DNA of 64,000 nucleotides from Proteobacteria bacterium CG1_02_64_396 (lineage in GTDB: Bacteria; Pseudomonadota; MNWR01; CG1-02-64-396): assembly GCA_001872725.1 (NCBI GenBank), contig MNWR01000081.1, forward strand, positions 33,849 through 97,848, read 5' to 3'. The position numbers and the translations under genes were made by a program. The number at the start of each line of letters is the position of its first letter. Position 1 is the stretch's first letter. The notes under the pieces were generated by a model. That model worked only from the letters and a program-made list of their open reading frames with translations, was not told the DNA's origin and did no database searches. Of this stretch, positions 1-64,000 are shown in pieces.

Positions 1-1382
1 AGGGGCAACCCTCCCCGGTTGAGGTACAGATCGACGAGGATCTGACGCCTGTGACCGTGGGCGAGCCGCTACGGGTTTATTTCGATGCGGGTATTGCCGA
101 ACTACAACCGGCCGCCAAGTTGCGAATCCAGCGGTGGGCCAAGGATCTGGAATCCGATCCTTCCCTTGAACTGCATATCGACGGGTTTACCGACGAACGG
201 CAGATCCACTCCGAGCGTTTTGCCTCCAACCACGAACTGTCGCTGGCGCGTGCCCAAGCGGTCGCCAATCTGATCGCCAAAATGGGGGTGCAGTCCTCGC
301 GCATGAAGGTGCAGGGGCTGGGGGACCAAAACCCCTTGGTCGAAGGGCATGATGAACAGGCATGGGGGCAAAACCGGAGGGTGGAGGTGCAGATGTTCCG
401 TCGGCCTGTGAGTCGACGCGATGCCGCGATACCCCGCTCCAGCCAAACGGCGGATGGGATGTCGATCCTCGAAAACAAGATCTTCAAAATGGTTGAGGGG
501 CGTCCCGAATACAAGATCGGCCCTGGTGATGTTCTAACCATCACGTTATGGGAAGGGAGTCAGGGAAGCACATTCACCCCCGAGGTGTTGTTCGACGGCA
601 CCCTTTCATTCACCTACTTCGACAAACTGAAGGTGGAGGGGTTGACCCCTTCCGATATCGACCAAGTGATTACCGAGCGGTTGTCCAACATTGTGCGCAA
701 TCCCCGGGTCGATGTTCAGGTCAAGGAGCATAAAGCCCATGTGGTGACCCTGTTCGGCAGTGTGCAATCGTTATTGCGCCAACCGACCGGCCCTGGCCCT
801 TACAAAATGTCGGGGCGGGAGAGTTTGCTTGAGTTTATTTCCCGGGCAGGGGGGCCGACCAGCGACGCCGACCTCAATCATGTGCAGGTACGCCGTGGCG
901 AAAAGACCATGGTGGTGAATCTTTACAAAGCGATGTACGAGGGGGACCAAAGTCAGGATTTGGTTTTGGATGCTGGCGATACCGTGATCGTCCCCTCCCA
1001 GAAAATGACCACCAACCAGATCTTTGTGTTGGGGGAGGTCAACAAGCCCGGCATCGTCTCTTTCCAGGATCAAATTCATCTTTTAGAGGCGTTAACCCGG
1101 ACCGATAGCTGGAAACCGTCGGCCGATTTAAGCGAAGTCCGGGTGGTGCGAACGGTGGAGGACCGCCCCGTCATTTTGGCGGTCGATTTCAACCGTCTGC
1201 TGCAAGAGGGGGATCTACGTCAGAACGTCCTGCTTGAGAACAATGACATCGTTTTGGTGCCGACCGGTCCGATCGACAACTGGAATGCCTACATCCAGAA
1301 GTTGATGCCTTCGTTCTCTCTGATTACCCAGCCCTTGAGCGTGTTCTACCAGCTCTACATTCTTCAACAGCTGGGCAAATAG
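1..1382 (+). CDS. Polysaccharide export outer-membrane protein (Wza/GumB family) with N-terminal OmpA-like domain; 5' end truncated by window edge
   Basis: ORF 51..1382 has no in-frame stop upstream to position 3, so the gene continues 5' of the window. OmpA_C-like motifs (HIDGFTDERQ...NHELSLARAQAV...RRVEVQMF) precede Wza Poly_export/SLBB motifs (YKIGPGDVLTITLWEG; IFVLGEVNKPGIV; NDIVLVP). Confidence 0.7.
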   Translation, partial: GQPSPVEVQIDEDLTPVTVGEPLRVYFDAGIAELQPAAKLRIQRWAKDLESDPSLELHIDGFTDERQIHSERFASNHELSLARAQAVANLIAKMGVQSSRMKVQGLGDQNPLVEGHDEQAWGQNRRVEVQMFRRPVSRRDAAIPRSSQTADGMSILENKIFKMVEGRPEYKIGPGDVLTITLWEGSQGSTFTPEVLFDGTLSFTYFDKLKVEGLTPSDIDQVITERLSNIVRNPRVDVQVKEHKAHVVTLFGSVQSLLRQPTGPGPYKMSGRESLLEFISRAGGPTSDADLNHVQVRRGEKTMVVNLYKAMYEGDQSQDLVLDAGDTVIVPSQKMTTNQIFVLGEVNKPGIVSFQDQIHLLEALTRTDSWKPSADLSEVRVVRTVEDRPVILAVDFNRLLQEGDLRQNVLLENNDIVLVPTGPIDNWNAYIQKLMPSFSLITQPLSVFYQLYILQQLGK

Positions 1383-1384
1383 CC

Positions 1385-3691
1385 ATGGCGACCACCTACG
1401 AACTCAATCTGCGCGATTACTGGTTCATCGTCGTCAAACGGCGGGCAATCATTATCTTGTCGACGCTGATTCTATTCGGATTCAGCACCTTCTTTTCGTA
1501 CATCAACAAACCAGAACCGCTCTATGAGGCGACCGCTTCGGTCAAGTTGGAAAAATTCAACAACCTGGCCGGTCTGCTCCTACAGAACTTCTCGTACGAC
1601 GAATACGACTCGGTTTCGACCCAGATCTCGGTGATTACCAGTTATGGGGTGATTGAGGAGGTGGCACGTCGCCTGGGGAAAATCGACCCTAAGAAGAGTA
1701 CCGAGGCGATCCGCGCCGATCCCGAGGCCATGGGGACCATCCTTGCGCTCAAGGGGATGGTCAGCGCCGAACAGGAGGGGATGAGCAGCATCATCAACAT
1801 CTCGGCGGTCTCGGCGTCGCCAATATTTGCCCAACAATTGGCCCAAACATTGGCCGAGGTTTATCGCCAACAAAATCTGCTCGACCGCAACATTCAGGTG
1901 ATCGAGGCCAAGCGTTTTATCGAGAAACAGCTTGCGAGCATCGGCGACAAACTACGTAAATCGGAACGGGAGGTCAGCCGTTATCAGGAAGAAAACGAGC
2001 TGCTGACCCAATCTTCCGGGGGTGGCAACACCGTATATGAGCAACGTTTAGCCGATTTGCAGGGGGAGACCGATACCGCTCGGCGACGGCAGGCAGAATT
2101 GGATTTGATCTACCACGAATTGGATCGCCGTTTGGCCGAAGGGGACAGTCACCCTCTCGAAGGGCTGGTGACCATTGAGATCAGTCCCCTGTTCGACAAA
2201 CTCAACGGCTCCCTGGTCGAGCTCTACATGAAACACAACGGGCTGCTGGTGCATTTTATGCCCGATCACCCCCAGGTGCGGGAGATCGACCAGCAGATCG
2301 CTTCGATCCTCGACAGCATCCACGACGAAATCAAAGCCCAGGTGATGGGGGGGGAGCGCAAAATTAAGGCGCTGACCCAAGAGACCGCCCAATTGCGGGC
2401 CTCGTACCAAGCCATGCCGGAAAAAGTCCTTGAATTCGAACGTCTCAAACGTGATGTCGAAATCACCAACAACCTGTTCGAAATGCTGCAAGAAAAATAT
2501 CAAGAGATCCTGCTGCGCGAAGCCGAAAAGGTGCAGGAGGTTTCGATCCTCCGCCCTGCCTTGACCCCTGCGGTCCCCATCAATCCTCCTAATATTCAGG
2601 GGGCAATGGTGGCGGGGCTGTTGATTGGGCTGATGTTGGGCCTGGTCTTTGCCATGCTGCTGGAAACCCTCGATACCTCGATCGCCACGGTGGACGAGAT
2701 CGAGAGTCTGTTGGGGGTGCCGGTCCTCGGCTTCATTCCCCAATTGACCCAGGACGAGGCGCGGATCCTCTTGATGGGGGACCGAAAACGCAGGGAGGGG
2801 GGGGAGGACAAAGGGGAGTTGTCGGTCGACGAGCTGGAGCGGGCGGTGCGCCTGATTACCCATTTTTCGCCCGATTCGACCCTATCAGAGGCCTATCGAA
2901 CGCTGCGGACCAATATTCAATTTGCCACCATCGACCAGGAAAAACTGGTGCTGATGGTCTCCTCCTCATCGGCCAAGGAGGGCAAAAGTACCGTGGCGGC
3001 CAACCTTGCGGTCTCCATGGCGCAGCAGGGCAAACAGGTCTTGTTGGTCGACGGCGATCTGCGCAAACCCATGCAACACCGCACCTTCGGAGTGGAACGC
3101 GAACCAGGGCTTTCCGATGTGATTTTGGGGAGTTTCGAATGGCGTGAGGTGGTGCGCACCGTAACCGACTTGATGACCGGCGAAATCGGGGTTGAGGCGA
3201 TCATGCGTACCCCTGGGCTTGATAACCTGTCGATCATCACCTCGGGGCAAATCCCCCATAACCCTACCGACCTCATCAACTCGCAGCGTTTTGACCATTT
3301 CCTGGAGGAGGTGCACGAGGCATACGATGTGGTGCTCTTCGACGTCAGCCCCGTGCTTCATACCACCGATGCACTGATTCTGGCCTCCAAGGTGAATTAC
3401 GTTCTGTTGGTTTATCAGGTGGGTTCGGTGGTCTCTTCGGCCCTACGTCGCACCCACACCCTGTTGCAGCACGTGAATGCCAGTCTGTTGGGGGTTTCAC
3501 TCAACGGAGTGCATTCCGATATCTCTCGCGATTACGCCGCCTACAAGATGAAGAACTATTACGCCTACGGCTATGGGCGCAAAGAGGGCAAAAAACCCGA
3601 AGGGGCCATGGAAAAACTGTGGACCGATATCGGCGATACGATCGAGGCGGGGTGGTCGCGGGTGAAACGGTTGTTTTTGCGTAAAGAATAG
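1385..3691 (+). CDS. Polysaccharide co-polymerase / BY-tyrosine autokinase (Wzc/GumC/EpsB-like)
   Basis: 768 aa. N-terminal TM plus Wzz-like coiled-coil region, second TM (GAMVAGLLIGLMLGLVF), and C-terminal P-loop ATPase (SSSSAKEGKSTVAANLAVSMAQQGKQVLLVDGDLRKP; VVLFDVSPV). Tyr-rich tail YAAYKMKNYYAYGYG. ATG at 1385 is 3 nt after the upstream stop. Confidence 0.8.
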   Translation: MATTYELNLRDYWFIVVKRRAIIILSTLILFGFSTFFSYINKPEPLYEATASVKLEKFNNLAGLLLQNFSYDEYDSVSTQISVITSYGVIEEVARRLGKIDPKKSTEAIRADPEAMGTILALKGMVSAEQEGMSSIINISAVSASPIFAQQLAQTLAEVYRQQNLLDRNIQVIEAKRFIEKQLASIGDKLRKSEREVSRYQEENELLTQSSGGGNTVYEQRLADLQGETDTARRRQAELDLIYHELDRRLAEGDSHPLEGLVTIEISPLFDKLNGSLVELYMKHNGLLVHFMPDHPQVREIDQQIASILDSIHDEIKAQVMGGERKIKALTQETAQLRASYQAMPEKVLEFERLKRDVEITNNLFEMLQEKYQEILLREAEKVQEVSILRPALTPAVPINPPNIQGAMVAGLLIGLMLGLVFAMLLETLDTSIATVDEIESLLGVPVLGFIPQLTQDEARILLMGDRKRREGGEDKGELSVDELERAVRLITHFSPDSTLSEAYRTLRTNIQFATIDQEKLVLMVSSSSAKEGKSTVAANLAVSMAQQGKQVLLVDGDLRKPMQHRTFGVEREPGLSDVILGSFEWREVVRTVTDLMTGEIGVEAIMRTPGLDNLSIITSGQIPHNPTDLINSQRFDHFLEEVHEAYDVVLFDVSPVLHTTDALILASKVNYVLLVYQVGSVVSSALRRTHTLLQHVNASLLGVSLNGVHSDISRDYAAYKMKNYYAYGYGRKEGKKPEGAMEKLWTDIGDTIEAGWSRVKRLFLRKE

Positions 3692-3702
3692 GGGGAAAAC
3701 CG

Positions 3703-3909
3703 ATGACCATGCCCCGGTGGTATGTGCGCAATCGACGCACCATTCATGGATTTGCGGGGCTGATGGGGATCGGCGTTGTGCTGTTGTTGCTCCTGTTTCA
3801 AATTCGGGGCTGCGGACAACAGGTCGAGACCAAGGATCTCTATCGCCCCATGGATCGCCCCTCCGAGCATGGCCGCGTGGTTGTTCAGCCCCATGAAGCC
3901 CAGCAGTAA
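3703..3909 (+). CDS. Small hypothetical single-TM protein
   Basis: 68-aa ORF, ATG preceded by GGGGGAA 8 nt upstream, directly after the wzc-like stop. Hydrophobic segment GLMGIGVVLLLLLF. No homology recognised; could be non-coding. Confidence 0.25.
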   Translation: MTMPRWYVRNRRTIHGFAGLMGIGVVLLLLLFQIRGCGQQVETKDLYRPMDRPSEHGRVVVQPHEAQQ

Positions 3910-5485
3910 CCTCCCCCTGAGGGGGGGCGTCGGCGCTCAAGACTGGAACCGCGGGACCGCCTCCCTCACCCCCATTTCGGTCGCCCTGGCCCTATTGGTA
4001 TTCGGGGTCGTCGTCTCCTACCTGTTGATTCAGGTTTCGGTGGTGGCGGCCATGGTGGCGGTTCTAGGGGCCGCAGTTTTTCTCGCCTGTTTTATCTCCA
4101 TTCAATTTTCGGTCGTTCTCCTCATCCTCTCGACCCTGCTTTCTCCTGAATTGCAGATGGGTGGCGGTGGTGTGGGAACGACCGCCTCGCGGGGCGTCAC
4201 CATTCGGGTCGACGACCTTTTGCTGGCTCTGATTGCCTTTGCCTGGCTTGCACGTATGGCGGTGCGCAAGGACTTAGGATTTCTGCGTTCCACCGTGCTC
4301 AACGGACCCATGAAGGGGTATCTGGCGGTGGTGGCGCTGGGCACCACCATGGCCTTTGTTGAGGGAAGGCTCTCTTCGCCACTTGTGGCGTTGATGTACG
4401 CCCTGAAGTATCTGGAATTTTTTCTGATTTATTTTGCCGTGATCAACACGGTCGAGGGGCCGAAGGATGTCCGCCGGTTCCTGACGATCATGTTCGTCAC
4501 CTGCGCGGTCGTTTCGATTCTAGGGATCATGCAGATCCCCTCGGGGGGTCGGGTTAGCGCCCCTTTCGAGGGGGAGGAGGGGGAGCCCAATACCTTCTCA
4601 GGGTATTTGGTATTGCTGATGGGGCTGATGGCCGGGGTCTATTGGCACAAAGGGGTCACCGGAAAAAACCGATTGATCCTGTTCGTTTTTTTGATGCTCA
4701 CCCTTCCCCCCTTCCTTTATACCGAATCGCGCGCTGGGTATTTGGCGGCAGCCATGGCCTACGTGGCATTTTGGTTTTATGCCGAGAACAAGCGACAAAT
4801 CGCCATGGCGACCTTGGCGATTCTTGCGGTTTCCCCCTTTGTGGTGCCCGACCGGGTCATTGATCGAATCTCCTACACCTTTAATCAAAGCGAGCGGGAG
4901 GCCATTGGTTATCAGCGGGTCGAGGTGGCGGGGGTGACGGTCGATACCTCGACCACCGAGCGGTTGGAATCGTGGAAAAACGTCCTGACCCGCGATTATT
5001 TCAAACACCCGGTCATCGGTTTCGGCGCCACCGGATATCGCTTCGTTGATGCCCAATACGTCCGGGTTCTGGCCGAAAGTGGGGCGATGGGGTTTCTGTT
5101 TTTTAGTGTGTTGCTTGTGCGCATTTTTAAACAGGCCAAGGCGCTTTACCGAGAAACCGACGATCCTCTCCTTAAAGGGGTGGCTCATGGCTTGATGGCG
5201 GCCCTGATCGGCCTATTGGCCCATGCGGTGGGCTCCAATACCTTCGCCATCGTCCGGGTGATGGAGCCCTTCATGATTGCCACAGCATTGGTGGTCGCCT
5301 CCCTTCAGATGTTGAAACAACAACGGGGGGAAACGGCGCTTGCTGAAACTGCTAGTGGTCAGGCCATTGTCGAACCTGAATCGATGGCTACACCCATCGC
5401 TGCGAGCGGTCGCAAGGTCGGCCCTGTACCCCGCCGCCAAGTTCGCCTGCCTTCCCCCCACCCACCTTGGCGACGTGGTGGCTGA
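3893..5485 (+). CDS. Wzy_C / O-antigen ligase-polymerase family polytopic membrane protein (start uncertain)
   Basis: ORF 3776..5485 has more than 10 TM helices and a Wzy_C-like loop (TESRAGYLAAAMAYVAFWFY). Candidate starts at 3869/3893 overlap the small ORF. The C-terminal 50 aa look low-complexity. The stop overlaps the xerD GTG start. Confidence 0.6.
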   Translation: MKPSSNLPLRGGVGAQDWNRGTASLTPISVALALLVFGVVVSYLLIQVSVVAAMVAVLGAAVFLACFISIQFSVVLLILSTLLSPELQMGGGGVGTTASRGVTIRVDDLLLALIAFAWLARMAVRKDLGFLRSTVLNGPMKGYLAVVALGTTMAFVEGRLSSPLVALMYALKYLEFFLIYFAVINTVEGPKDVRRFLTIMFVTCAVVSILGIMQIPSGGRVSAPFEGEEGEPNTFSGYLVLLMGLMAGVYWHKGVTGKNRLILFVFLMLTLPPFLYTESRAGYLAAAMAYVAFWFYAENKRQIAMATLAILAVSPFVVPDRVIDRISYTFNQSEREAIGYQRVEVAGVTVDTSTTERLESWKNVLTRDYFKHPVIGFGATGYRFVDAQYVRVLAESGAMGFLFFSVLLVRIFKQAKALYRETDDPLLKGVAHGLMAALIGLLAHAVGSNTFAIVRVMEPFMIATALVVASLQMLKQQRGETALAETASGQAIVEPESMATPIAASGRKVGPVPRRQVRLPSPHPPWRRGG

Positions 5486-6407
5486 GACCCAAGTGGGCCA
5501 TCCGCTCGCCTGGCGGGGTTGGGTCGACTGGTGGAGCGGGGAGCTGGCCATCGGCCATGCGCCCCAAAGTGTGCAGGCCTATCGCCGCGATATCGGCGAT
5601 CTGTGCGATTTTTTGGTGGAGCAAGGACTTGACCTCGAAGCGGCGCAGCGGGTCGATCTGGGGCGCTACCTGGGGCGGTTGGCCCAGGAGGGGGCCAAAC
5701 CCTCGACCCTGCGGCGGCGCATCGCTGCCATGCGCTCCCTCTTTTCCTTTTTGGTCACGGCAGGGGTGCGGCAGGATGACCCCTCTGCGCTGCTGCAACG
5801 TCCCCGCTTGCCCAGCCGCCTGCCCAAGGTGTTGGAGGAGGGGGAGGTTGCCCTGCTGCTCGATGCCGTCTGGCCCGAAACCGCTTTGGCCAGCCGCGAC
5901 CGGTCGATCCTGGAGCTAATGTACGCCACCGGGCTACGTGCTTCCGAGGTGGTGGGACTGCGCCAAGACCAGGTGGTGCTCGATCCAGGTTTTTTGGTGG
6001 TTCGGGGCAAGGGGGGCAAGGAGCGGTTGGTCCCCTTGGGGGAACGGGCCATTGAGGCGACGACCCGGTATTTGCTGGAGGGGCGTCCCTTGCTGGCGCC
6101 TGGCCGAATGTTGCAGGAGGGAGCACTGTTTCCCTCCACGCGGGGGGGAGTGATGACCCGGCAGGCGCTGTGGGGTCTGGTCAAGCGGCGCGCCCTGTCG
6201 GTCGGGATCGACCCCGGGAGGATCTCCCCCCACACCCTGCGTCACTGCTTTGCCACCCATCTTCTGGCCCATGGGGCCGATTTGCGTGCCGTTCAGGCGA
6301 TGTTGGGTCATGCCAGCCTGACCACCACCCAGATCTACACCCACATCGCCAACCACCGTTTGCAGCAGGTCCACCACCAACGCCATCCCCGCAATCGCAC
6401 CGTTTGA
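5475..6407 (+). CDS. xerD: Tyrosine site-specific recombinase XerD
   Basis: C-terminal catalytic motifs (LRHCFATHLLAHGADLRAVQAMLGHASLTTTQIYTHI) and a XerD-like tail (NHRLQQVHHQRHPR). The N-terminal SAM-like domain aligns from about aa 45 of the ORF; the in-frame GTG at 5475 is chosen as start and overlaps the upstream stop. Confidence 0.7.
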   Translation: MVAETQVGHPLAWRGWVDWWSGELAIGHAPQSVQAYRRDIGDLCDFLVEQGLDLEAAQRVDLGRYLGRLAQEGAKPSTLRRRIAAMRSLFSFLVTAGVRQDDPSALLQRPRLPSRLPKVLEEGEVALLLDAVWPETALASRDRSILELMYATGLRASEVVGLRQDQVVLDPGFLVVRGKGGKERLVPLGERAIEATTRYLLEGRPLLAPGRMLQEGALFPSTRGGVMTRQALWGLVKRRALSVGIDPGRISPHTLRHCFATHLLAHGADLRAVQAMLGHASLTTTQIYTHIANHRLQQVHHQRHPRNRTV

Positions 6408-6487
6408 GCGCCTTCGTTGTACCGGGGGGATGTGTCATGATCGCGGCGGTTTTTTATTTTTGTACCCCGTTGCTTTGAGAGGCTCCC

Positions 6488-7909
6488 TTGTCCGCACCCG
6501 TCCGCACCCGCTTCGCCCCTTCCCCTACCGGCATGTTGCACATCGGCGGGGTCCGCACCGCGCTGTTCAATCTGCTGTTTGCCCGCCGTCACGGGGGGCA
6601 ATTCCTGTTGCGCATCGAGGATACCGACCGGGAACGCTCCACCCCCGAGGCGGTGCAGGTGATTTTGGATGGTTTGAACTGGATGGATCTCAACCCCGAC
6701 GAGGAGCCGCTGTTCCAGTCGACCCGGATTGAGCGCCATCGCGCCGCCGCCGAGGGTTTGCTGGCGGAGGGCCGGGCCTATCGCTGCTACTGCACACCCC
6801 AGGAGCTGACCGCAATGCGGGAGGCGCAGCAGGCCAAGGGGGAAAAACCTCGCTACGACGGTCGTTGTCGCCATCGCAGCGATGCCCCTCAAGGGGCCCC
6901 CTATGTGGTGCGCTTGGCCAATCCCACCGAGGGGGAGACGGTGGTCGACGATCTGGTTCAGGGGCGGGTGGTGTTCGCCAATACCGAGCTCGACGATCTG
7001 ATTCTGTTGCGCTCCGACGGTAGCCCGACCTACATGCTGGCGGTGGTGGTCGACGATGCCGATATGGGGATTACCCACGTTATTCGGGGCGACGACCACC
7101 TCAACAACACCCCCCGGCAGATGCAGATCTACCGGGCTCTTGGCCTGGAACCCCCTCAATTCGGGCATATTTCACTGATCCACGGCGCCGACGGCGCCAA
7201 GCTTTCGAAGCGTCACGGGGCGGTGGCCGCGACTCAGTACCGGCAGGAGGGGTACCTGCCCGAGGCGCTGGTCAACTATCTGGTGCGGCTGGGTTGGTCC
7301 CATGGCGATCAAGAGATCTTCTCGCGCCAAGAGTTAGAGGCGCTGTTCGATTTGGATCACGTCGGTAAATCGGCCTCCTCTTTCAATCCCGAAAAGTTGC
7401 TTTGGCTCAACGCCCACTATCTGCGTGAACGCGATCCCGAGACCCTGATTGAGCCGTTGTGGGAGCAGCTGGCCCTTTTGGGTCAGGATGTCGGGGATCG
7501 TCCCCGCGCTTGGTGGGGCGCCTTGATTCGCGAACTGCAACCCCGCAGCGAAACCCTGCGTCAGGTTGCCGAGGGGGTGCTCCCTTTCCTCGCACAGGGT
7601 ATCGAGATCGATCCGGCGGCCCAGGCCAAACATCTCAAGGGGGATGCGGCGCCGGTGCTGTCGGCGCTGATCGCGGGGCTTTCAGCCCTAACCGTGTGGG
7701 AGCGCGAGGCGATTGGCGGTGTGTTTCACGGGGTGGCCGAGCGACTGGGGGTGAAGATGGGCAAAATCGCCCAGCCGGCCCGGGTTGCGGTGACCGGTCG
7801 AACCGTCTCCCCCGGTATTTACGAAACCCTGGAGTTGATGGGGCGGCAGACGACGCTCCAACGGATGCAGGCGGCGGTCGATACAGTCACCGAAGAACAG
7901 GGGGTTTAA
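6488..7909 (+). CDS. gltX: Glutamyl-tRNA synthetase
   Basis: HIGH motif (PSPTGMLHIGGVRTALFN), KMSKS variant (KLSKRHG), length 473 aa. TTG start. Confidence 0.9.
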   Translation: MSAPVRTRFAPSPTGMLHIGGVRTALFNLLFARRHGGQFLLRIEDTDRERSTPEAVQVILDGLNWMDLNPDEEPLFQSTRIERHRAAAEGLLAEGRAYRCYCTPQELTAMREAQQAKGEKPRYDGRCRHRSDAPQGAPYVVRLANPTEGETVVDDLVQGRVVFANTELDDLILLRSDGSPTYMLAVVVDDADMGITHVIRGDDHLNNTPRQMQIYRALGLEPPQFGHISLIHGADGAKLSKRHGAVAATQYRQEGYLPEALVNYLVRLGWSHGDQEIFSRQELEALFDLDHVGKSASSFNPEKLLWLNAHYLRERDPETLIEPLWEQLALLGQDVGDRPRAWWGALIRELQPRSETLRQVAEGVLPFLAQGIEIDPAAQAKHLKGDAAPVLSALIAGLSALTVWEREAIGGVFHGVAERLGVKMGKIAQPARVAVTGRTVSPGIYETLELMGRQTTLQRMQAAVDTVTEEQGV

Positions 7910-7914
7910 CAGGC

Positions 7915-9075
7915 TTGTCCCCATTTTGGATCTTCTATTTTGGCTTCGTGATTCCGGCGGTGCTGATGCTCCTGGCGGTGCATCAGCTGTTCGTTTGGCT
8001 GCGCAAGCAAAAACATAAAGAGGAACACCTGCCCGGTGCGGCGGTTTCGCTCATGACTGTCATGGGCAACGGTTTGGCCAGCGCCGAAAAAGAACGGGCC
8101 GAGGCGCGCCGCCTGGCGGGGCAGATGCTGGAACGTTTTCCCGATCCCCTGGTGCTTTTGAACGAAGCGGGGGCGGTGGTGCTCAGCAATCCCCCCGCCG
8201 AACCCTACCTTGACCGTTCGACCCCCTCCCATCCCCACTTGCCCTCGATCTACCGCGATGGGGAGGGGGTGCGGGAGCAAACCTTCCCCAGCCACGACGG
8301 CCAGGGGGAGCGCATTCTCGAAATCCGCGAAGAACATCTCAGCCTGCCCAACGAGACGCGGTTGATCTGGGTGCAAATCCGCGATGTCACCCAGCTCCGT
8401 CTTGAGGAGCGCCGCCGCCAAGATATGGCGCGGTTGGCCGCCATGGGATCGGGTGTTTCCCTGGTGGCCCACGAGGTGCGCAACGCCCTGCAATCGCTGC
8501 AAATGTTGATCGCCAGCGAAGGCAAGGGGTGTACCGCGTTACAAGAGGCGCTTCAGGTTGAGATCGACGATTTGGTTGGGCATATGAACGGTATGCTCGA
8601 TTTTGCCCGCCCCCTGCCCATTGAACGTCGCCCCCTCGATTTGCCCATCCTCCTGACCGAGATCGTCGCCCCCTATCGCGAGGTCGCGCCGCAGTTGCAG
8701 GTAGATATTCCCGATGGGGAATCCTGCACCGCGGTGGGGGACGGCGCTTGGCTGCGTCGGGCACTGCGCAACCTGATCGACAACGCCCTGCAAGCGGGGG
8801 GGGAGGGGGTACCCTTGATCCTGTCGGTACGACGCGAGCCGGGGTATTGGTGGTTTGTGGTCGAGGATGGGGGGCCAGGATTGCCCCAACTGGTGCAAGA
8901 CAATCCTTTCGCCCCTTTTGCGACCGCCCGTCCCGGTGGGACCGGCCTGGGGCTGGCCTTGGTGCATAAGGTGGCGCTGGCCCATGGGGGGCAGGCCCGG
9001 CTTTGCCAAGCCGAGCGGGGCGCTTGCATCGAATTCTCGATTCCGGATACGGGTCATGCGCGTTCTGCTGTTTGA
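7915..9075 (+). CDS. Sensor histidine kinase (N-terminal TM, PAS-like, HisKA, HATPase_c)
   Basis: The portion of ORF 7459..9075 upstream of the gltX stop overlaps gltX and is rejected; the in-frame TTG at 7915 follows the gltX stop. TM FWIFYFGFVIPAVLMLLAV; H-box HEVRNALQSL; G-boxes DNALQAG and GTGLGLALVHKVA. Confidence 0.75.
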   Translation: MSPFWIFYFGFVIPAVLMLLAVHQLFVWLRKQKHKEEHLPGAAVSLMTVMGNGLASAEKERAEARRLAGQMLERFPDPLVLLNEAGAVVLSNPPAEPYLDRSTPSHPHLPSIYRDGEGVREQTFPSHDGQGERILEIREEHLSLPNETRLIWVQIRDVTQLRLEERRRQDMARLAAMGSGVSLVAHEVRNALQSLQMLIASEGKGCTALQEALQVEIDDLVGHMNGMLDFARPLPIERRPLDLPILLTEIVAPYREVAPQLQVDIPDGESCTAVGDGAWLRRALRNLIDNALQAGGEGVPLILSVRREPGYWWFVVEDGGPGLPQLVQDNPFAPFATARPGGTGLGLALVHKVALAHGGQARLCQAERGACIEFSIPDTGHARSAV

Positions 9076-10366
9076 AGACACCCCCGCGTTGCGGACTCGG
9101 ATGGCCCAGGCGATGCGCGACTGGGGCTGGAAGGTACGCTCGTACGAAAACCTAGGGGAGGCCGACTTTCGCGATAGTCCCGACGCGGTGGTCACCGACC
9201 GTTTTCTGCTCGACGGCGATGCGGTAGCGGCGATCCCCAAATGGCGGGCCAAGGGGTTTGAGGGGCCGATTGTGATGATGACCGGTCAGGCCGACATCGA
9301 GGCGGCGGTGGCGGCGATGCGGGCCGGAGCCGACGACTTCGTGGCCAAACCGGTCGCCCCCGAGGAGATCCGCCAGCGGGTCGAGAGTTTGCTGGGCGCA
9401 AGGCAGTCGGGGAGCGAGAAGCAGGAGAGCAAGAGAACTGAGGAGGGGGTCTGGGAGGCGCCGCTGGCCAAGATGGCCTATCAGCAGCTCTGCCAGTTGG
9501 CTCCACTGCCTGTTCCGGTACTGCTGCAAGGGCCGACCGGCAGCGGAAAAGAGGTCGCCTCCCGGATTTTGCACCAACGCAGCGGACGCAACGGCCCTCT
9601 GGTGGCCATCAACTGCGCCGCAATGCCCGAAGCGTTGTTGGAATCGGAGCTTTTTGGCCACCGTAAGGGGGCCTTCACCGGCGCCGAGCGCGATTCGATT
9701 GGGCTGATCGGCGAGGCGGCGGGGGGGACGCTACTGCTCGATGAGATCGGCGAGATGCCGCTGGCGCTACAAGCCAAACTGCTGCGGGTGTTGGAGGACG
9801 GTACCTACCGCCCGGTGGGTGGGGGCGGGGAGCGGCAGGCCGACGTGCGCTGGGTGCTGGCGACCCACCGAGATTTGCAAGAGGGGGCGGTTGAGGGGCG
9901 CTTCCGGCAAGATCTTTACTTTCGCATCGCCTCGTTCCCGGTGCGTCTTCCCCCCCTACGCGACCGGCTGGTCGACCTGCCCATTCTGGCCCGCCATCTG
10001 TTGCAGCAGGCGGCCCAGCGTTTTGCCCGCCCCGCCCCCCCCCTTGAGGAGGGGGTGCTGGCCGCCCTGAACCACTACGACTGGCCCGGCAATGTGCGCG
10101 AACTGCGCAACGTCATGGAGCGCTTGGTCGTCATGACCCCCCCCAACACCGCACCCGATCCCGTGATGCTGGGGATCCCCCTGCCCGATCCCCGTTCCCC
10201 CGCCATCCGGGTGGGTGGACTCAAGGCGGCCGAGCAGGAGGCGGAGCGCCAAGCGATTCAGGCGGCCCTTGATCGGGCCGGTGGCAACAAAGCCGAGGCG
10301 GCCCGAGTTCTCGGCATCGGCTACAAAACCCTCTTCAATAAGATGAAGCAGTTGGGGATGCGCTAA
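9056..10366 (+). CDS. Sigma-54-dependent response regulator (NtrC family)
   Basis: Receiver domain starting MRVLLFEDT; AAA+ sigma-54 interaction domain (VLLQGPTGSGKEVASR; ESELFGH; GAFTGA); C-terminal Fis-type HTH (AARVLGIGYKTLFNKMKQ). Start overlaps the kinase stop by 20 nt. Confidence 0.85.
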   Translation: MRVLLFEDTPALRTRMAQAMRDWGWKVRSYENLGEADFRDSPDAVVTDRFLLDGDAVAAIPKWRAKGFEGPIVMMTGQADIEAAVAAMRAGADDFVAKPVAPEEIRQRVESLLGARQSGSEKQESKRTEEGVWEAPLAKMAYQQLCQLAPLPVPVLLQGPTGSGKEVASRILHQRSGRNGPLVAINCAAMPEALLESELFGHRKGAFTGAERDSIGLIGEAAGGTLLLDEIGEMPLALQAKLLRVLEDGTYRPVGGGGERQADVRWVLATHRDLQEGAVEGRFRQDLYFRIASFPVRLPPLRDRLVDLPILARHLLQQAAQRFARPAPPLEEGVLAALNHYDWPGNVRELRNVMERLVVMTPPNTAPDPVMLGIPLPDPRSPAIRVGGLKAAEQEAERQAIQAALDRAGGNKAEAARVLGIGYKTLFNKMKQLGMR

Positions 10367-10393
10367 AGTCCTCAGCGGCCTGATTTTCCCCTC

Positions 10394-13300
10394 TCAACCT
10401 TCCCCCTGAGTGCCCGCCTCTTGATCGCCCGGCGGTACCGGCGCGATGTAGCCGATCAGTAGCAGCAAAACCCCCACCCCGATGAACGAAACAATTCGCG
10501 CCACCGTGCCGGTATTGGCCATGTCGACCACAAAAAGCTTAAGGACCACCATCCCGAGCAGCGTGGCGCCAACGCTCCATTGCCAGCGGATGGCCCGACG
10601 GGTGGCGAAGAGCATCAAAGCCAGGGCGCTGACGCTCCACAGCAGCGACAGCGCCGATTGCACCAGGATCGAGTGCCACAAGGGTTGAAAAGCAAAGGGG
10701 ATGTCGCCCCAGTGATGGACGCTGCGCACCACCACCGCGTTGAGCCAACCAAACCCGAGCACCGCCACAACCATCGCCCCATGGGGCCAAGGGGTCTCAT
10801 CTTGCTGCGGCATGGCCCGCCACCAAGCCAGCAGGGCGGCAAGGATCGCCACTTGGGTTAGATCCAACGGGTTGAGCAGCGGCAGATAGGGCAAGGGGGA
10901 GGGATCGCCGGGGTGGTTGATCCAGCTCGACAGACTCCAGAGCAGTCCAAGGATGGCCCAGAGAAGGGGGGCATGAACCTGATAGGTGGTGTGATGGCGG
11001 TTGAGCGGCCAGGGGAGCCAACGACGCAGTAAAGCGGGCAGGGCGATCCCCAAGGCCAGCGGCATCCCCCATCCGGCTCCTTGCCAACCGTCGCCCCAAC
11101 CGGTCCGCTCGATCTGCCAGTGCCATTCCCAGGCGATCAGCACCAGGGCGACGGTATAGCCGGTCAGGTGCCGCAACGGGGTTTGCCATGCCGTCTCTTC
11201 ACGTTCTTGGCGTAGGGCCACGTCGTACAGACTGACCAGGGCGAGCAGCCAGCCCCCCCAGCTCCAGGCGCTGCCAGGGTGGCCGCCGCCTGCGGCCATA
11301 TCCACCAGACCCCAAGCTAGGATCGGGAGCAACAGCAGGGTGGCGCGGCGCAGCGAGGGCCACGACAGGATTTGCCCCCCCCTCTCGAACAACCAGGTCG
11401 CCACGGCGATCCCCCCCACCAAGGCGCCGGGACGCGCCTCGGGGCTCAACCATTGGCTACACAGGCCATACCAGGCGCTCACCCCCACCGCCAGCGACCA
11501 CATCAATGCGGCATCGGCCAGGGGCGCTTTGGCTGTATCCCCTTGCTCGCGCAGTCGGAAGCGCAGGTAGGCGGCAACCCATCCCAGCGCGCTCCACCCC
11601 AGTGCCCACCCCTCGTGAACATGGGTCAGACACCACAGCGCCTCCCAACTGGCCAGTACCACCATGGCCAGCCAGCCGATGGCGCCGCGCAAATCCAAAA
11701 ATCCCTCCTCAGCAAGGTCGTGTTGGCGATGCAAGATCCAAAAGTGGATCGCCAACGCCACAGGCCAGACCACCCACCCCCCCCAATCCAGGGGGTGGGT
11801 GTCGCCGACCACCGCCACCCGAATGGCGCCCAAGAGGGTCAACAACACCACGAGGGTGTGCAGATGGGTGGTCCGGCGCAGTCCCGCCCAATCGAGACGC
11901 TGGGCCAGCCACTGGCTGGCTGCGAAGAGCAGACTACTCCAGGCCAGCGTGGCGGCAGGGAGGTAGTCGTGGGGGAGGATCCCCTGCCAAATCAGATGGA
12001 GCCCGCCGAGCAACCACCAGGCTGCGGCCCAGAAGCTGGTCGAGGTCGAAAGGATGTCGGGGGGGGCAAAATCGGAGTCGAGCTGGTCGCGGTAGCGGTG
12101 GTAGAGCCAACCGGTGAGCCAACCGGCCAGGGCAATAAAGCTGCAACCGAGGATGAAATCGTTGAAGAAGGGGTTGGATTCGTCGTAGCTGCCATGCAGG
12201 TGCAGAAAATAACCCGCAGCCCCCCCTTGCAGGAGCATGCCGAAGCCTCTGGCCAGGGGGCGGTTTTGCCGGATCCCGAGCCAAACCACCCCCGCCCCCT
12301 CCAGCGTCCATAGGGCGAAGGTGGGGTAGCCCTCGAAGGCGAAATAGAAGGCCAGGGTGGTGAAGGCGATGGCTAGGGCCAGCTCGCTTTCGGCCAGCAG
12401 CCGCAGCGTTTCGCGGCGCAGCAGCGCCAGCCCCAACCCCAGGTAGAGCAGTGCGGCTCCCGCCGCGCTCCAGGCCAGGGGACGCCCCTCCATCCCCTGT
12501 ACCAATCCCGCTTGCAGAGCCGCCACCGCCAAAGGGGTGCCGAACACCAACAGGCCGTCGACCCACCCCTTGAGCTCGGGAGGCTGACGCTGGGCAAACA
12601 GGATCGGAATGGCCAGATAGATGGCAAAATAGCCGATCAGGAACGGCTCCACGGTGGCAAAGTGTTCGGGACGGTACGAAAACCACCCCCAGGTCAGCGC
12701 CACGACGAAGGTGAAGAAAAAGCCGACCAGATTCAGCGCCCGCCACGACTTGAACCAGCTGACCCCCAGAATGACCAGATTGAGCAGGGTGTAATACGAG
12801 AAAAGCAGGATGTGGGTGCCGCTGCCGGTAGCGGCCAGGATCGGGGCTAGGAAGGCGCCGATCAGCCCTAGGACCGCCAGGGAGGGGGCATCCTGACGCA
12901 CCGCGAGCACCAGGGTGACCACCCCCAACGCCATGAATAGAGCAAAGGCGGCGGTGGGGCCGATCAGGATGAAGGTTTTCAGGGCGAAGTAGACATCGAG
13001 GTAAGCCAGCCCCACCCCGCCCCCTTGCAGAATCAACCCGTACAGCCGACGCCCCGCCAGCATCCGGGCTCCCCCCACCCACATGCCGACCGCAACAACC
13101 CCCACTCCGAGCAGGCGGCTCCAGGGGGGGAGGACGGCGTGGTCATAGGCGTACTTGAGCAGGAAGCCGACCCCGAAAAAGAGGATCACCACCCCCAACT
13201 TGGCCACCAGGTTTTCGCTGAGCCAGCGCGCCCAAACCGACGTCCAGCTTTCGGTGGGGGGTGTCGGCGGTTTCTGTTGGAAGGACGGGGGCGGGGTGGG

Positions 13301-13786
13301 GGTGCGCTCCTGCGGTTTGGGTGCGGTTGCGACCGGCGAAGGGGCGACCGGCGAAGGGGCGACCGGCGAAGGGGCGGGGCGGGGATCCGCCTGGCGGATG
13401 CGCGGATCGCTCGCCATGGCGGCGGTTTGCCGAGCCGGGGTTGAAGCAGTGGTACGGGGCGGCAGGGTGGAGGAGGGCGCCGCCGCCCCCCCCTCCTCTT
13501 CGACCTTGAGTCCCAAACGGGCCCGCTCCAGCCGTTCGATCCGTTTGTGGGCCTGTTCCAGCGCCCATTCCAGATGGGTCACCCGTTCCTCAAGGGTGGA
13601 GGGGGTCGATGTCGGCGAAGTGGCAAGAGGCCAGGAAACCGGGGTTGACGGAGTCTTTTCGTCCTCCCGGCCAGGGTCGAGCAAATAGGCGATGACCCAT
13701 CCCAGGAAAGCCCCGAGCAGGAGCCCAACGAGGCCCGCGACCAATAGCCCCAGTACACCACCACCCAGCGTCCACCCGATCTTCAT
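10394..13786 (-). CDS. Large polytopic membrane protein, DUF2339-like (N-terminal TM, coiled coil, Pro-rich linker, about 24 TM helices)
   Basis: ATG at complement of 13784-13786 with AGGAG 7 nt upstream. MKIGWTLGGGVLGLLVAGLV TM, coiled coil LEERVTHLEWALEQAHKRIERLERARL, PSPVA repeats, then an about 900-aa multi-TM body. Family assignment from architecture only. Confidence 0.65.
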   Translation of the reverse strand: MKIGWTLGGGVLGLLVAGLVGLLLGAFLGWVIAYLLDPGREDEKTPSTPVSWPLATSPTSTPSTLEERVTHLEWALEQAHKRIERLERARLGLKVEEEGGAAAPSSTLPPRTTASTPARQTAAMASDPRIRQADPRPAPSPVAPSPVAPSPVATAPKPQERTPTPPPSFQQKPPTPPTESWTSVWARWLSENLVAKLGVVILFFGVGFLLKYAYDHAVLPPWSRLLGVGVVAVGMWVGGARMLAGRRLYGLILQGGGVGLAYLDVYFALKTFILIGPTAAFALFMALGVVTLVLAVRQDAPSLAVLGLIGAFLAPILAATGSGTHILLFSYYTLLNLVILGVSWFKSWRALNLVGFFFTFVVALTWGWFSYRPEHFATVEPFLIGYFAIYLAIPILFAQRQPPELKGWVDGLLVFGTPLAVAALQAGLVQGMEGRPLAWSAAGAALLYLGLGLALLRRETLRLLAESELALAIAFTTLAFYFAFEGYPTFALWTLEGAGVVWLGIRQNRPLARGFGMLLQGGAAGYFLHLHGSYDESNPFFNDFILGCSFIALAGWLTGWLYHRYRDQLDSDFAPPDILSTSTSFWAAAWWLLGGLHLIWQGILPHDYLPAATLAWSSLLFAASQWLAQRLDWAGLRRTTHLHTLVVLLTLLGAIRVAVVGDTHPLDWGGWVVWPVALAIHFWILHRQHDLAEEGFLDLRGAIGWLAMVVLASWEALWCLTHVHEGWALGWSALGWVAAYLRFRLREQGDTAKAPLADAALMWSLAVGVSAWYGLCSQWLSPEARPGALVGGIAVATWLFERGGQILSWPSLRRATLLLLPILAWGLVDMAAGGGHPGSAWSWGGWLLALVSLYDVALRQEREETAWQTPLRHLTGYTVALVLIAWEWHWQIERTGWGDGWQGAGWGMPLALGIALPALLRRWLPWPLNRHHTTYQVHAPLLWAILGLLWSLSSWINHPGDPSPLPYLPLLNPLDLTQVAILAALLAWWRAMPQQDETPWPHGAMVVAVLGFGWLNAVVVRSVHHWGDIPFAFQPLWHSILVQSALSLLWSVSALALMLFATRRAIRWQWSVGATLLGMVVLKLFVVDMANTGTVARIVSFIGVGVLLLLIGYIAPVPPGDQEAGTQGEG
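13329..13373. repeat. 15-bp perfect tandem repeat x3 (GCGACCGGCGAAGGG), in-frame inside the DUF2339-like gene, encoding (PSPVA)3
   Basis: Three contiguous identical 15-mers read directly in the sequence. Minus-strand translation shows PSPVAPSPVAPSPVA. Confidence 0.85.
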
Positions 13787-14006
13787 GATCGACTCCTTGA
13801 AATTGTCTTGAGGCCGAAGCAGCCGCCCCCGCGATCTTGGGGGGTGACCTGATTCGGGGCAATGCAATGGCAGCACTCGTCACCGGCCCTTACCAAAGGG
13901 GATGCTCTTGGCTAGAATCCCGCCCCTTTTGTGCATTAGGCCCGGGGTCTCGACTTCGGACGATTAGCCTCGCCGCGACATACATTTATCTTTGGAGTGG
14001 ACATCC

Positions 14007-15179
14007 ATGAGCCAGGGTAACTTCCTCTTTACCTCCGAATCGGTTACCGAAGGCCACCCCGACAAGGTTGCCGACCGAATCTCCGATTCGATTCTGGACG
14101 CCATTCTTGCCCAAGATCCCTACGGGCGGGTCGCCTGCGAAACCCTGGTGACCACGGGTCTGGTGGTGGTGGCCGGTGAGATCACCACCAAGGCCAACAT
14201 CGATTATCCCGCCATCGCCCGCCAGGCAGTGAAGGAGATCGGCTACAACTCTTCGGCCATGGGGTTCGATTGGGAGTCGTGCGGGGTGTTGGTCACGATC
14301 GATAAACAGTCGCCCGACATTGCCCAGGGGGTGAACGAGGGGCAGGGGCTCGATCCCGACATGGGGGCGGGCGACCAGGGGTTGATGTTCGGTTATGCCA
14401 GCAACGAGACCGAAACCCTGATGCCGGCGCCGATCTATTACGCCCACCGTCTAGCCGAGCGGCAGGCGCGGGTCCGTCACGATGGCACCGTCCCCTTCTT
14501 CCGTCCCGACGCCAAAACTCAGGTCACCTTCCGCTACGAAAACCACAAGCCGGTGGCGATCGACACCATCGTCGTCTCGACCCAGCACACCCCCGAGGCG
14601 ACCCACGCCCAGGTCAAAGAGGCGGTGATGGAAGAGGTCGTCAAACCGGTGCTGGGCGAAACCGGCTTTTTGCACGCCGATACCGAGTACTACATCAACC
14701 CGACCGGGCGGTTTGTTATCGGCGGCCCCGTGGGCGACTGCGGCGTCACCGGTCGTAAGATCATCGTCGATACCTACGGCGGGTTCGGCCACCACGGCGG
14801 CGGCGCCTTCTCGGGCAAGGATCCCACCAAGGTCGACCGCTCGGCCTGCTACATGGCCCGTTATGTGGCCAAAAACATCGTCGCCGCCGGGCTGGCCGAC
14901 CGCTGCGAGGTTCAGGTCGCCTACGCCATCGGGGTCGCCAAGCCGCTGTCGGTCATGGTCAACACCTTCGGCACCGGCAAGATCGACGAAGCCCGTCTTG
15001 CTCAGATCGTGCGCGAGGAGTTCGACCTGCGTCCCAAGGGGCTGATCATGGCGCTCGATCTGCTGCGCCCGATCTACAGGCAGACCTCCTCCTATGGACA
15101 CTTCGGCCGCGAGCTGGCCGATTTCACCTGGGAAAAAACCGACCGGATCGCCTCGCTGCGCAGCCGGGCCGGACTCTGA
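14007..15179 (+). CDS. metK: S-adenosylmethionine synthetase
   Basis: [39 protein letters not shown] motifs. ATG at 14007 with GGAG 10 nt upstream; the track ORF starts 15 nt earlier. Confidence 0.9.
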
Positions 15180-15195
15180 TCCACGTTTGAGATTT

Positions 15196-15285
15196 TCCCC
15201 GGCGAGGGGCGTTGCGACGGCGGGATCTCCCGCTGCCAGGCTCGCCGGGGACCCATCCTTGTTGCAACGGCGCCCGCCAACCGAA
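15196..15285 (+). promoter_or_regulatory. Candidate SAH riboswitch in the metK-ahcY intergenic region
   Basis: Blocks GGCGAGGGGCGUUGCGAC ... CCAGGCUCGCC ... GCAACGGCGCCCGCC resemble the SAH-riboswitch consensus as recalled. Complementary pairs GGCGAG/CUCGCC and GUUGC/GCAAC, and an inner hairpin GCGGGA-UCUCCCGC. It ends just before the ahcY SD GAGGAG. Confidence 0.55.
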
Positions 15286-15297
15286 GAGGAGCATGCC

Positions 15298-16701
<1,404 letters not shown>

Positions 16702-16731
16702 GCCTAAGCCCGGTGATGATGTCGCCATTAA

Positions 16732-16761
16732 GGGCGGGTCTTCGGACCCGCCCTTTTGTTG
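16732..16761 (+). terminator. Rho-independent terminator after ahcY
   Basis: GGGCGGGTC-TTCG-GACCCGCCC stem-loop followed by TTTTGTTG. Confidence 0.75.
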
Positions 16762-16932
16762 TCGGCTGAGGGTCTGCTTCTCCGGGTTGGTAAGGTAGAT
16801 GTTGTTGTAGGGTGGATAAGCGCAGCGCATCCACCTTTTCCCTATATGGCTGCCCACCCCTGTTTTGGTGAATGCACCGTGTTGATCCACCCTATGCCAA
16901 ACCACGTTCCGCCATCTTTTTTAGGGGGTTTC

Positions 16933-18054
16933 ATGAACTGCCGCCAATTGCGCGACGACACCGTCCCCGAATCGATTCCGGCCTCCTCCCGAGCTATGGA
17001 GGTCATGCGGCAAACCGTCTCCCTGATCCACCGCCTTTCGACCCTGCCCGAATACCGCAGCGAGATTGAGCCACTGCTGCCCGAGGTGGCTCGATTCGAT
17101 CCCGGACACCACTCGGCGATGATGGGGTACGACTTCCACCTCGACGCAGACGACCCCGAGGGGGGGATGCCGACCCTGATTGAGGTCAACACCAACGCCG
17201 GCGGCATGCTCTACCTCAGCCGCTGCCTCCCCCCAGAAGGGTGGCGCGACGGACCGGTGGCGGCGATGTTCGAGCAAGAATGGGATTTATGGCGGCGGGG
17301 CCGGGGGGGGGTGTCCGGGCGTCCCGGCCTGATCGCCATCGTCGACGAGGCCCCCGAGGGGCAGTTTCTCTACCCCGAGATGCGACTGTTTCAAGCGATG
17401 TTCGAGGCGGCGGGGATTGCGACACTGATCCTGGCACCCGAGGCAATCCAAGGGGGGGCAGGGGGGCTGATCGCCCCCGACGGACGGCTTATCGACCTGA
17501 TTTACAACCGTCATACCGATTTCTATTTAGAGGAGCCGGTGATGGCGGCGATCCGGACCGCCTACCTGAATGGAGAGGTCTGCCTGACCCCAAATCCCCG
17601 AACCTATGGTTTGATCGGCGACAAGGGTCGGTTTGCTGTGTGGCGGCAAGAGGGGTTCTTGGAGGGGCTGGGCTTTACAGAGGAGGAGGGGGCGCAGCTG
17701 CGCGGGGTGATCCCCGAAACCCGATTGCTCGACGAGAGTGATCCCGAGTGGGTCTGGCAAAACCGCAACCGCTTGGTCTTCAAACCGGCGGCCCGCTTTG
17801 GCAGTCGGGGGGTCTACATGGGGCGTTCGATCTCCCGCAAAAAACTCGAAAGCCTGAGTGGTCAGAACTACTTGGCCCAACGGCTGGCCCCCCCCCACCG
17901 AGTGGCGCCTCTGAACGGGGGGGACCCCTTCAAGGCCGATGTGCGACTGGTGGCCTATCAAGACCAAGTGCTGGCGACCATGGGAAGGTTGTATCGGGGG
18001 CAGGTGACTGGATTCGGGCAGGGGGGAGGGTTCGTCTGGGTTCAGGCGTTGTAA
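16933..18054 (+). CDS. ATP-grasp superfamily ligase, glutathionylspermidine-synthetase-like (YgiC/YjfC-type) / circularly permuted ATP-grasp
   Basis: ATG at 16933 with AGGGGG upstream. Motifs DLIYNRHTDFYL, CLTPNPRTYGLIGDKGRFAVW, KPAARFGSRGVYMG, ADVRLVAYQDQVL match GSP-synthase-type ATP-grasp signatures. Family-level call only. Confidence 0.5.
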   Translation: MNCRQLRDDTVPESIPASSRAMEVMRQTVSLIHRLSTLPEYRSEIEPLLPEVARFDPGHHSAMMGYDFHLDADDPEGGMPTLIEVNTNAGGMLYLSRCLPPEGWRDGPVAAMFEQEWDLWRRGRGGVSGRPGLIAIVDEAPEGQFLYPEMRLFQAMFEAAGIATLILAPEAIQGGAGGLIAPDGRLIDLIYNRHTDFYLEEPVMAAIRTAYLNGEVCLTPNPRTYGLIGDKGRFAVWRQEGFLEGLGFTEEEGAQLRGVIPETRLLDESDPEWVWQNRNRLVFKPAARFGSRGVYMGRSISRKKLESLSGQNYLAQRLAPPHRVAPLNGGDPFKADVRLVAYQDQVLATMGRLYRGQVTGFGQGGGFVWVQAL

Positions 18055-18084
18055 CCCCCCACAGGGTGGTCCCACCCGATGGAG

Positions 18085-18270
18085 CCCGGATTTTTCATCA
18101 ATATTGTTCTGCCCTGGCTTGTTTCTCGCCTCAAGGCGCCTACTTATTGGTGTCCGCACTGGGGATTTTGCAAAAACAGTCCGTATGAACGACGACGCTC
18201 CGTTTTTGCAAAATCCCCAGTGCGAACAAGCTCCTACGCGATCATCGGGCAAATTGATGAAAAATCCGGG
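18085..18270. repeat. 186-bp nested palindromic element in a convergent intergenic region
   Basis: Outer arms CCCGGATTTTTCATCAAT (18085-18102) and ATTGATGAAAAATCCGGG (18253-18270). Inner perfect 23-bp arms CGCACTGGGGATTTTGCAAAAAC (18155-18177) and GTTTTTGCAAAATCCCCAGTGCG (18202-18224) around a 24-nt loop. Mirrored peptide fragments appear in ORFs on both strands. Confidence 0.7.
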
Positions 18271-18891
18271 TTAGATCGTGGTAATGCCGACCTCTGCGTC
18301 GGCCCTGGCGGTGACCTCGTTGAGTGCCGCCGCCACCCTGGCTTTGGCCTGCTCTTTTGAAAGCCCCCCGAGATCGACCGGATCCCCCCAAACAAAGACC
18401 CCGCGACCGAAGGGGAGCGGCAGGAAGTGACGATCCCAAGAGCGCAACTGGCGAAAGCGACTGGTGGCGAAGGCGAAGGGGACAATCGGTAACTTGTAGC
18501 GTTGGGCAATCTCGACCGCCCCCTGGGCCACGGAGCGACGTGGACCGCGAGGGCCGTCGGGGGTGATCCCGAGGGAAACCCCCTCTTGAGCCGAACGCAG
18601 CAACCCTCGAATCGCCCCGGCAGACCCCTTGCTCCCCGACCCTCTAATCGCCTCGATGCCGAAACGGTGGAAAAAGGTCGAGACGATCTCGCCATCGCGG
18701 CTGTTGCTGATGACGCAGTGGGTGGGGCGGCGCGGTGCGAAAAGGGGGAACAGGCTCAACCGCTCGTGCCAAGCGACGATGACAACCTGACCTTCGGGAG
18801 GGGCGCCGAGTATCCGCCAGCGCACGGTGTGGCGAATCAGCCAGACATACAGGGCGATTAGCCGGGCTGTGGTGCCGGGTGATAGGGTCAT
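18271..18891 (-). CDS. DUF374-family lysophospholipid acyltransferase-like protein (paralog 2)
   Basis: 206 aa. Conserved with the upstream paralog (AWHERLSL...ISNSRDGE...GSGSKGSAGAIRGLL...GITPDGPRGPRR...LPFGRGVFVWG), the family usually linked to kdtA/msbA. Confidence 0.65.
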   Translation of the reverse strand: MTLSPGTTARLIALYVWLIRHTVRWRILGAPPEGQVVIVAWHERLSLFPLFAPRRPTHCVISNSRDGEIVSTFFHRFGIEAIRGSGSKGSAGAIRGLLRSAQEGVSLGITPDGPRGPRRSVAQGAVEIAQRYKLPIVPFAFATSRFRQLRSWDRHFLPLPFGRGVFVWGDPVDLGGLSKEQAKARVAAALNEVTARADAEVGITTI

Positions 18892-18899
18892 GGAGGCGG

Positions 18900-19523
18900 C
18901 TAGATGGTGACGATGCCGACCGCCGCGTCGGCCTGGGCGGTGGTTTCGTTCAGCGCCTGGGTCACCTTGGCTTGGGCCTCCTCCTTACTCAGCCCATCCA
19001 GATCGACCGCTTCCCCCCAGACAAACACCCCGCGACCGAAGGGTAGCGGGACGAAGTGGCGATCCCACGCCTTGGTCACCTGCCTGAAACGGCTGGTGGC
19101 ATAGGCCATGGGAACCACCGGGATGTGGTATCGCATCGCCACCTCAAGGGTCCCCTGGGCCATTTGACGCCGCGGTCCGGTTGGGCCGTCGGGGGTAATA
19201 CCCAGGCTGAACCCCTCCTGGGCCGCCTTGAGCAATCCCCGGAGTGCGCTGGCGCCACCTCGGTTGCCCGATCCCCGCACCGATTCGATGCCGAAACGAC
19301 GCATAAACAGAGTAACCAGCTCCCCATCTTTATGCTGGCTGACGATGCACTGGGTGGGGCGTTTGGGGGTGAAGAAGGGCCACAGCGAAAGCCGTTCGTG
19401 CCAAGCAACGATGATGGCCTGCCCCTCGGGTGGGGTGCCGGTGACCTGCCAGCGTTGGGTCTTGAAGGACAGCCAAAGGTAGGCGGCCAGCACCGTTTCG
19501 ATCACCCTGGGATGAATCTTCAT
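18900..19523 (-). CDS. DUF374-family lysophospholipid acyltransferase-like protein (paralog 1)
   Basis: 207 aa, roughly 60-65% identical to the 18271..18891 product by eye. Start overlaps the msbA stop (ATGA). Confidence 0.65.
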   Translation of the reverse strand: MKIHPRVIETVLAAYLWLSFKTQRWQVTGTPPEGQAIIVAWHERLSLWPFFTPKRPTQCIVSQHKDGELVTLFMRRFGIESVRGSGNRGGASALRGLLKAAQEGFSLGITPDGPTGPRRQMAQGTLEVAMRYHIPVVPMAYATSRFRQVTKAWDRHFVPLPFGRGVFVWGEAVDLDGLSKEEAQAKVTQALNETTAQADAAVGIVTI

Positions 19524-21256
19524 GAAGTAGCCGCCTGTTCGGCGCGAAATTGCATGTGGTACAGCCCGGCGTAGGCGCCATTGCGGGCCAGAAGTTCGTC
19601 GTGTTTGCCCTCTTCGACGATCTCGCCGCGCTGCATCACCACGATCCGGTCGGCGTGGCGGATGGTCGACAAGCGGTGGGCGATCACCAGGGTGGTGCGC
19701 CCCACCATCAGCCGATCAATCGCCTGCTGCACCATCGCTTCCGATTCGCTATCGAGGGCCGATGTCGCCTCGTCGAGAATTAAAATCGGGGCATCCTTGA
19801 GTAGCGACCGGGCGATGGAGACCCGCTGCCGCTGCCCCCCGGAGAGTCGCCCCCCCCGCTCCCCGGCCAGCGCTTCGAATCGCTCGGGAATTTGCTCGAT
19901 GAATTCCAGTGCGAAAGCGTCGGCGGCGGCGGCGCGCACCTGCTCGGGCGAGACGTCGTCACGACCGTAGGCGATGTTCTCGTGCAGGGTTTCGTTGAAG
20001 AGGATCACCTCTTGAGTCACCAGGGCGATGCCGCCGCGCAGCGATTCAAGCTCCATGTCGCGGATGTCGACCCCCCCGATTTCGATGCTCCCCCCCTGGG
20101 GGTCGTAGAAACGGGGAATCAGGTTGGCCAAGGTCGACTTGCCCGAGCCCGATGCCCCTACCAGCGCCACCACTTCCCCTTGCCTGACGGTCAGATCGAT
20201 CCCCTTGAGCGCCTCCTCCTTGCTGTCGGGGTAGGCAAAACGCAGCCCCTTGATGGCAATGTCGCCGGTGGGACGGTTCAAAAGGCGCTGCCCGGTGTTG
20301 GTTTCGGGGGGGCTATCGATGATGGCGAACACCCGGTCAGCGGCCGCCAATCCCTCATGCATCTTGTTGTTGAAGGTCGACAGCCGTTTGACCGGCTCAT
20401 AGACCATCAACAGAGCGGTGAGGAACGAAAAGAAATTGCCGGGGGTGGTGGTGCCGGCGATGACGTTGCTGCCGCCGTAGTAAACCACCAAGGCAATACC
20501 GAAGGAGGCAAACATCTCAACAATCGGGGAAGAGGTGGTGTTGTAGGTCTCGGTCTTGATGCCCAGGCGGGCCAGCTCGTCGACCATCTTGCGGAAACGT
20601 CCCGCCTCGTGCCTCTGCATGCCGAAGGCTTTAACAATTCGGATGCCCCCCAGGGTTTCTTCAAGGCGGGAGGTCAACATCCCCATGTTTTGGGCGGTTT
20701 GCTGAGCAATCTTTTTGATGCGCCTGGCGATGATGACCACCGGCATCATCGCCAGGGGGAAGACGATCAGGGTGTAAAAGGCGAGCAGCGGATCGCGGTA
20801 GATGACCAGGGCGACCAGAAACAGGGCGGTGAGCAGGTCGCGCACTGCGCCGGTCACCAGCATGGTTAACCCCGCCTCGATGGTCAGCACGTCATAGGTG
20901 ACCCGGCTCATCAATTGCCCCTTACCCTGACGGTCGATGACCGTCATGGGTAGGGAGAGGATGTGGGTGTACAGGTCGCTACGCAGCGCGGCGATCACCG
21001 AGTGCCGGGTTTTGGCCATCAACACACCCTGCCCGAAATAGGCCACCCCCTTGGTCGTGTAAATGGCGATGACGATCCAAGGGAGAATCACCAGCGCTTG
21101 CTCGTTCTTGGCGACAAAAACGTCGTCGAGAATGGGCTGAATGACGAAGGCGGTTCCAGCGGTGGCGGCGGCCACCACCACCATGCAGAGCATGGCGAGG
21201 ATCAGGGTCGAAACGTGGGGGCGCAGATACTGGAGCAGGCGGCGCAGGTGGTTCAT
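19520..21256 (-). CDS. msbA: Lipid A / lipid export ABC transporter, fused permease-ATPase (MsbA-like)
   Basis: Six N-terminal TM helices; Walker A GASGSGKST; signature LSGGQRQRVSIARSLL; Walker B ILILDEATSALD. 578 aa. Confidence 0.8.
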   Translation of the reverse strand: MNHLRRLLQYLRPHVSTLILAMLCMVVVAAATAGTAFVIQPILDDVFVAKNEQALVILPWIVIAIYTTKGVAYFGQGVLMAKTRHSVIAALRSDLYTHILSLPMTVIDRQGKGQLMSRVTYDVLTIEAGLTMLVTGAVRDLLTALFLVALVIYRDPLLAFYTLIVFPLAMMPVVIIARRIKKIAQQTAQNMGMLTSRLEETLGGIRIVKAFGMQRHEAGRFRKMVDELARLGIKTETYNTTSSPIVEMFASFGIALVVYYGGSNVIAGTTTPGNFFSFLTALLMVYEPVKRLSTFNNKMHEGLAAADRVFAIIDSPPETNTGQRLLNRPTGDIAIKGLRFAYPDSKEEALKGIDLTVRQGEVVALVGASGSGKSTLANLIPRFYDPQGGSIEIGGVDIRDMELESLRGGIALVTQEVILFNETLHENIAYGRDDVSPEQVRAAAADAFALEFIEQIPERFEALAGERGGRLSGGQRQRVSIARSLLKDAPILILDEATSALDSESEAMVQQAIDRLMVGRTTLVIAHRLSTIRHADRIVVMQRGEIVEEGKHDELLARNGAYAGLYHMQFRAEQAATS

Positions 21257-21368
21257 GCAGGGTTCTCAACGTGGCGAGGTCGGGGAGGGATGATTCCACC
21301 CCCCGACCCCGTGCTGCGATGTACGGCGATGTCGTTCCAAGCAAGTGGTGGATCGCCGACGGGAATAT

Positions 21369-22058
21369 TCAGAGCAGGTCCATCCCTTCGCGCAGCTTTT
21401 CGATGTCGATCAACACGTCGCGCCCCTCGGAGGCCTCGATCAGGCCATCGCGGCGTAGTTGACTGATGGTGCGGCTGATCGATTCGCGGCTGGTGCCCAG
21501 TTGATTGGCGATGGTTTGGTGGGTTGGCAGGGTGAGGCGCACCCGGGTTTCGTCGAAGGCGGCGCCGTGACGCTCGGAGAGCTCGATGAGAAAATCCATC
21601 AAGCGATGGGCCACATCCATGGTGCATAGACGCTCCAGAACCCGAGAAGTCAAGCGTATGCGTCGCACGAGTTCTTGAATCAGATCCATCATCATGTCGG
21701 GGTTGTTGCGCATCATGTTCAGGAAGGGTTCGCGCTGCAGATGCAGGGTTTCGGTTTTTTCCTGGGCCATGACGGTGGCCGAGCGGGGCTCGTTGTCGAG
21801 CAGGCTCATTTCGCCGAAGAACTGCCCCGGCTCCAGGGTCGAGAGGATGACCTCCTGCCCCTCGCCGGTGAAATAAACCACCTTCACCGAACCCTTGATG
21901 ATGATCTCCATGCTGTCGCCGATCTCCCCCTCGTGGACGATGATCGCCCCGCGGGGATAACAGCGGTGGGTGACCAACGACTCGATCCGTTTGAGCTGAT
22001 CGTCGGTCAAGCGTTGGAAAATCGGTACGTTTTTGAGTCGATGAACAATGTTCAACAA
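21369..22058 (-). CDS. Crp/Fnr-family transcriptional regulator (cNMP-binding plus HTH)
   Basis: cNMP-binding beta-roll (GEIGDSMEIIIKGSVKV...FFGEMSLL) and C-terminal HTH (THQTIANQLGTSRESISRTISQLRRDGLI). No N-terminal Cys cluster, so not an FNR-type O2 sensor. Confidence 0.8.
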   Translation of the reverse strand: MLNIVHRLKNVPIFQRLTDDQLKRIESLVTHRCYPRGAIIVHEGEIGDSMEIIIKGSVKVVYFTGEGQEVILSTLEPGQFFGEMSLLDNEPRSATVMAQEKTETLHLQREPFLNMMRNNPDMMMDLIQELVRRIRLTSRVLERLCTMDVAHRLMDFLIELSERHGAAFDETRVRLTLPTHQTIANQLGTSRESISRTISQLRRDGLIEASEGRDVLIDIEKLREGMDLL

Positions 22059-22182
22059 GGCCGTGCCCCCCCGGAATTACACGGTCGCTACAAGCGCAGT
22101 CGCGATGGGATCGAATCGGAAAAACCCAAGCAGAAGGTGCATGATGGGACCATGCCGGACGATTTTCCAGAATTCCCTCAAG

Positions 22183-22536
22183 TCAAACGTCGGTATTGGT
22201 ATCGGGCTGAAACAGGGTGACCGGATCGAGGGAAAAGGGGTGGGTCCCTTCGAGCAGAGCGACCAGCTGGGGCAGGATGGTCCGCATACGGTCGGCATCG
22301 TCGACCACCTCGACCACCAACGGGAGCGCCTGGCTCAGGCGTAGCAGGCTGGTGATGTGGGGTTTTCCACTGCGACCGATACCGGCTACCGCCCGAAAGA
22401 TCGAGGCGCCGGCCAGGCCGTGGGTATGAAAAAAATCGAGGAGTTTCTCGGCCAACGGGGGTTCGCCGGGGCGATGGTCGTCCTCGGTTAGATAAATTCT
22501 CAAGCGCTGGGCCTGGACAATGCGGTAACGTTCCAC
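22183..22536 (-). CDS. DUF190 / PII-like family protein
   Basis: 117 aa; pattern [45 protein letters not shown] matches the DUF190 fold signature. Confidence 0.55.
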
Positions 22537-22646
22537 GGTGCCTCCAAGGGTTGGCGAGCTGTCGGGCCGACACCTCTTTTCGTGTGCAGCGCGCGTCCCG
22601 ATTTGGGTCCGCCGTTTTCAAACGTTACTATAGGAGAAACCAATTG

Positions 22647-23231
22647 ATGCGTGTATCGGCCTTCATGACCTCGGTCTGGCTGGGTATTGCCCTTCTTTTT
22701 TCCGCTAATACAGCCTCTGCAGGAGAGTCCCCCGTGATCGAAATGACCACCAACCTGGGCACCATCAAAATCGCCCTGGATGCCGACAAAGCCCCCAAGA
22801 CGGTCGCCAACTTTTTGGCCTATGTCGACAGCGGCTTTTTCGACGGCAAGATTTTTCACCGGGTCATTCCCGGCTTTATGGTTCAGGGGGGGGGCTTTGA
22901 TGCCGACATGAATCAGCCTCCGACCAAGGCCCCCATTGCCAATGAGGCCGACAACGGTCTGAAGAACGACCGTGGCACCCTGGCTATGGCCCGCACCTCC
23001 GATCCCAACAGCGCTACCGCCCAGTTCTTTATCAATCTGGTCGATAACAGCTTCCTCAATTTCAAAAGCAAAACCCCCAACGGTTGGGGCTACTGCGTCT
23101 TCGGCAAGGTGGTCGAGGGGATGGATGTGGTCGATCAGATTGCCAAGGTGCGCACCACCTCCAAACGGGGTCATGGCGATGTGCCGGTCGATCCGGTGGT
23201 CATCCAAAAGGCGGTTCGCGTTCAGAACTGA
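22647..23231 (+). CDS. ppiA: Periplasmic peptidyl-prolyl cis-trans isomerase, cyclophilin type
   Basis: Signal peptide [25 protein letters not shown]; cyclophilin motifs [15 protein letters not shown] and [14 protein letters not shown] at 22647 with AGGAG 9 nt upstream. Confidence 0.85.
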
Positions 23232-23270
23232 TCGGTTCGTCGCCATTTCTCGTCGTTTCAGCGCAAACCC

Positions 23271-24194
23271 ATGGAATCCATCGTGACGATCCCCACGATT
23301 CGCAAGGCGGTTTTTCCCGTCGGCGGGTTGGGAACCCGGTTCCTGCCCGCCACCAAGGCAATCCCCAAAGAGATGCTCCCCATCGTTGATAAACCGCTGG
23401 TGCAGTATGCGGTTGAGGAGGCGGTGGCAGCGGGGTGCGACGAAATCATCTTTGTTACCGGGCGGGGCAAAACGGCGTTGGAAGACCACTTCGACCGTTC
23501 CCTTGAACTCGAAGAATCGCTGCGTCGCGCCGCCAAAGAGGTACTGCTGACTCGGGCGACCGAGATGCCCCCTCCGGGCATTCGCATGGTCTATACCCGT
23601 CAGGGTGAGGCGTTGGGGCTAGGTCATGCGGTGTTGTGCGCCGAGGCGTTGGTGGGCAACGAGCCCTTTGCGGTGATTCTGGCCGACGATTTCATCCTCA
23701 GCGACCGAGCCGGGGCGCTGGCCCAGATGGTCTCGGCCTATCGGGGGGGGGCGCTGCTGGCGGTACAAGAGGTGCCCGACGACGAGATCAGCCGTTATGG
23801 GGTGATCCGTCCAGGTGGTGAGGTCGCTGGTTGTATCGCCGTCGAGGCGATGGTCGAAAAACCCCCCGCCGATCAGGCTCCCAGCAATCTGGGGGTGGTC
23901 GGGCGGTACATCTTGCCCCCCGAGATTTTTCAAACCTTGCGTACCACCCCCAAAGGCAAGGGGGGGGAGATCCAGTTGACCGACGCCATCGCAGCGTTGA
24001 TCGGTCGTTATCCGGTGGGCGCATTTCGGTTTCACGGCACCCGTTACGATTGTGGCTCCAAGGGGGGATTCCTAGCCGCCAATCTTCGGGTGGGACTCGA
24101 CCACCCCGAAGTGGCCAAGGAACTCAGCCGGGTGATTCGGCAATCGGGGACCGACCGAGCCCGCCTTATTCAGGCATTGGAGAGCGGCAGTTGA
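23271..24194 (+). CDS. galU: UTP--glucose-1-phosphate uridylyltransferase
   Basis: KAVFPVGGLGTRFLPATKAIPKEMLPIVDKPLVQYAVEEA N-terminal signature; 307 aa. Confidence 0.85.
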   Translation: MESIVTIPTIRKAVFPVGGLGTRFLPATKAIPKEMLPIVDKPLVQYAVEEAVAAGCDEIIFVTGRGKTALEDHFDRSLELEESLRRAAKEVLLTRATEMPPPGIRMVYTRQGEALGLGHAVLCAEALVGNEPFAVILADDFILSDRAGALAQMVSAYRGGALLAVQEVPDDEISRYGVIRPGGEVAGCIAVEAMVEKPPADQAPSNLGVVGRYILPPEIFQTLRTTPKGKGGEIQLTDAIAALIGRYPVGAFRFHGTRYDCGSKGGFLAANLRVGLDHPEVAKELSRVIRQSGTDRARLIQALESGS

Positions 24195-24991
24195 TTCGAC
24201 TCAACCAGGTGGTCAAACGGTTTGAAGGCCGCTTGGTTACCGACCATGTCAGTGCCAACTTCCCCCAAGGGAAGGTCAGCGTCATTCTGGGGGGCAGCGG
24301 CTCGGGCAAGAGCACCCTGCTGCGCCAGATGACCGGCCTGCTGCCCCCCGACGGGGGGATGATCGAGATCGACGGGCAGGATGTGCCCCAGCTGGGGCGG
24401 CGCGATCTGTACCGACTGCGTCAGAGGCTGGGGATGCTGTTTCAGAACGGCGCTCTGCTCAACGCCATGAACGTGTTCGAGAACATCGCCTTTCCCATGC
24501 GGGCCCACACCAACCTATCGGAACGGATGATCCGTATCATCGTCGGCATCAAGCTCGAAATGGTGGGGCTGCGCGGGACCGAACACCTCATGGCCTCCGA
24601 ACTCTCCGGCGGGATGGTCAAACGGGTCGCTCTGGCCCGGGCCATTGCCTTGGATCCCCCCGTGATGTTCTTCGACGAGCCCTTTTCGGGGCTCGATCCG
24701 ATCAGCGCCGGGGTGATCGAGAAATTAATCCTCGACTACAAAAAGATCCGGGGGGCGACCTGTGTGGTGGTTTCCCACGACATCCCCTCTACCTTCCGTA
24801 TGGCCGACCACATCATCATCCTCAGTCATGGGCGGGTGATCGCCCAGGGCAGCGCCCAAGAGATCCAACAATCGCCCCATCCCGAGGTGCAGCAGTTCAT
24901 TCAAGGATTGCCCGACGGCCCCATCCGCTTTCGGTATCCGGCGCAGGCCCCTCTTCAGGACGATTTGATGCAAAGGGCACAGCGGTTATGA
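24191..24991 (+). CDS. mlaF: Phospholipid ABC transporter ATP-binding protein MlaF
   Basis: Walker A GGSGSGKST, signature LSGGMVKRVALARA, Walker B MFFDEPFSGLD. The ORF's upstream extension overlaps galU; the in-frame TTG at 24191 overlaps the galU stop. Confidence 0.8.
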   Translation: MIRLNQVVKRFEGRLVTDHVSANFPQGKVSVILGGSGSGKSTLLRQMTGLLPPDGGMIEIDGQDVPQLGRRDLYRLRQRLGMLFQNGALLNAMNVFENIAFPMRAHTNLSERMIRIIVGIKLEMVGLRGTEHLMASELSGGMVKRVALARAIALDPPVMFFDEPFSGLDPISAGVIEKLILDYKKIRGATCVVVSHDIPSTFRMADHIIILSHGRVIAQGSAQEIQQSPHPEVQQFIQGLPDGPIRFRYPAQAPLQDDLMQRAQRL

Positions 24992-25758
24992 ATCCCATTG
25001 AGCGTTTGGGGCGGTTGGGGGTGCGCACCCTGCTGGCTTTTGGCGATGCCGGTACCTTTCTGGCCGAAACGGTGCGGGCATCGGTTTTGCCTCCGGTGCG
25101 CCTGCGCTTTGTAATCGATCAAGTTTTCGACATCGGCGTTAAATCGTTGGTCATCATTGTTGTGACCGGTCTGTTCACCGGCATGGTGTTGGGGCTCCAG
25201 GGTTACAACACCTTGAGCAAATTCGGCTCGGAGGAGGCGCTGGGCACCTTCGTGGCGCTTTCGTTGATTCGAGAGTTGGGGCCGGTACTCGGTGGCTTGC
25301 TGGTGGCTGGACGGGCCGGATCGGCGATCACCGCCGAGATCGGTTTGATGAAAACCACCGAACAGATCGCCGCCCTTGAGGTCATGGCGGTCGATCCCAT
25401 GGGGCGGGTGGTGGCGCCGCGTTGGTTGGCCGGGATGATCGCGGTGCCACTGCTGGTGGCGATCTTCGATGTGGTGGGGATCTACGGCGGCTATCTGGTC
25501 GGAGTCGACATGCTGGGGGTGAATCCCGGCGCCTATTGGGTCGAGATGGAGAAATACGTCGATTTCGACGAAGACGTTTTTGGGGGGATGGTCAAGGCCT
25601 TTGTTTTCGGCTTGTTCCTCACCTGGATGGCGACCCATCAGGGTTGGAGTTGCCGCCCCACCTCTGAAGGGGTGGGGCAAGCGACCACCCGCACCGTGGT
25701 GATCTCCTCGGTGGGGATCCTCATCATCGACTACGTGTTGACCGCCATTTTGATGTGA
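24988..25758 (+). CDS. mlaE: Phospholipid ABC transporter permease MlaE
   Basis: 256 aa, 5-6 TM helices, MlaE-like conserved region (IRELGPVLGGLLVAGRAGSAITAEIG). ATGA overlap with mlaF. Confidence 0.8.
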   Translation: MNPIERLGRLGVRTLLAFGDAGTFLAETVRASVLPPVRLRFVIDQVFDIGVKSLVIIVVTGLFTGMVLGLQGYNTLSKFGSEEALGTFVALSLIRELGPVLGGLLVAGRAGSAITAEIGLMKTTEQIAALEVMAVDPMGRVVAPRWLAGMIAVPLLVAIFDVVGIYGGYLVGVDMLGVNPGAYWVEMEKYVDFDEDVFGGMVKAFVFGLFLTWMATHQGWSCRPTSEGVGQATTRTVVISSVGILIIDYVLTAILM

Positions 25759-25775
25759 AGCTTAAGGAGCTGACG

Positions 25776-26222
25776 ATGCCCCGTTGGGTCGATTTTGTGG
25801 TCGGGTTGTTCATGGTGGCGGGGATCGCCGCCATGGGGTACCTGGCGGTTAATTTAGGCAATCTGCAGATCGGCAATCAAAATGTTTACACCCTGCATGC
25901 CACCTTTCCCACCGTCAGCGGCCTGAAGTTGGGGGCACAGGTGGAACTTGCCGGGGTGCCGATCGGCCGGGTCGCCCTTATTGCGGTCGACAAATTGCAG
26001 GACCGGGCCGATGTCGACATCGAGGTTAGGGGCGACATCAGGCTGCCCGACGATACCTTTGCCTCGGTTCGGACCCAGGGGATCATCGGCGATAAGTACA
26101 TCCAACTGACCCCTGGTGGCTCTCTCGACATTCTCGGCGACGGGGACGAAATCACCGAAACCGAAGGGTCGCTCCAGCTTGAAGAGCTGATTAGCAAGTA
26201 CATTTTTGAGAAGGATAAGTGA
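25776..26222 (+). CDS. mlaD: MCE-domain periplasmic substrate-binding component MlaD
   Basis: N-terminal TM anchor plus MCE domain (YTLHATFPTVSGLKLGAQVELAGVPIGRV). ATG at 25776 with AAGGAG 6 nt upstream. Confidence 0.75.
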   Translation: MPRWVDFVVGLFMVAGIAAMGYLAVNLGNLQIGNQNVYTLHATFPTVSGLKLGAQVELAGVPIGRVALIAVDKLQDRADVDIEVRGDIRLPDDTFASVRTQGIIGDKYIQLTPGGSLDILGDGDEITETEGSLQLEELISKYIFEKDK

Positions 26223-26238
26223 ACGGATTCCCCCCCTC

Positions 26239-27618
26239 ATGACCCCCCCAACCTCTACCTCCACCCCCCTGGTTATGGGCCGTATTTGGGCGCTGTTGTG
26301 GGGCGCCCTGGGGTGGGGCGTGTCGGCGTCGTTTGCTGGCGCTGCCCCCTTGTCCCTAAACGACCTTCTGGATCGGGTCGACACCACCTCGGCCGAGCTG
26401 CAAGAACACGACGCCAAAATCGACGAGGCCCAAGCCCTGCTTGACCAGGTATTGGGCAGCAGCGGGCCGAGTTTCTCGATGCGGCTGTTTGCCGGTCCCA
26501 CCTCGAAGGCGAGGGGGGATCAAGTCACCTCCCCCGATTCCCAGTGGCGCCTTTCGGGGTTGTCCGATTGGGAGGGGCTCGATTTCAGCGTCATTCAGCC
26601 CCTTGCCGGGTTTGGTCGTTTCGAGGCCTACAAAAGGGCCGCCGAGGCCAACATCGTCATGGAGGAGGCGGCCAAAGAGGTGAAGCGGGCCGAACTGCGA
26701 CAACAGGTTCGGGCGCTTTATTTTGGTGCTTGGGTGGCCCGCGACATCACAGTGTTGTTGCAGGAGAGCCTCGATCGGGTCGAGAAGGCGATCGGTATCG
26801 TCGAGGATGCGCTTGATGAGGGGAACGAAGACTTTTCCTCTGTCGATCTACTGAAGCTCAAAAGTGGCAAGGGGAAAATCGACGGTTTTATGCCCCAAGC
26901 CAAGGCGGCTCAGCTGATGGCGGTTGAGGCGCTGCGCGGACTGCTCAGGTTGGGACCGAACGAGACGGTCGAACTGCCCAATTACCCGATTCAGGCGCCC
27001 AGTTTGCCTGCCGACGCATTGGCGGTGCTGCAATCGAGGGCCTTGGAGCAACGGCCTGAAATGCAGCAGGTCGCGGCGGGACTCGCCGCCACCCAGGCTT
27101 TGAGCGATGCCGAACAAGCCAATGGCCGTCCCGTGGCTGCCCTGGCACTGGTCGGTTCGGCGGCCCATGCCGGCAACCGTTCACGCATCGACAACCCTTT
27201 CATCAACGACCCCTTCAACCACCTGTACGGCACCGTGCTCGTGGCGCTGCAATGGGAGATCAACATGGGGGTTCACGATGCCAAAGTCGCCCAGGCCCAG
27301 GCCAAGGCGGCTCAGGTGGCAGCCAAGGAGCGTTTTGCCCGCACCGGCATTCCCCTCCAGGTCATGCAGGCCTACTACGAAACCCTGCAATATAACGAGA
27401 CGGTGAAGGGATTCAGGGATGCCTACAAAGCGGGCAATCAATGGTTGGTGGCCGCCTATGCCGACTTCGAAATGGGGGTGGGGCAGGCCAAGGAGGTTTT
27501 CGATGCGTTGTCCGAATACACCCTGAATCGGGTGGCCTATTTACAAGCGGTGTATGCGTTGCAGTTATCGACCGGTCGCCTGGTTCAGGCGGTGGGGGGA
27601 GACAAAGATGATCGGTAG
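26239..27618 (+). CDS. TolC-family outer-membrane efflux protein (OEP) embedded in the mla operon
   Basis: Signal-peptide-like LWGALGWGVSASFAGAAPLS; two OEP repeats with coiled-coil helices (LNDLLDRVDTTSAELQEHDAKIDEAQALLDQ...; ALQLSTGRLVQAVGG). Start uncertain among the TTG at 26206 and ATGs at 26239/26275. Confidence 0.6.
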   Translation: MTPPTSTSTPLVMGRIWALLWGALGWGVSASFAGAAPLSLNDLLDRVDTTSAELQEHDAKIDEAQALLDQVLGSSGPSFSMRLFAGPTSKARGDQVTSPDSQWRLSGLSDWEGLDFSVIQPLAGFGRFEAYKRAAEANIVMEEAAKEVKRAELRQQVRALYFGAWVARDITVLLQESLDRVEKAIGIVEDALDEGNEDFSSVDLLKLKSGKGKIDGFMPQAKAAQLMAVEALRGLLRLGPNETVELPNYPIQAPSLPADALAVLQSRALEQRPEMQQVAAGLAATQALSDAEQANGRPVAALALVGSAAHAGNRSRIDNPFINDPFNHLYGTVLVALQWEINMGVHDAKVAQAQAKAAQVAAKERFARTGIPLQVMQAYYETLQYNETVKGFRDAYKAGNQWLVAAYADFEMGVGQAKEVFDALSEYTLNRVAYLQAVYALQLSTGRLVQAVGGDKDDR

Positions 27619-28261
27619 TCGTGGATGGAGCGCGTTGCGCCGCTTGATTGCGATGGTGGTTGTTCTCGGAGCCCTTTTGGGCGCAGGGATGCATCAAGCG
27701 GTGGCCCAGTCTTCGGCAACTGAGGTGGTGTCGACCACCGTGAATCATGTGCTGGAGATCCTGCGCGATCCCGCTCTCAAGGGGGCCGAGAAGGCGGCAC
27801 AACGGCGCCAGCTTATCAGTGACACCATCTGGGCCCATTTCGATTTCGATTCGATGGCCTCATCGACCCTCGGCTCAACCTGGCGAGAAATGACCCCTCC
27901 CGAACGGAACCGTTTTCTTGGCCTGTTCCGCGATCTTCTGCACCGCTCTTACATCGGCGCCATCGAGTCCTACACCGACGAAAAGGTGGTGTTCACCAGT
28001 GAGGAGCCGGTGGGGAGCAAGGGGAACAAGATGGTGGTTCACAGCGAGATCCAGCGCCCCCCCGCCGAGCCGATCCCCATCGATTACCGGCTCAAGCAGA
28101 AGGGGCAGGACTGGTGGGTGTACGACATCTACGTCGAGGGGGTGAGCCTCATCAGCAACTATCAGAACTCCTTCCGCAAGATCGTCGCCAAGGATGGGGT
28201 GTCGGGATTGCTGGATCGATTGCGTAAGAAGGTCGAATCCAACGAGAGCGGCGATGTCTGA
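27608..28261 (+). CDS. mlaC: Periplasmic phospholipid-binding protein MlaC (Ttg2D/toluene-tolerance family)
   Basis: Signal peptide MIGSRGWSALRRLIAMVVVLGALLGAGMHQAVA; MlaC-like core (ILRDPALKG...RFLGLFRDLLHRSYIG...DWWVYDIYVEGVSLI). Overlaps the OMP gene end by 11 nt. Confidence 0.75.
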   Translation: MIGSRGWSALRRLIAMVVVLGALLGAGMHQAVAQSSATEVVSTTVNHVLEILRDPALKGAEKAAQRRQLISDTIWAHFDFDSMASSTLGSTWREMTPPERNRFLGLFRDLLHRSYIGAIESYTDEKVVFTSEEPVGSKGNKMVVHSEIQRPPAEPIPIDYRLKQKGQDWWVYDIYVEGVSLISNYQNSFRKIVAKDGVSGLLDRLRKKVESNESGDV

Positions 28262-28562
28262 TCCCGGCGGTTTGCACATCGAGGGGGATCAAGTGGTACT
28301 GAGCGGCGACCTGACCTTCGCGACGGTTCCCGCCCTTGAAACCCGTCTTAATGGCCACAACGGGGGTACCTTGAACACCTTCGATCTGACCCGGGTCGCC
28401 GCCTTCGACAGTGCCGGGTTGGCATTGCTGGTGGTGTTGGCGGCCCGCCTGGAGGGGGTTCGTCCCCGGTTGATCGGGGTCAGCGCCGAGGTGGCCAGCC
28501 TGCTGGCGATGGGGGGGGTGTCCGACCTGTTTCATTGGGAAGGTAAACCATCCCCCCCTTGA
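28254..28562 (+). CDS. mlaB: STAS-domain protein MlaB
   Basis: 102 aa anti-sigma-antagonist-like fold (LSGDLTFATVPALETRL...FDLTRVAAFDSAGLALLV). ATG overlaps the mlaC stop. Confidence 0.7.
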   Translation: MSDPGGLHIEGDQVVLSGDLTFATVPALETRLNGHNGGTLNTFDLTRVAAFDSAGLALLVVLAARLEGVRPRLIGVSAEVASLLAMGGVSDLFHWEGKPSPP

Positions 28563-29881
28563 CCCCGCTGCCCCAGGATCCCCTGGTCGCCCGCCTCTGG
28601 CCCGAGGTGGCCTGGTTGATCCAGCGCTTTCCCTCCGGCGCGTTGGTCGCATGTTCGGGTGGGGGCGATTCCTGCGCCCTGCTCGATCTCATGGCCCAAT
28701 GGGCTCTTAAGGGCCAATGGCCCTGGGCGGTGGCGACCTTCGACCACGGCCTGCGCCCCGAGGCGGCGGTCGAGGCGCGCTGGGTCGCAACCCAATGCAA
28801 CACCTACGGCGTCGACCATTTTCTGCTGCATCCCCCCACCCCCCTGCACGATCTTCCTGGCAATCTTGCCGACAACGCCCGTCGCCTGCGCTATGAGGCG
28901 CTTGGCCGCTGTGCCCGCGATCTCGGGTTTTCGGTGGTGCTCACCGCCCACCATCTTGACGACCGCATCGAGGGGATGTTGATGGCGCTGCTGCGCGGCG
29001 GCTCCCCCCAAGCCTTAGCCCCCCAACCCCCCTTACGCCCCCTGGAGGGCGATCTGTGGTTGGCCCGCCCCCTCAACAACGTGGGTCGCGGCGAACTGCG
29101 TGCCTACCTAGGGGGTCGCCATCTGCCCTGGCTGGAGGATCCTTCCAACAGCTCTACCCATACCGGGCGGGGATCGGCGCGCCACCGCTTGCTCCCTTGG
29201 CTAGAACACAATCAACCGGGGGCGCGCGAGGGTCTGGCCGCCAGCCTGAGCATGTTGTCCCAACAATTGCAGCGGGACGAACGGGCGGCCCTTCCCCAAA
29301 CAAGATGGCATTGGTGGCGGCGCGATCCGGCGCTTTCCCCCCGACAAGCCATGGCTGGATTGGGCTTGGGGGTCGCCCTCTCGGGCCGTGAGGAGCGGGA
29401 AATCCTTACCCGCTGGACCCGTTCCGAAGGTCGCTGGGACAAGCCCGGTTTAACCTTGCTGTGGCACGGCAATTGGGCTGGATGGGGCAGGGGGGGGCTG
29501 CAGCCCTGGCAAGAAGGGGTGTGGAAGGAAGATCAATCTGTTTTCGACTTGGGCGATTGGGGTTACCTCTGGCGTGACGGCGGGGCGGGGTTGGCCGCCC
29601 CCCCCCATCCTTATTGGGGACGGCTGATTTGGCTTGCGGCAACGACTTGGCAGGTTAAGGTGGCGCCACCGCAACATCCCTGGCCCGCAGGCCGCTCGAA
29701 GGTGGTGGCTCGCCATCTTCAGGGTGGCTTGCTCCCCCGCTGGCTGCGGGCCCCCTTTCCCGCCCTGGGTTCGATGGAGGGAGCGATCTTGGCACTGCCG
29801 GGCATTGCGTCCGCCCGCCACGAAGGACAAGGGGTTCGGGTTGGATGGTGCCCCCCATGGTGGCGGCTGGGGAGACGCTGA
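28559..29881 (+). CDS. tilS: tRNA(Ile)-lysidine synthetase
   Basis: PP-loop SGGGDS (LVACSGGGDSCALLDL) and TilS N-terminal architecture. TTG start overlaps the mlaB stop (TTGA). 440 aa. Confidence 0.75.
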   Translation: MTPLPQDPLVARLWPEVAWLIQRFPSGALVACSGGGDSCALLDLMAQWALKGQWPWAVATFDHGLRPEAAVEARWVATQCNTYGVDHFLLHPPTPLHDLPGNLADNARRLRYEALGRCARDLGFSVVLTAHHLDDRIEGMLMALLRGGSPQALAPQPPLRPLEGDLWLARPLNNVGRGELRAYLGGRHLPWLEDPSNSSTHTGRGSARHRLLPWLEHNQPGAREGLAASLSMLSQQLQRDERAALPQTRWHWWRRDPALSPRQAMAGLGLGVALSGREEREILTRWTRSEGRWDKPGLTLLWHGNWAGWGRGGLQPWQEGVWKEDQSVFDLGDWGYLWRDGGAGLAAPPHPYWGRLIWLAATTWQVKVAPPQHPWPAGRSKVVARHLQGGLLPRWLRAPFPALGSMEGAILALPGIASARHEGQGVRVGWCPPWWRLGRR

Positions 29882-30143
29882 TTCAATGCAGGATGCCTTT
29901 AATCGGCGATTCTCTAGGATTCTCTTGAGAGGACCCCATGACCGTGTGTCTCTGATGCGACAGCCCCTCTTACGCTTTGTCACCCCCGCGCCTCCGGTTT
30001 TCTCGCGAGTGAAATCTTGACAGGTTTGCTCGGTTGACCGCCCCTTCGTGGGGGATGATGATCATCCCAACGGGTTTCGCTAATGAGGGTCCGAATTAGC
30101 ATTCAAAGTGTCCGAATACAAAAAGAGAAGAAAGGAGTCCCCC

Positions 30144-31412
30144 ATGGGTCAACTCATTCAGAAAAAGGCAAGTCCTAGGCTGAATACGGCCTTGGCAGTT
30201 ATGGCTACTGCGGTCTTGGTTGCCTCGTGTGGTCCCCCCAAGTTGGATCTGTCGCAAAAACCCAACTGGACCCCGGTGCGTGACACGATGGTGCTTCCGG
30301 GCGGCGCTGTGGCCTATACCGGCGACACCTACCGAGTGGCGGTCATGCCGTTTGCCAACACCACCGCCTTGGCGGGGACGGTGAACCAAAATCAAAGCCA
30401 GACCGTGACCGATTCGGTGTCGGCCTCCAGGACCACCCATGCCGAGGCCAACGTGGTCGGCATCGTTGCCGCCCCCGGCGCTGTGGGGATTGGCCATGTC
30501 GGGGTCTCCCAGACCAACACCGTCGGGGCCAGCCATACCGATGCGCGCACCAAGGGTGAGAGCTCCTCGTTCGAGGTGCAGATTGGCAATGTGGCGACCG
30601 ACGCCATGATTAAGGAGTTGGTCAACCTGGGCGGGGTCAAGATCTTTACCCGGACCGAGCTCGACAAGGTGATGAACGAGCAACGGTTCCAGATGTCGGG
30701 GATGGTCCCTGATGATCAGATGATCCAGTTCGGTAAAATGGCGGGGCTGACCCACGTGATTACCGGTACCGTTTCCAACATCAAAAAGGAGTTCGTCGAG
30801 CAGACCTCTGTCGAAACGGACCGTGATGACTCGGGCGGGGCGATGCTCCTCAAGGGGGCTTTCAACGCATATTCCGCAGCCTCCTCGGGCTGGAACGTCG
30901 ATGTTGAGGTGCAGGTACGCATCATCAACGTGCAGACCGGCGAGATCGAATTTGCCGACAAGCTGATCGGCCACGAGGCGGGCAGCGCCGATCCGATGGC
31001 CGGCTCCGATGTGATTTTGGGGATTGCCCAAGATGCTCTGGGTGAGGCGGTCGAGACCGCCAAGGCCCCTCTGTCGAAGATCTTCGCCCCCCAGGGTTAC
31101 CTCAAGCAGGTTTACCTGCGCATCGACGAACCGGCGGTGGCCAATCTGAACCTGGGTGAGAAAGACGGGATCAAGCCCGGTCAGCAGATCGAGATCCTCT
31201 CCTTCGAGACCATCACCGATCCCATCACCGGTCAGAGTGAGGTCCAGAAGTACCGGGTTGCCACCATGACCATCGTCGATCCCATTCAGCCCCACGATGC
31301 TTGGGCCCAGATCGACGATGCTGCCAAGAGTGGTCTGCTCAAGGTCGGTATGCCATTCAAGCGGATGGAGCTTTCCAACGGCATGGGCGCAACCATGAAG
31401 GGGATGTTCTAA
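30144..31412 (+). CDS. CsgG-family-like outer-membrane lipoprotein with extended C-terminal region
   Basis: Lipobox LVASC after an N-terminal signal; AAAGGAG SD 6 nt before the ATG. CsgG-like motifs VAVMPFANTT and LGGVKIFTRTELDKVMNEQRFQMSGMV...GKMAGLTHVITGTV. About 150 aa longer than canonical CsgG. Confidence 0.5.
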   Translation: MGQLIQKKASPRLNTALAVMATAVLVASCGPPKLDLSQKPNWTPVRDTMVLPGGAVAYTGDTYRVAVMPFANTTALAGTVNQNQSQTVTDSVSASRTTHAEANVVGIVAAPGAVGIGHVGVSQTNTVGASHTDARTKGESSSFEVQIGNVATDAMIKELVNLGGVKIFTRTELDKVMNEQRFQMSGMVPDDQMIQFGKMAGLTHVITGTVSNIKKEFVEQTSVETDRDDSGGAMLLKGAFNAYSAASSGWNVDVEVQVRIINVQTGEIEFADKLIGHEAGSADPMAGSDVILGIAQDALGEAVETAKAPLSKIFAPQGYLKQVYLRIDEPAVANLNLGEKDGIKPGQQIEILSFETITDPITGQSEVQKYRVATMTIVDPIQPHDAWAQIDDAAKSGLLKVGMPFKRMELSNGMGATMKGMF

Positions 31413-31437
31413 ACCCTTTGCGCCGTGTTGAACCTCG

Positions 31438-31472
31438 GGCCGAGGGGGCGCGCAGCCTCCTCGGCCTTTTTT
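31438..31472 (+). terminator. Rho-independent terminator after the CsgG-like gene
   Basis: GGCCGAGG / CCTCGGCC 8-bp stem with a 13-nt loop, followed by TTTTTTG. Confidence 0.6.
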
Positions 31473-31500
31473 GTCGCAACCAGGATGAAAGGGGGCGCCC

Positions 31501-31707
31501 ATGATCGATCGCCATCGCAAGCTCGACGCCCTGTTTCAGGATTTTCCCGAGGCTCGGGAGGTCTTGAGGGAGCACGGCATCAACTGCGCAGAATGTATTG
31601 CCGTTTCGATGGATACCCTTGCCGACGTCTTTCGCATGTACAACCTTGACGGCGCTGCCCTCGAACGGGAGATGACCGCCCGCATTCAGGCCCGCACGCG
31701 CCCTTGA
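31501..31707 (+). CDS. DUF1858-like small CxxC protein (hybrid-cluster-protein-associated redox disulfide family)
   Basis: 68 aa; FQDFPEAREVLREHGINCAECIAVSMDTLADV matches the DUF1858 pattern. Stop overlaps the recG start. Confidence 0.5.
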   Translation: MIDRHRKLDALFQDFPEAREVLREHGINCAECIAVSMDTLADVFRMYNLDGAALEREMTARIQARTRP

Positions 31708-33557
31708 GCACCCTTCTTCCCCACGCCCCCCTTCCCGTCGACCCCCGCAGCCGCACCCGTGCGGCCAAGCTGGGGCTGCGCACGTTGGCAGACGCCCTGT
31801 TCTACCTGCCGCTGCGATACGAGGATTTACGCGCCCCGGTGCCGGTAGCCACTTTGCGCGAGGGGATGGAGGCGTTGGTGCGGGTGCGGGTGTTGCGCCA
31901 CAAAGAGGGGCAAAAAACGGTGCGGTTGGAGTGTGCCGACCCCGACAGCGGCGCCCCGTTGACGTTGGTTTTCTTCCAGCGCCTGGGTTGGGTACGTAAC
32001 GCCTTCCATGCCGGAACCATCCTGACCCTTCGGGGTAAGGTGCAGTGGTTTCGAGGTGAGCCTGAGATCGCCCAGCCCGAGATGCTTGATGGGGGAGATC
32101 TGGGGAAGATCCGCCCGGTTTACCCCAAGGTGGCCGGGGTGTCGCAGCAGTGGGTCCGTGATTTGATGGCTCGGGTTCTGGAGGCCATCGACGATTGGAA
32201 TTTGGCGGTTCCCCCCGGCGACACCGCCCCCGGATTGCCGAGCCTGGCGCAAGCGCTGCAAACCCTGCATCGCCCCGACGATTTGCCCTTGTCCGGCGCC
32301 GTTTTAGAGGCGCTTAAGGTTTGGGAGATCCGGCAGGTGTTGCAAACACTCAAAGCCCAGTGGGGACGGGCCCCCTCAGGCGCGACCCCCCTGGTCATTG
32401 CCGATAAGGCGCTGCAAGCCTGGCGGGAGGGGCGCCCCTTCACCCTGACCCAGGCCCAGGAGCGGGCCATCGCCGAGGTGCGCACCGATCTGGAACAAGA
32501 GCGTCCCATGCGCCGCCTGGTGGTGGGCGATGTGGGCTCGGGCAAAACCCAGGTGATTCTGGCCGCCAGTCTCATCGCAGCCCAGGCGGGGGGGCGCAGC
32601 GCCGTGATGCTCCCCACCGGCATTTTGGCCGAGCAAATTTTTGAAGAGGTGGCCGCCACCATCCCCGAGGCGGCCTTGATTACCCGCACCGAGGAGCGGG
32701 GGGCGCCGCTGGATCGGGCCAAGGTGGTGGTCGGCACCCATGCCCTGCTCCACCGCGACCTGCCCCCTCTCAATCTGGTGGTGATCGACGAGCAACACCG
32801 CTTCGGCACCCAGCAGCGCCAGCAGTTGCTGGAACGTCACCCCGGCGCTCACGCCTTGCAGCTGTCGGCCACCCCCATTCCCCGCACCATGGGGCTGTTT
32901 CTTTCCCAGGCGTTGAGCCTAAGCGTGATCGACCAGGCGCCGGTGCGGCGTGCCATCGCCACCCAGGTGCTGGCCCGCCATCAGCTGCCGAGCATGTTCG
33001 CCCGCATCGAGGCCGAGATCGCCCTGGGTCATCAGGTCTTCGTCATCTACCCCACCATCGAGGGGGGGGAGGAGGATGTGGCCGACCTGAAACGGGGGCA
33101 CGCTTGGTTTGCCCAGCGTTACCCCGGCCAGGTCGAGATGACCTTCGGACGCGACCCCAACAAGGAGGTGACCCTGCGCCGCATGCGTCGGGAGGAATTC
33201 CAAATTTTGGTCACCACCTCGGTGGTTGAGGTGGGGATCAGCCTGCCCAAACTCACCGTGGTCGCCATTTCGGGGGCCGAGCGGATGGGGCTGGCAACCC
33301 TGCATCAGCTGCGCGGTCGCTTGGCTCGGGCGGGGCTGCCGGGCTGGTTTTACCTGCACAGCCACACCGATGAAGAGGTGCCCCGTTTGCGGCTGCTTGA
33401 AGAGACCCTCGACGGTTTTGCGATTGCCGAACAAGACATGAAGCTGCGCGGTTGGGGCGACCTGATCTCGGGGCTCGACCAAAGCGGGCAGCACCTGCGC
33501 TTTTTTAAACCCCAGCAAGATCTGCATCTGCTCGACAAGGTGATCGAACGTGGCTGA
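31704..33557 (+). CDS. recG: ATP-dependent DNA helicase RecG
   Basis: Wedge/OB N-terminal domain; helicase motifs VVGDVGSGKTQV, DEQHRFG, VTTSVVEVGISLPKLTVV, QLRGRLAR. 617 aa. Confidence 0.85.
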   Translation: MSTLLPHAPLPVDPRSRTRAAKLGLRTLADALFYLPLRYEDLRAPVPVATLREGMEALVRVRVLRHKEGQKTVRLECADPDSGAPLTLVFFQRLGWVRNAFHAGTILTLRGKVQWFRGEPEIAQPEMLDGGDLGKIRPVYPKVAGVSQQWVRDLMARVLEAIDDWNLAVPPGDTAPGLPSLAQALQTLHRPDDLPLSGAVLEALKVWEIRQVLQTLKAQWGRAPSGATPLVIADKALQAWREGRPFTLTQAQERAIAEVRTDLEQERPMRRLVVGDVGSGKTQVILAASLIAAQAGGRSAVMLPTGILAEQIFEEVAATIPEAALITRTEERGAPLDRAKVVVGTHALLHRDLPPLNLVVIDEQHRFGTQQRQQLLERHPGAHALQLSATPIPRTMGLFLSQALSLSVIDQAPVRRAIATQVLARHQLPSMFARIEAEIALGHQVFVIYPTIEGGEEDVADLKRGHAWFAQRYPGQVEMTFGRDPNKEVTLRRMRREEFQILVTTSVVEVGISLPKLTVVAISGAERMGLATLHQLRGRLARAGLPGWFYLHSHTDEEVPRLRLLEETLDGFAIAEQDMKLRGWGDLISGLDQSGQHLRFFKPQQDLHLLDKVIERG

Positions 33558-34581
33558 AGCCCCCGAGCTGTTGGTGACCGTCCCCTCCTGGGTCGGCGAT
33601 TGCGTCATGGCGATGCCGGCGTTGCGCCGCGCCATCGACGGCGGTCGGTGGTCCAAGGTGGGGGTGCTCGCTCGTCCCTGGGTCGCCCCTCTGTACAGGT
33701 TGGTCCCAGGGGTTGAGGTGGTGGTGATCGACGATGCCAAGGGACGTCATCGGGGGTTGAAGGGCCGGTTGACCTTGGCAAATGAGCTGCGCACCCAAGG
33801 GTGGAATACCGCGCTGCTGCTGCGCGGCGCCATCGACGCCGCTTTTGTCGTGTGGTGGGCGCGGATCCCCCACCGGGTAGGACATGGGGGTGAGGGGCGG
33901 GGGGTGCTGTTGACCCGATCGTTGCCCCTGACCCGCAAACAGTGGTGGCGGGGGCACCGCGCCAACCACTACCTCGATCTACTCCCCCTGCTTGAGATCG
34001 CTCGCCCCCCCTTGGAGCCCGACGGGCGCCCGACTCCGGTGCGCTGGCAACCCGACGCTGCGTTAACCCAGGCTGCCGCCGATTTGTTGGGTCCAGCGAC
34101 CGGAAGACGGGTCGGCTTTGCCCCCGGCGCCCAGTTTGGCGCCGCCAAGAAATGGGGAGCGGCCCGCTATCGGGCGGTGGCCGAGGCGTTGCTTGCCCAG
34201 GGGATCGAGGTCCATCTGTTTGGATCTCGCGACGACCAAGCCGAATGTGCGGCCGTCGCCCAGGGGCTGACTGGGGTGCGCGACTGGTCGGGCAAAACCG
34301 ACCTGGCCACTGCGATTGCCTTGATTGGGGCGATGGAGGGGTTCGTGGCCAACGATTCGGGGCTGATGCATGTGGCGGCCGCCTGGGGCATGCCGGTGGT
34401 GGCGATTTTTGGATCGACCCGGCCCGACTCGACCTCGCCGCTGGGACGGGCCGAAATCCTGATGCATCCGGTCGCATGCGCCCCCTGTTTGCAGCGCGAA
34501 TGTCGGGTGCCGGGGCAACCCTGCATGGCGGCGGTCGACCCCGACGAGGTGCTGGCCGCCCTGATGCGGGCGTTGGGATGA
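33550..34581 (+). CDS. waaF: ADP-heptose:LPS heptosyltransferase (GT9; WaaF/RfaF-like)
   Basis: GT9 N-terminal signature LVTVPSWVGDCVMAMPALRRA and C-terminal motif AIALIGAMEGFVANDSGLMHVAAAWGMPVVAIFGST. GTG start overlaps the recG stop. Confidence 0.7.
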   Translation: MAEAPELLVTVPSWVGDCVMAMPALRRAIDGGRWSKVGVLARPWVAPLYRLVPGVEVVVIDDAKGRHRGLKGRLTLANELRTQGWNTALLLRGAIDAAFVVWWARIPHRVGHGGEGRGVLLTRSLPLTRKQWWRGHRANHYLDLLPLLEIARPPLEPDGRPTPVRWQPDAALTQAAADLLGPATGRRVGFAPGAQFGAAKKWGAARYRAVAEALLAQGIEVHLFGSRDDQAECAAVAQGLTGVRDWSGKTDLATAIALIGAMEGFVANDSGLMHVAAAWGMPVVAIFGSTRPDSTSPLGRAEILMHPVACAPCLQRECRVPGQPCMAAVDPDEVLAALMRALG

Positions 34582-35309
34582 GGGCCATTGGACTGGCGCT
34601 GGGGCTGCTGTTGGGGGCGAGCGCCTGGGCCGACCCCTCACCCCTGGCGGGGGAGCGGCTGATTTTTGATCTGCACTACCTGGGGGTTCCGGCGGGGGTG
34701 GCCGAGATGCGGGTCGAGCCGGTCGACGCCGACGGGGCGACCGCGGTGGTGATCGAGGCCCGCTCCGCCGACTGGTTCAATTGGCTCTATCGGGTGCGTG
34801 ACACCATCGTCAGCACCACCATCTGGGGGGAGAAGGGGCTGCGCTCTCGGCGCTACAGCGTCGACTCAAAAGAGGGAAGCTACCGCAATTATAAAGAGCT
34901 GGTTTTCTCGTCCGACCAAGTCGTCGAGACCAACCCGAAAGAGACGCTCACCTTCCCAATTCCCCGACCCGCCCTCGACGCCGTCGACGGTTTCTACGCC
35001 CTGCGGATGGTGCCACTGAAGGTGGGGCAAACGGTCACCTTCCCGCTGTTCGACTCGCGCATCTTTTACGATTTAGAGATCGAGGTGGAGCGGCGCGAGG
35101 TGCGTAAAACCCCGTTCGGCCCCCAAACCCCCTGCGTGGTGGTGTTTCCCCGGCTCAAAAGCGAGGGAATTTTTCAGCGCAAGGGGGAGATGCGCATCTG
35201 GTTGACCGACGATGCCCGCCACATCCCGGTGCGGATGGAATCGAAGATCGCCATTGGCGCAGTGGTTGCAGAGTTGAGGCCCGACGGGTACCGTCCGCCC
35301 TTCCCGTAA
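34578..35309 (+). CDS. Secreted hypothetical protein (DUF3108-like)
   Basis: ATG at 34578 overlaps the waaF stop (ATGA). Signal peptide MRAIGLALGLLLGASAWADP. The ORF's longer upstream extension overlaps waaF and is rejected. Family guess only. Confidence 0.35.
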   Translation: MRAIGLALGLLLGASAWADPSPLAGERLIFDLHYLGVPAGVAEMRVEPVDADGATAVVIEARSADWFNWLYRVRDTIVSTTIWGEKGLRSRRYSVDSKEGSYRNYKELVFSSDQVVETNPKETLTFPIPRPALDAVDGFYALRMVPLKVGQTVTFPLFDSRIFYDLEIEVERREVRKTPFGPQTPCVVVFPRLKSEGIFQRKGEMRIWLTDDARHIPVRMESKIAIGAVVAELRPDGYRPPFP

Positions 35310-35350
35310 TTGAGGTTTTTCCTGCCTTTTTTCCCCCCAGGATATCGCTG

Positions 35351-36703
35351 ATGAGCATGCGTATCGCCGTGGTCGGCACCGGCTATGTGGGCTTGGTGAC
35401 CGGCACCTGCTTGGCCGATTTGGGCCACCGTGTCGCCTGCATCGACATCGACCCCCGCAAGATCGAGGGGCTCAAACAGGGGCAAATCCCCATTTACGAA
35501 CCCGGTTTGGATGATCTGGTCCGGCGCAACGCCAAGGCTGGCCGCTTGAGCTTCACCACCGATTATGAAGAGGGACTCACCGGGGCCGAGGTCGTCTTCA
35601 TTGCGGTGGGTACCCCCCCCGGAGAAGACGGTTCAGCCGACCTGCAATACGTGCTGGCGGTGGCCAAGAAGATCGCCGAGGTGATCGACCACGACGCGGT
35701 GATTGTTGACAAATCGACCGTACCGGTGGGGACCGCCGATCAGGTGCGGGCGGTGCTGACCCAAACCCTGGAGGCGAGGGATTCCAGCCTCAGCCTCACC
35801 GTGGTCAGCAACCCCGAGTTTCTCAAAGAGGGGGCGGCGGTTGAGGACTTCATGCGCCCCGACCGGGTGGTGGTGGGGGCCGATGAGCCCGAATCGCGCT
35901 TGGTCATGGAGCGGCTCTACGCCCCCTTGGTGCGCAACGGCCATCCGGTGTTGGTGATGGATGTGCGCAGCGCCGAGATGACCAAATACGCCGCCAACGC
36001 CATGCTCGCCACCCGCATCAGTTTCATGAACGAAATCGCCCTTCTCTGCGAGCGGCTGGGGGCCGATGTCGAGATGGTGCGCCGCGGCATCGGCACCGAC
36101 CGGCGTATCGGCATGCCCTTCCTCTATGCCGGAGTCGGTTACGGCGGCTCGTGCTTTCCCAAAGATGTGCAGGCGCTGGTCCACATGATGAGTGACGCTG
36201 GTCTGCCCGGTGCGGTGGTCAACGCGGTCGAGGCGGCCAACAAGGCGCAGCGGCAATGGTTCATCGAGCGCATCGCCGTCACCCTGGAATCGCTGCACGG
36301 CAAGAAAATCGCGGTGTGGGGACTGGCGTTCAAACCCAACACCGACGACCTACGCGAAGCCCCCGCCTTCGACGTCATCCGCGCCCTGCTCGACGGTGGC
36401 GCGCAGGTTGCCGCCTACGATCCGGTGGCGGTCCCCGGTTTTCGCCGCGAGGGGTTCGAGCACCCCAATCTCACCCTGGTCGAAGAGGAGGGTTACGCCG
36501 CGCTGGAGTCTGCCGACGCCCTGGTGCTGCTGACCGAGTGGAAAGAGTTCCAAGTTCCCGACCGCGACCGCATGGCGGCCTTGATGAACGACAAACTCGT
36601 CTTCGATGGGCGCAACCAGTACGACCCCTGGGAGTGGGCAGCCGAGGGTTGGCGGGTACTTGGCATCGGTCGTCCGCAAATTGAACCGGAGTTTTTGCCG
36701 TGA
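35351..36703 (+). CDS. ugd: UDP-glucose 6-dehydrogenase
   Basis: Rossmann fold MRIAVVGTGYVGLVTGTCLADLGH; catalytic GGSCFPKD; 450 aa. Confidence 0.9.
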   Translation: MSMRIAVVGTGYVGLVTGTCLADLGHRVACIDIDPRKIEGLKQGQIPIYEPGLDDLVRRNAKAGRLSFTTDYEEGLTGAEVVFIAVGTPPGEDGSADLQYVLAVAKKIAEVIDHDAVIVDKSTVPVGTADQVRAVLTQTLEARDSSLSLTVVSNPEFLKEGAAVEDFMRPDRVVVGADEPESRLVMERLYAPLVRNGHPVLVMDVRSAEMTKYAANAMLATRISFMNEIALLCERLGADVEMVRRGIGTDRRIGMPFLYAGVGYGGSCFPKDVQALVHMMSDAGLPGAVVNAVEAANKAQRQWFIERIAVTLESLHGKKIAVWGLAFKPNTDDLREAPAFDVIRALLDGGAQVAAYDPVAVPGFRREGFEHPNLTLVEEEGYAALESADALVLLTEWKEFQVPDRDRMAALMNDKLVFDGRNQYDPWEWAAEGWRVLGIGRPQIEPEFLP

Positions 36704-37647
36704 GCTTGAATGTATTGGTCACCGGCGGCGCCGGGTTTCTTGGCTCCAACCTGATCGACCGCCTGCTGGCCCAGAGGCACAAAGTCACCGTGCTCGACAA
36801 TCTGCAAACCGGGCGACTTGAAAACCTGGCTCACCTGCCCGAGGGGGCGATCCGCTTCATTCAAGGCGATGTGCGCGATCCGTTCCCCGAGCCGGAGCAA
36901 GGGGCGTGGGGGCAGATTTACCATCTGGCCTGCCCCGCCAGCCCCCCCCGCTATCAGGCCGATCCGGTCGGCACCTTCTTGATCGCCGCCATCGGCACCC
37001 TCAACGCCCTTGAGGCGGCGACCAAGGCCGGGTGCCGGGTGCTGATCGCCTCGACCTCCGAGGTCTACGGCGATCCCGAGGTCCATCCCCAAACCGAGTC
37101 CTACCGGGGGGCGGTCAATCCCATCGGTCCGCGTGCCTGTTACGACGAGGGCAAGCGGGGGGGGGAGACCTTGGCCTTCGATTACCACCGCGCCCGCGGC
37201 ACCGACATCGCCGTGGTGCGGATCTTCAACACCTACGGCCCGCGCATGGATCCCGCCGACGGACGGGTGGTGAGCAACTTCATCGTGCAGGCGCTCAAGG
37301 GCGAGCCGATCACCCTGTACGGTGGCGGTACCCAGAGCCGGTCGTTCTGCTACGTCGACGATCTGGTCGAGGGTTTGCTGCGGATGATGGCGACCCCCGG
37401 TTTTACCGGTCCGGTGAACCTGGGCAATCCCAACGAATTTACCGTCAAGGAGCTGGCCGAGGTCATCGGACGGGTGTTGGGCAAGGAGCTGACCTTCGAG
37501 GATCGCCCCCTGCCTCAGGACGATCCCTTGCAACGCCAGCCGGTGATCGCGGTGGCCGCCGAAAAGCTCGGTTGGGCCCCCACCGTGCAGTTGGAGGAGG
37601 GAATCTCCCGCGCTGCCGCCTGGTTTCAGGAGAGCCTGAAGCTGTGA
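36700..37647 (+). CDS. UDP-glucuronate decarboxylase (UDP-xylose synthase-like SDR)
   Basis: VLVTGGAGFLGSNLIDRLL; the YxxxK region ACYDEGKRGGE typical of the UXS/ArnA-decarboxylase subfamily. GTGA overlap with ugd. Confidence 0.7.
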   Translation: MSLNVLVTGGAGFLGSNLIDRLLAQRHKVTVLDNLQTGRLENLAHLPEGAIRFIQGDVRDPFPEPEQGAWGQIYHLACPASPPRYQADPVGTFLIAAIGTLNALEAATKAGCRVLIASTSEVYGDPEVHPQTESYRGAVNPIGPRACYDEGKRGGETLAFDYHRARGTDIAVVRIFNTYGPRMDPADGRVVSNFIVQALKGEPITLYGGGTQSRSFCYVDDLVEGLLRMMATPGFTGPVNLGNPNEFTVKELAEVIGRVLGKELTFEDRPLPQDDPLQRQPVIAVAAEKLGWAPTVQLEEGISRAAAWFQESLKL

Positions 37648-38642
37648 ATCCCTCGGTCGGGGGAGACAAAGGGCCAAGGATTTTGGTGATTCGATGCGGC
37701 GCGGTGGGTGATACCGTCATGGCCACCTGCGTCATCGATCCCATTTTGGCCCGGTTTCCCGACGCCCAAATCGAATGGCTGGCGACCCCCGGTTCGGCTG
37801 CGTTGTTTAAGCACGATCCCCGCATGACCCAGGTCCACCTGCTGCGCCACCGCAAATTCCCCACTTGGCTCACCAAGACCAAACGCGAACTGGTGCGCAG
37901 CAGCCGCAAGCGCCCCTTCGATTGGATCGTCAACCTTGAAGTTGCCCGTTTTCTGCGCCCCTTCGTCTCGGCGCTGAAGTGCCGCCATCTGATCGGCTTC
38001 AACGACGCCCTACCCTGGCAAGACATCCACGGGGTCGACAACCATCGCCGGGTGCTGGCCGCCGGGGGATTCGACCTTGAGCTGGCCTACCCGAGTTTGC
38101 GGGGGATCGCTCCGAGCATCACGTTGCCCCCCCGTTTCGTGGTGCTCCATCCCGGCAACAGCCATGCGGTGGGTCGTGGCCGCCTGAACATCCGGGCCTG
38201 GCCCGAGGAGCGGTGGCGGGCACTACTCTTGGCGCTACACAGCAAGGGGATCGCAGTGGCGGTGACCGGGGCTCCGACAGAGGCGGAGTTGGTACGGAAG
38301 GTGGCCGGTCGGGAGGGAATCGACTTGGCGGGGCGGACCACGCTACCCGAGTTGATCGACGTGGTAGGGCGTGCGGTTGTGTTTGTTTCGAGCGATACCG
38401 GGCCGATCCACATCGCCGCCGCGACCGGCGTTCCCATCTTGGGGCTGTATGGTCCGACCCGTCCGAGTCAGACCCGCCCCTATGGCCGGGAGGGGCAGGT
38501 GCTTTTGTTGCATAGCGACCGCCCCTGCATCCCCTGTTATGGCACCCCCCAGCAAATAAGCTGCGCCGACAATCTGTGTATGAGCGACCTTGGGGTTGAT
38601 CTGGTGCTTGAGCGGGTTCTGGAGCGATGGGACGGGCGGTAG
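37644..38642 (+). CDS. LPS heptosyltransferase, GT9 family
   Basis: RILVIRCGAVGDTVMATCVIDPILARFPDA N-terminal GT9 signature and C-terminal FVSSDTGPIHIAAATGVPILGLYGPT. GTG start overlaps the upstream stop; the ORF's 5' extension is rejected. Confidence 0.7.
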   Translation: MNPSVGGDKGPRILVIRCGAVGDTVMATCVIDPILARFPDAQIEWLATPGSAALFKHDPRMTQVHLLRHRKFPTWLTKTKRELVRSSRKRPFDWIVNLEVARFLRPFVSALKCRHLIGFNDALPWQDIHGVDNHRRVLAAGGFDLELAYPSLRGIAPSITLPPRFVVLHPGNSHAVGRGRLNIRAWPEERWRALLLALHSKGIAVAVTGAPTEAELVRKVAGREGIDLAGRTTLPELIDVVGRAVVFVSSDTGPIHIAAATGVPILGLYGPTRPSQTRPYGREGQVLLLHSDRPCIPCYGTPQQISCADNLCMSDLGVDLVLERVLERWDGR

Positions 38643-38940
38643 CAGCGCGGCATTGATGTCGGAACAATGGGCCGCATAGTCTAAAGCAGGAACGTCGGTG
38701 ACTGATTTTGGCAGCCCATCCCTGGTCTGCTCGGAGGCGCTGGATAAATCAGCGCCTCCTGAGAGATCCCCGGTTATCAAGGTCCGGGCGATTACCTGTT
38801 TGCCCATCCCGACCGGGTCGATCCGGCCCTGCTTCCGGTCATGCAATAACGGGGCGGGTTGTCGGAAAACCCTGGTTGGTGGGATGGCCCCCTCTCCCAA
38901 ATACTGTGACACCCCCCTTTTTTCAGATGGGAACCGGTTT

Positions 38941-39504
38941 ATGAACAAGGTTGGCTCCACCCGTGAACGGTACCGCACCGGGATTTTCGGTTTTGTTGTT
39001 TTGACCGCAGTGCTGTTTTCAAGGCCCGCCCCGGAGGGGATTGCCCTGGGCACCATGTTGGTGTTGCTCGGGTTGGTGATTCGGACCTGGTCGGTAGGCT
39101 ACGAGGATCGGGGCAATCACCTGTGCACCCTGGGCCCCTATTCCATGACCCGTCATCCGGTGGTGGTGGGCAACATCGCCCTGACGCTCGGGGTGGCCAT
39201 TGCGACCTCGACTTGGTATATGGCCCTTGGTGTGCTGCTTGCCGGTGGATGGGTCTATCGGCAAATGGTCGCCACCCGAGAGGCCGAGCTGAAGGAACGG
39301 TTCGGGGCCGCTTATGACCGCTGGGCGGAGGAGACCCCTCTGCTGTGGCCCAGTGTGGCTAACTTGACCTTGGCCCGAGGCACCTTTTCTTGGAAGCGGA
39401 TCTTTGCCCGGGAGGAGTGGCTGGTCTGGGTGGGGATGCTGGGGCTGATCGTCGTCCTTTGGTGGATCTTCTTTTTGCAGGCCAGCGGTCGGTGGTGGTT
39501 TTGA
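38941..39504 (+). CDS. ICMT/PEMT-family membrane methyltransferase (LmtA-like candidate)
   Basis: 187 aa from the ATG at 38941; 4-5 TM helices; C-terminal ICMT motif region (TLGPYSMTRHPVVVGNIALTLG...REAELKERFGAAYDRWAEETP). Confidence 0.6.
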   Translation: MNKVGSTRERYRTGIFGFVVLTAVLFSRPAPEGIALGTMLVLLGLVIRTWSVGYEDRGNHLCTLGPYSMTRHPVVVGNIALTLGVAIATSTWYMALGVLLAGGWVYRQMVATREAELKERFGAAYDRWAEETPLLWPSVANLTLARGTFSWKRIFAREEWLVWVGMLGLIVVLWWIFFLQASGRWWF

Positions 39505-40472
39505 GCGATTCGGCGCCCGCTTGGTTGATCGCCCGTCCCGACAAGATCGGCGACTTGATGTGCGCCACCCCGGTCTTCCGGGCCATTCGGGCGCAGCGCC
39601 CCGAGGTGCACATCGCAGCCCTGGTCAGCGATTACGCCGCCCCGGTGTTGCAAGGCAGCCCCTTTGTCGATGAGGTGATCGCAGTGCCGAGGGGGGGGGG
39701 CTTCGGCTGGCAGGCCATCGGCGAATTGTCCGCCCGTTTGCGCGGGAGGTTCGAGGTGGCGGTCAGCCTTTATGCCACCCCACCGCTTTCGGCGGCGCTG
39801 TGGCGGGCCGCGATCCCCGAACGAATCGCCCCGGCCAGTCGCTGGGTGCAGGTGTTCTACAACCAAACGGTGACGCAGCGCCGTTCCCGCTCCGACCGCC
39901 ATGAGGCGGTTTACAACCTGGAGCTGTTCGCCCCGGTGGGGATCGAGACACCCGCAGCGATTCGGGGCGACCTCTGGGTGAGCGAAGCCGAGCGGGTCGA
40001 GGGGGCGGCGTTGTTGCATGGGGCGGGCAGCCGCCCTGGTGCGGTGGGGATTTTGCCCGCCATGGGGGGCTCGGCTGCCGCTTGGCCCGAGGAGCGCTAC
40101 GTGGCGCTGGCGTGCGCCTTGCTCAAACGGGGTCTCCCGGCGGTGGTGATTGCCGATCCGGCCCAGATCGAGGCGGTGAAGGGGCGGTTTGGATCCGAAA
40201 CGCCGGTGGTTGCCGCCCCCGATCTTCGCCGCCTTGGTGGCGTACTCGCCAACCTGAGAACCCTGGTGGGGGGCTCGACCGGGCCGCTGCATATGGCGGC
40301 GGGGGCGGGGACCGCCGTGGTTGGCCTCTACCCGAGCTTCCCCCCCAGTCAGACCGCGACTCGCTGGGGCCCTTTGGGGGAGGGGCACTGCGTATTGTCC
40401 CCTGCGGTTGGGGAGGGGATGGAAACCATCGGGGTCGAGGCGGTTGTGGCCGCTGTGGAGGCAATGCCATGA
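39492..40472 (+). CDS. LPS heptosyltransferase, GT9 family
   Basis: LIARPDKIGDLMCATPVFRAIRAQRPEVHIAALV and C-terminal GGSTGPLHMAAGAGTAVVGLYPS. GTG start overlaps the methyltransferase stop. Confidence 0.7.
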   Translation: MVVLSDSAPAWLIARPDKIGDLMCATPVFRAIRAQRPEVHIAALVSDYAAPVLQGSPFVDEVIAVPRGGGFGWQAIGELSARLRGRFEVAVSLYATPPLSAALWRAAIPERIAPASRWVQVFYNQTVTQRRSRSDRHEAVYNLELFAPVGIETPAAIRGDLWVSEAERVEGAALLHGAGSRPGAVGILPAMGGSAAAWPEERYVALACALLKRGLPAVVIADPAQIEAVKGRFGSETPVVAAPDLRRLGGVLANLRTLVGGSTGPLHMAAGAGTAVVGLYPSFPPSQTATRWGPLGEGHCVLSPAVGEGMETIGVEAVVAAVEAMP

Positions 40473-41272
40473 GCAAGATGCCGATTTCGGTGGCGATTAT
40501 CGCCATGAACGAAGAGGAGAAAATCGACGAATGTCTCGCCTCGGTCGCTTGGGCTGAGGAGATCGTCGTTGTCGATTCAGGTTCGACCGACCGCACCTTA
40601 GAAATCGCCCGTACCTATACCGACCGGGTGGTCCACCGCGATTGGAGCGGTCACATCGACCAGAAGAACTACGCGCTATCACTGTGCAGCCACGACTGGG
40701 TGCTGTCGTTGGATGCCGACGAACGGGTTGGCCCCGAACTGCGCGAGGCGTTGCTACAGCTGCGCGAGCAGGGTCCCGGCGATTTTCAAGGGTTCGAATT
40801 CAACCGCGTCACCTGGTACCTGACCCGCTGGATCCGCCATGGGGAGTGGTATCCCGACCCGAAATTACGTCTGGTGCGTCAAGATGTGGCCCGGTGGGAG
40901 GGGACCAATCCCCACGACCGCCTCGTGGTCGAGGGAAAGGTCGGGCGGCTTGAGGGAGACCTGTACCACCAGTCGTTTTCCAACATCGAGGAACATCTCG
41001 ATACGATTCAGAGTTTTTCGTCGATCGCGGCGCGTGAGGCGATTGCCCGGGGTCGGGATGCCACCGTTTTTACCATGCTGGGGCACGGCCTGTTCGCGGT
41101 GTTTCGGTATTACGTGTTGCAGCAGGGATTTCGGGACGGCATCCCCGGCGTCATCATCGCGGTGCTGTCGGGCTGCGCCGCGTTTACCAAATATGCCAAA
41201 ATTTGGGCCTATCGGCGGGCATCCCAAGGGGTGATGCCCCAAGAAAAGGGCGGTTCGGGAGTCGAGCAGTGA
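40469..41272 (+). CDS. Glycosyltransferase family 2 (WaaE/KdtX-like LPS core glycosyltransferase)
   Basis: ISVAIIAMNEEEKIDECLASVAWAEEIVVVDSGSTDRT...LSLDADERV (GT2 DXD context). ATGA overlap with the upstream gene. Confidence 0.7.
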   Translation: MSKMPISVAIIAMNEEEKIDECLASVAWAEEIVVVDSGSTDRTLEIARTYTDRVVHRDWSGHIDQKNYALSLCSHDWVLSLDADERVGPELREALLQLREQGPGDFQGFEFNRVTWYLTRWIRHGEWYPDPKLRLVRQDVARWEGTNPHDRLVVEGKVGRLEGDLYHQSFSNIEEHLDTIQSFSSIAAREAIARGRDATVFTMLGHGLFAVFRYYVLQQGFRDGIPGVIIAVLSGCAAFTKYAKIWAYRRASQGVMPQEKGGSGVEQ

Positions 41273-42363
41273 AAATCTTGCAGGTCTGCCCCAGCCCCGC
41301 TTGGGGGGGGCTGGAACATTACCCCATGCGGGTGTTAACCCCGGCGCTCAAGGGGCGGGGGCATGAGGTCCACTGGTTGGTTCGTCCCGGCACCCCCCTT
41401 GAAGGGGCAGCCAGCGATCAGGGCGAAACCACCTTCTTGCTCCCCTCGGGCTATGCCAACTATTCCCCCGCCAACATCAAAATGGTGCGCAGGCTGTGCC
41501 GCGAACACCGCTACGACATGGTGGTGGTTCATCGCCCCAAAGATGTCTACCTGCTCTCTGCGGTCGAGGGTGGGCAGCGGGTGCTGTTCAGACACATGAA
41601 CCCCGGCACCAAGGATCGACGCACCCTGTTCCATCGCTGGGTGTATCGCTTTGTCGACCGGATGCTCTGCACCACGCAGTTGATGAAAACCATGACCGTG
41701 GCCACCTACCCCATCGCGGCCGAAAGGGTCGAGGTGGTCCCCTATGGGGTCGATCCCCTCCGTTTTCAGGTCGATCCCCAAGCCATCGCCCGGGTGAGAA
41801 ACGACTGGGGGGTGGACGAGGGGCAGCCGGTCGCCGGGATCATCGGTCGTCTCGATCCCCAAAAAGGGCAGGATGTGTTTGTCGCCGCCGCCGCCCAGGT
41901 TTTGCAGCAGCTCCCCGAGGCCCGCTTTGTCATCGTGGGGGAGGAGACCAAAGGGGAGGAGGGTTTCGGCGCTCAGGTCCATCGTCAGGTCGCGTCGCTC
42001 GGCTTGCAGGATCGCATCCTGTTTCGCCCCTTCGCCCGCGATGTCGCGCCGCTGATGGCGGCCCTCGATGTTTTCGTCTTGGCGACCCACTGCGAGACCT
42101 TTGGCATTGTGCTCATCGAGGCGATGGCGGCGGGGACGGCGGTGGTCGCCACCGATTGCGGCGGCCCCCCCGAGGTGCTCGGCGATGCCGGGGTGCTGGT
42201 CCCCCCCCAAGATGTTCGGGCGCTGGCCGATGCTTTGATGAATCTGCTTGCCGACCCGGTAGGGCGCCAAAATCTGGCCCTGCGGGGAAGGGGGCGGGCC
42301 CATGAACGTTTTGCATTAGAGCGCACCGTCGACTTGTTTCTTTCGACCTCGGGGGATTGCTGA
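41269..42363 (+). CDS. Glycosyltransferase family 4 (GT-B, retaining)
   Basis: C-terminal EX7E-type motif region (ATHCETFGIVLIEAMAAGTAVVATDCGGPPEVL); 364 aa. GTG start overlaps the GT2 stop. Confidence 0.7.
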   Translation: MKILQVCPSPAWGGLEHYPMRVLTPALKGRGHEVHWLVRPGTPLEGAASDQGETTFLLPSGYANYSPANIKMVRRLCREHRYDMVVVHRPKDVYLLSAVEGGQRVLFRHMNPGTKDRRTLFHRWVYRFVDRMLCTTQLMKTMTVATYPIAAERVEVVPYGVDPLRFQVDPQAIARVRNDWGVDEGQPVAGIIGRLDPQKGQDVFVAAAAQVLQQLPEARFVIVGEETKGEEGFGAQVHRQVASLGLQDRILFRPFARDVAPLMAALDVFVLATHCETFGIVLIEAMAAGTAVVATDCGGPPEVLGDAGVLVPPQDVRALADALMNLLADPVGRQNLALRGRGRAHERFALERTVDLFLSTSGDC

Positions 42364-42365
42364 GC

Positions 42366-43604
42366 ATGAACGGTTTGGCCACCTCGATGGCGATTCCTGA
42401 GGGGGTCTCCCCTAAATTAATCCGCTGGGCAGGGGTTGCGGCTGTTTGCCTGGGGGTCGCGATGCCCATTGGGATCGCCCCCATCAGCTGGGCGGGGGTT
42501 CCCCTGACGTTGATGATGATCGCCCTGTGGCGCCGCGGGGTGCACCCCGCCCCTTTCTGGCCCAAAGCCTGGGCGGGGTTTGTCGGGGCGGCTGTGGTGG
42601 TGTTTGTGTTCGCCTCGAACTGGAAGCAGGGGTGGAACCCTTTCCACGGGTTCGGATTTTTGGTCTATGCCTATGCCCTGTGGACCTTGCTGAATGTCGC
42701 CCCCGAGTGGGGTGAGCGCACCGCCAAGGGGTTCGTCTATTCCTGTACGGCGGTGGCCGTGTTGGTTGTGGTCCAGGCGATGGGGCTGCTCGATTTCATT
42801 GCCGGGTGGTTGTGGGGGGAGGGGAGTGGTCGGGCTGGGCTGTTCACCAATCCTATTTTGACCGCCGAGCTGTTGTTGCTGGCCCTGATTACGGGGTGGT
42901 TTAACCGTCAGAATAAACGGTGGTGGTTGATCAATCTGGCACTGTTGGCCGGAATCGTAGCGACCGGTACCCGTGGCGTTTGGGTGGCAACCTTGGTGGT
43001 GTTGCCTATTTTAGCCACGACATATTGGCGTGGTTGGCGAGCTTGGGCGGGGAGCGCAGCGTTGCTGGCAATGTTTGCCGGGATGGTGGCTGTGAGCCCC
43101 ATGGGGCAAGAGCGCATTTCGCTGATGCTGGCCGAGTTGCAGGAGGATCAAAGCATCAACCGCCAGAGGATGATGGAGGATGGGGTCGACAACAGTTCGA
43201 TGACCCGGATTTACCTTTGGCAGGGCGCGTGGATCCTATGGAAGGAGCACCCCCTGCTTGGAGTTGGTTTTGGTGCTTTCCCCGAGAAGGTGCAGGCCTT
43301 GTCGGATCGAGGCGAGATCGGCCCCATCCTGGTTAATGTCCATGCCCACAATGTGGTACTGCATTGGTTGGCAGCTCAGGGTGCAGTAGGGGCTCTGGCT
43401 CTACTCTTTCTCTTCGCTCAACCCTGGTTGGCGGCCCCCTCCTGGCGCCATCCCGGCACGCCATGGACCCAAGCCCGGCTGGTGATGTTGGCAACCCTGA
43501 TGACCGGGATGACCGAGGTCAACCTGGGTTGGGATGCCATGATGACCGCTTTTAGTGTCTGTCTGGTGTTGGCCATGGCCCCCCCGATGGGCTCGAAAAC
43601 GTAG
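42366..43604 (+). CDS. O-antigen ligase (WaaL/Wzy_C family) membrane protein
   Basis: About 10 TM helices and a Wzy_C loop (IVATGTRGVWVATLVVLPI). Alternative TTG start at 42357. Confidence 0.6.
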   Translation: MNGLATSMAIPEGVSPKLIRWAGVAAVCLGVAMPIGIAPISWAGVPLTLMMIALWRRGVHPAPFWPKAWAGFVGAAVVVFVFASNWKQGWNPFHGFGFLVYAYALWTLLNVAPEWGERTAKGFVYSCTAVAVLVVVQAMGLLDFIAGWLWGEGSGRAGLFTNPILTAELLLLALITGWFNRQNKRWWLINLALLAGIVATGTRGVWVATLVVLPILATTYWRGWRAWAGSAALLAMFAGMVAVSPMGQERISLMLAELQEDQSINRQRMMEDGVDNSSMTRIYLWQGAWILWKEHPLLGVGFGAFPEKVQALSDRGEIGPILVNVHAHNVVLHWLAAQGAVGALALLFLFAQPWLAAPSWRHPGTPWTQARLVMLATLMTGMTEVNLGWDAMMTAFSVCLVLAMAPPMGSKT

Positions 43605-43657
43605 CCACAGTTTCCGGCACGCTGGTTCAACCCTTTTTGCGATTGTGTAGGTACCTC

Positions 43658-44602
43658 ATGAGTCGACAACCCGCCATTTTGGTCTTCGGCGATCTGATGT
43701 TGGACGAATTTATCCGGGGCCGGGTGCGCCGGATCTCCCCCGAGGCGCCGGTCCCCGTGCTTGAGGTCGAGGAGGAACATTGGGTTCTGGGCGGTGCGGG
43801 CAACGTGGTCAACAATTTGGTTGCCCTGGGGGCCAAGGTGGGGGTGGTTGGGGTGGTCGGCGACGACACCTTCGGTCGTCTGCTCAACGAAACCCTTGAA
43901 GAAAAAGGGGTCGACACCCGTGGACTGGTGGTCGATCTCACCCGCCCCACCATCCGCAAAACCCGGGTGATCGCCCATCACCAGCAGGTGGTGCGGGTCG
44001 ACCGCGAATCCAAAGCGCCGCTCAGCGATCGGGTACGGGGCGATTTGGTCGAGCAGCTCACCGCCATGGCCGACGGCTGGGATGCGGTGATCGTTTCCGA
44101 TTACGGCAAAGGGGTGATCGAAAAACAGAGTCTGCCCGCCATCATCGCTGCCTTCCGCGCTCAGGGGGCCATCGTCGCCATCGATCCCAAGCCGCAAAAC
44201 ATGGCTGCCTACCTCGGGGCGACCTTCCTGACCCCCAACCATTTTGAGGCGGGGCAGATGGCGGGGGTCGAGATGGAAAACGACGCCGAGGTCGAGCAAC
44301 AGGGGATGGCGCTGCGGAAGACCCTTCAATGCGACGATCTGCTCATCACCCGTGGCGAACGGGGTATGAGCCTGCTGCTGGACGACGGCATCCACCACCT
44401 GCCCACCGTGGCGCAAGAGGTCTTCGATGTCACCGGCGCCGGCGATACGGTGATCTCGGTGATGACCTACTTCTTGGCCCAAGGAAAATCCCCCCTTGAG
44501 GCGGCGCGGCTGGCCAACATTGCGGGCGGCATCGTGGTCGGCAAACTCGGCACCGCTACCGTGACGGTCGACGAAATCATGGCCCACGAAAGCGCCTCTT
44601 AA
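43658..44602 (+). CDS. hldA: D-beta-D-heptose 7-phosphate kinase (RfaE domain I / HldA), ribokinase family
   Basis: ILVFGDLMLDEFIRGRVRRISPEAPVPVL and C-terminal DVTGAGDTVISVM (pfkB signature). The ATG at 43658 is preferred over the TTG at 43637. Confidence 0.75.
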   Translation: MSRQPAILVFGDLMLDEFIRGRVRRISPEAPVPVLEVEEEHWVLGGAGNVVNNLVALGAKVGVVGVVGDDTFGRLLNETLEEKGVDTRGLVVDLTRPTIRKTRVIAHHQQVVRVDRESKAPLSDRVRGDLVEQLTAMADGWDAVIVSDYGKGVIEKQSLPAIIAAFRAQGAIVAIDPKPQNMAAYLGATFLTPNHFEAGQMAGVEMENDAEVEQQGMALRKTLQCDDLLITRGERGMSLLLDDGIHHLPTVAQEVFDVTGAGDTVISVMTYFLAQGKSPLEAARLANIAGGIVVGKLGTATVTVDEIMAHESAS

Positions 44603-44604
44603 AC

Positions 44605-45465
44605 GTGCCATCCCCCGAGTTACAACCGATTCTGAGCACCGGCAGCGGCAATCTGTTGACCTGGATCCACCGTTTGCGCTTTCGCCGCGCCTTTACGGGG
44701 GTGCGGGCGACCCAAGGGCCAGGCGACGTAAGCCGCTTCGTGCAGCAGAGTCCGGGGCCAGTGTTGCTGGCAGGTGGGGATGGATCGCTACGCGAGGCGT
44801 TGACCGCCGCCCGCCCCGACCAACCGGTTGCGTTTTTTCCCGCCGGTACCGCTTCGGTCGCCCGTTGGGATCTCGGTTATGGCCGCACCGTGAGCGGCTG
44901 GCGCCACTGGCGCACCCGACCGATGCACCTGGGCTGGATCGAGCAGGGGGGGCAGGTGTGCGACGGATTCGTGATGATGCTCTCCGCTGGTCCCGACGCC
45001 GCCGCCGTGGCGGGAGTCTCTAAAAACCTCAAGCGCTGGTCGGGACCGTTGGCCTATTTGACGGCGATGATTCGGGCGCTGCTGGCCCCCATGGGGGCGA
45101 TCCGGGTGATCCTTCCCGATGGGGAGGAGCGGATGACCCCCCAAGTGATCGTTCAGAAAATCGCCCATTACGGCGGCCCCTTTCCGGTGGCGCCGGGTCG
45201 CAGCTCGGCGGGGATTGGATTTGCGGTGTTGGTATGGCGGGGCAGGGGGGCGTGGTCGGTGTTGCTGGGATTCATCGCCCTGTTTTTGCGCCTGCCCTTT
45301 TGGCGCCATTGGGTGGAGCGGATCGACACCGACGGGCCGGTACGGCTTGAAGCGGTTGCCGGAGCGGTGGCCGTGCAGATCGACGGCGATCCTGCCCCGC
45401 CCCTGCCTTTGACGGTGGTGGATGGTCCGCCCCGCACCCTGGCTTACCCGGTGGGGGGGGCATGA
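44605..45465 (+). CDS. DAGK_cat-family lipid kinase-like protein (YegS/BmrU-like)
   Basis: GGDGS motif (VLLAGGDGSLREAL) in the expected position. GTG start 3 nt after the hldA stop; ATGA overlap with kdsB. Confidence 0.5.
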   Translation: MPSPELQPILSTGSGNLLTWIHRLRFRRAFTGVRATQGPGDVSRFVQQSPGPVLLAGGDGSLREALTAARPDQPVAFFPAGTASVARWDLGYGRTVSGWRHWRTRPMHLGWIEQGGQVCDGFVMMLSAGPDAAAVAGVSKNLKRWSGPLAYLTAMIRALLAPMGAIRVILPDGEERMTPQVIVQKIAHYGGPFPVAPGRSSAGIGFAVLVWRGRGAWSVLLGFIALFLRLPFWRHWVERIDTDGPVRLEAVAGAVAVQIDGDPAPPLPLTVVDGPPRTLAYPVGGA

Positions 45466-46253
45466 AAGACAACAACTGCAACGCCGATGTTTTGGTGGTT
45501 CTTCCGGCGCGGCGCCGCTCCACCCGCCTGCCCGACAAACCGCTGCTCGACATCCACGGTCAACCGATGATTGTCCATACTTGGCGGCGCGCCATGGCAG
45601 CCCAGGTGGGGGCGGTGGTGGTGGCGACCGACGATCCCGACATTGCCGCAGCGGTTCGGGCGGTGGGGGGGGAGGCGGTGATGACCCGGGCCGATCACGT
45701 CAGTGGCTCCGACCGGGTCGCCGAGGTGGCGCGGGGGCGATCCGAAAGCTGGATTGTGAATTTGCAGGGTGATGAACCTTTGTTCGATCCGGCAATCTTG
45801 GGGCGGGTCCTCGAACCGTTGCGGGCCGACGCCGCGTTGGGCATGGCGACCCTGGCCCACCCTCTGCACGAGTGGTCCGACATCGTTAATCCCAATGTGG
45901 TGAAGGTGGTCTGTTCGGCGCTGGGACGCGCTCTGTATTTCAGCCGGGCGCCGATCCCCTTCGACCGAGACAGCTGGGGTCACCACCTGCCTCGACGCGA
46001 CGAACCGGTTTCGGATTTTCCCCCGATGCTTCGCCATATTGGCGTTTACGCGTATCGTCGGGATTTCCTGCTCGAATGGACCACCTGGCCCGAGGGGCGG
46101 TTGGAACGGCTGGAGCGGCTGGAGCAGCTGCGGGTATTGGAAGCGGGGCACCCCATCGGGGTAGCCGTGGTCGACCATGGCCCCGTCGGGGTCGACACCT
46201 GGGACGACCTGGAACGTGTGCGCCAATTGTTGGCGCGAGAGGGGGGGCTTTGA
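45462..46253 (+). CDS. kdsB: 3-deoxy-manno-octulosonate cytidylyltransferase (CMP-Kdo synthetase)
   Basis: VLVVLPARRRSTRLPDKPLLDIHGQPMIVHTWRRA; LQGDEPL motif; 263 aa. Confidence 0.85.
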   Translation: MKDNNCNADVLVVLPARRRSTRLPDKPLLDIHGQPMIVHTWRRAMAAQVGAVVVATDDPDIAAAVRAVGGEAVMTRADHVSGSDRVAEVARGRSESWIVNLQGDEPLFDPAILGRVLEPLRADAALGMATLAHPLHEWSDIVNPNVVKVVCSALGRALYFSRAPIPFDRDSWGHHLPRRDEPVSDFPPMLRHIGVYAYRRDFLLEWTTWPEGRLERLERLEQLRVLEAGHPIGVAVVDHGPVGVDTWDDLERVRQLLAREGGL

Positions 46254-46939
46254 TCGAGAACGAAGATCGTGTGGTCGACGCAGCCCGTCAGGGTAATGCC
46301 AAAGCCTTCGAGTTGCTGGTGATAACCTATCAGGGGCGGATTCGCGCCCTGCTGTCGCGCTGGGTGCGCAACGCCGCCGAGGTCGACGAGCTGTCGCAAG
46401 AGGTCTTCTTGCGCGCCTATCGGGGGCTACCCAACTTCCGGGGCGATTCGAGCTTTTTTACCTGGATCTACCGCATCGCCATCAATCTGGCCAAGAACCA
46501 CCTGCAAACCCAGAAGCGGCGTCCGCAGATTGCCGATGTCGAAATCGCCGACGCCGAGCAATTCGATTTTGCCCCCGACCTGCGCACCAACGAAACCCCG
46601 GAGCGGACCCATCTGCGTCGGGAGCTTTTGGATCAGCTCGAAGAGGCGGTCGAGGCGCTGCCCGAGGTGCTGCGTCGGGCGGTGGAGCTGCGCGAGCTCG
46701 ACGGCAAGAGTTACGAGGAGATCGCCGAGATCCTCGATTGCCCCATCGGGACGGTGCGTTCCCGACTGTTCCGGGGACGGCAAGAGATCGAGCGGCGCAT
46801 GCGCCCCTATCTGCAAAAAGGGCAGGCGGGGGAGCGCGATGCCGATCTCAAACGGGGGCAGTACCGGCAGCAACATGGTCACCATGAGGATCAAGAGCAT
46901 CGAGAACGGGCCGTCGAAGAGGTGCTCGACCATTCCTGA
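46250..46939 (+). CDS. rpoE: ECF sigma factor (RpoE/sigma-24 family)
   Basis: Region 2 (ELSQEVFLRAYRGLPNFRGDSSFFTWIYRIAINLAKNHL) and region 4 (LRELDGKSYEEIAEILDCPIGTVRSRLFRGRQEI). TTG start overlapping the kdsB stop. Unusual charged/His-rich C-terminal tail of about 35 aa. Confidence 0.75.
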   Translation: MIENEDRVVDAARQGNAKAFELLVITYQGRIRALLSRWVRNAAEVDELSQEVFLRAYRGLPNFRGDSSFFTWIYRIAINLAKNHLQTQKRRPQIADVEIADAEQFDFAPDLRTNETPERTHLRRELLDQLEEAVEALPEVLRRAVELRELDGKSYEEIAEILDCPIGTVRSRLFRGRQEIERRMRPYLQKGQAGERDADLKRGQYRQQHGHHEDQEHRERAVEEVLDHS

Positions 46940-47109
46940 AAAAAAATACGGAATTTGATGCAACCTTTTCGCGGGGTGCCTCTCTATCGCTCCCAAGCAA
47001 GCCCCAGAGGGGCAAAAAAGTCAGTAAATAAAGGGTGTTTGAACACCCGAGGTCTTCAACGCAAGGGCGTGTATGCGCCTCAATCCACTGATCGAGGTGG
47101 GAGGGAAGA

Positions 47110-47694
47110 ATGTCTGAATCACGTTTGATGTGCCGCGAGGATCTCGTTGCCGCCTGGGTCGATGGCGAGCTTGATCCCTTTGAGCTACGGGGCTTTCTGG
47201 AACACATCGAGGATTGTGCCCATTGCTGTGAGGCGATGGTCGAACAGCAGCAGGTTCGCGATCTCTTCCACCATCGCGCCGAGCAGGATCTGCCGGGCGG
47301 TATGCTGTCTTCCCGCCAATTTGTGGCGAGCGTCATGGGGGAGCTGCATCAAGCCGAAGAGGAACTCGAACTGAATGTTGTGGGAGAGCCCTCCACCCGC
47401 CAGGCGATGCGTCGCATGTGGACAGTCGCCGCCTCCCTGGTTGTCGTCGCCTCCGGGGTTTGGATGTGGCAGGGGCCTCAAGAAGAAACAGTCGCCAAAC
47501 GCATCACCAACCAACCCTCTGCCACCCAGATGGCCCAGCAGCCCGCCCCCAGCCTGCAGCAAGATGTTCGCCCCGCCGCTTTCACCCAGCACGAACAAGA
47601 TTCTCAGAACGATCCGCTCCATCGCATCACCCCCACCACCAGCCAGCGTGCCCCCGTTGTTTTCGAATCGATTCCCAATGCAGCCGGTCGCTGA
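47110..47694 (+). CDS. Anti-sigma factor (RseA/ChrR-like N-terminal anti-sigma domain, single TM)
   Basis: MCREDLVAAWVDGELDPFELRGFLEHIEDCAHCCEAMVEQQQV (anti-sigma N-domain with an HxxxCxxC-like Zn motif), TM WTVAASLVVVASGVW. Confidence 0.6.
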   Translation: MSESRLMCREDLVAAWVDGELDPFELRGFLEHIEDCAHCCEAMVEQQQVRDLFHHRAEQDLPGGMLSSRQFVASVMGELHQAEEELELNVVGEPSTRQAMRRMWTVAASLVVVASGVWMWQGPQEETVAKRITNQPSATQMAQQPAPSLQQDVRPAAFTQHEQDSQNDPLHRITPTTSQRAPVVFESIPNAAGR

Positions 47695-48211
47695 ACACAG
47701 GGCAGGATCCAGCGAAGTCGGGGTGGTTGTTGCGTTGGACGGCGACCATGCCCTGGTGGAGACCCGGCGCACCAGTAGTTGTGGTGGCTGCGCCGGTTCC
47801 TCGGCCTGCAGCAGCCTGAGTGGCCCCAAGGGGCAACGGGCGGTCACCATCCGGGCGCTTAACCTCACCAAGGCCAGGGTCGGCGAGCACGTCCAGGTGG
47901 TGTTGCCCGAGGGGGTAGTGTTCCAAGCCGCCTTGCGGGTGTATGGCTTTCCGGTGTTGGCCCTGATTCTGGGGGCGGCTGCGGGGGATGCCCTGGGTGG
48001 ATTGTACGGCGCCTCAACCGCCAATCTGGTGGCGCTGCTGGGGGGGCTGACCGCCCTGATCGGCGGTTTTTTGATGGCGCGGCGTTGGGATCGTCAGGCC
48101 GCCCTCGACCCGCGCTATACCCCGGTCATCCGGCAAACGGTTCCCTACCAACCTTTGAATGGGGGCGAGCCCGCCATCGGCGGCATTCCGGTTTCGGCAA
48201 AATCCTCGTAA
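47678..48211 (+). CDS. rseC: Sigma-E positive regulator RseC/MucC family membrane protein
   Basis: GVVVALDGDHALVETRRTSSCGGCAGSSACS followed by two TM helices, the typical RseC architecture. Start overlaps the anti-sigma gene end. Confidence 0.65.
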   Translation: MQPVAEHRAGSSEVGVVVALDGDHALVETRRTSSCGGCAGSSACSSLSGPKGQRAVTIRALNLTKARVGEHVQVVLPEGVVFQAALRVYGFPVLALILGAAAGDALGGLYGASTANLVALLGGLTALIGGFLMARRWDRQAALDPRYTPVIRQTVPYQPLNGGEPAIGGIPVSAKSS

Positions 48212-48286
48212 ACCGATGAACGGTTTGTTCGTTCAAGCCCGTGATACCTTCCCTTCCATTCGTTCTTCCTTTCCAAGGAGCATGAC

Positions 48287-49729
48287 GTGTCTGAGCATGA
48301 TCGCTTGGCCGGTTGCCCACGCCCGTTTCGGGGGCTGATCGCCGCCCTGATCCTGGGGCTCGCCCCGCTGATTTCCTCCCCCGCCTTGGCCGATCCCGGT
48401 CGTCTCAACCTGCCCGACTTCTCGGGTTTTGTTGAAGAGGTTCGTCCGGCGGTGGTCAACATCCGCACCACCAGCACCGTCACCCGCAACATGCCACAGT
48501 TTCCCTTCGGCGATTTCTTCGCCCCCTTCTTGCAGCAGCGGCCCGGCACCCCCCGTCCGGCGCCGAAAACCTACAAAAGCCAAAGTTTGGGGACCGGTTT
48601 CATCATCTCCAGCGATGGTTACATCGTGACCAACAACCATGTGATCGATGATGCCGACGAGATCGTGGTCCGTTTGGCCGATGATCGGGAGTTTCCCGCC
48701 AAGGTGATCGGCCACGACGAGAAAACCGACGTGGCGCTGATTAAGGTCGAGGCGAGCGGATTGCCCCAGGCTACATTGGGCGATTCCGACAAGGTCAAGG
48801 TGGGGCAGTGGTGCCTGGCCATCGGCAACCCCTTCGGTTTTTCGTTCACCGTGACCGCCGGGATCGTCTCGGCGGTGGGGCGCGACATCGGTGAGGGGCC
48901 TTACGACAACTTCATTCAGACCGACGCGGCCATCAATCCCGGCAACTCGGGCGGCCCCCTGTTCGATACCGATGGCCGGGTGATCGGTATGAACACCGCC
49001 ATCTATTCCCGTAGCGGCGGCTATCAGGGGATTGGATTTGCCATCCCGGTCAACATGGTCACCGAGGTGATCGACCAACTGCGCGATCACGGCAGCGTGG
49101 TGCGCGGTTACCTGGGGGTGAACATCCAGGAGGTGACCAAAGAGATGGCCGAGGCGATGGAGTTGCCCAGCGCCGAGGGGGCCCTGGTCGCCCAGGTGAT
49201 GGAGGGGACCCCCGCCGCCAAGGCTGGGATTAAGGCGGGCGACGTGGTGGTGAGCTTCGAGGGCCATCCCATTAAGAGAAGCCGCGATCTGCCCCGGTTG
49301 GTGGCGACGGCCAGTCCCGGCAGCAAGTCGACCCTTGAGGTTATCCGCGACGGCAAGCGGGTGAAGTTGAAGATTGAGATCGGCACCCTACCCGAGGAGA
49401 TGGCCCAATCGGGTGGTGGTGGGGGACATAGCGGCGATTCGGATCGCTTTGGTCTGCGGGTCGCTCCCATCACGACCGATCTGATGACCCAGTTTCATCT
49501 GCCCGCCGATGCCAAGGAGGGGGTACTGGTGGTTGATGTCAGCGACGGCAGCCCCGCCGCCGATGCCGGTCTTCAGCCGGGCGACCGGATTCTCAAGGTC
49601 GGCCCGAGCGCGATCGCCTCGGTGAAGGATTTGGTCAAGGTGCTCGCTGGGGCGGCCAGCGGCAAGGTGCTGCTACTGCGGGTGGCACGGGGTGAAAACA
49701 AACTCTTCCTGCCGGTGCGGGCGCCGTAA
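48287..49729 (+). CDS. degP: Periplasmic serine endoprotease DegP/HtrA (trypsin domain plus two PDZ domains)
   Basis: Catalytic triad context (TNNHVIDDAD; DVALIKV; GNSGGPL), two PDZ domains, signal peptide. Confidence 0.9.
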   Translation: MSEHDRLAGCPRPFRGLIAALILGLAPLISSPALADPGRLNLPDFSGFVEEVRPAVVNIRTTSTVTRNMPQFPFGDFFAPFLQQRPGTPRPAPKTYKSQSLGTGFIISSDGYIVTNNHVIDDADEIVVRLADDREFPAKVIGHDEKTDVALIKVEASGLPQATLGDSDKVKVGQWCLAIGNPFGFSFTVTAGIVSAVGRDIGEGPYDNFIQTDAAINPGNSGGPLFDTDGRVIGMNTAIYSRSGGYQGIGFAIPVNMVTEVIDQLRDHGSVVRGYLGVNIQEVTKEMAEAMELPSAEGALVAQVMEGTPAAKAGIKAGDVVVSFEGHPIKRSRDLPRLVATASPGSKSTLEVIRDGKRVKLKIEIGTLPEEMAQSGGGGGHSGDSDRFGLRVAPITTDLMTQFHLPADAKEGVLVVDVSDGSPAADAGLQPGDRILKVGPSAIASVKDLVKVLAGAASGKVLLLRVARGENKLFLPVRAP

Positions 49730-49750
49730 CAGGGGATGGTTGAGCAAGTT

Positions 49751-49787
49751 AAAAAGGGCGGATCTTCGGATCCGCCCTTTTTTATGC
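49751..49787. terminator. Bidirectional rho-independent terminator between degP and the convergent transporter gene
   Basis: AAAAAGGGCGGATC-TTCG-GATCCGCCCTTTTTTAT; A-tract and T-tract on both sides; nearly identical hairpin to the ahcY terminator. Confidence 0.75.
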
Positions 49788-50714
49788 CTCCGTGGGCCTG
49801 TGACTGCGCAGATAGGCCGAGGCCCCCGCCGCCGTAAGGATGCACCACACCGCGAACAAGGCGCCGGGCAGGGCGGTCTCGGGCTCGAAATGTTTCAAGG
49901 CCAGCGCCACCCCGAGCCCGGCGTTTTGCATCCCGATCTCGATGCTCAGGGTCATGCGGTAGGCCCGATCGAACTTGGCCATCCCCCCCGCCAGCCATCC
50001 CAAGCCGTAGCCCAGGGCGTTGACCGCCACCACCAGGACCAGGGTCAGCCCCCCGACATCGGCCAGTCGCGTGGCGTTGGCCGCCACCGCGTAGCCGCAG
50101 ATCACGACGATGGCGATGGCCGCAATACCCGGCGCCCCCTGTTCGAAGTGGGGGCGCAGGTTGGGCAGCCAGCGCCCCAACCCCATTCCGACCAGCAGCG
50201 GCAAGAGCACCGTCCAGACAATCGTTTCGACCATCGGCCAGAAGGGGATGGGCAAAATCGCCCCCCCGAGCACCTCGACCAACCAGGGGGTGAGCAGCGG
50301 CGAGAGCAGGGTCGCCACCGTGGTCATGGCAATCGAGTAGGCGACCGCCCCCCCCGCCAGATAAACCAACACGTTGCTGGCCATCGCTCCCGGCGCGCAG
50401 CCGACGATAACGAACCCCAGCGCCAGAGCGGGCGAAAGCCCCGCCGCCAGGGCAATGCTCGCCCCCCCCAACCCCAGCAGCGGCATCACCCCGTATTGGG
50501 TCGCCACCCCCAGCGCAATCGACCCAGGCCGTTTGGCCGCCGCCTTGGCCTCCTCGGGGTGGAGGACCAAACCCAGGGCGAACATGGTGGCGGCAAACAG
50601 GGGTAAAAAGGCCTCTTTGAAGATCAAAAAGGCGGGGGGATAAAGAAAGGCGGCCAGGGCGGCCAATCCGGTGAGCAGGGCCAAATGCCGGGCGGCGAGG
50701 GGGAGCAATCCCAT
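49782..50714 (-). CDS. BASS (bile acid:sodium symporter / SBF-like) family transporter
   Basis: 310 aa, about 9-10 TM helices, SBF-like core (GVMPLLGLGGASIALAAGL...NVLVYLAGG). Family-level call. Confidence 0.65.
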   Translation of the reverse strand: MGLLPLAARHLALLTGLAALAAFLYPPAFLIFKEAFLPLFAATMFALGLVLHPEEAKAAAKRPGSIALGVATQYGVMPLLGLGGASIALAAGLSPALALGFVIVGCAPGAMASNVLVYLAGGAVAYSIAMTTVATLLSPLLTPWLVEVLGGAILPIPFWPMVETIVWTVLLPLLVGMGLGRWLPNLRPHFEQGAPGIAAIAIVVICGYAVAANATRLADVGGLTLVLVVAVNALGYGLGWLAGGMAKFDRAYRMTLSIEIGMQNAGLGVALALKHFEPETALPGALFAVWCILTAAGASAYLRSHRPTEA

Positions 50715-50788
50715 GGTTTTCCTCTTGGTTGCAAGGGGGGAGGGGGGCAGTATAGCCGGGCTTCCGACCTCAAACCGCCGAGAATCCC

Positions 50789-51289
50789 ATGCACACCGCC
50801 CTCGATTACATCGCCCGCTTGCACCTGGAGCCCCATCCCGAAGGGGGGTGGTACCGGGAAAGCTACCGCAGCGACGGCTCGATACCCCACACCGCCTTGC
50901 CCGAGCGATATCAAGGCCCCCGCCCCTGGTCGACCCTGATCTACTTTTTGTTGGAGGGGCATCGGGTCTCTCGCCTGCACCGCATCCACTCCGACGAGTT
51001 GTGGCATTTCTATGCGGGCAGCCCGTTGACCGTGCACATCATCGACAGCAATGGGGAATACCGACCGATGCGACTTGGGGGGGCGGGTCATCCCGATCCC
51101 TTCCACGGGGTGGTTTCGGCGGGGGCTTGGTTCGGTGCCACCTGCGACGATCCCGAGGGGTTCAGCTTGGTGGGATGTACCGTGGCGCCGGGATTTCACT
51201 TCGACGATTTCGAATTGGGGAGGCGGAGCGATCTGCTGGCCTGTTTTCCCCAACATTGCGACCTCATCGAACGGTTGACCCCGCCATGA
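50789..51289 (+). CDS. DUF985 / cupin_5 family protein
   Basis: LEPHPEGGWYRESYRS signature of DUF985. Confidence 0.6.
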   Translation: MHTALDYIARLHLEPHPEGGWYRESYRSDGSIPHTALPERYQGPRPWSTLIYFLLEGHRVSRLHRIHSDELWHFYAGSPLTVHIIDSNGEYRPMRLGGAGHPDPFHGVVSAGAWFGATCDDPEGFSLVGCTVAPGFHFDDFELGRRSDLLACFPQHCDLIERLTPP

Positions 51290-51618
51290 GCAACCTGCTG
51301 CACGATCTCCCCGATGCCCGACAGGAGGAGATATTCGAGCCGTTGTGGCAACGCCCAGGCCTGAAGGTGGAACGGATCGTCACCCAGGGTCAGAGCTCCC
51401 CCGAGGGGTTTTGGTACCAGCAGGATTGGGAGGAATGGGTTTTGGTGGTGCAGGGGGCGGCGGAGCTGGAATTCGAGGGGGGTGATCGAGTGCAGCTTGA
51501 ACGGGGCGGCTATCACCTGATCCCGGCGGGAGTCAGACATCGGGTCGCCTGGAGTGAACCCAAGCAGGTTACGGTTTGGCTGGCCATTCATGCACAGGCG
51601 GAGCAGCGGACGCTATGA
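51286..51618 (+). CDS. Cupin_2 domain protein
   Basis: 110 aa from the ATG overlapping the upstream stop; cupin motifs (WEEWVLVVQGAAELEFEGGDRVQLERGGYHLIPAGVRHRV). The track ORF's 5' extension is rejected. Confidence 0.55.
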   Translation: MSNLLHDLPDARQEEIFEPLWQRPGLKVERIVTQGQSSPEGFWYQQDWEEWVLVVQGAAELEFEGGDRVQLERGGYHLIPAGVRHRVAWSEPKQVTVWLAIHAQAEQRTL

Positions 51619-52097
51619 AACGATATTTTTGGGCCGTGTTGGCGAACCTCTTGGGCGTGTGGGCATTGGCCGGATGCCAGGTGGCGGTGACCAATGGCAA
51701 TAGCGGGGGGGGCGGTAGTCCTATCCCTTTTACCACCCTTACCACGGTTCCCACCGTAACCAACCACCGCCTGGAGGTCATCCGAGACATCACGACGTGG
51801 CAGCAACTATGGACGACCTACGCTCCGGGATTGACCCCGCCCACGGTCGATTTCACCCAACAAACGGTGATTGCCGCCTTTCGCGGCGATAGCCCCAATC
51901 CCGGTTACAACATCGTTATCGAGTCGGTGGACGATCTGGGGACAACCTCGACCGGTCGCAGCCAACTCCAGGTGACGGTTGGACTCATCCAACCGCAACA
52001 GGGGCAGGTCTATGCCCAGGTCATCACCGATCCTGCGCATGTGGTGGTCATCAACCGGGTGAGCCAAGAGGTGACCTTCGTCGAGGCGGTGCGTTAA
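51615..52097 (+). CDS. Hypothetical lipoprotein
   Basis: Signal plus lipobox LAGC; ATGA overlap with the upstream cupin gene. No family recognised. Confidence 0.5.
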   Translation: MKRYFWAVLANLLGVWALAGCQVAVTNGNSGGGGSPIPFTTLTTVPTVTNHRLEVIRDITTWQQLWTTYAPGLTPPTVDFTQQTVIAAFRGDSPNPGYNIVIESVDDLGTTSTGRSQLQVTVGLIQPQQGQVYAQVITDPAHVVVINRVSQEVTFVEAVR

Positions 52098-52405
52098 CCA
52101 GGGTGAGGAATCGGCCTGGGTAGCCGCCCCGGCTTAGAAATCCGCAGCCGTTTGTCGACCTTGTAGACCCCGAAAACCACCTCGATGGCCTGGGTGTCGA
52201 CCCCGAATTCCCCCGCAAGAAACCGCACCAGATGGGCGGTTGCCCGTCCGCGGATGGGACGTTCGGCCACGAAGATCTCCAGCTGTGCCCCAATTACCTG
52301 GCCGATCCGAGTCTCTTTGGCATTGGGCCGCCCCAGAATGTTGAGGACGAGGGTTTCCCCCTCCCACCAACAAAAGGGCTCCCGTGGTCGTTTGAGATCG
52401 AGCAT
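52094..52405 (-). CDS. yggU: DUF167 (YggU/UPF0235) family protein
   Basis: Pattern LVLNILGRPNAKETRI...LEIFVAERPIRGRATAHLVRFLAGEFGV...KVDKRLRI matches YggU. Confidence 0.6.
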   Translation of the reverse strand: MLDLKRPREPFCWWEGETLVLNILGRPNAKETRIGQVIGAQLEIFVAERPIRGRATAHLVRFLAGEFGVDTQAIEVVFGVYKVDKRLRISKPGRLPRPIPHPG

Positions 52406-53274
52406 TAAGGGGTTACCGCTATGTGCATGATCCAGCGGCGCTCCTCGCCTGGAGCAACGAGCGCCACCCCCGGTTTATCGGCAAAGTCACCTGCAAACCC
52501 CACCGTATCGGCATGCCCCTGCCACGGCTCCAAACAGACGAAGTGCGCCCCCGGTTTGCTCCAGATCCCCAGCATGGGGAAGTCGTCGAAGGTGACCGCA
52601 ACCTGCGCCCCGTTCGGGGATACCAGCGCGACCTTGCGGCTGGCGAGCTGTGTCCAGATCAGGGCGTCGTCTGCGAAGAGGTCGTCGCTCAGAGGCAGGC
52701 GGTCATCCTGCACCGGTGTGGGCAGCGCGGTGGGATTGAGCAGACCGCCGCTCAGGCGGTGGATCGGACCCGGCTCGTGTTGCCCAAAAACCACAACGTG
52801 ATCGGATCGTGCTCCGCCGTCGGGCAGTGGCCAGGCAAAAGCGGGATGCCCCCCCAGCGAGACCGGCAGTGGTTCAGTGCCGGGATTGCATACCGAATAG
52901 CCCACCTGAAGCCGCCCCCCCTCAAGCCGGTAGGCGACCTCCAGCTCGAAGGCAAAGGGGTAGCGGGCGCGGGTTTCCTGTGAATCGCACAACCGCAATC
53001 GGACGAAATCGTCCCCGGTCTCCATCACCTCGAAGGTGCCGTCGCGGGCAAACCCGTGTTGTTTCATGGGGTAGGTTTGCCCGCCGTGGCGCAGCAGGTC
53101 GCCGTTCAGACGACCGACCATGGGGAAGAGATTCGGGGCGTGGCGGGGCCAGATGGCGGGGTCGGCCTGCCACAGGTATTCCCGCCCCTGGGGGTCGCGC
53201 AGCGAGGCGAGCTCGGCGCCGAAGGGGGCGATGCAGGCGGTAAAGCCGTGGGAGGTCAGTTCGATAGGGGGCAT
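52405..53274 (-). CDS. Aldose 1-epimerase family protein
   Basis: 289 aa; galactose-mutarotase-like fold signatures (NLFPMVGRLNGD; GGHPAF). Stop overlaps the yggU start. Confidence 0.65.
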   Translation of the reverse strand: MPPIELTSHGFTACIAPFGAELASLRDPQGREYLWQADPAIWPRHAPNLFPMVGRLNGDLLRHGGQTYPMKQHGFARDGTFEVMETGDDFVRLRLCDSQETRARYPFAFELEVAYRLEGGRLQVGYSVCNPGTEPLPVSLGGHPAFAWPLPDGGARSDHVVVFGQHEPGPIHRLSGGLLNPTALPTPVQDDRLPLSDDLFADDALIWTQLASRKVALVSPNGAQVAVTFDDFPMLGIWSKPGAHFVCLEPWQGHADTVGFAGDFADKPGVALVAPGEERRWIMHIAVTP

Positions 53275-53320
53275 GGTCTGCTCTTGAGGGGGACGGTGGA
53301 TGGGGTCTTTTTGTGCCCCC

Positions 53321-54013
53321 TTACTGTATCACCGGTGGTTTTGGCGGGTGGAAAAACGCGGCCCACTCACCCGCACCACCCGATTCACCGACCGCCCCCA
53401 CCGCTGCGTGCCTGTGCCACCGCCTCCCGTACGATGAAATGTAAATCCTCTTTCGACACATCGACCGGTGAGCCGAGTTTACGCAGCGCAACGTCGAGGT
53501 CTTCATCGCGCACCAGGTCGGGGCGGGGGAGGGGGTGGGGCCAAGATGGGGGTGGCTGCGGTGCAGCACCCAACGGTTGAGCACCAGCCCAAGCAGGGCG
53601 AGTAACGCGACGTTGATCCCCACCGGCAGCAACAAGACATCCCAACCGATCCCATGTTCGTGTCCCGCCAGTACCGCGATCAGGGCGGCGGCCCCTCCGG
53701 GGGGATGCAGGGAGCCGGTCAGTTGCATGGCGACCATCGCCAGGCCGGTGGCGAGCGCCAGGGCAAGGGGAAGATGGGGGACATACTGGACGCAAACGAT
53801 GCCGACGGCGGTGGAGATCAAGGTGCCGCCGACCACAGGCCAGGGCTGGGAAAGGGGGCTGAAGGGGATAGCGAAGATCAATAGCGCCGAGGCCCCCATC
53901 GAGGCGGTCATGATCGGGGTGACTTCGGGGGGGAGCAGCCAAAGGCAGGCCTCAGCCACCACCGCAATGGCGACCAGCGCGGCCAAAGCCGAACGGATCG
54001 CCTCCCGGTTCAT
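53321..54013 (-). CDS. HPP-family integral membrane protein
   Basis: 230 aa from the ATG at complement of 54011-54013 (GGGAG SD). HPPGG motif in a TM context. The track ORF's 119-aa 5' extension is rejected. Confidence 0.6.
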   Translation of the reverse strand: MNREAIRSALAALVAIAVVAEACLWLLPPEVTPIMTASMGASALLIFAIPFSPLSQPWPVVGGTLISTAVGIVCVQYVPHLPLALALATGLAMVAMQLTGSLHPPGGAAALIAVLAGHEHGIGWDVLLLPVGINVALLALLGLVLNRWVLHRSHPHLGPTPSPAPTWCAMKTSTLRCVNSAHRSMCRKRIYISSYGRRWHRHAAVGAVGESGGAGEWAAFFHPPKPPVIQ

Positions 54014-54026
54014 CTCCCGATGGCTT

Positions 54027-54195
54027 CTAGGAGTCTGTCGGACTTGAGATTGTCCTACTGCGCCGGCGGGTAATCGGTCCAAATTTCCCCGGTTTTTCGT
54101 CACATAGCCACCACTATGATCCTCAAAACCGTGAAAATTTGGCCTCGATTCCCCACTCGGCTCGCTACGGACGCTCAAGTCCGACAGGCTCCTAG
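54027..54195. repeat. 22-bp inverted repeat (1 mismatch) flanking about 125 bp
   Basis: CTAGGAGTCTGTCGGACTTGAG (54027-54048) vs CTCAAGTCCGACAGGCTCCTAG (54174-54195). The right arm overlaps the last codons and stop of the rrf2 gene. Confidence 0.6.
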
Positions 54196-54645
54196 GGGAA
54201 AGGCCCCCAACGAGGGGGGTAGGCCGAGCAGGTGTTGGATCGAGGCCGGTTCGGTCACCACATCGGCCAGGGTGTGGCGTTCGAGCACCCCGAGGAAGGC
54301 ATTTTGGGCGTCCAGGAGTACCCCCTTGAGGGTGCAATGGTGCAGCAGGGGGCAGTGGGGTTTGGCACAATCGATGGGGTCCAAGGTGACCTCGACCTGC
54401 CGCACCACCTGCCCGATGTTGATCTCTTCCGGCGCCATCCCCAGCGCGATTCCCCCCCCTTTGCCCCGTGAGGTGTTCAGGTAGCCAAGTTTGCCCAGCT
54501 GCTGGACCACCTTGATGAGGTTGTTGCGGCTGATGTCGAAGTGTTCGGCGATCTCATTGATGGTGGTCGTCGAGCCATCGGTGGGACGCAGCGCCATGTA
54601 AATCAACACACGCAGCGCGTAGTCGGTGTATCGGGTCAATTGCAT
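54175..54645 (-). CDS. nsrR: Rrf2-family transcriptional regulator (NsrR/IscR-like, 3-Cys cluster)
   Basis: MQLTRYTDYALRVLIYMAL...INEIAEHFDISRNNLIKVVQQLGKLGYL (wHTH) and CAKPHCPLLHHC cysteine cluster. ATG at complement of 54643-54645 with GAGGAG SD. Gene symbol reflects the neighbouring globin, not proof. Confidence 0.75.
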   Translation of the reverse strand: MQLTRYTDYALRVLIYMALRPTDGSTTTINEIAEHFDISRNNLIKVVQQLGKLGYLNTSRGKGGGIALGMAPEEINIGQVVRQVEVTLDPIDCAKPHCPLLHHCTLKGVLLDAQNAFLGVLERHTLADVVTEPASIQHLLGLPPSLGAFPLGACRT

Positions 54646-54752
54646 GGGGTTCTCCTCGCGGGAATTGATGCATTTCACCGGCATGATATGCCCTAGCAAC
54701 GATAAAGGGTCATGAACTCTTGTTCATCTCGATCCTCCGGTTCAATCGATTC

Positions 54753-55724
54753 TCACAGGCGCCCAAAGGCGTCGGCCAGAATGTCCTTCGAGGAGGCGCC
54801 GGCCAAAAACGTCTGTTTACGCAGCAGTTGCACCATGTCGGGTGCGCCGCACAAATAGGCCCGCCACCCCTTGAGGTTGGGAAACGCCTCTTTGATCAAG
54901 AGGTCCAGCGCCCCCTCGACCGCCCGCCCCACTTCAAGCCCCGCAACATCGAGGGCGCAGGGGTGGTAGTTGAAGTTGGGGTGCTGCGCCGCCAAGGCTT
55001 CGAGCTCTTCCATCAGGTAGAGCCCCTGGGCATCCCGCCCCCCGTGGAAGAGATGGATGATCCCACGGTGTTCCTGGCGCAGTGCCTCGCGGGCGATTCC
55101 GTAAAGCGGCGCCAACCCCGTGCCGGTGCCTGCCAGCAGCAGCGGTTGATCCTGATCCCCCGGCAGGTAGTAGCACTCCCCTTCCGGCCCTTGCAGCTCG
55201 ACGTAGTCCCCCTCCCGCAATTGGTCGTGAATCCAGTTGCTCATCACCCCGCCGGGGATCCGCCCGACGTGGAGGATCAACGCCTCTTCGATCCCCGGCA
55301 CGCTGGCCAGCGAATAGCTGCGTCCCAGGTTGGCGTCGCGCCACAGGTTGACGAACTGTCCCGGTTGGTAGGCAAAGGGGGATTCGGGTTGCAGCCGGAT
55401 TTCGACGATGCGCTCGGTGAGCGCCCGTTGGCCGGTGACCACGGCGGGGATGCGGGTCTGGGTGGTGGAGGGGAGCGCGACCGTCAGTTCGCCGGTGGGG
55501 TAGCAACTACAGGCCAGCAGGTAGCCCTGTTCCCGCTTGGCGGGGGAAAGGGTCCGCTGCGCCGCCTCGGGGATCGCGCCCTCGACCCCCTTCATCAGGC
55601 AGGTTTGGCAGACGCCGGAACGGCAGCCGTGGGGAATGGTGTGCCCTTGGGCAAGCAGGCCGTCGAGAAGGGAGATGCCTTCGGGAAGATCGACGCTGTC
55701 GCCATCAAAATGGATCTTGGGCAT
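54753..55724 (-). CDS. 2Fe-2S ferredoxin-FAD-NAD(P)H oxidoreductase (N-terminal plant-type ferredoxin, C-terminal FNR-like)
   Basis: CRSGVCQTCL 2Fe-2S motif, RSYSLAS FAD motif, LLAGTGTGLAPL NAD(P) motif. 323 aa from the ATG at complement of 55722-55724. Confidence 0.75.
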   Translation of the reverse strand: MPKIHFDGDSVDLPEGISLLDGLLAQGHTIPHGCRSGVCQTCLMKGVEGAIPEAAQRTLSPAKREQGYLLACSCYPTGELTVALPSTTQTRIPAVVTGQRALTERIVEIRLQPESPFAYQPGQFVNLWRDANLGRSYSLASVPGIEEALILHVGRIPGGVMSNWIHDQLREGDYVELQGPEGECYYLPGDQDQPLLLAGTGTGLAPLYGIAREALRQEHRGIIHLFHGGRDAQGLYLMEELEALAAQHPNFNYHPCALDVAGLEVGRAVEGALDLLIKEAFPNLKGWRAYLCGAPDMVQLLRKQTFLAGASSKDILADAFGRL

Positions 55725-55750
55725 GGGGGCTCCGGAAGATCGATCTTGGG

Positions 55751-55789
55751 TTGAAATAAAAACGGCGCGGGAGTTGCCCCTCCGCGCCG
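55751..55789 (-). terminator. Candidate intrinsic terminator/attenuator between the globin and reductase genes (minus-strand transcript)
   Basis: CGGCGCGG / CCGCGCCG 8-bp stem with an 11-nt loop; on the minus-strand RNA it is followed by UUUUUAUUUC. Confidence 0.45.
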
Positions 55790-55812
55790 CTTCGTGGTGC
55801 CACAAACCAGCC

Positions 55813-56178
55813 TTAGCGGCTCAGGACATCGTCCCGGACCGATTCGGCGATGGCGGCGACCTGAGCGATGTCCTCATCGGGCACGCCCAGCTCTTTTAAG
55901 GTGCCGCCCAGGTGCTCGATCACGACATCGACGTGGAGGTCGTTCATGCCCTGCTCCACCAGGTGAGCGTGACCCTCACGCATGTCCTTGCCGGTGTAAT
56001 TGTTGGGGCCGCCGAAGACCATGGTCAAAAACGCCTTCTGCTTAGCCGCTTGGCGATCCATGTCGACCGAATCGAAGAAGCGGGCGACCCGGTCGTCGGC
56101 CAGCATCTTGCGGTAGAAAATGTCGACTGCGGCATTCACAGCCGCTTCACCACCAAGGCGTTCGTACAAAGTGGACAT
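55813..56178 (-). CDS. glbN: Truncated hemoglobin, group I (trHbN/GlbN-like)
   Basis: 121 aa; MSTLYERLGGEAAVNAAVDIFYRKMLADDRVARFF...HAHL 2/2-globin pattern. GGAGG SD. Confidence 0.85.
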   Translation of the reverse strand: MSTLYERLGGEAAVNAAVDIFYRKMLADDRVARFFDSVDMDRQAAKQKAFLTMVFGGPNNYTGKDMREGHAHLVEQGMNDLHVDVVIEHLGGTLKELGVPDEDIAQVAAIAESVRDDVLSR

Positions 56179-56248
56179 GGGGTTTCCTCCAGTTGGAAAA
56201 AGGATTGAGGTGCAACGTGGGGAGAGCCTAAAAGAAGTTTGTTTGAGG

Positions 56249-56269
56249 ATGCAACTTAAATTTCAGCAT
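56249..56269. promoter_or_regulatory. Candidate Rrf2/NsrR-type operator in the glbN upstream region
   Basis: ATGCAACTTAAATTTCAGCAT: ATGC...GCAT ends around an AT-rich centre, resembling the ATGCAT-containing NsrR half-sites as recalled. About 70 nt upstream of the glbN ATG. A GATGCATTT half-site also lies upstream of rrf2 (54665-54675). Confidence 0.35.
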
Positions 56270-56504
56270 TAGAACTCTTGAATATCTGAGTGGGTCGCGG
56301 GCGCCTCAACGTTCGTCAGCTGGAACGTCGCGGCAGAGGTATTGGGGTGGGGGGAAGCAGGTTCAGGCCACATGTAGGGGGCCGGTTTGAAGGGCTCATA
56401 CAGGGGACATATCCAAGCATCTCCATCTCGAACGCCCCCTTTCCACCGCAAACCGACGCCCCTACAAAAACCTGGGGGGCCTCCCCGCCCCTTCGGCAAC
56501 CTCC

Positions 56505-57287
56505 TCACCCCACCCGCGCCAGCGCCTCCAGGCGGCACATCGCCACCGTGATGATCCCCTGTTCGTCGGCGGGAAAGTCGCGGCAGTAGTGATCGATCAC
56601 CCCTCCCACAAAATCCTCCACCTGCCCGGTGGGGATCCGCGAGACCCAGGGGAGCCAGGTGGTGCGGATCCACCCGGCAAGTCCGGCGCGGTCGTGGCGC
56701 ATCGCTTTGGGCACAAGCGCAACCGATTCAGGAATCCAGCCGCACTGTTCCAACAAAGCGCGGTAGGGCCCGGCCTCGGGAAAGGTGTAGGCGAACGAGA
56801 AATCGTCGAAATAGCCGCGCCAGCGCGGCGCACGCCGCTTCGCCTCGATGGCCTGCACCATCGCCGCCGCATTGCCGTGCCCCCCGAACGAAAAGAGCAG
56901 GCGTCCCCCGGGTGCCATGCGGGGATGCAAGGCGGTGAGCATCGCCCGGTGGTCGGGGACCCAGTGCAAGGCTGCGTTCGAAAAGGCCCAATCGAAGGGG
57001 CCGGGGGTCGGCAAGATCTGGGCGTCCCCCTGGATGAAGCTCAGATTGGGGGCGGTGTGGCTGGCGCGGGCGAGCGCCACCATGGCGGGGGAGGCGTCCA
57101 TCCCCACGACCACCCCTTGCGGGACTTGGGCGGCGAGCTGGGCGGTGATGGCGCCGTTGCCGCAGCCGATGTCGAGGATGCGCTCGTCCCCCCGAAGGGC
57201 GAGGCGTGGCAACACCGAGGCGGCCCACCCGGCTTGGGCGGTGGCGTTGGCGGCGTAGTCTTGGGCGTTCCAGTTGAAGGTCGTCAT
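56505..57287 (-). CDS. Class I SAM-dependent methyltransferase (trans-aconitate methyltransferase Tam-like)
   Basis: ILDIGCGNGAITAQLA motif I; GMDASPAMVALA; overall Tam-like layout; 260 aa. Confidence 0.6.
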   Translation of the reverse strand: MTTFNWNAQDYAANATAQAGWAASVLPRLALRGDERILDIGCGNGAITAQLAAQVPQGVVVGMDASPAMVALARASHTAPNLSFIQGDAQILPTPGPFDWAFSNAALHWVPDHRAMLTALHPRMAPGGRLLFSFGGHGNAAAMVQAIEAKRRAPRWRGYFDDFSFAYTFPEAGPYRALLEQCGWIPESVALVPKAMRHDRAGLAGWIRTTWLPWVSRIPTGQVEDFVGGVIDHYCRDFPADEQGIITVAMCRLEALARVG

Positions 57288-57294
57288 GGTGATT

Positions 57295-57359
57295 TTCTCT
57301 GGGTGTTTATAGGTCTTATAGGTTCTATAAGTCTTGTAGGTCCTAAGTTTTTTAAAGCT
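57295..57359. repeat. AT-rich block with degenerate TAGGTC/TAAGTC direct repeats upstream of the Tam-like gene
   Basis: TTATAGGTCTTATAGGTTCTATAAGTCTTGTAGGTCCTAAG: five or more spaced copies of (T)AGGTC-like units in the only strongly AT-rich 65 bp of the window. Confidence 0.5.
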
Positions 57360-59012
57360 TCAAGCGCCGATGCCGCGCAAGGTCGCCTGCAAGGTCGCCG
57401 CCACCGGATCGCGCCCCAGCGCCACCCCATAGCGGGTGTGCTCGCCCAGCCGCACCGCCACATAAACCGCCGCCTGGGCGTCGGTTCGGGTTGGATGGTC
57501 GAAGGCGTGCTGGGCGTAGTCGGCGATTTCGACCGCCATCCCCAAGCCCCCGTGCAGCGCCGCCGTAAAGGCCTCCAGCGGCCCCGCCCCTTCGCCGGTG
57601 CAGGTGAGGGTGAGTCCGTCCCGCTCGATGGTGGCGCTGATGCGGCCGTGGTCGAAGTGGTGGTCGAGCAGCTGCCAGCCCATCACGCTCAAGTAGTGAT
57701 CCCGAAACAGATCCCCCAACCGCTGAGGGTCGATCTCTCCTCCGTGCCGGTCGGCCTGCCCCTGCACGATGGCCGAAAAATCGACCTGCAACCCCCTGGG
57801 CAGTTGAAAGCCATGCACCGTCTCCATGACATGGGCGATCCCCCCCTTGCCCGACTGGCCGTTGATCCGGACCAGATCCTCGAACCCCCTTCCGACATCG
57901 CGGGGATCAAGGGGCAAGTAGGGAACCTCCCAGGCTTCACCATCCCGCCGCGCCGCCAGCCCTTTGCGAATGGCATCCTGATGCGAGCCCGAAAAGGCGG
58001 TGAAGACCAAGCCTCCCGCATAGGGGTGGCGGGGGTGGACCTGCATCCCGGTGCACCCCTCGTAGGTGCGGGCGACCGCGTCGATGGCCGAGAAATCGAG
58101 CCCGGTGTCGATCCCCTGGGTGTGCAGGTTCATGGCCAGCGTGACCAAGTCGAGGTTGCCGGTCCGCTCCCCGTTGCCGAAGAGGGTCCCCTCGACCCGA
58201 TGGGCCCCCGCCAAGAGTCCCAACTCCGCCGCCGCCGCTGCCCCCCCGCGATCGTTGTGGGGGTGCAGGCTGACGCTAACTCCCCGCTCAGGGGTCAGTC
58301 CGTGGTCGGAAAGACGGCGCACCATCCACTCGATGCGGTCGGCGAAGCGGTGGGGGGGCTCGACCTCGACGGTGGCGGGCAGATTGAGGATGCAGGGGCG
58401 CTCTCGGCTCGGCTGCCACGCCGCCATCACCGCCTGGCTGATCGCCAAGGCGAATTCAGGCTCGGTGGCGGTGAAGCTCTCGGGTGAATACTCGAAAACC
58501 CACCGGGTTTCGGGCTGAGCGGCAGCACATTCGGCCACCACCTGCGCCGCCTCCACCGCCAAGTCGATCACCTGACCCTGGGATTTACCAAAGACCACCC
58601 GCCGCTGCACCGGCGAGGTCGAGTTGTAGAGGTGCACAATCGCCCGAGGCGCCCCCTTGAGGGCGGCAAAGGTGCAGCGGATGTGGGGTTCCCGGGCCGG
58701 GGTGAGTACCTGAATGGCGACGTCATCAGGGATCGCACCCAGCTCAATCAGGGCGCGGACGAAGTCGAATTCGACCTGGCTGGCCGAGGGGAATCCGACC
58801 TCGATTTGCTTAAAACCGATGGCGACGAGCTGCTCGAAAAGCCGTTTTTTGCGCGGAGCATCCATCGGGTCGATGAGCGCTTGGTTGCCGTCGCGCAAAT
58901 CGACGGCGCACCAGACCGGGGGTTGGGTGAGGGTCGCCTCGGGCCAGGTGCGGTCGGTGAGGATCACGCCGGGGGAGGGACGGTATTTGCCGGGGATAAA
59001 AAATGAAGACAT
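57360..59012 (-). CDS. leuA: 2-isopropylmalate synthase (long form)
   Basis: DLRDGNQALIDPMDAPRKKRLFEQLVAIGFKQIEVGFPSAS, HPHNDRGGAAA, C-terminal LeuA dimerisation/regulatory domain. ATG at complement of 59010-59012; 550 aa. Confidence 0.9.
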   Translation of the reverse strand: MSSFFIPGKYRPSPGVILTDRTWPEATLTQPPVWCAVDLRDGNQALIDPMDAPRKKRLFEQLVAIGFKQIEVGFPSASQVEFDFVRALIELGAIPDDVAIQVLTPAREPHIRCTFAALKGAPRAIVHLYNSTSPVQRRVVFGKSQGQVIDLAVEAAQVVAECAAAQPETRWVFEYSPESFTATEPEFALAISQAVMAAWQPSRERPCILNLPATVEVEPPHRFADRIEWMVRRLSDHGLTPERGVSVSLHPHNDRGGAAAAAELGLLAGAHRVEGTLFGNGERTGNLDLVTLAMNLHTQGIDTGLDFSAIDAVARTYEGCTGMQVHPRHPYAGGLVFTAFSGSHQDAIRKGLAARRDGEAWEVPYLPLDPRDVGRGFEDLVRINGQSGKGGIAHVMETVHGFQLPRGLQVDFSAIVQGQADRHGGEIDPQRLGDLFRDHYLSVMGWQLLDHHFDHGRISATIERDGLTLTCTGEGAGPLEAFTAALHGGLGMAVEIADYAQHAFDHPTRTDAQAAVYVAVRLGEHTRYGVALGRDPVAATLQATLRGIGA

Positions 59013-59664
59013 GGGATGCCTCGAATTTGAAAAAGGTGGAAGCCCCCTCCTTAAGGGGAGGAAAGGCATCGCCAGGGGACCGGGCTCCTACCGCTGAGAC
59101 GAACGGTCGCAGCAGGTGTAGGAGCTCGGTCTCCGGGCGATTCGAAGGCAAGGTCCACCGTGATGATCGGCCTTAAGAGGGGCCAAACGCAGCGGACGAA
59201 AACGGGCCGACGAATCGTTGGAAAAGGGGATCAAGCGTGGCGTACCGCTACGGCCTCCGCCCGGCCACGCAGGGGGAAACCCCTTACGGACGGCGACCGC
59301 TGGGCAGTCGTAGGGACAGCAGTAGGGGGGGTAGAGCGGACGAATCCTGGGCGCTGCCGTAGATCGGCATTGCAGGGGTGAAGCTCAAGATGTGGAAGGA
59401 GGTGTCTTGCATGACCAGCCCCGGTGGGGATCCCCTTGTTCAGGGGTACAACGACTCAAGGACAAACCGGCCCCCTCTTCGCGGAAGGGGAAACTTCAGC
59501 GCGGCAGTAGGCCTAACAGTCGTTGGGTGGGCTGGGTGTTCATAGGGCGCGGATGGTGGGCAAAGTGGGGGGCAGGGTCAAGGGATGCTTGTTTCTCTTG
59601 CCATTGAATGGGGTAATGGCGGAGTCGATGTCGACAACCTCATGGCGAAGGAACAAGGAGCTCA

Positions 59665-60483
<819 letters not shown>

Positions 60484-60521
60484 AAGGGGATTCAGCCCCC
60501 TTGTGGAGATCTCTAAGGAGA

Positions 60522-60562
60522 CGCCGATTCAAAGCCTCCTGCCTTGAATCGGCGCTTTCTTA
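60522..60562 (+). terminator. Candidate terminator after the DUF2726-like gene
   Basis: GCCGATTCAA / TTGAATCGGC 10-bp stem, 11-nt loop, followed by GCTTTCTT (weak T-tract). Confidence 0.45.
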
Positions 60563-60608
60563 GAGGTTTCCTTGTTTCGAGGATGCCGACGGAAACAAAG
60601 GAGGGACG

Positions 60609-61703
60609 ATGCTGGTTTTGCTTGCAGGCAAGGACAACGCAGTGGTGCCACTGACGCTCGAAGCGGTTCAGAGAGGGTCGCCGCTTGACGCCATCGCCAA
60701 GGATCATCGCGATCTGCTCCTGGATTTGGGGTTGGCCCCGGAGGCGTTGGACGACCCTTTGGCTGCCGACCCACCCCACTGGGAGGGCAACGTGTTCACC
60801 CATACGTGGTGGAATACCGACCCCCCCTTCGATTCGGGCAGCGTTACCGCCTTCCTCTTCGATCCCTCCCGAGCCACGACCACCCATACCTGCCTGGTGT
60901 TGGGGGGCTCGGACGAAAGCTGGGTGTTCGCCTGCGACATCCTCGACGAGAGTATGTGGCGTTTACAGGCCGCCTCGATGTTTCGGCATGCGCTCGTTTT
61001 GCTCGATCCCCAGACCTATGCGGTCCATGCGGCAACTGAGAACCCAATCTCGGGACCGAATCCGTCCGACGTTCTGCCTCCGGTGGAGGTGACGACCGGG
61101 GTGGAACGCAGCGAGCTACGGGCCGAGACGGTTTCGCAAGCGGTAGGTCCATTGGTCGTCTACCGAGTTGCCAACACCTCGATCACGCCGGAACTCAAGG
61201 GGCTTCATGAAGGGCGCGTCCAACGTCGGTTTTGGGGCGATTACGCTGCATATGCATTGGTGATGATGTTTTGGCTGGTGTTGTTTTGGGGGGGCTCCCT
61301 GTGGCAGGGCCTCATCGAATCGTTGTTTTGGGTGGCGCTGGTTTTGACGGTTGTTTTCGTCACGTTGTGGCGTGATCCCAGGTGCGATGACGTATTGGGT
61401 CAAAAGACCATTCAGTGGAGCGGCCGAGATCGGCTCATGACGTTGTCGCTCTTCGCAGTCATTGCGGCTGGAATTTGGGGGATGGAATACCTGAAGAGAA
61501 TCTATGGCGTCGATATCGCTCAGTTCAGCAGAAATATAGTTCTGTCCCTCGTGACGTTGGGTGCGCTTGGGTCGTTGGTGGGGAGGTTCCGGCACAAAGC
61601 AAGGTGCAAGGTGGCCCTGGAAGAGGTTTGCTTGTGCCCATCCGAACCAACGCTGTCATCGCTTGATTCATTGGTATTTCAAGGAACAAGGACCATTTCA
61701 TGA
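60609..61703 (+). CDS. Hypothetical membrane protein (about 220-aa N-terminal soluble domain plus 4 TM helices), lower GC
   Basis: AAAGGAGGG SD 4 nt before the ATG. TM helices YALVMMFWLVLFWGG, LFWVALVLTVVFVTLW, LSLFAVIAAGIWGM, IVLSLVTLGALGSLVG. No family recognised. Confidence 0.45.
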   Translation: MLVLLAGKDNAVVPLTLEAVQRGSPLDAIAKDHRDLLLDLGLAPEALDDPLAADPPHWEGNVFTHTWWNTDPPFDSGSVTAFLFDPSRATTTHTCLVLGGSDESWVFACDILDESMWRLQAASMFRHALVLLDPQTYAVHAATENPISGPNPSDVLPPVEVTTGVERSELRAETVSQAVGPLVVYRVANTSITPELKGLHEGRVQRRFWGDYAAYALVMMFWLVLFWGGSLWQGLIESLFWVALVLTVVFVTLWRDPRCDDVLGQKTIQWSGRDRLMTLSLFAVIAAGIWGMEYLKRIYGVDIAQFSRNIVLSLVTLGALGSLVGRFRHKARCKVALEEVCLCPSEPTLSSLDSLVFQGTRTIS

Positions 61704-63349
61704 CACGAGAAACTCAAAAGATCCTGAGGATTGCCCTCCCCCTGTTGTTACCCTTCATCGGCTGTCTGTATCTGCTGTTCGATGCCCAGCAGAAGCTGCA
61801 AAACTACGACTGTCACATGCCGTTGTTGGCAACCCAGCAGGGGTTCATGGTGGCCACCTGTAACGGCTTGATTGAGGCGACTCCCGCAGGCGAGATTCTG
61901 CGCTCGTCCGAATTCCCCCCTTTGCATCTCAGCCCCCAAATCTACGCTCTGGCTACATCGGGCTCCGATGACCTGCTTGTGGTCGATATGAACGGAATCG
62001 ATGGCGCACGTGGCATCAACCGCTGCGATCATGCGTTGAGTCAGTGCACGGTGGTGTTGCCGCAAGAGCAGGCCGAGCTCTCCCGCCCTTACGGGATCCA
62101 TGAGATCGATGGTCAGGTGTTGGTCAACGAACCCAATCGTGACCGGGTGCGACAGTTCGACGAGCACTGGCAACTGGTTTCCAGCTTGCCCCTCTCCCTG
62201 CATGAACCGTATGGGCTTGATGTTCGGCAGGGATGGCTGGTGGTGGCCGATACGGGCAACCAACGGTTGGTGTACGCCCAGAAACAAGGGCAGGGGGGGT
62301 GGATCCAAGATCGAATCGTTGATTTCGCTGCGATGGGGGAGGGGGTGGACTTCAGTCGTCCCCTCAAGGTGGCGTTCGGCCACGAGGGTGAGACCTGGGT
62401 GTTGTTGGCCGATTCGCTCGATGTGGGGCGGGCCGTTGTCAGAATCGACGCTCAGGGGCAGGTGTTGAACACCTACCTTCCCCCCGAGGATGCCGAGCTC
62501 TTCGATATCCTTGCCCTACCGGATCGGTTGATTGTCAGCGATTCGGCTTTGCACACCTTGTACGAGGTCGGCCCAAACGGGGGAATGCAGACTTTGGCCC
62601 AGGGCAGTCCTCTACAAGCGTCACTCCATGAGGTCTATGAGGAGGGGCAGCAGGTTCGGGGCCAGTTCAAGTGGGGGCTCTTCGGGGCCTGTGCCATTCT
62701 GATTGGCTATTTGTTGTTGCGGAGCTGGCAAGAGTCGCGTCAACAGGGGGGGGAACGGCCGCAATCTGCATCCCCTACCATGGTGGAGGGGATCGATCCC
62801 CACAATCCCGAGATTCGTTGGATCGACCCCGAGGGGGAGAGCAGGAACCAAATGGATCGAGCCTTGTTGCTCCTAGCGCTGCTCCCCTTACTGGGTGTCG
62901 TCATCATCGGAGTGAGGTTTTTCGGGGAGGATGTCGATCTGTGGGAGGTCCTGACCCAAGGTCCCCTCTTGCTTGTGATCCTGGGGATGGTGGTGTTGAT
63001 TGGCCGCACTTGGTCAAGTCAGGTTGCCAAACGGCGGCTTGGTGTGCTGGGTGACGTCATTCTGGTGCACAAAAGCGATGGCGCGGTGGTGGCTTCTCAG
63101 GCCGATCAGGTGCGCTATGCCGCCAACGTTTTAGTCATCGGGGACGAGGTGATCCAGACGACGATGCCCCCCTTGTCGACGCAGCAGTTGATGACCCAGG
63201 TTTACCCGTTGTTGATTCGAGCCAAACCCATGGATGCGGGTGAGCTGCAAAAGCTCACGTTCAGCCAACAAACCCAGGGCATCTTGGTGGTTGGACTGCT
63301 GATCTTCCTCTTCTTCATTTGGATGACGCTTGAGCAGTTTTTCTTGTAA
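61700..63349 (+). CDS. Hypothetical membrane protein with N-terminal signal/TM, NHL-like beta-propeller repeats, three internal TM helices and a C-terminal TM
   Basis: ATGA overlap with the upstream gene. NHL-like repeat motifs (LVVADTGNQRLVY; LIVSDSALHTLYEV). TMs WGLFGACAILIGYLLL, ALLLLALLPLLGVVIIGV, LLLVILGMVVLIG, ILVVGLLIFLFFIW. Confidence 0.45.
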   Translation: MTRETQKILRIALPLLLPFIGCLYLLFDAQQKLQNYDCHMPLLATQQGFMVATCNGLIEATPAGEILRSSEFPPLHLSPQIYALATSGSDDLLVVDMNGIDGARGINRCDHALSQCTVVLPQEQAELSRPYGIHEIDGQVLVNEPNRDRVRQFDEHWQLVSSLPLSLHEPYGLDVRQGWLVVADTGNQRLVYAQKQGQGGWIQDRIVDFAAMGEGVDFSRPLKVAFGHEGETWVLLADSLDVGRAVVRIDAQGQVLNTYLPPEDAELFDILALPDRLIVSDSALHTLYEVGPNGGMQTLAQGSPLQASLHEVYEEGQQVRGQFKWGLFGACAILIGYLLLRSWQESRQQGGERPQSASPTMVEGIDPHNPEIRWIDPEGESRNQMDRALLLLALLPLLGVVIIGVRFFGEDVDLWEVLTQGPLLLVILGMVVLIGRTWSSQVAKRRLGVLGDVILVHKSDGAVVASQADQVRYAANVLVIGDEVIQTTMPPLSTQQLMTQVYPLLIRAKPMDAGELQKLTFSQQTQGILVVGLLIFLFFIWMTLEQFFL

Positions 63350-63379
63350 AAATTCAAGCATCTCAAAACGAAACAGGGG

Positions 63380-63820
63380 GTGGCCATGAACGTCGCACGT
63401 CGGCAACACCTCGTTACGTTGGCTTTGTTGCTGTGTTGGCTGGGAGCGCCCCCCGCCTACGCCCAACTTTACAAGTGGGTCGATGCGGGCGGCGTTACCC
63501 GTTTCGGCGATACCCCTCCTCCAGCGGGAACCTCGTTCGAGTCCCGCGCCATATCCCAAGGGTTGGTGGTCGAGATCTACACCACCGATTGGTGCCATTG
63601 GTGCAAAAAGGCCAAGGCCTTTTTTGCGGCGCAGCATGTGATCGTGCACGAGTACGACGTCGAAAAAGACCCCGCCGCCGACCGCCGCCGCATGGCCTTG
63701 ATCGGCAAGCGGGAAATCCCGGTCGTGGTCATCGACGGACAGGTCCCCATCGTCGGGTTCAACGAAGAGAAGTACACCTTGGGGCTGGAGGCTTGGCGCC
63801 AGGCCCATCCCGCACGCTAA
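63380..63820 (+). CDS. DUF4124 domain - glutaredoxin-like (CxxC) fusion protein, secreted
   Basis: Signal peptide ending PPAYAQ; LYKWVDAGGVTRFGDTPP (DUF4124 signature); thioredoxin-fold segment VEIYTTDWCHWCKKAKAFF...REIPVVVIDGQ. Confidence 0.6.
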   Translation: MAMNVARRQHLVTLALLLCWLGAPPAYAQLYKWVDAGGVTRFGDTPPPAGTSFESRAISQGLVVEIYTTDWCHWCKKAKAFFAAQHVIVHEYDVEKDPAADRRRMALIGKREIPVVVIDGQVPIVGFNEEKYTLGLEAWRQAHPAR

Positions 63821-63843
63821 AAGCCTGATCCATCCCACAAAAA

Positions 63844-63870
63844 GGGGGCCAAACGGCCCCCTTTTTTTGA
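63844..63870 (+). terminator. Rho-independent terminator
   Basis: GGGGGCC-AAAC-GGCCCCC followed by TTTTTTTGA. Confidence 0.75.
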
Positions 63871-64000
63871 TGCCCCAACCCTCAGCGCCGATTGATGCGG
63901 CCTGTCGTAGGAGGCGACCCCGTCGCCGAAGCTCTGTTTTTGGTCTTTGCGCAGCGTCGCCGAAAAAGGCAGGAGGCCTTGAATCAGCGCTTCCCTAGGA

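Follow-up and report, generated by a model that had tools for sequence, protein, structure and literature searches.

A 64,000-nt stretch of the genome of Proteobacteria bacterium CG1_02_64_396 (contig MNWR01000081.1, positions 33,849 to 97,848; hereafter the window) carries two overlapping genes for membrane proteins directly downstream of a nuclease-fold gene, and an earlier sequence-only reading had taken their composition, their lack of homology and this neighbour together as the signature of an accessory island, possibly a defence or envelope-sensing system. The question that the locus raises is whether the two genes belong with the nuclease gene or with something else. We favour, at a probability of about 0.35, a lineage-specific envelope operon of three genes (gene 1, gene 2 and the glutaredoxin-like gene grx) that would combine a periplasmic NHL platform with a CxxC oxidoreductase that is likewise periplasmic. 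This probability applies jointly to the operon and to the corollary that the nuclease-fold gene is an incidental neighbour and the locus not a defence island.

Gene 1 (60609..61703, forward strand, 364 aa) and gene 2 (61700..63349, forward strand, 549 aa) share the ATGA at 61700-61703, in which the start of gene 2 overlaps the stop of gene 1, exactly as had been read from the sequence. Both overlapping genes are real. The two ORFs exhibited GC3>GC1>GC2 coding periodicity, which in gene 1 runs along all 364 codons, and a strong, correctly spaced Shine-Dalgarno sequence of gene 1 (AAAGGAGGG) was read directly from the DNA at 60597..60605 on the forward strand. Hydropathy and charge indicate that the gene 1 product starts with about 210 soluble residues that lack a signal peptide, close to the soluble domain of about 220 aa that had been proposed, and continues with four TM helices (residues ~213-231, 235-253, 277-297 and 305-325) that obey the positive-inside rule and a basic, Cys-containing C-terminal tail. 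We consider it very unlikely that only gene 2 is functional and that gene 1 is an ORF in decay, or one that is long by chance in a GC-rich genome. Such an explanation would fit the solitary occurrence of gene 2 relatives in most contexts, and gene 1, for which no homologue or confident fold was obtained, ranks last of 48 genes in codon fit; however, the Shine-Dalgarno sequence, the ATGA coupling, the full-length periodicity and the helix charges all argue against it, and no better ORF overlapping gene 1 was found.

Gene 1 could not be placed in a family, as the sequence-only reading had also concluded. No match was observed in Pfam, NCBIfam, PADLOC, PHROGs or PDB sequences, and a word-indexed, low-sensitivity homology search returned only the protein itself. 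Since this same search missed the whole gene 2 family (see below), the orphan status of gene 1, which has no detectable relatives in low-sensitivity searches, is provisional. The AlphaFold single-sequence model was unusable (pLDDT 43), as is expected for an orphan protein. Within the operon that we favour, gene 1 would be a translationally coupled, lineage-specific membrane subunit with its ~210-aa domain in the cytoplasm, a role that we infer rather than observe.

The composition of the pair was less unusual than had been claimed. The GC contents of gene 1 and gene 2 (58.0% and 57.9%) were compared to those of the 46 other genes of the window (0.627±0.034), and both were mildly low (z ~-1.4), with five other window genes having a GC content as low as the pair or lower. 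The background against which the pair had appeared to stand out, given as about 65% GC, was too high, with a window mean of 62.4%; the contrast is large only against leuA (66%) and a methyltransferase gene (69%) just upstream. GC3 was 0.693 in gene 1 (z -1.8) and 0.722 in gene 2 (z -1.1), while in synonymous-codon fit only gene 1 was an outlier (z -3.1, compared to z -1.2 for gene 2). The deepest GC dip (0.53-0.57, at 61134-61900) corresponds to the TM-coding part and GC1 falls there as well, which points to an effect of amino-acid composition. The description of the pair as lower in GC thus holds in a mild form, whereas distinctly atypical codon usage was found for gene 1 only.

Gene 2 yielded a confident AlphaFold model (pLDDT 89.5, pTM 0.80) that matched the layout proposed from the sequence: an N-terminal TM helix precedes the beta-propeller, and after the propeller come a second TM helix, a loop and a TM hairpin, with a small domain between this hairpin and the last TM helix. 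In this model the first of the five TM helices anchors the propeller, while the other four belong with the conserved part that follows it. NHL propellers ranked at the top of a fold search with the model, in keeping with the NHL-like propeller that had been suggested, and the predicted six-bladed fold (residues 42-298, 61823..62593, forward strand) could be superposed on solved NHL domains. It contains two family-invariant cysteines, C109 and C116, on adjacent strands. Gene 2 itself had no match in Pfam at E<=0.1, NHL included, nor in NCBIfam, PADLOC, PHROGs or PDB sequences. However, 34 of the 46 aligned homologues matched PF01436 (NHL, clan CL0186; best 6e-11), and a VADTNxHRI-type motif is present in the family consensus. 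The topology and the positive-inside rule predict a propeller that faces the periplasm and a small domain that faces the cytoplasm, the charge distribution placing the domain that follows the 379-443 hairpin inside.

The remainder of the protein forms a conserved C-terminal module (residues 362-549, 62783..63346, forward strand). A short strand with the invariant W374 precedes the TM hairpin (379-407 and 414-443), and in the model this is followed by a six-strand-plus-helix domain (446-505, with strands in 446-486 and the helix at 494-505) and the final TM helix (513-548). Four motifs within the module are conserved across the family (P-x-I-x-W-I, R-I-G-x-L-G, Y-S and Y-P-L-L-K). Membrane-anchored PHb families have been described in which a TM hairpin precedes a small intracellular beta-sandwich-plus-helix domain (Xu et al. 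2010, PMC2817789), and residues 379-505 of the gene 2 model reproduce the hairpin and small-domain layout of such bPH/PHb proteins (DUF1200, DUF2244, YdbS/YdbT-type). Residues 446-505 may accordingly be described as PH-like, by modelled strand and helix order only, as the module had no significant sequence or profile match to bPH proteins in Pfam or the PDB. When 25 C-terminal modules were compared to Pfam at E<=5, no bPH family was among the recurrent matches. Described bPH proteins have neither the strand with W374 before the hairpin nor the TM helix after the small domain, and no N-terminal propeller. A profile of the module searched against PDB sequences matched only TALE repeats, which we dismissed as a short-motif artefact.

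The lack of homology that had been claimed for gene 2 did not hold. Although a word-indexed search with gene 2 gave no match, and one with the family alignment gave mainly generic NHL proteins, an exhaustive phmmer search recovered 174 matches at E<1e-3, the closest of which were 28-31% identical over the full length. From sequence, gene 2 is thus a member of a rare, unnamed family of predicted inner-membrane proteins with an NHL propeller. The family comprises about 100 clusters at 50% identity, most of them singletons, with a sporadic and mainly gammaproteobacterial distribution that includes Gammaproteobacteria MAGs and Parendozoicomonas haliclonae (WP_087112510.1, annotated as hypothetical). 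Because P. haliclonae is cultured, the family is open to experiment. Its conserved C-terminal half, with four TM helices, a predicted cytoplasmic small domain and the motifs PxIxWI, RIGxLG, YS and YPLLK, is not covered by a Pfam model.

We examined the neighbourhoods of 32 family loci, representing 25 distinct locus groups. Homologues of gene 1, of DUF2726 (by tblastn or phmmer) and of the glutaredoxin were observed near none of the 32, and no nuclease family recurred among the clustered neighbours; the suggested co-occurrence of the pair with DUF2726 or another nuclease was not observed in these loci. Most loci lie amid ordinary chromosomal genes (cytochrome bc1, hslUV, argB, pil, rpmE, ubiB), and Pfam searches of the unannotated neighbours gave nothing useful. 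Six of the 25 locus groups, from another subclade, carry a different and tightly coupled polytopic membrane protein upstream, and an immediately upstream gene for a membrane partner is thus a recurring feature of the family. Gene 1 was rejected as a member of this recurrent partner family (hhalign probability 0.05%). As no relative of gene 1 was detected and the pairing of the two genes was unique among the loci examined, the view of the pair as a lineage-specific cassette survives.

A propeller facing the periplasm, linked through the membrane to a cytoplasmic domain, could also serve as an envelope sensor/transducer. The propeller would then sense a ligand and signal through the TM helices to the small domain, the gene 1 domain would act as the output, and grx would be a bystander. 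The extracellular NHL domain of PknD is thought to sense a ligand. In the protein to which this sensor domain belongs (Mycobacterium tuberculosis, PDB 1RWI), a single TM helix is combined with a Ser/Thr kinase in the cytoplasm; gene 2 differs in its five TM helices and in lacking a kinase or any other recognised output domain. Output domains of a catalytic or signalling kind, such as kinase, GGDEF or HTH domains, were observed in none of the ~100 family clusters, nor in the long members, whose N-terminal extension consists of a small domain of ~75 aa and a charged low-complexity linker. No regulator gene recurs across the 25 locus groups; in gene 1 no domain could be recognised, and none of the other family loci contains it. 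We consider this explanation unlikely. The N-terminal extensions were also considered as a Rosetta-stone fusion to gene 1, and this was rejected, as they had no Pfam match and were not gene 1-like.

The loci of the closest relatives bear on a second alternative, in which the locus is one of polymorphic toxins or interbacterial competition and gene 2, together with the fast-evolving orphan gene 1, has an immunity-type or accessory function there; the two would then be components of a conflict system though not of classical defence. For the two relatives nearest to gene 2 (28-31% identity), the surrounding genes are runs of small unknown ORFs on one strand, many of which span the membrane, and one of these runs includes a SUKH-4 domain protein. 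The sporadic distribution of the family, with its mostly singleton clusters, would fit such a role, as would an orphan gene 1 with a codon fit poorer than that of any other window gene. However, toxin domains, Rhs/VgrG/PAAR and secretion genes were absent from the Pfam annotation of the window neighbourhood, and none was recognised in loci L015 and L017; most family members are located among housekeeping genes, and the SUKH-4 association was seen only once. A conflict role therefore appears quite unlikely.

The probable transcription unit of the pair has a recognisable edge on both sides. The gene downstream was confirmed by Pfam (DUF4124, 4e-12; Glutaredoxin, 9e-14) as the DUF4124-glutaredoxin gene that had been noted there. 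This gene, grx (63386..63820, forward strand), encodes 144 aa from its ATG or 146 aa from a GTG at 63380, with a C72-H-W-C75 motif (numbering of the GTG-start, 146-aa form) and, as read from the sequence, a signal-peptide-like N-terminus (...PPAYA before QLYKW) that predicts secretion. The gap between gene 2 and grx is 36 nt and contains a GGGGG Shine-Dalgarno sequence and no hairpin. A strong intrinsic terminator, observed only after grx (63836..63869; inverted repeat GGGGGCC-AAAC-GGCCCCC followed by T7, with an A-run on the other side), marks the downstream edge of the unit. The upstream edge is marked by a REP-like palindrome with 31-nt arms and a 5-nt loop (60505..60571) in the spacer between the DUF2726 gene and gene 1, and a folding energy of -58.6 kcal/mol (z -4.7) was obtained for this spacer (60484-60611). 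Gene 1, gene 2 and grx (60609-63820) are therefore probably one operon, with grx as the probable third gene. No sigma-70-like promoter was found in 59000-64000, so the DUF2726 gene may be co-transcribed with the three. Rfam gave no match in 58900-64000.

In the operon that we favour, the propeller would act in the periplasm as a platform to which an envelope protein or ligand binds and would work with the co-transcribed, signal-peptide-bearing CxxC glutaredoxin-like protein, either in the redox-dependent handling of an extracytoplasmic substrate or in redox control of the propeller's own disulfide. The functional link between grx and gene 2 rests on adjacency in one clonal population (the 14 recovered contigs were 100% identical), and none of the 25 family locus groups had a Grx nearby. 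Likewise, no gene 2 relative was observed at the seven loci of Grx relatives. The relatives of grx that were found are distant (30-34% identity over most of the protein), with a 56% match covering only a 34-residue DUF4124 segment.

A pairing of a thioredoxin fold with an NHL domain is known from SOQ1 in plants, NHLRC2 in humans and an actinobacterial 'NHL domain-containing thioredoxin family protein'. SOQ1 is involved in photoprotection and NHLRC2 in human disease, and the role of the pairing is still poorly understood. In these proteins the two modules are fused, while here they are encoded by separate genes 36 nt apart. The modules may share one extracytoplasmic compartment, judging from the signal-like N-terminus of grx and the position of the propeller after an N-in TM anchor (hydropathy, charge and sequence reading). 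Sequence identity of the SOQ1/NHLRC2-type proteins to gene 2 is only 12-14%, its C-terminal module, with four TM helices and a cytoplasmic domain, is absent from them, and the likeness is generic NHL similarity, as TRIM2, PAL and lactonases score the same. Gene 2 with grx is thus not a member of the SOQ1/NHLRC2 class and is only a possible functional analogue of it; if the analogy is true, the locus would be a split bacterial version of the thioredoxin-fold and NHL pairing.

The gene upstream of the pair was confirmed as the DUF2726-like PD-(D/E)xK gene with a coding microsatellite that the sequence-only reading had described. It is predicted to encode a membrane-anchored protein with a Top1 zinc ribbon (59665..60483, forward strand; Pfam DUF2726, 2e-39; Zn_ribbon_Top1, 1e-9) and probably lies outside the unit, as the strongly structured spacer of 125 nt parts it from the pair while gene 1, gene 2 and grx are tightly packed. 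DUF2726 has been classified in the PD-(D/E)XK superfamily, where its function is given as unknown, and its genes have undergone multiple horizontal transfers (PMC3424549). Those transfers would suit an anti-phage module in which the nuclease acts with the two membrane proteins as sensor and effector, and so would a membrane-anchored nuclease-fold gene 125 nt upstream on the same strand, a mildly low GC content, the atypical codon usage of gene 1 and a lineage-specific pairing. We nevertheless regard this module as highly improbable. None of the four proteins (gene 1, gene 2, DUF2726 and grx) matched PADLOC at E<=0.1, DUF2726 was near none of the 32 family loci, the REP-like spacer stands between it and the pair, and the neighbourhood consists of housekeeping and stress genes (leuA, globin, HSP20, RND efflux). 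Signs of mobility were also sought: the 64 kb contain no tRNA, Pfam annotation of the neighbourhood revealed neither integrase nor transposase, and searches with the pair gave no relatives in plasmid, phage or viral sequences.

A broader version, in which all four same-strand genes form a new, lineage-specific and envelope-triggered defence or conflict system with the propeller detecting an invader or toxin and gene 1 and/or the nuclease as effector, is likewise highly improbable. With a mildly deviant composition, a family for gene 2 and a nuclease neighbour that is not conserved, all three supports of the accessory-island signature are weak and the defence-island reading is unsupported. The envelope part of the earlier suggestion does fit the predicted topology, while its defence part found no support. 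The locus gives no evidence for a new defence system and opens no long-standing question.

Two repeats in and around the unit deserve a comment. Copies related to the REP-like palindrome occur at 29876-29920 and 63966-63998. Flanking repeats had been considered as island borders and were rejected, as copies are also present at 29.9 kb and 54.0 kb, which identifies them as dispersed elements. The coding microsatellite of the DUF2726 gene is a (GTGGTC)n tract encoding poly-Val (59681-59726, forward strand). Among the length variants of this protein, those of 271 and 272 aa reflect differences in the start-codon call and that of 259 aa an N-gap in GCA_002323185.1, while a 269-aa form (-6 nt) is real and represents a one-unit length polymorphism observed in two samples.

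The tightly packed gene pair is real, and both ORFs lie on the forward strand exactly where the sequence-only reading had put them, gene 1 at 60609-61703 (364 aa) and gene 2 at 61700-63349 (549 aa), joined by an ATGA overlap. A strong Shine-Dalgarno sequence (AAAGGAGGG) precedes gene 1, AAGGA lies 7 nt upstream of the gene 2 ATG, and the coding pattern GC3>GC1>GC2 was observed throughout both ORFs. Hydropathy and charge indicated that roughly the first 210 residues of gene 1 are soluble and precede four TM helices (N-in/C-in), and that gene 2 has five TM helices. Neither gene had a match in Pfam, NCBIfam, PADLOC, PHROGs or PDB sequences. The neighbours were also as described, with DUF2726 plus a Top1 zinc ribbon and a (GTGGTC)n microsatellite upstream (59665-60483, +), and DUF4124 plus glutaredoxin downstream (grx, 63386-63820, +).

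The low GC content attributed to the pair was retained only in part. The window measured 62.4% GC rather than the suggested background of about 65%, and relative to its 46 other probable genes the pair was mildly low (gene 1, 0.580; gene 2, 0.579; both z -1.4). Five other window genes had a GC content equal to or below that of the pair, and the contrast is local, because leuA and a methyltransferase just upstream are 66-69% GC. GC3 was 0.693 (z -1.8) for gene 1 and 0.722 (z -1.1) for gene 2, while the synonymous-codon fit of gene 1 was the worst of 48 (z -3.1; gene 2, z -1.2). The deepest dip (0.53-0.57) was observed over the TM-coding stretch together with a drop in GC1, and is an amino-acid-composition effect. 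As an argument, composition is weak in the case of gene 2 and moderate in that of gene 1.

Gene 2 had been described as lacking a family, and a word-indexed search of 5.8 billion clusters returned zero matches, missing even the identical protein. An exhaustive phmmer search over 1.84 billion representatives gave 174 protein matches at E<1e-3. Among the 150 matches listed, about 100 were single-stretch, full-length relatives of 500-620 aa, the closest being P0003 (28% identity, E 1e-65) and P0004 (31%, 8e-60), and the rest were giant multi-NHL proteins aligned over the propeller only. Such word-indexed negatives should not count as orphan status, as gene 2 was missed despite the roughly 100 family clusters found by exhaustive HMMER. 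The family consists of unnamed singletons, drawn from metagenomes and from MAGs of Gammaproteobacteria, and of one isolate, Parendozoicomonas haliclonae (WP_087112510.1); the gene 2 protein itself was recorded on at least 21 contigs. In a 46-sequence family alignment, C109, C116 and W374 were invariant and 34 members matched Pfam NHL. In four long members (P0043, P0044, P0099, P0109), a conserved domain of about 75 aa stands at the N-terminus (MxxFNLTFSGE...RFFSGE...L.R.L...A......LG), and a very long repeat linker rich in Ala, Glu, Lys and Arg leads from it to the TM and propeller module; neither domain nor linker had a Pfam match.

For gene 1, the same word-indexed search returned the self-match alone, and its orphan status is provisional because that low-sensitivity search missed the whole gene 2 family. 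No paralogue was found in the window, nor any plasmid, phage or viral relative, and its structure model (pLDDT 43) was not usable. A spurious or decaying gene 1, to which the poor codon fit could point, is very improbable given its ribosome-binding site and coding pattern.

The AlphaFold model of gene 2, built from the 46-sequence alignment, was confident (pLDDT 89.5, pTM 0.80). It comprises a TM anchor helix (residues 3-33), an all-beta propeller (42-298), a long helix including TM2 (304-351), a loop in which a short strand falls at the invariant W374, a hairpin of two TM helices (379-407 and 414-443), a region of six short strands and one helix (446-505) and, last, another TM helix (513-548). 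Outside the NHL region, conservation in the family is highest in the C-terminal module (motifs PxIxWI, RIGxLG, YS, YPLLK), for which neither Pfam nor PDB sequences gave a significant match. Membrane-anchored bacterial PH domains are laid out alike, in that a small beta domain ending in a helix comes after a TM hairpin and lies inside the cell (PMC2817789), and by this likeness of topology the module may be PH-like. Gene 2 belongs to a family of membrane-anchored NHL propellers that has no name and whose conserved C-terminal module no Pfam model covers. Extracytoplasmic NHL propeller proteins are a well-known kind of which it is a variant, and the combination of NHL propeller, four TM helices and PH-like module is undescribed, with nearly half of its length outside any Pfam model. 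A sensor or transducer role is an unlikely alternative to the reading we favour below.

We collected 32 loci of gene 2 relatives (25 distinct groups), and tblastn and phmmer found no homologue of gene 1, DUF2726 or glutaredoxin in any of them. The pair therefore has no conserved link to nucleases, and the nuclease-linked defence module proposed from composition, lack of homology and the DUF2726 neighbour is very improbable. The suspected accessory island was likewise unsupported: the 64 kb held no tRNA, the annotated neighbourhood neither an integrase nor a transposase, and no PADLOC match, plasmid, phage or viral relative, or Rfam element was found. Fourteen contigs recovered from several groundwater samples were 100% identical over 5 kb apart from one microsatellite unit, and so gave no population-genetic leverage. 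Most relatives stood alone, surrounded by typical chromosomal genes (cytochrome bc1, hslUV, argB; pilMNOPQ, rpmE, H+-PPase; pseudouridine synthases; ubiB).

All-against-all clustering of the neighbours yielded one recurrent family, a membrane protein lacking annotation, about 215-250 aa long, whose gene lies directly upstream of the gene 2 homologue and on its strand in 6 of the 25 groups (L030 6302-6991, L033 4246-5004, L035 1-648, L037 1400-2083, L038 4310-4975, L041 242-943), with a 4-nt overlap in L033. Its alignment (A4) showed about three TM helices, then a soluble domain some 90 aa long and one further TM helix, with 16 invariant positions and no Pfam match. This protein is likely a partner of that gene 2 subclade. 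Gene 1 was rejected as a member (hhalign probability 0.05%); a coupled upstream polytopic membrane partner therefore recurs in the family through non-homologous proteins.

The loci of the two closest relatives, L015 (1-12800) and L017, carry arrays of many small same-strand ORFs without assignment, several with 2-4 TM helices. The arrays include SUKH-4 (in one of the two), DUF6892, DUF1272 and DUF2007 proteins. Their layout resembles that of immunity-gene arrays at polymorphic toxin loci, a weak hint of a conflict-system context that Pfam searches of the array ORFs did not substantiate, and a conflict or immunity role is improbable. Directly upstream of the relative P0177, at L018 (623-2001), lies a tandem pair of paralogous secreted proteins (231 and 226 aa; mutual E 1e-34) without Pfam match.

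The grx gene starts 36 nt past gene 2, has a GGGGG Shine-Dalgarno of its own and is followed by a textbook terminator (63836-63869). The gap holds no hairpin, and the most economical transcription unit is therefore gene 1-gene 2-grx. The grx protein begins like a signal peptide (…PPAYA|QLYKW) and contains a CHWC motif, which would put a thiol-disulfide oxidoreductase in the compartment shared by the propeller and its invariant Cys pair. In our preferred reading, to which we give a probability of roughly one in three, the propeller would be periplasmic, the operon would include grx, the NHL platform would cooperate with the CxxC protein, and gene 1 would be a lineage-specific membrane subunit. 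The analogy is with SOQ1, NHLRC2 and actinobacterial proteins, in which a thioredoxin fold and NHL are fused, whereas here the proposed counterpart is the propeller with a separate grx.

Several features were observed around the pair. The microsatellite (59681-59726) encodes a poly-Val TM segment or anchor; in two groundwater samples it lacked one unit (6 nt), an in-frame TM-helix length polymorphism (seen across contigs L006, L010 and L002), and interrupts the GCA_002323185.1 assembly as a run of N. The 600 nt between the divergent leuA and the DUF2726 gene (59070-59664) showed strong positive GC skew and no convincing ORF, Rfam match (E<=0.1) or sigma-70-like promoter match. The 125 nt from the DUF2726 stop to gene 1 form three hairpins (-58.6 kcal/mol, z -4.7), the central one a near-perfect REP-like palindrome with 31-nt arms (60505-60571). 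Other copies lie at 29876-29920 and 63966-63998, so that this repeat family (core GCCGATTCAAAGCC...GCCTTGAATCGGCGCTT) occupies three or more intergenic sites within the 64 kb. Two copies of a MITE-like element (about 170-230 bp) lie in opposite orientation, at 54027-54195 and just beyond the right end of the window (L011 7270-7495); its terminal inverted repeats are CTAGGAGTCTGTCGG...CCGACAGRCTCCTAG. With copies elsewhere, these dispersed repeats were rejected as island borders. An 85-aa minus-strand ORF annotated after grx in metagenomes overlaps the terminator and a REP-like copy, reaches the edge of the MITE-like element, and is probably spurious.
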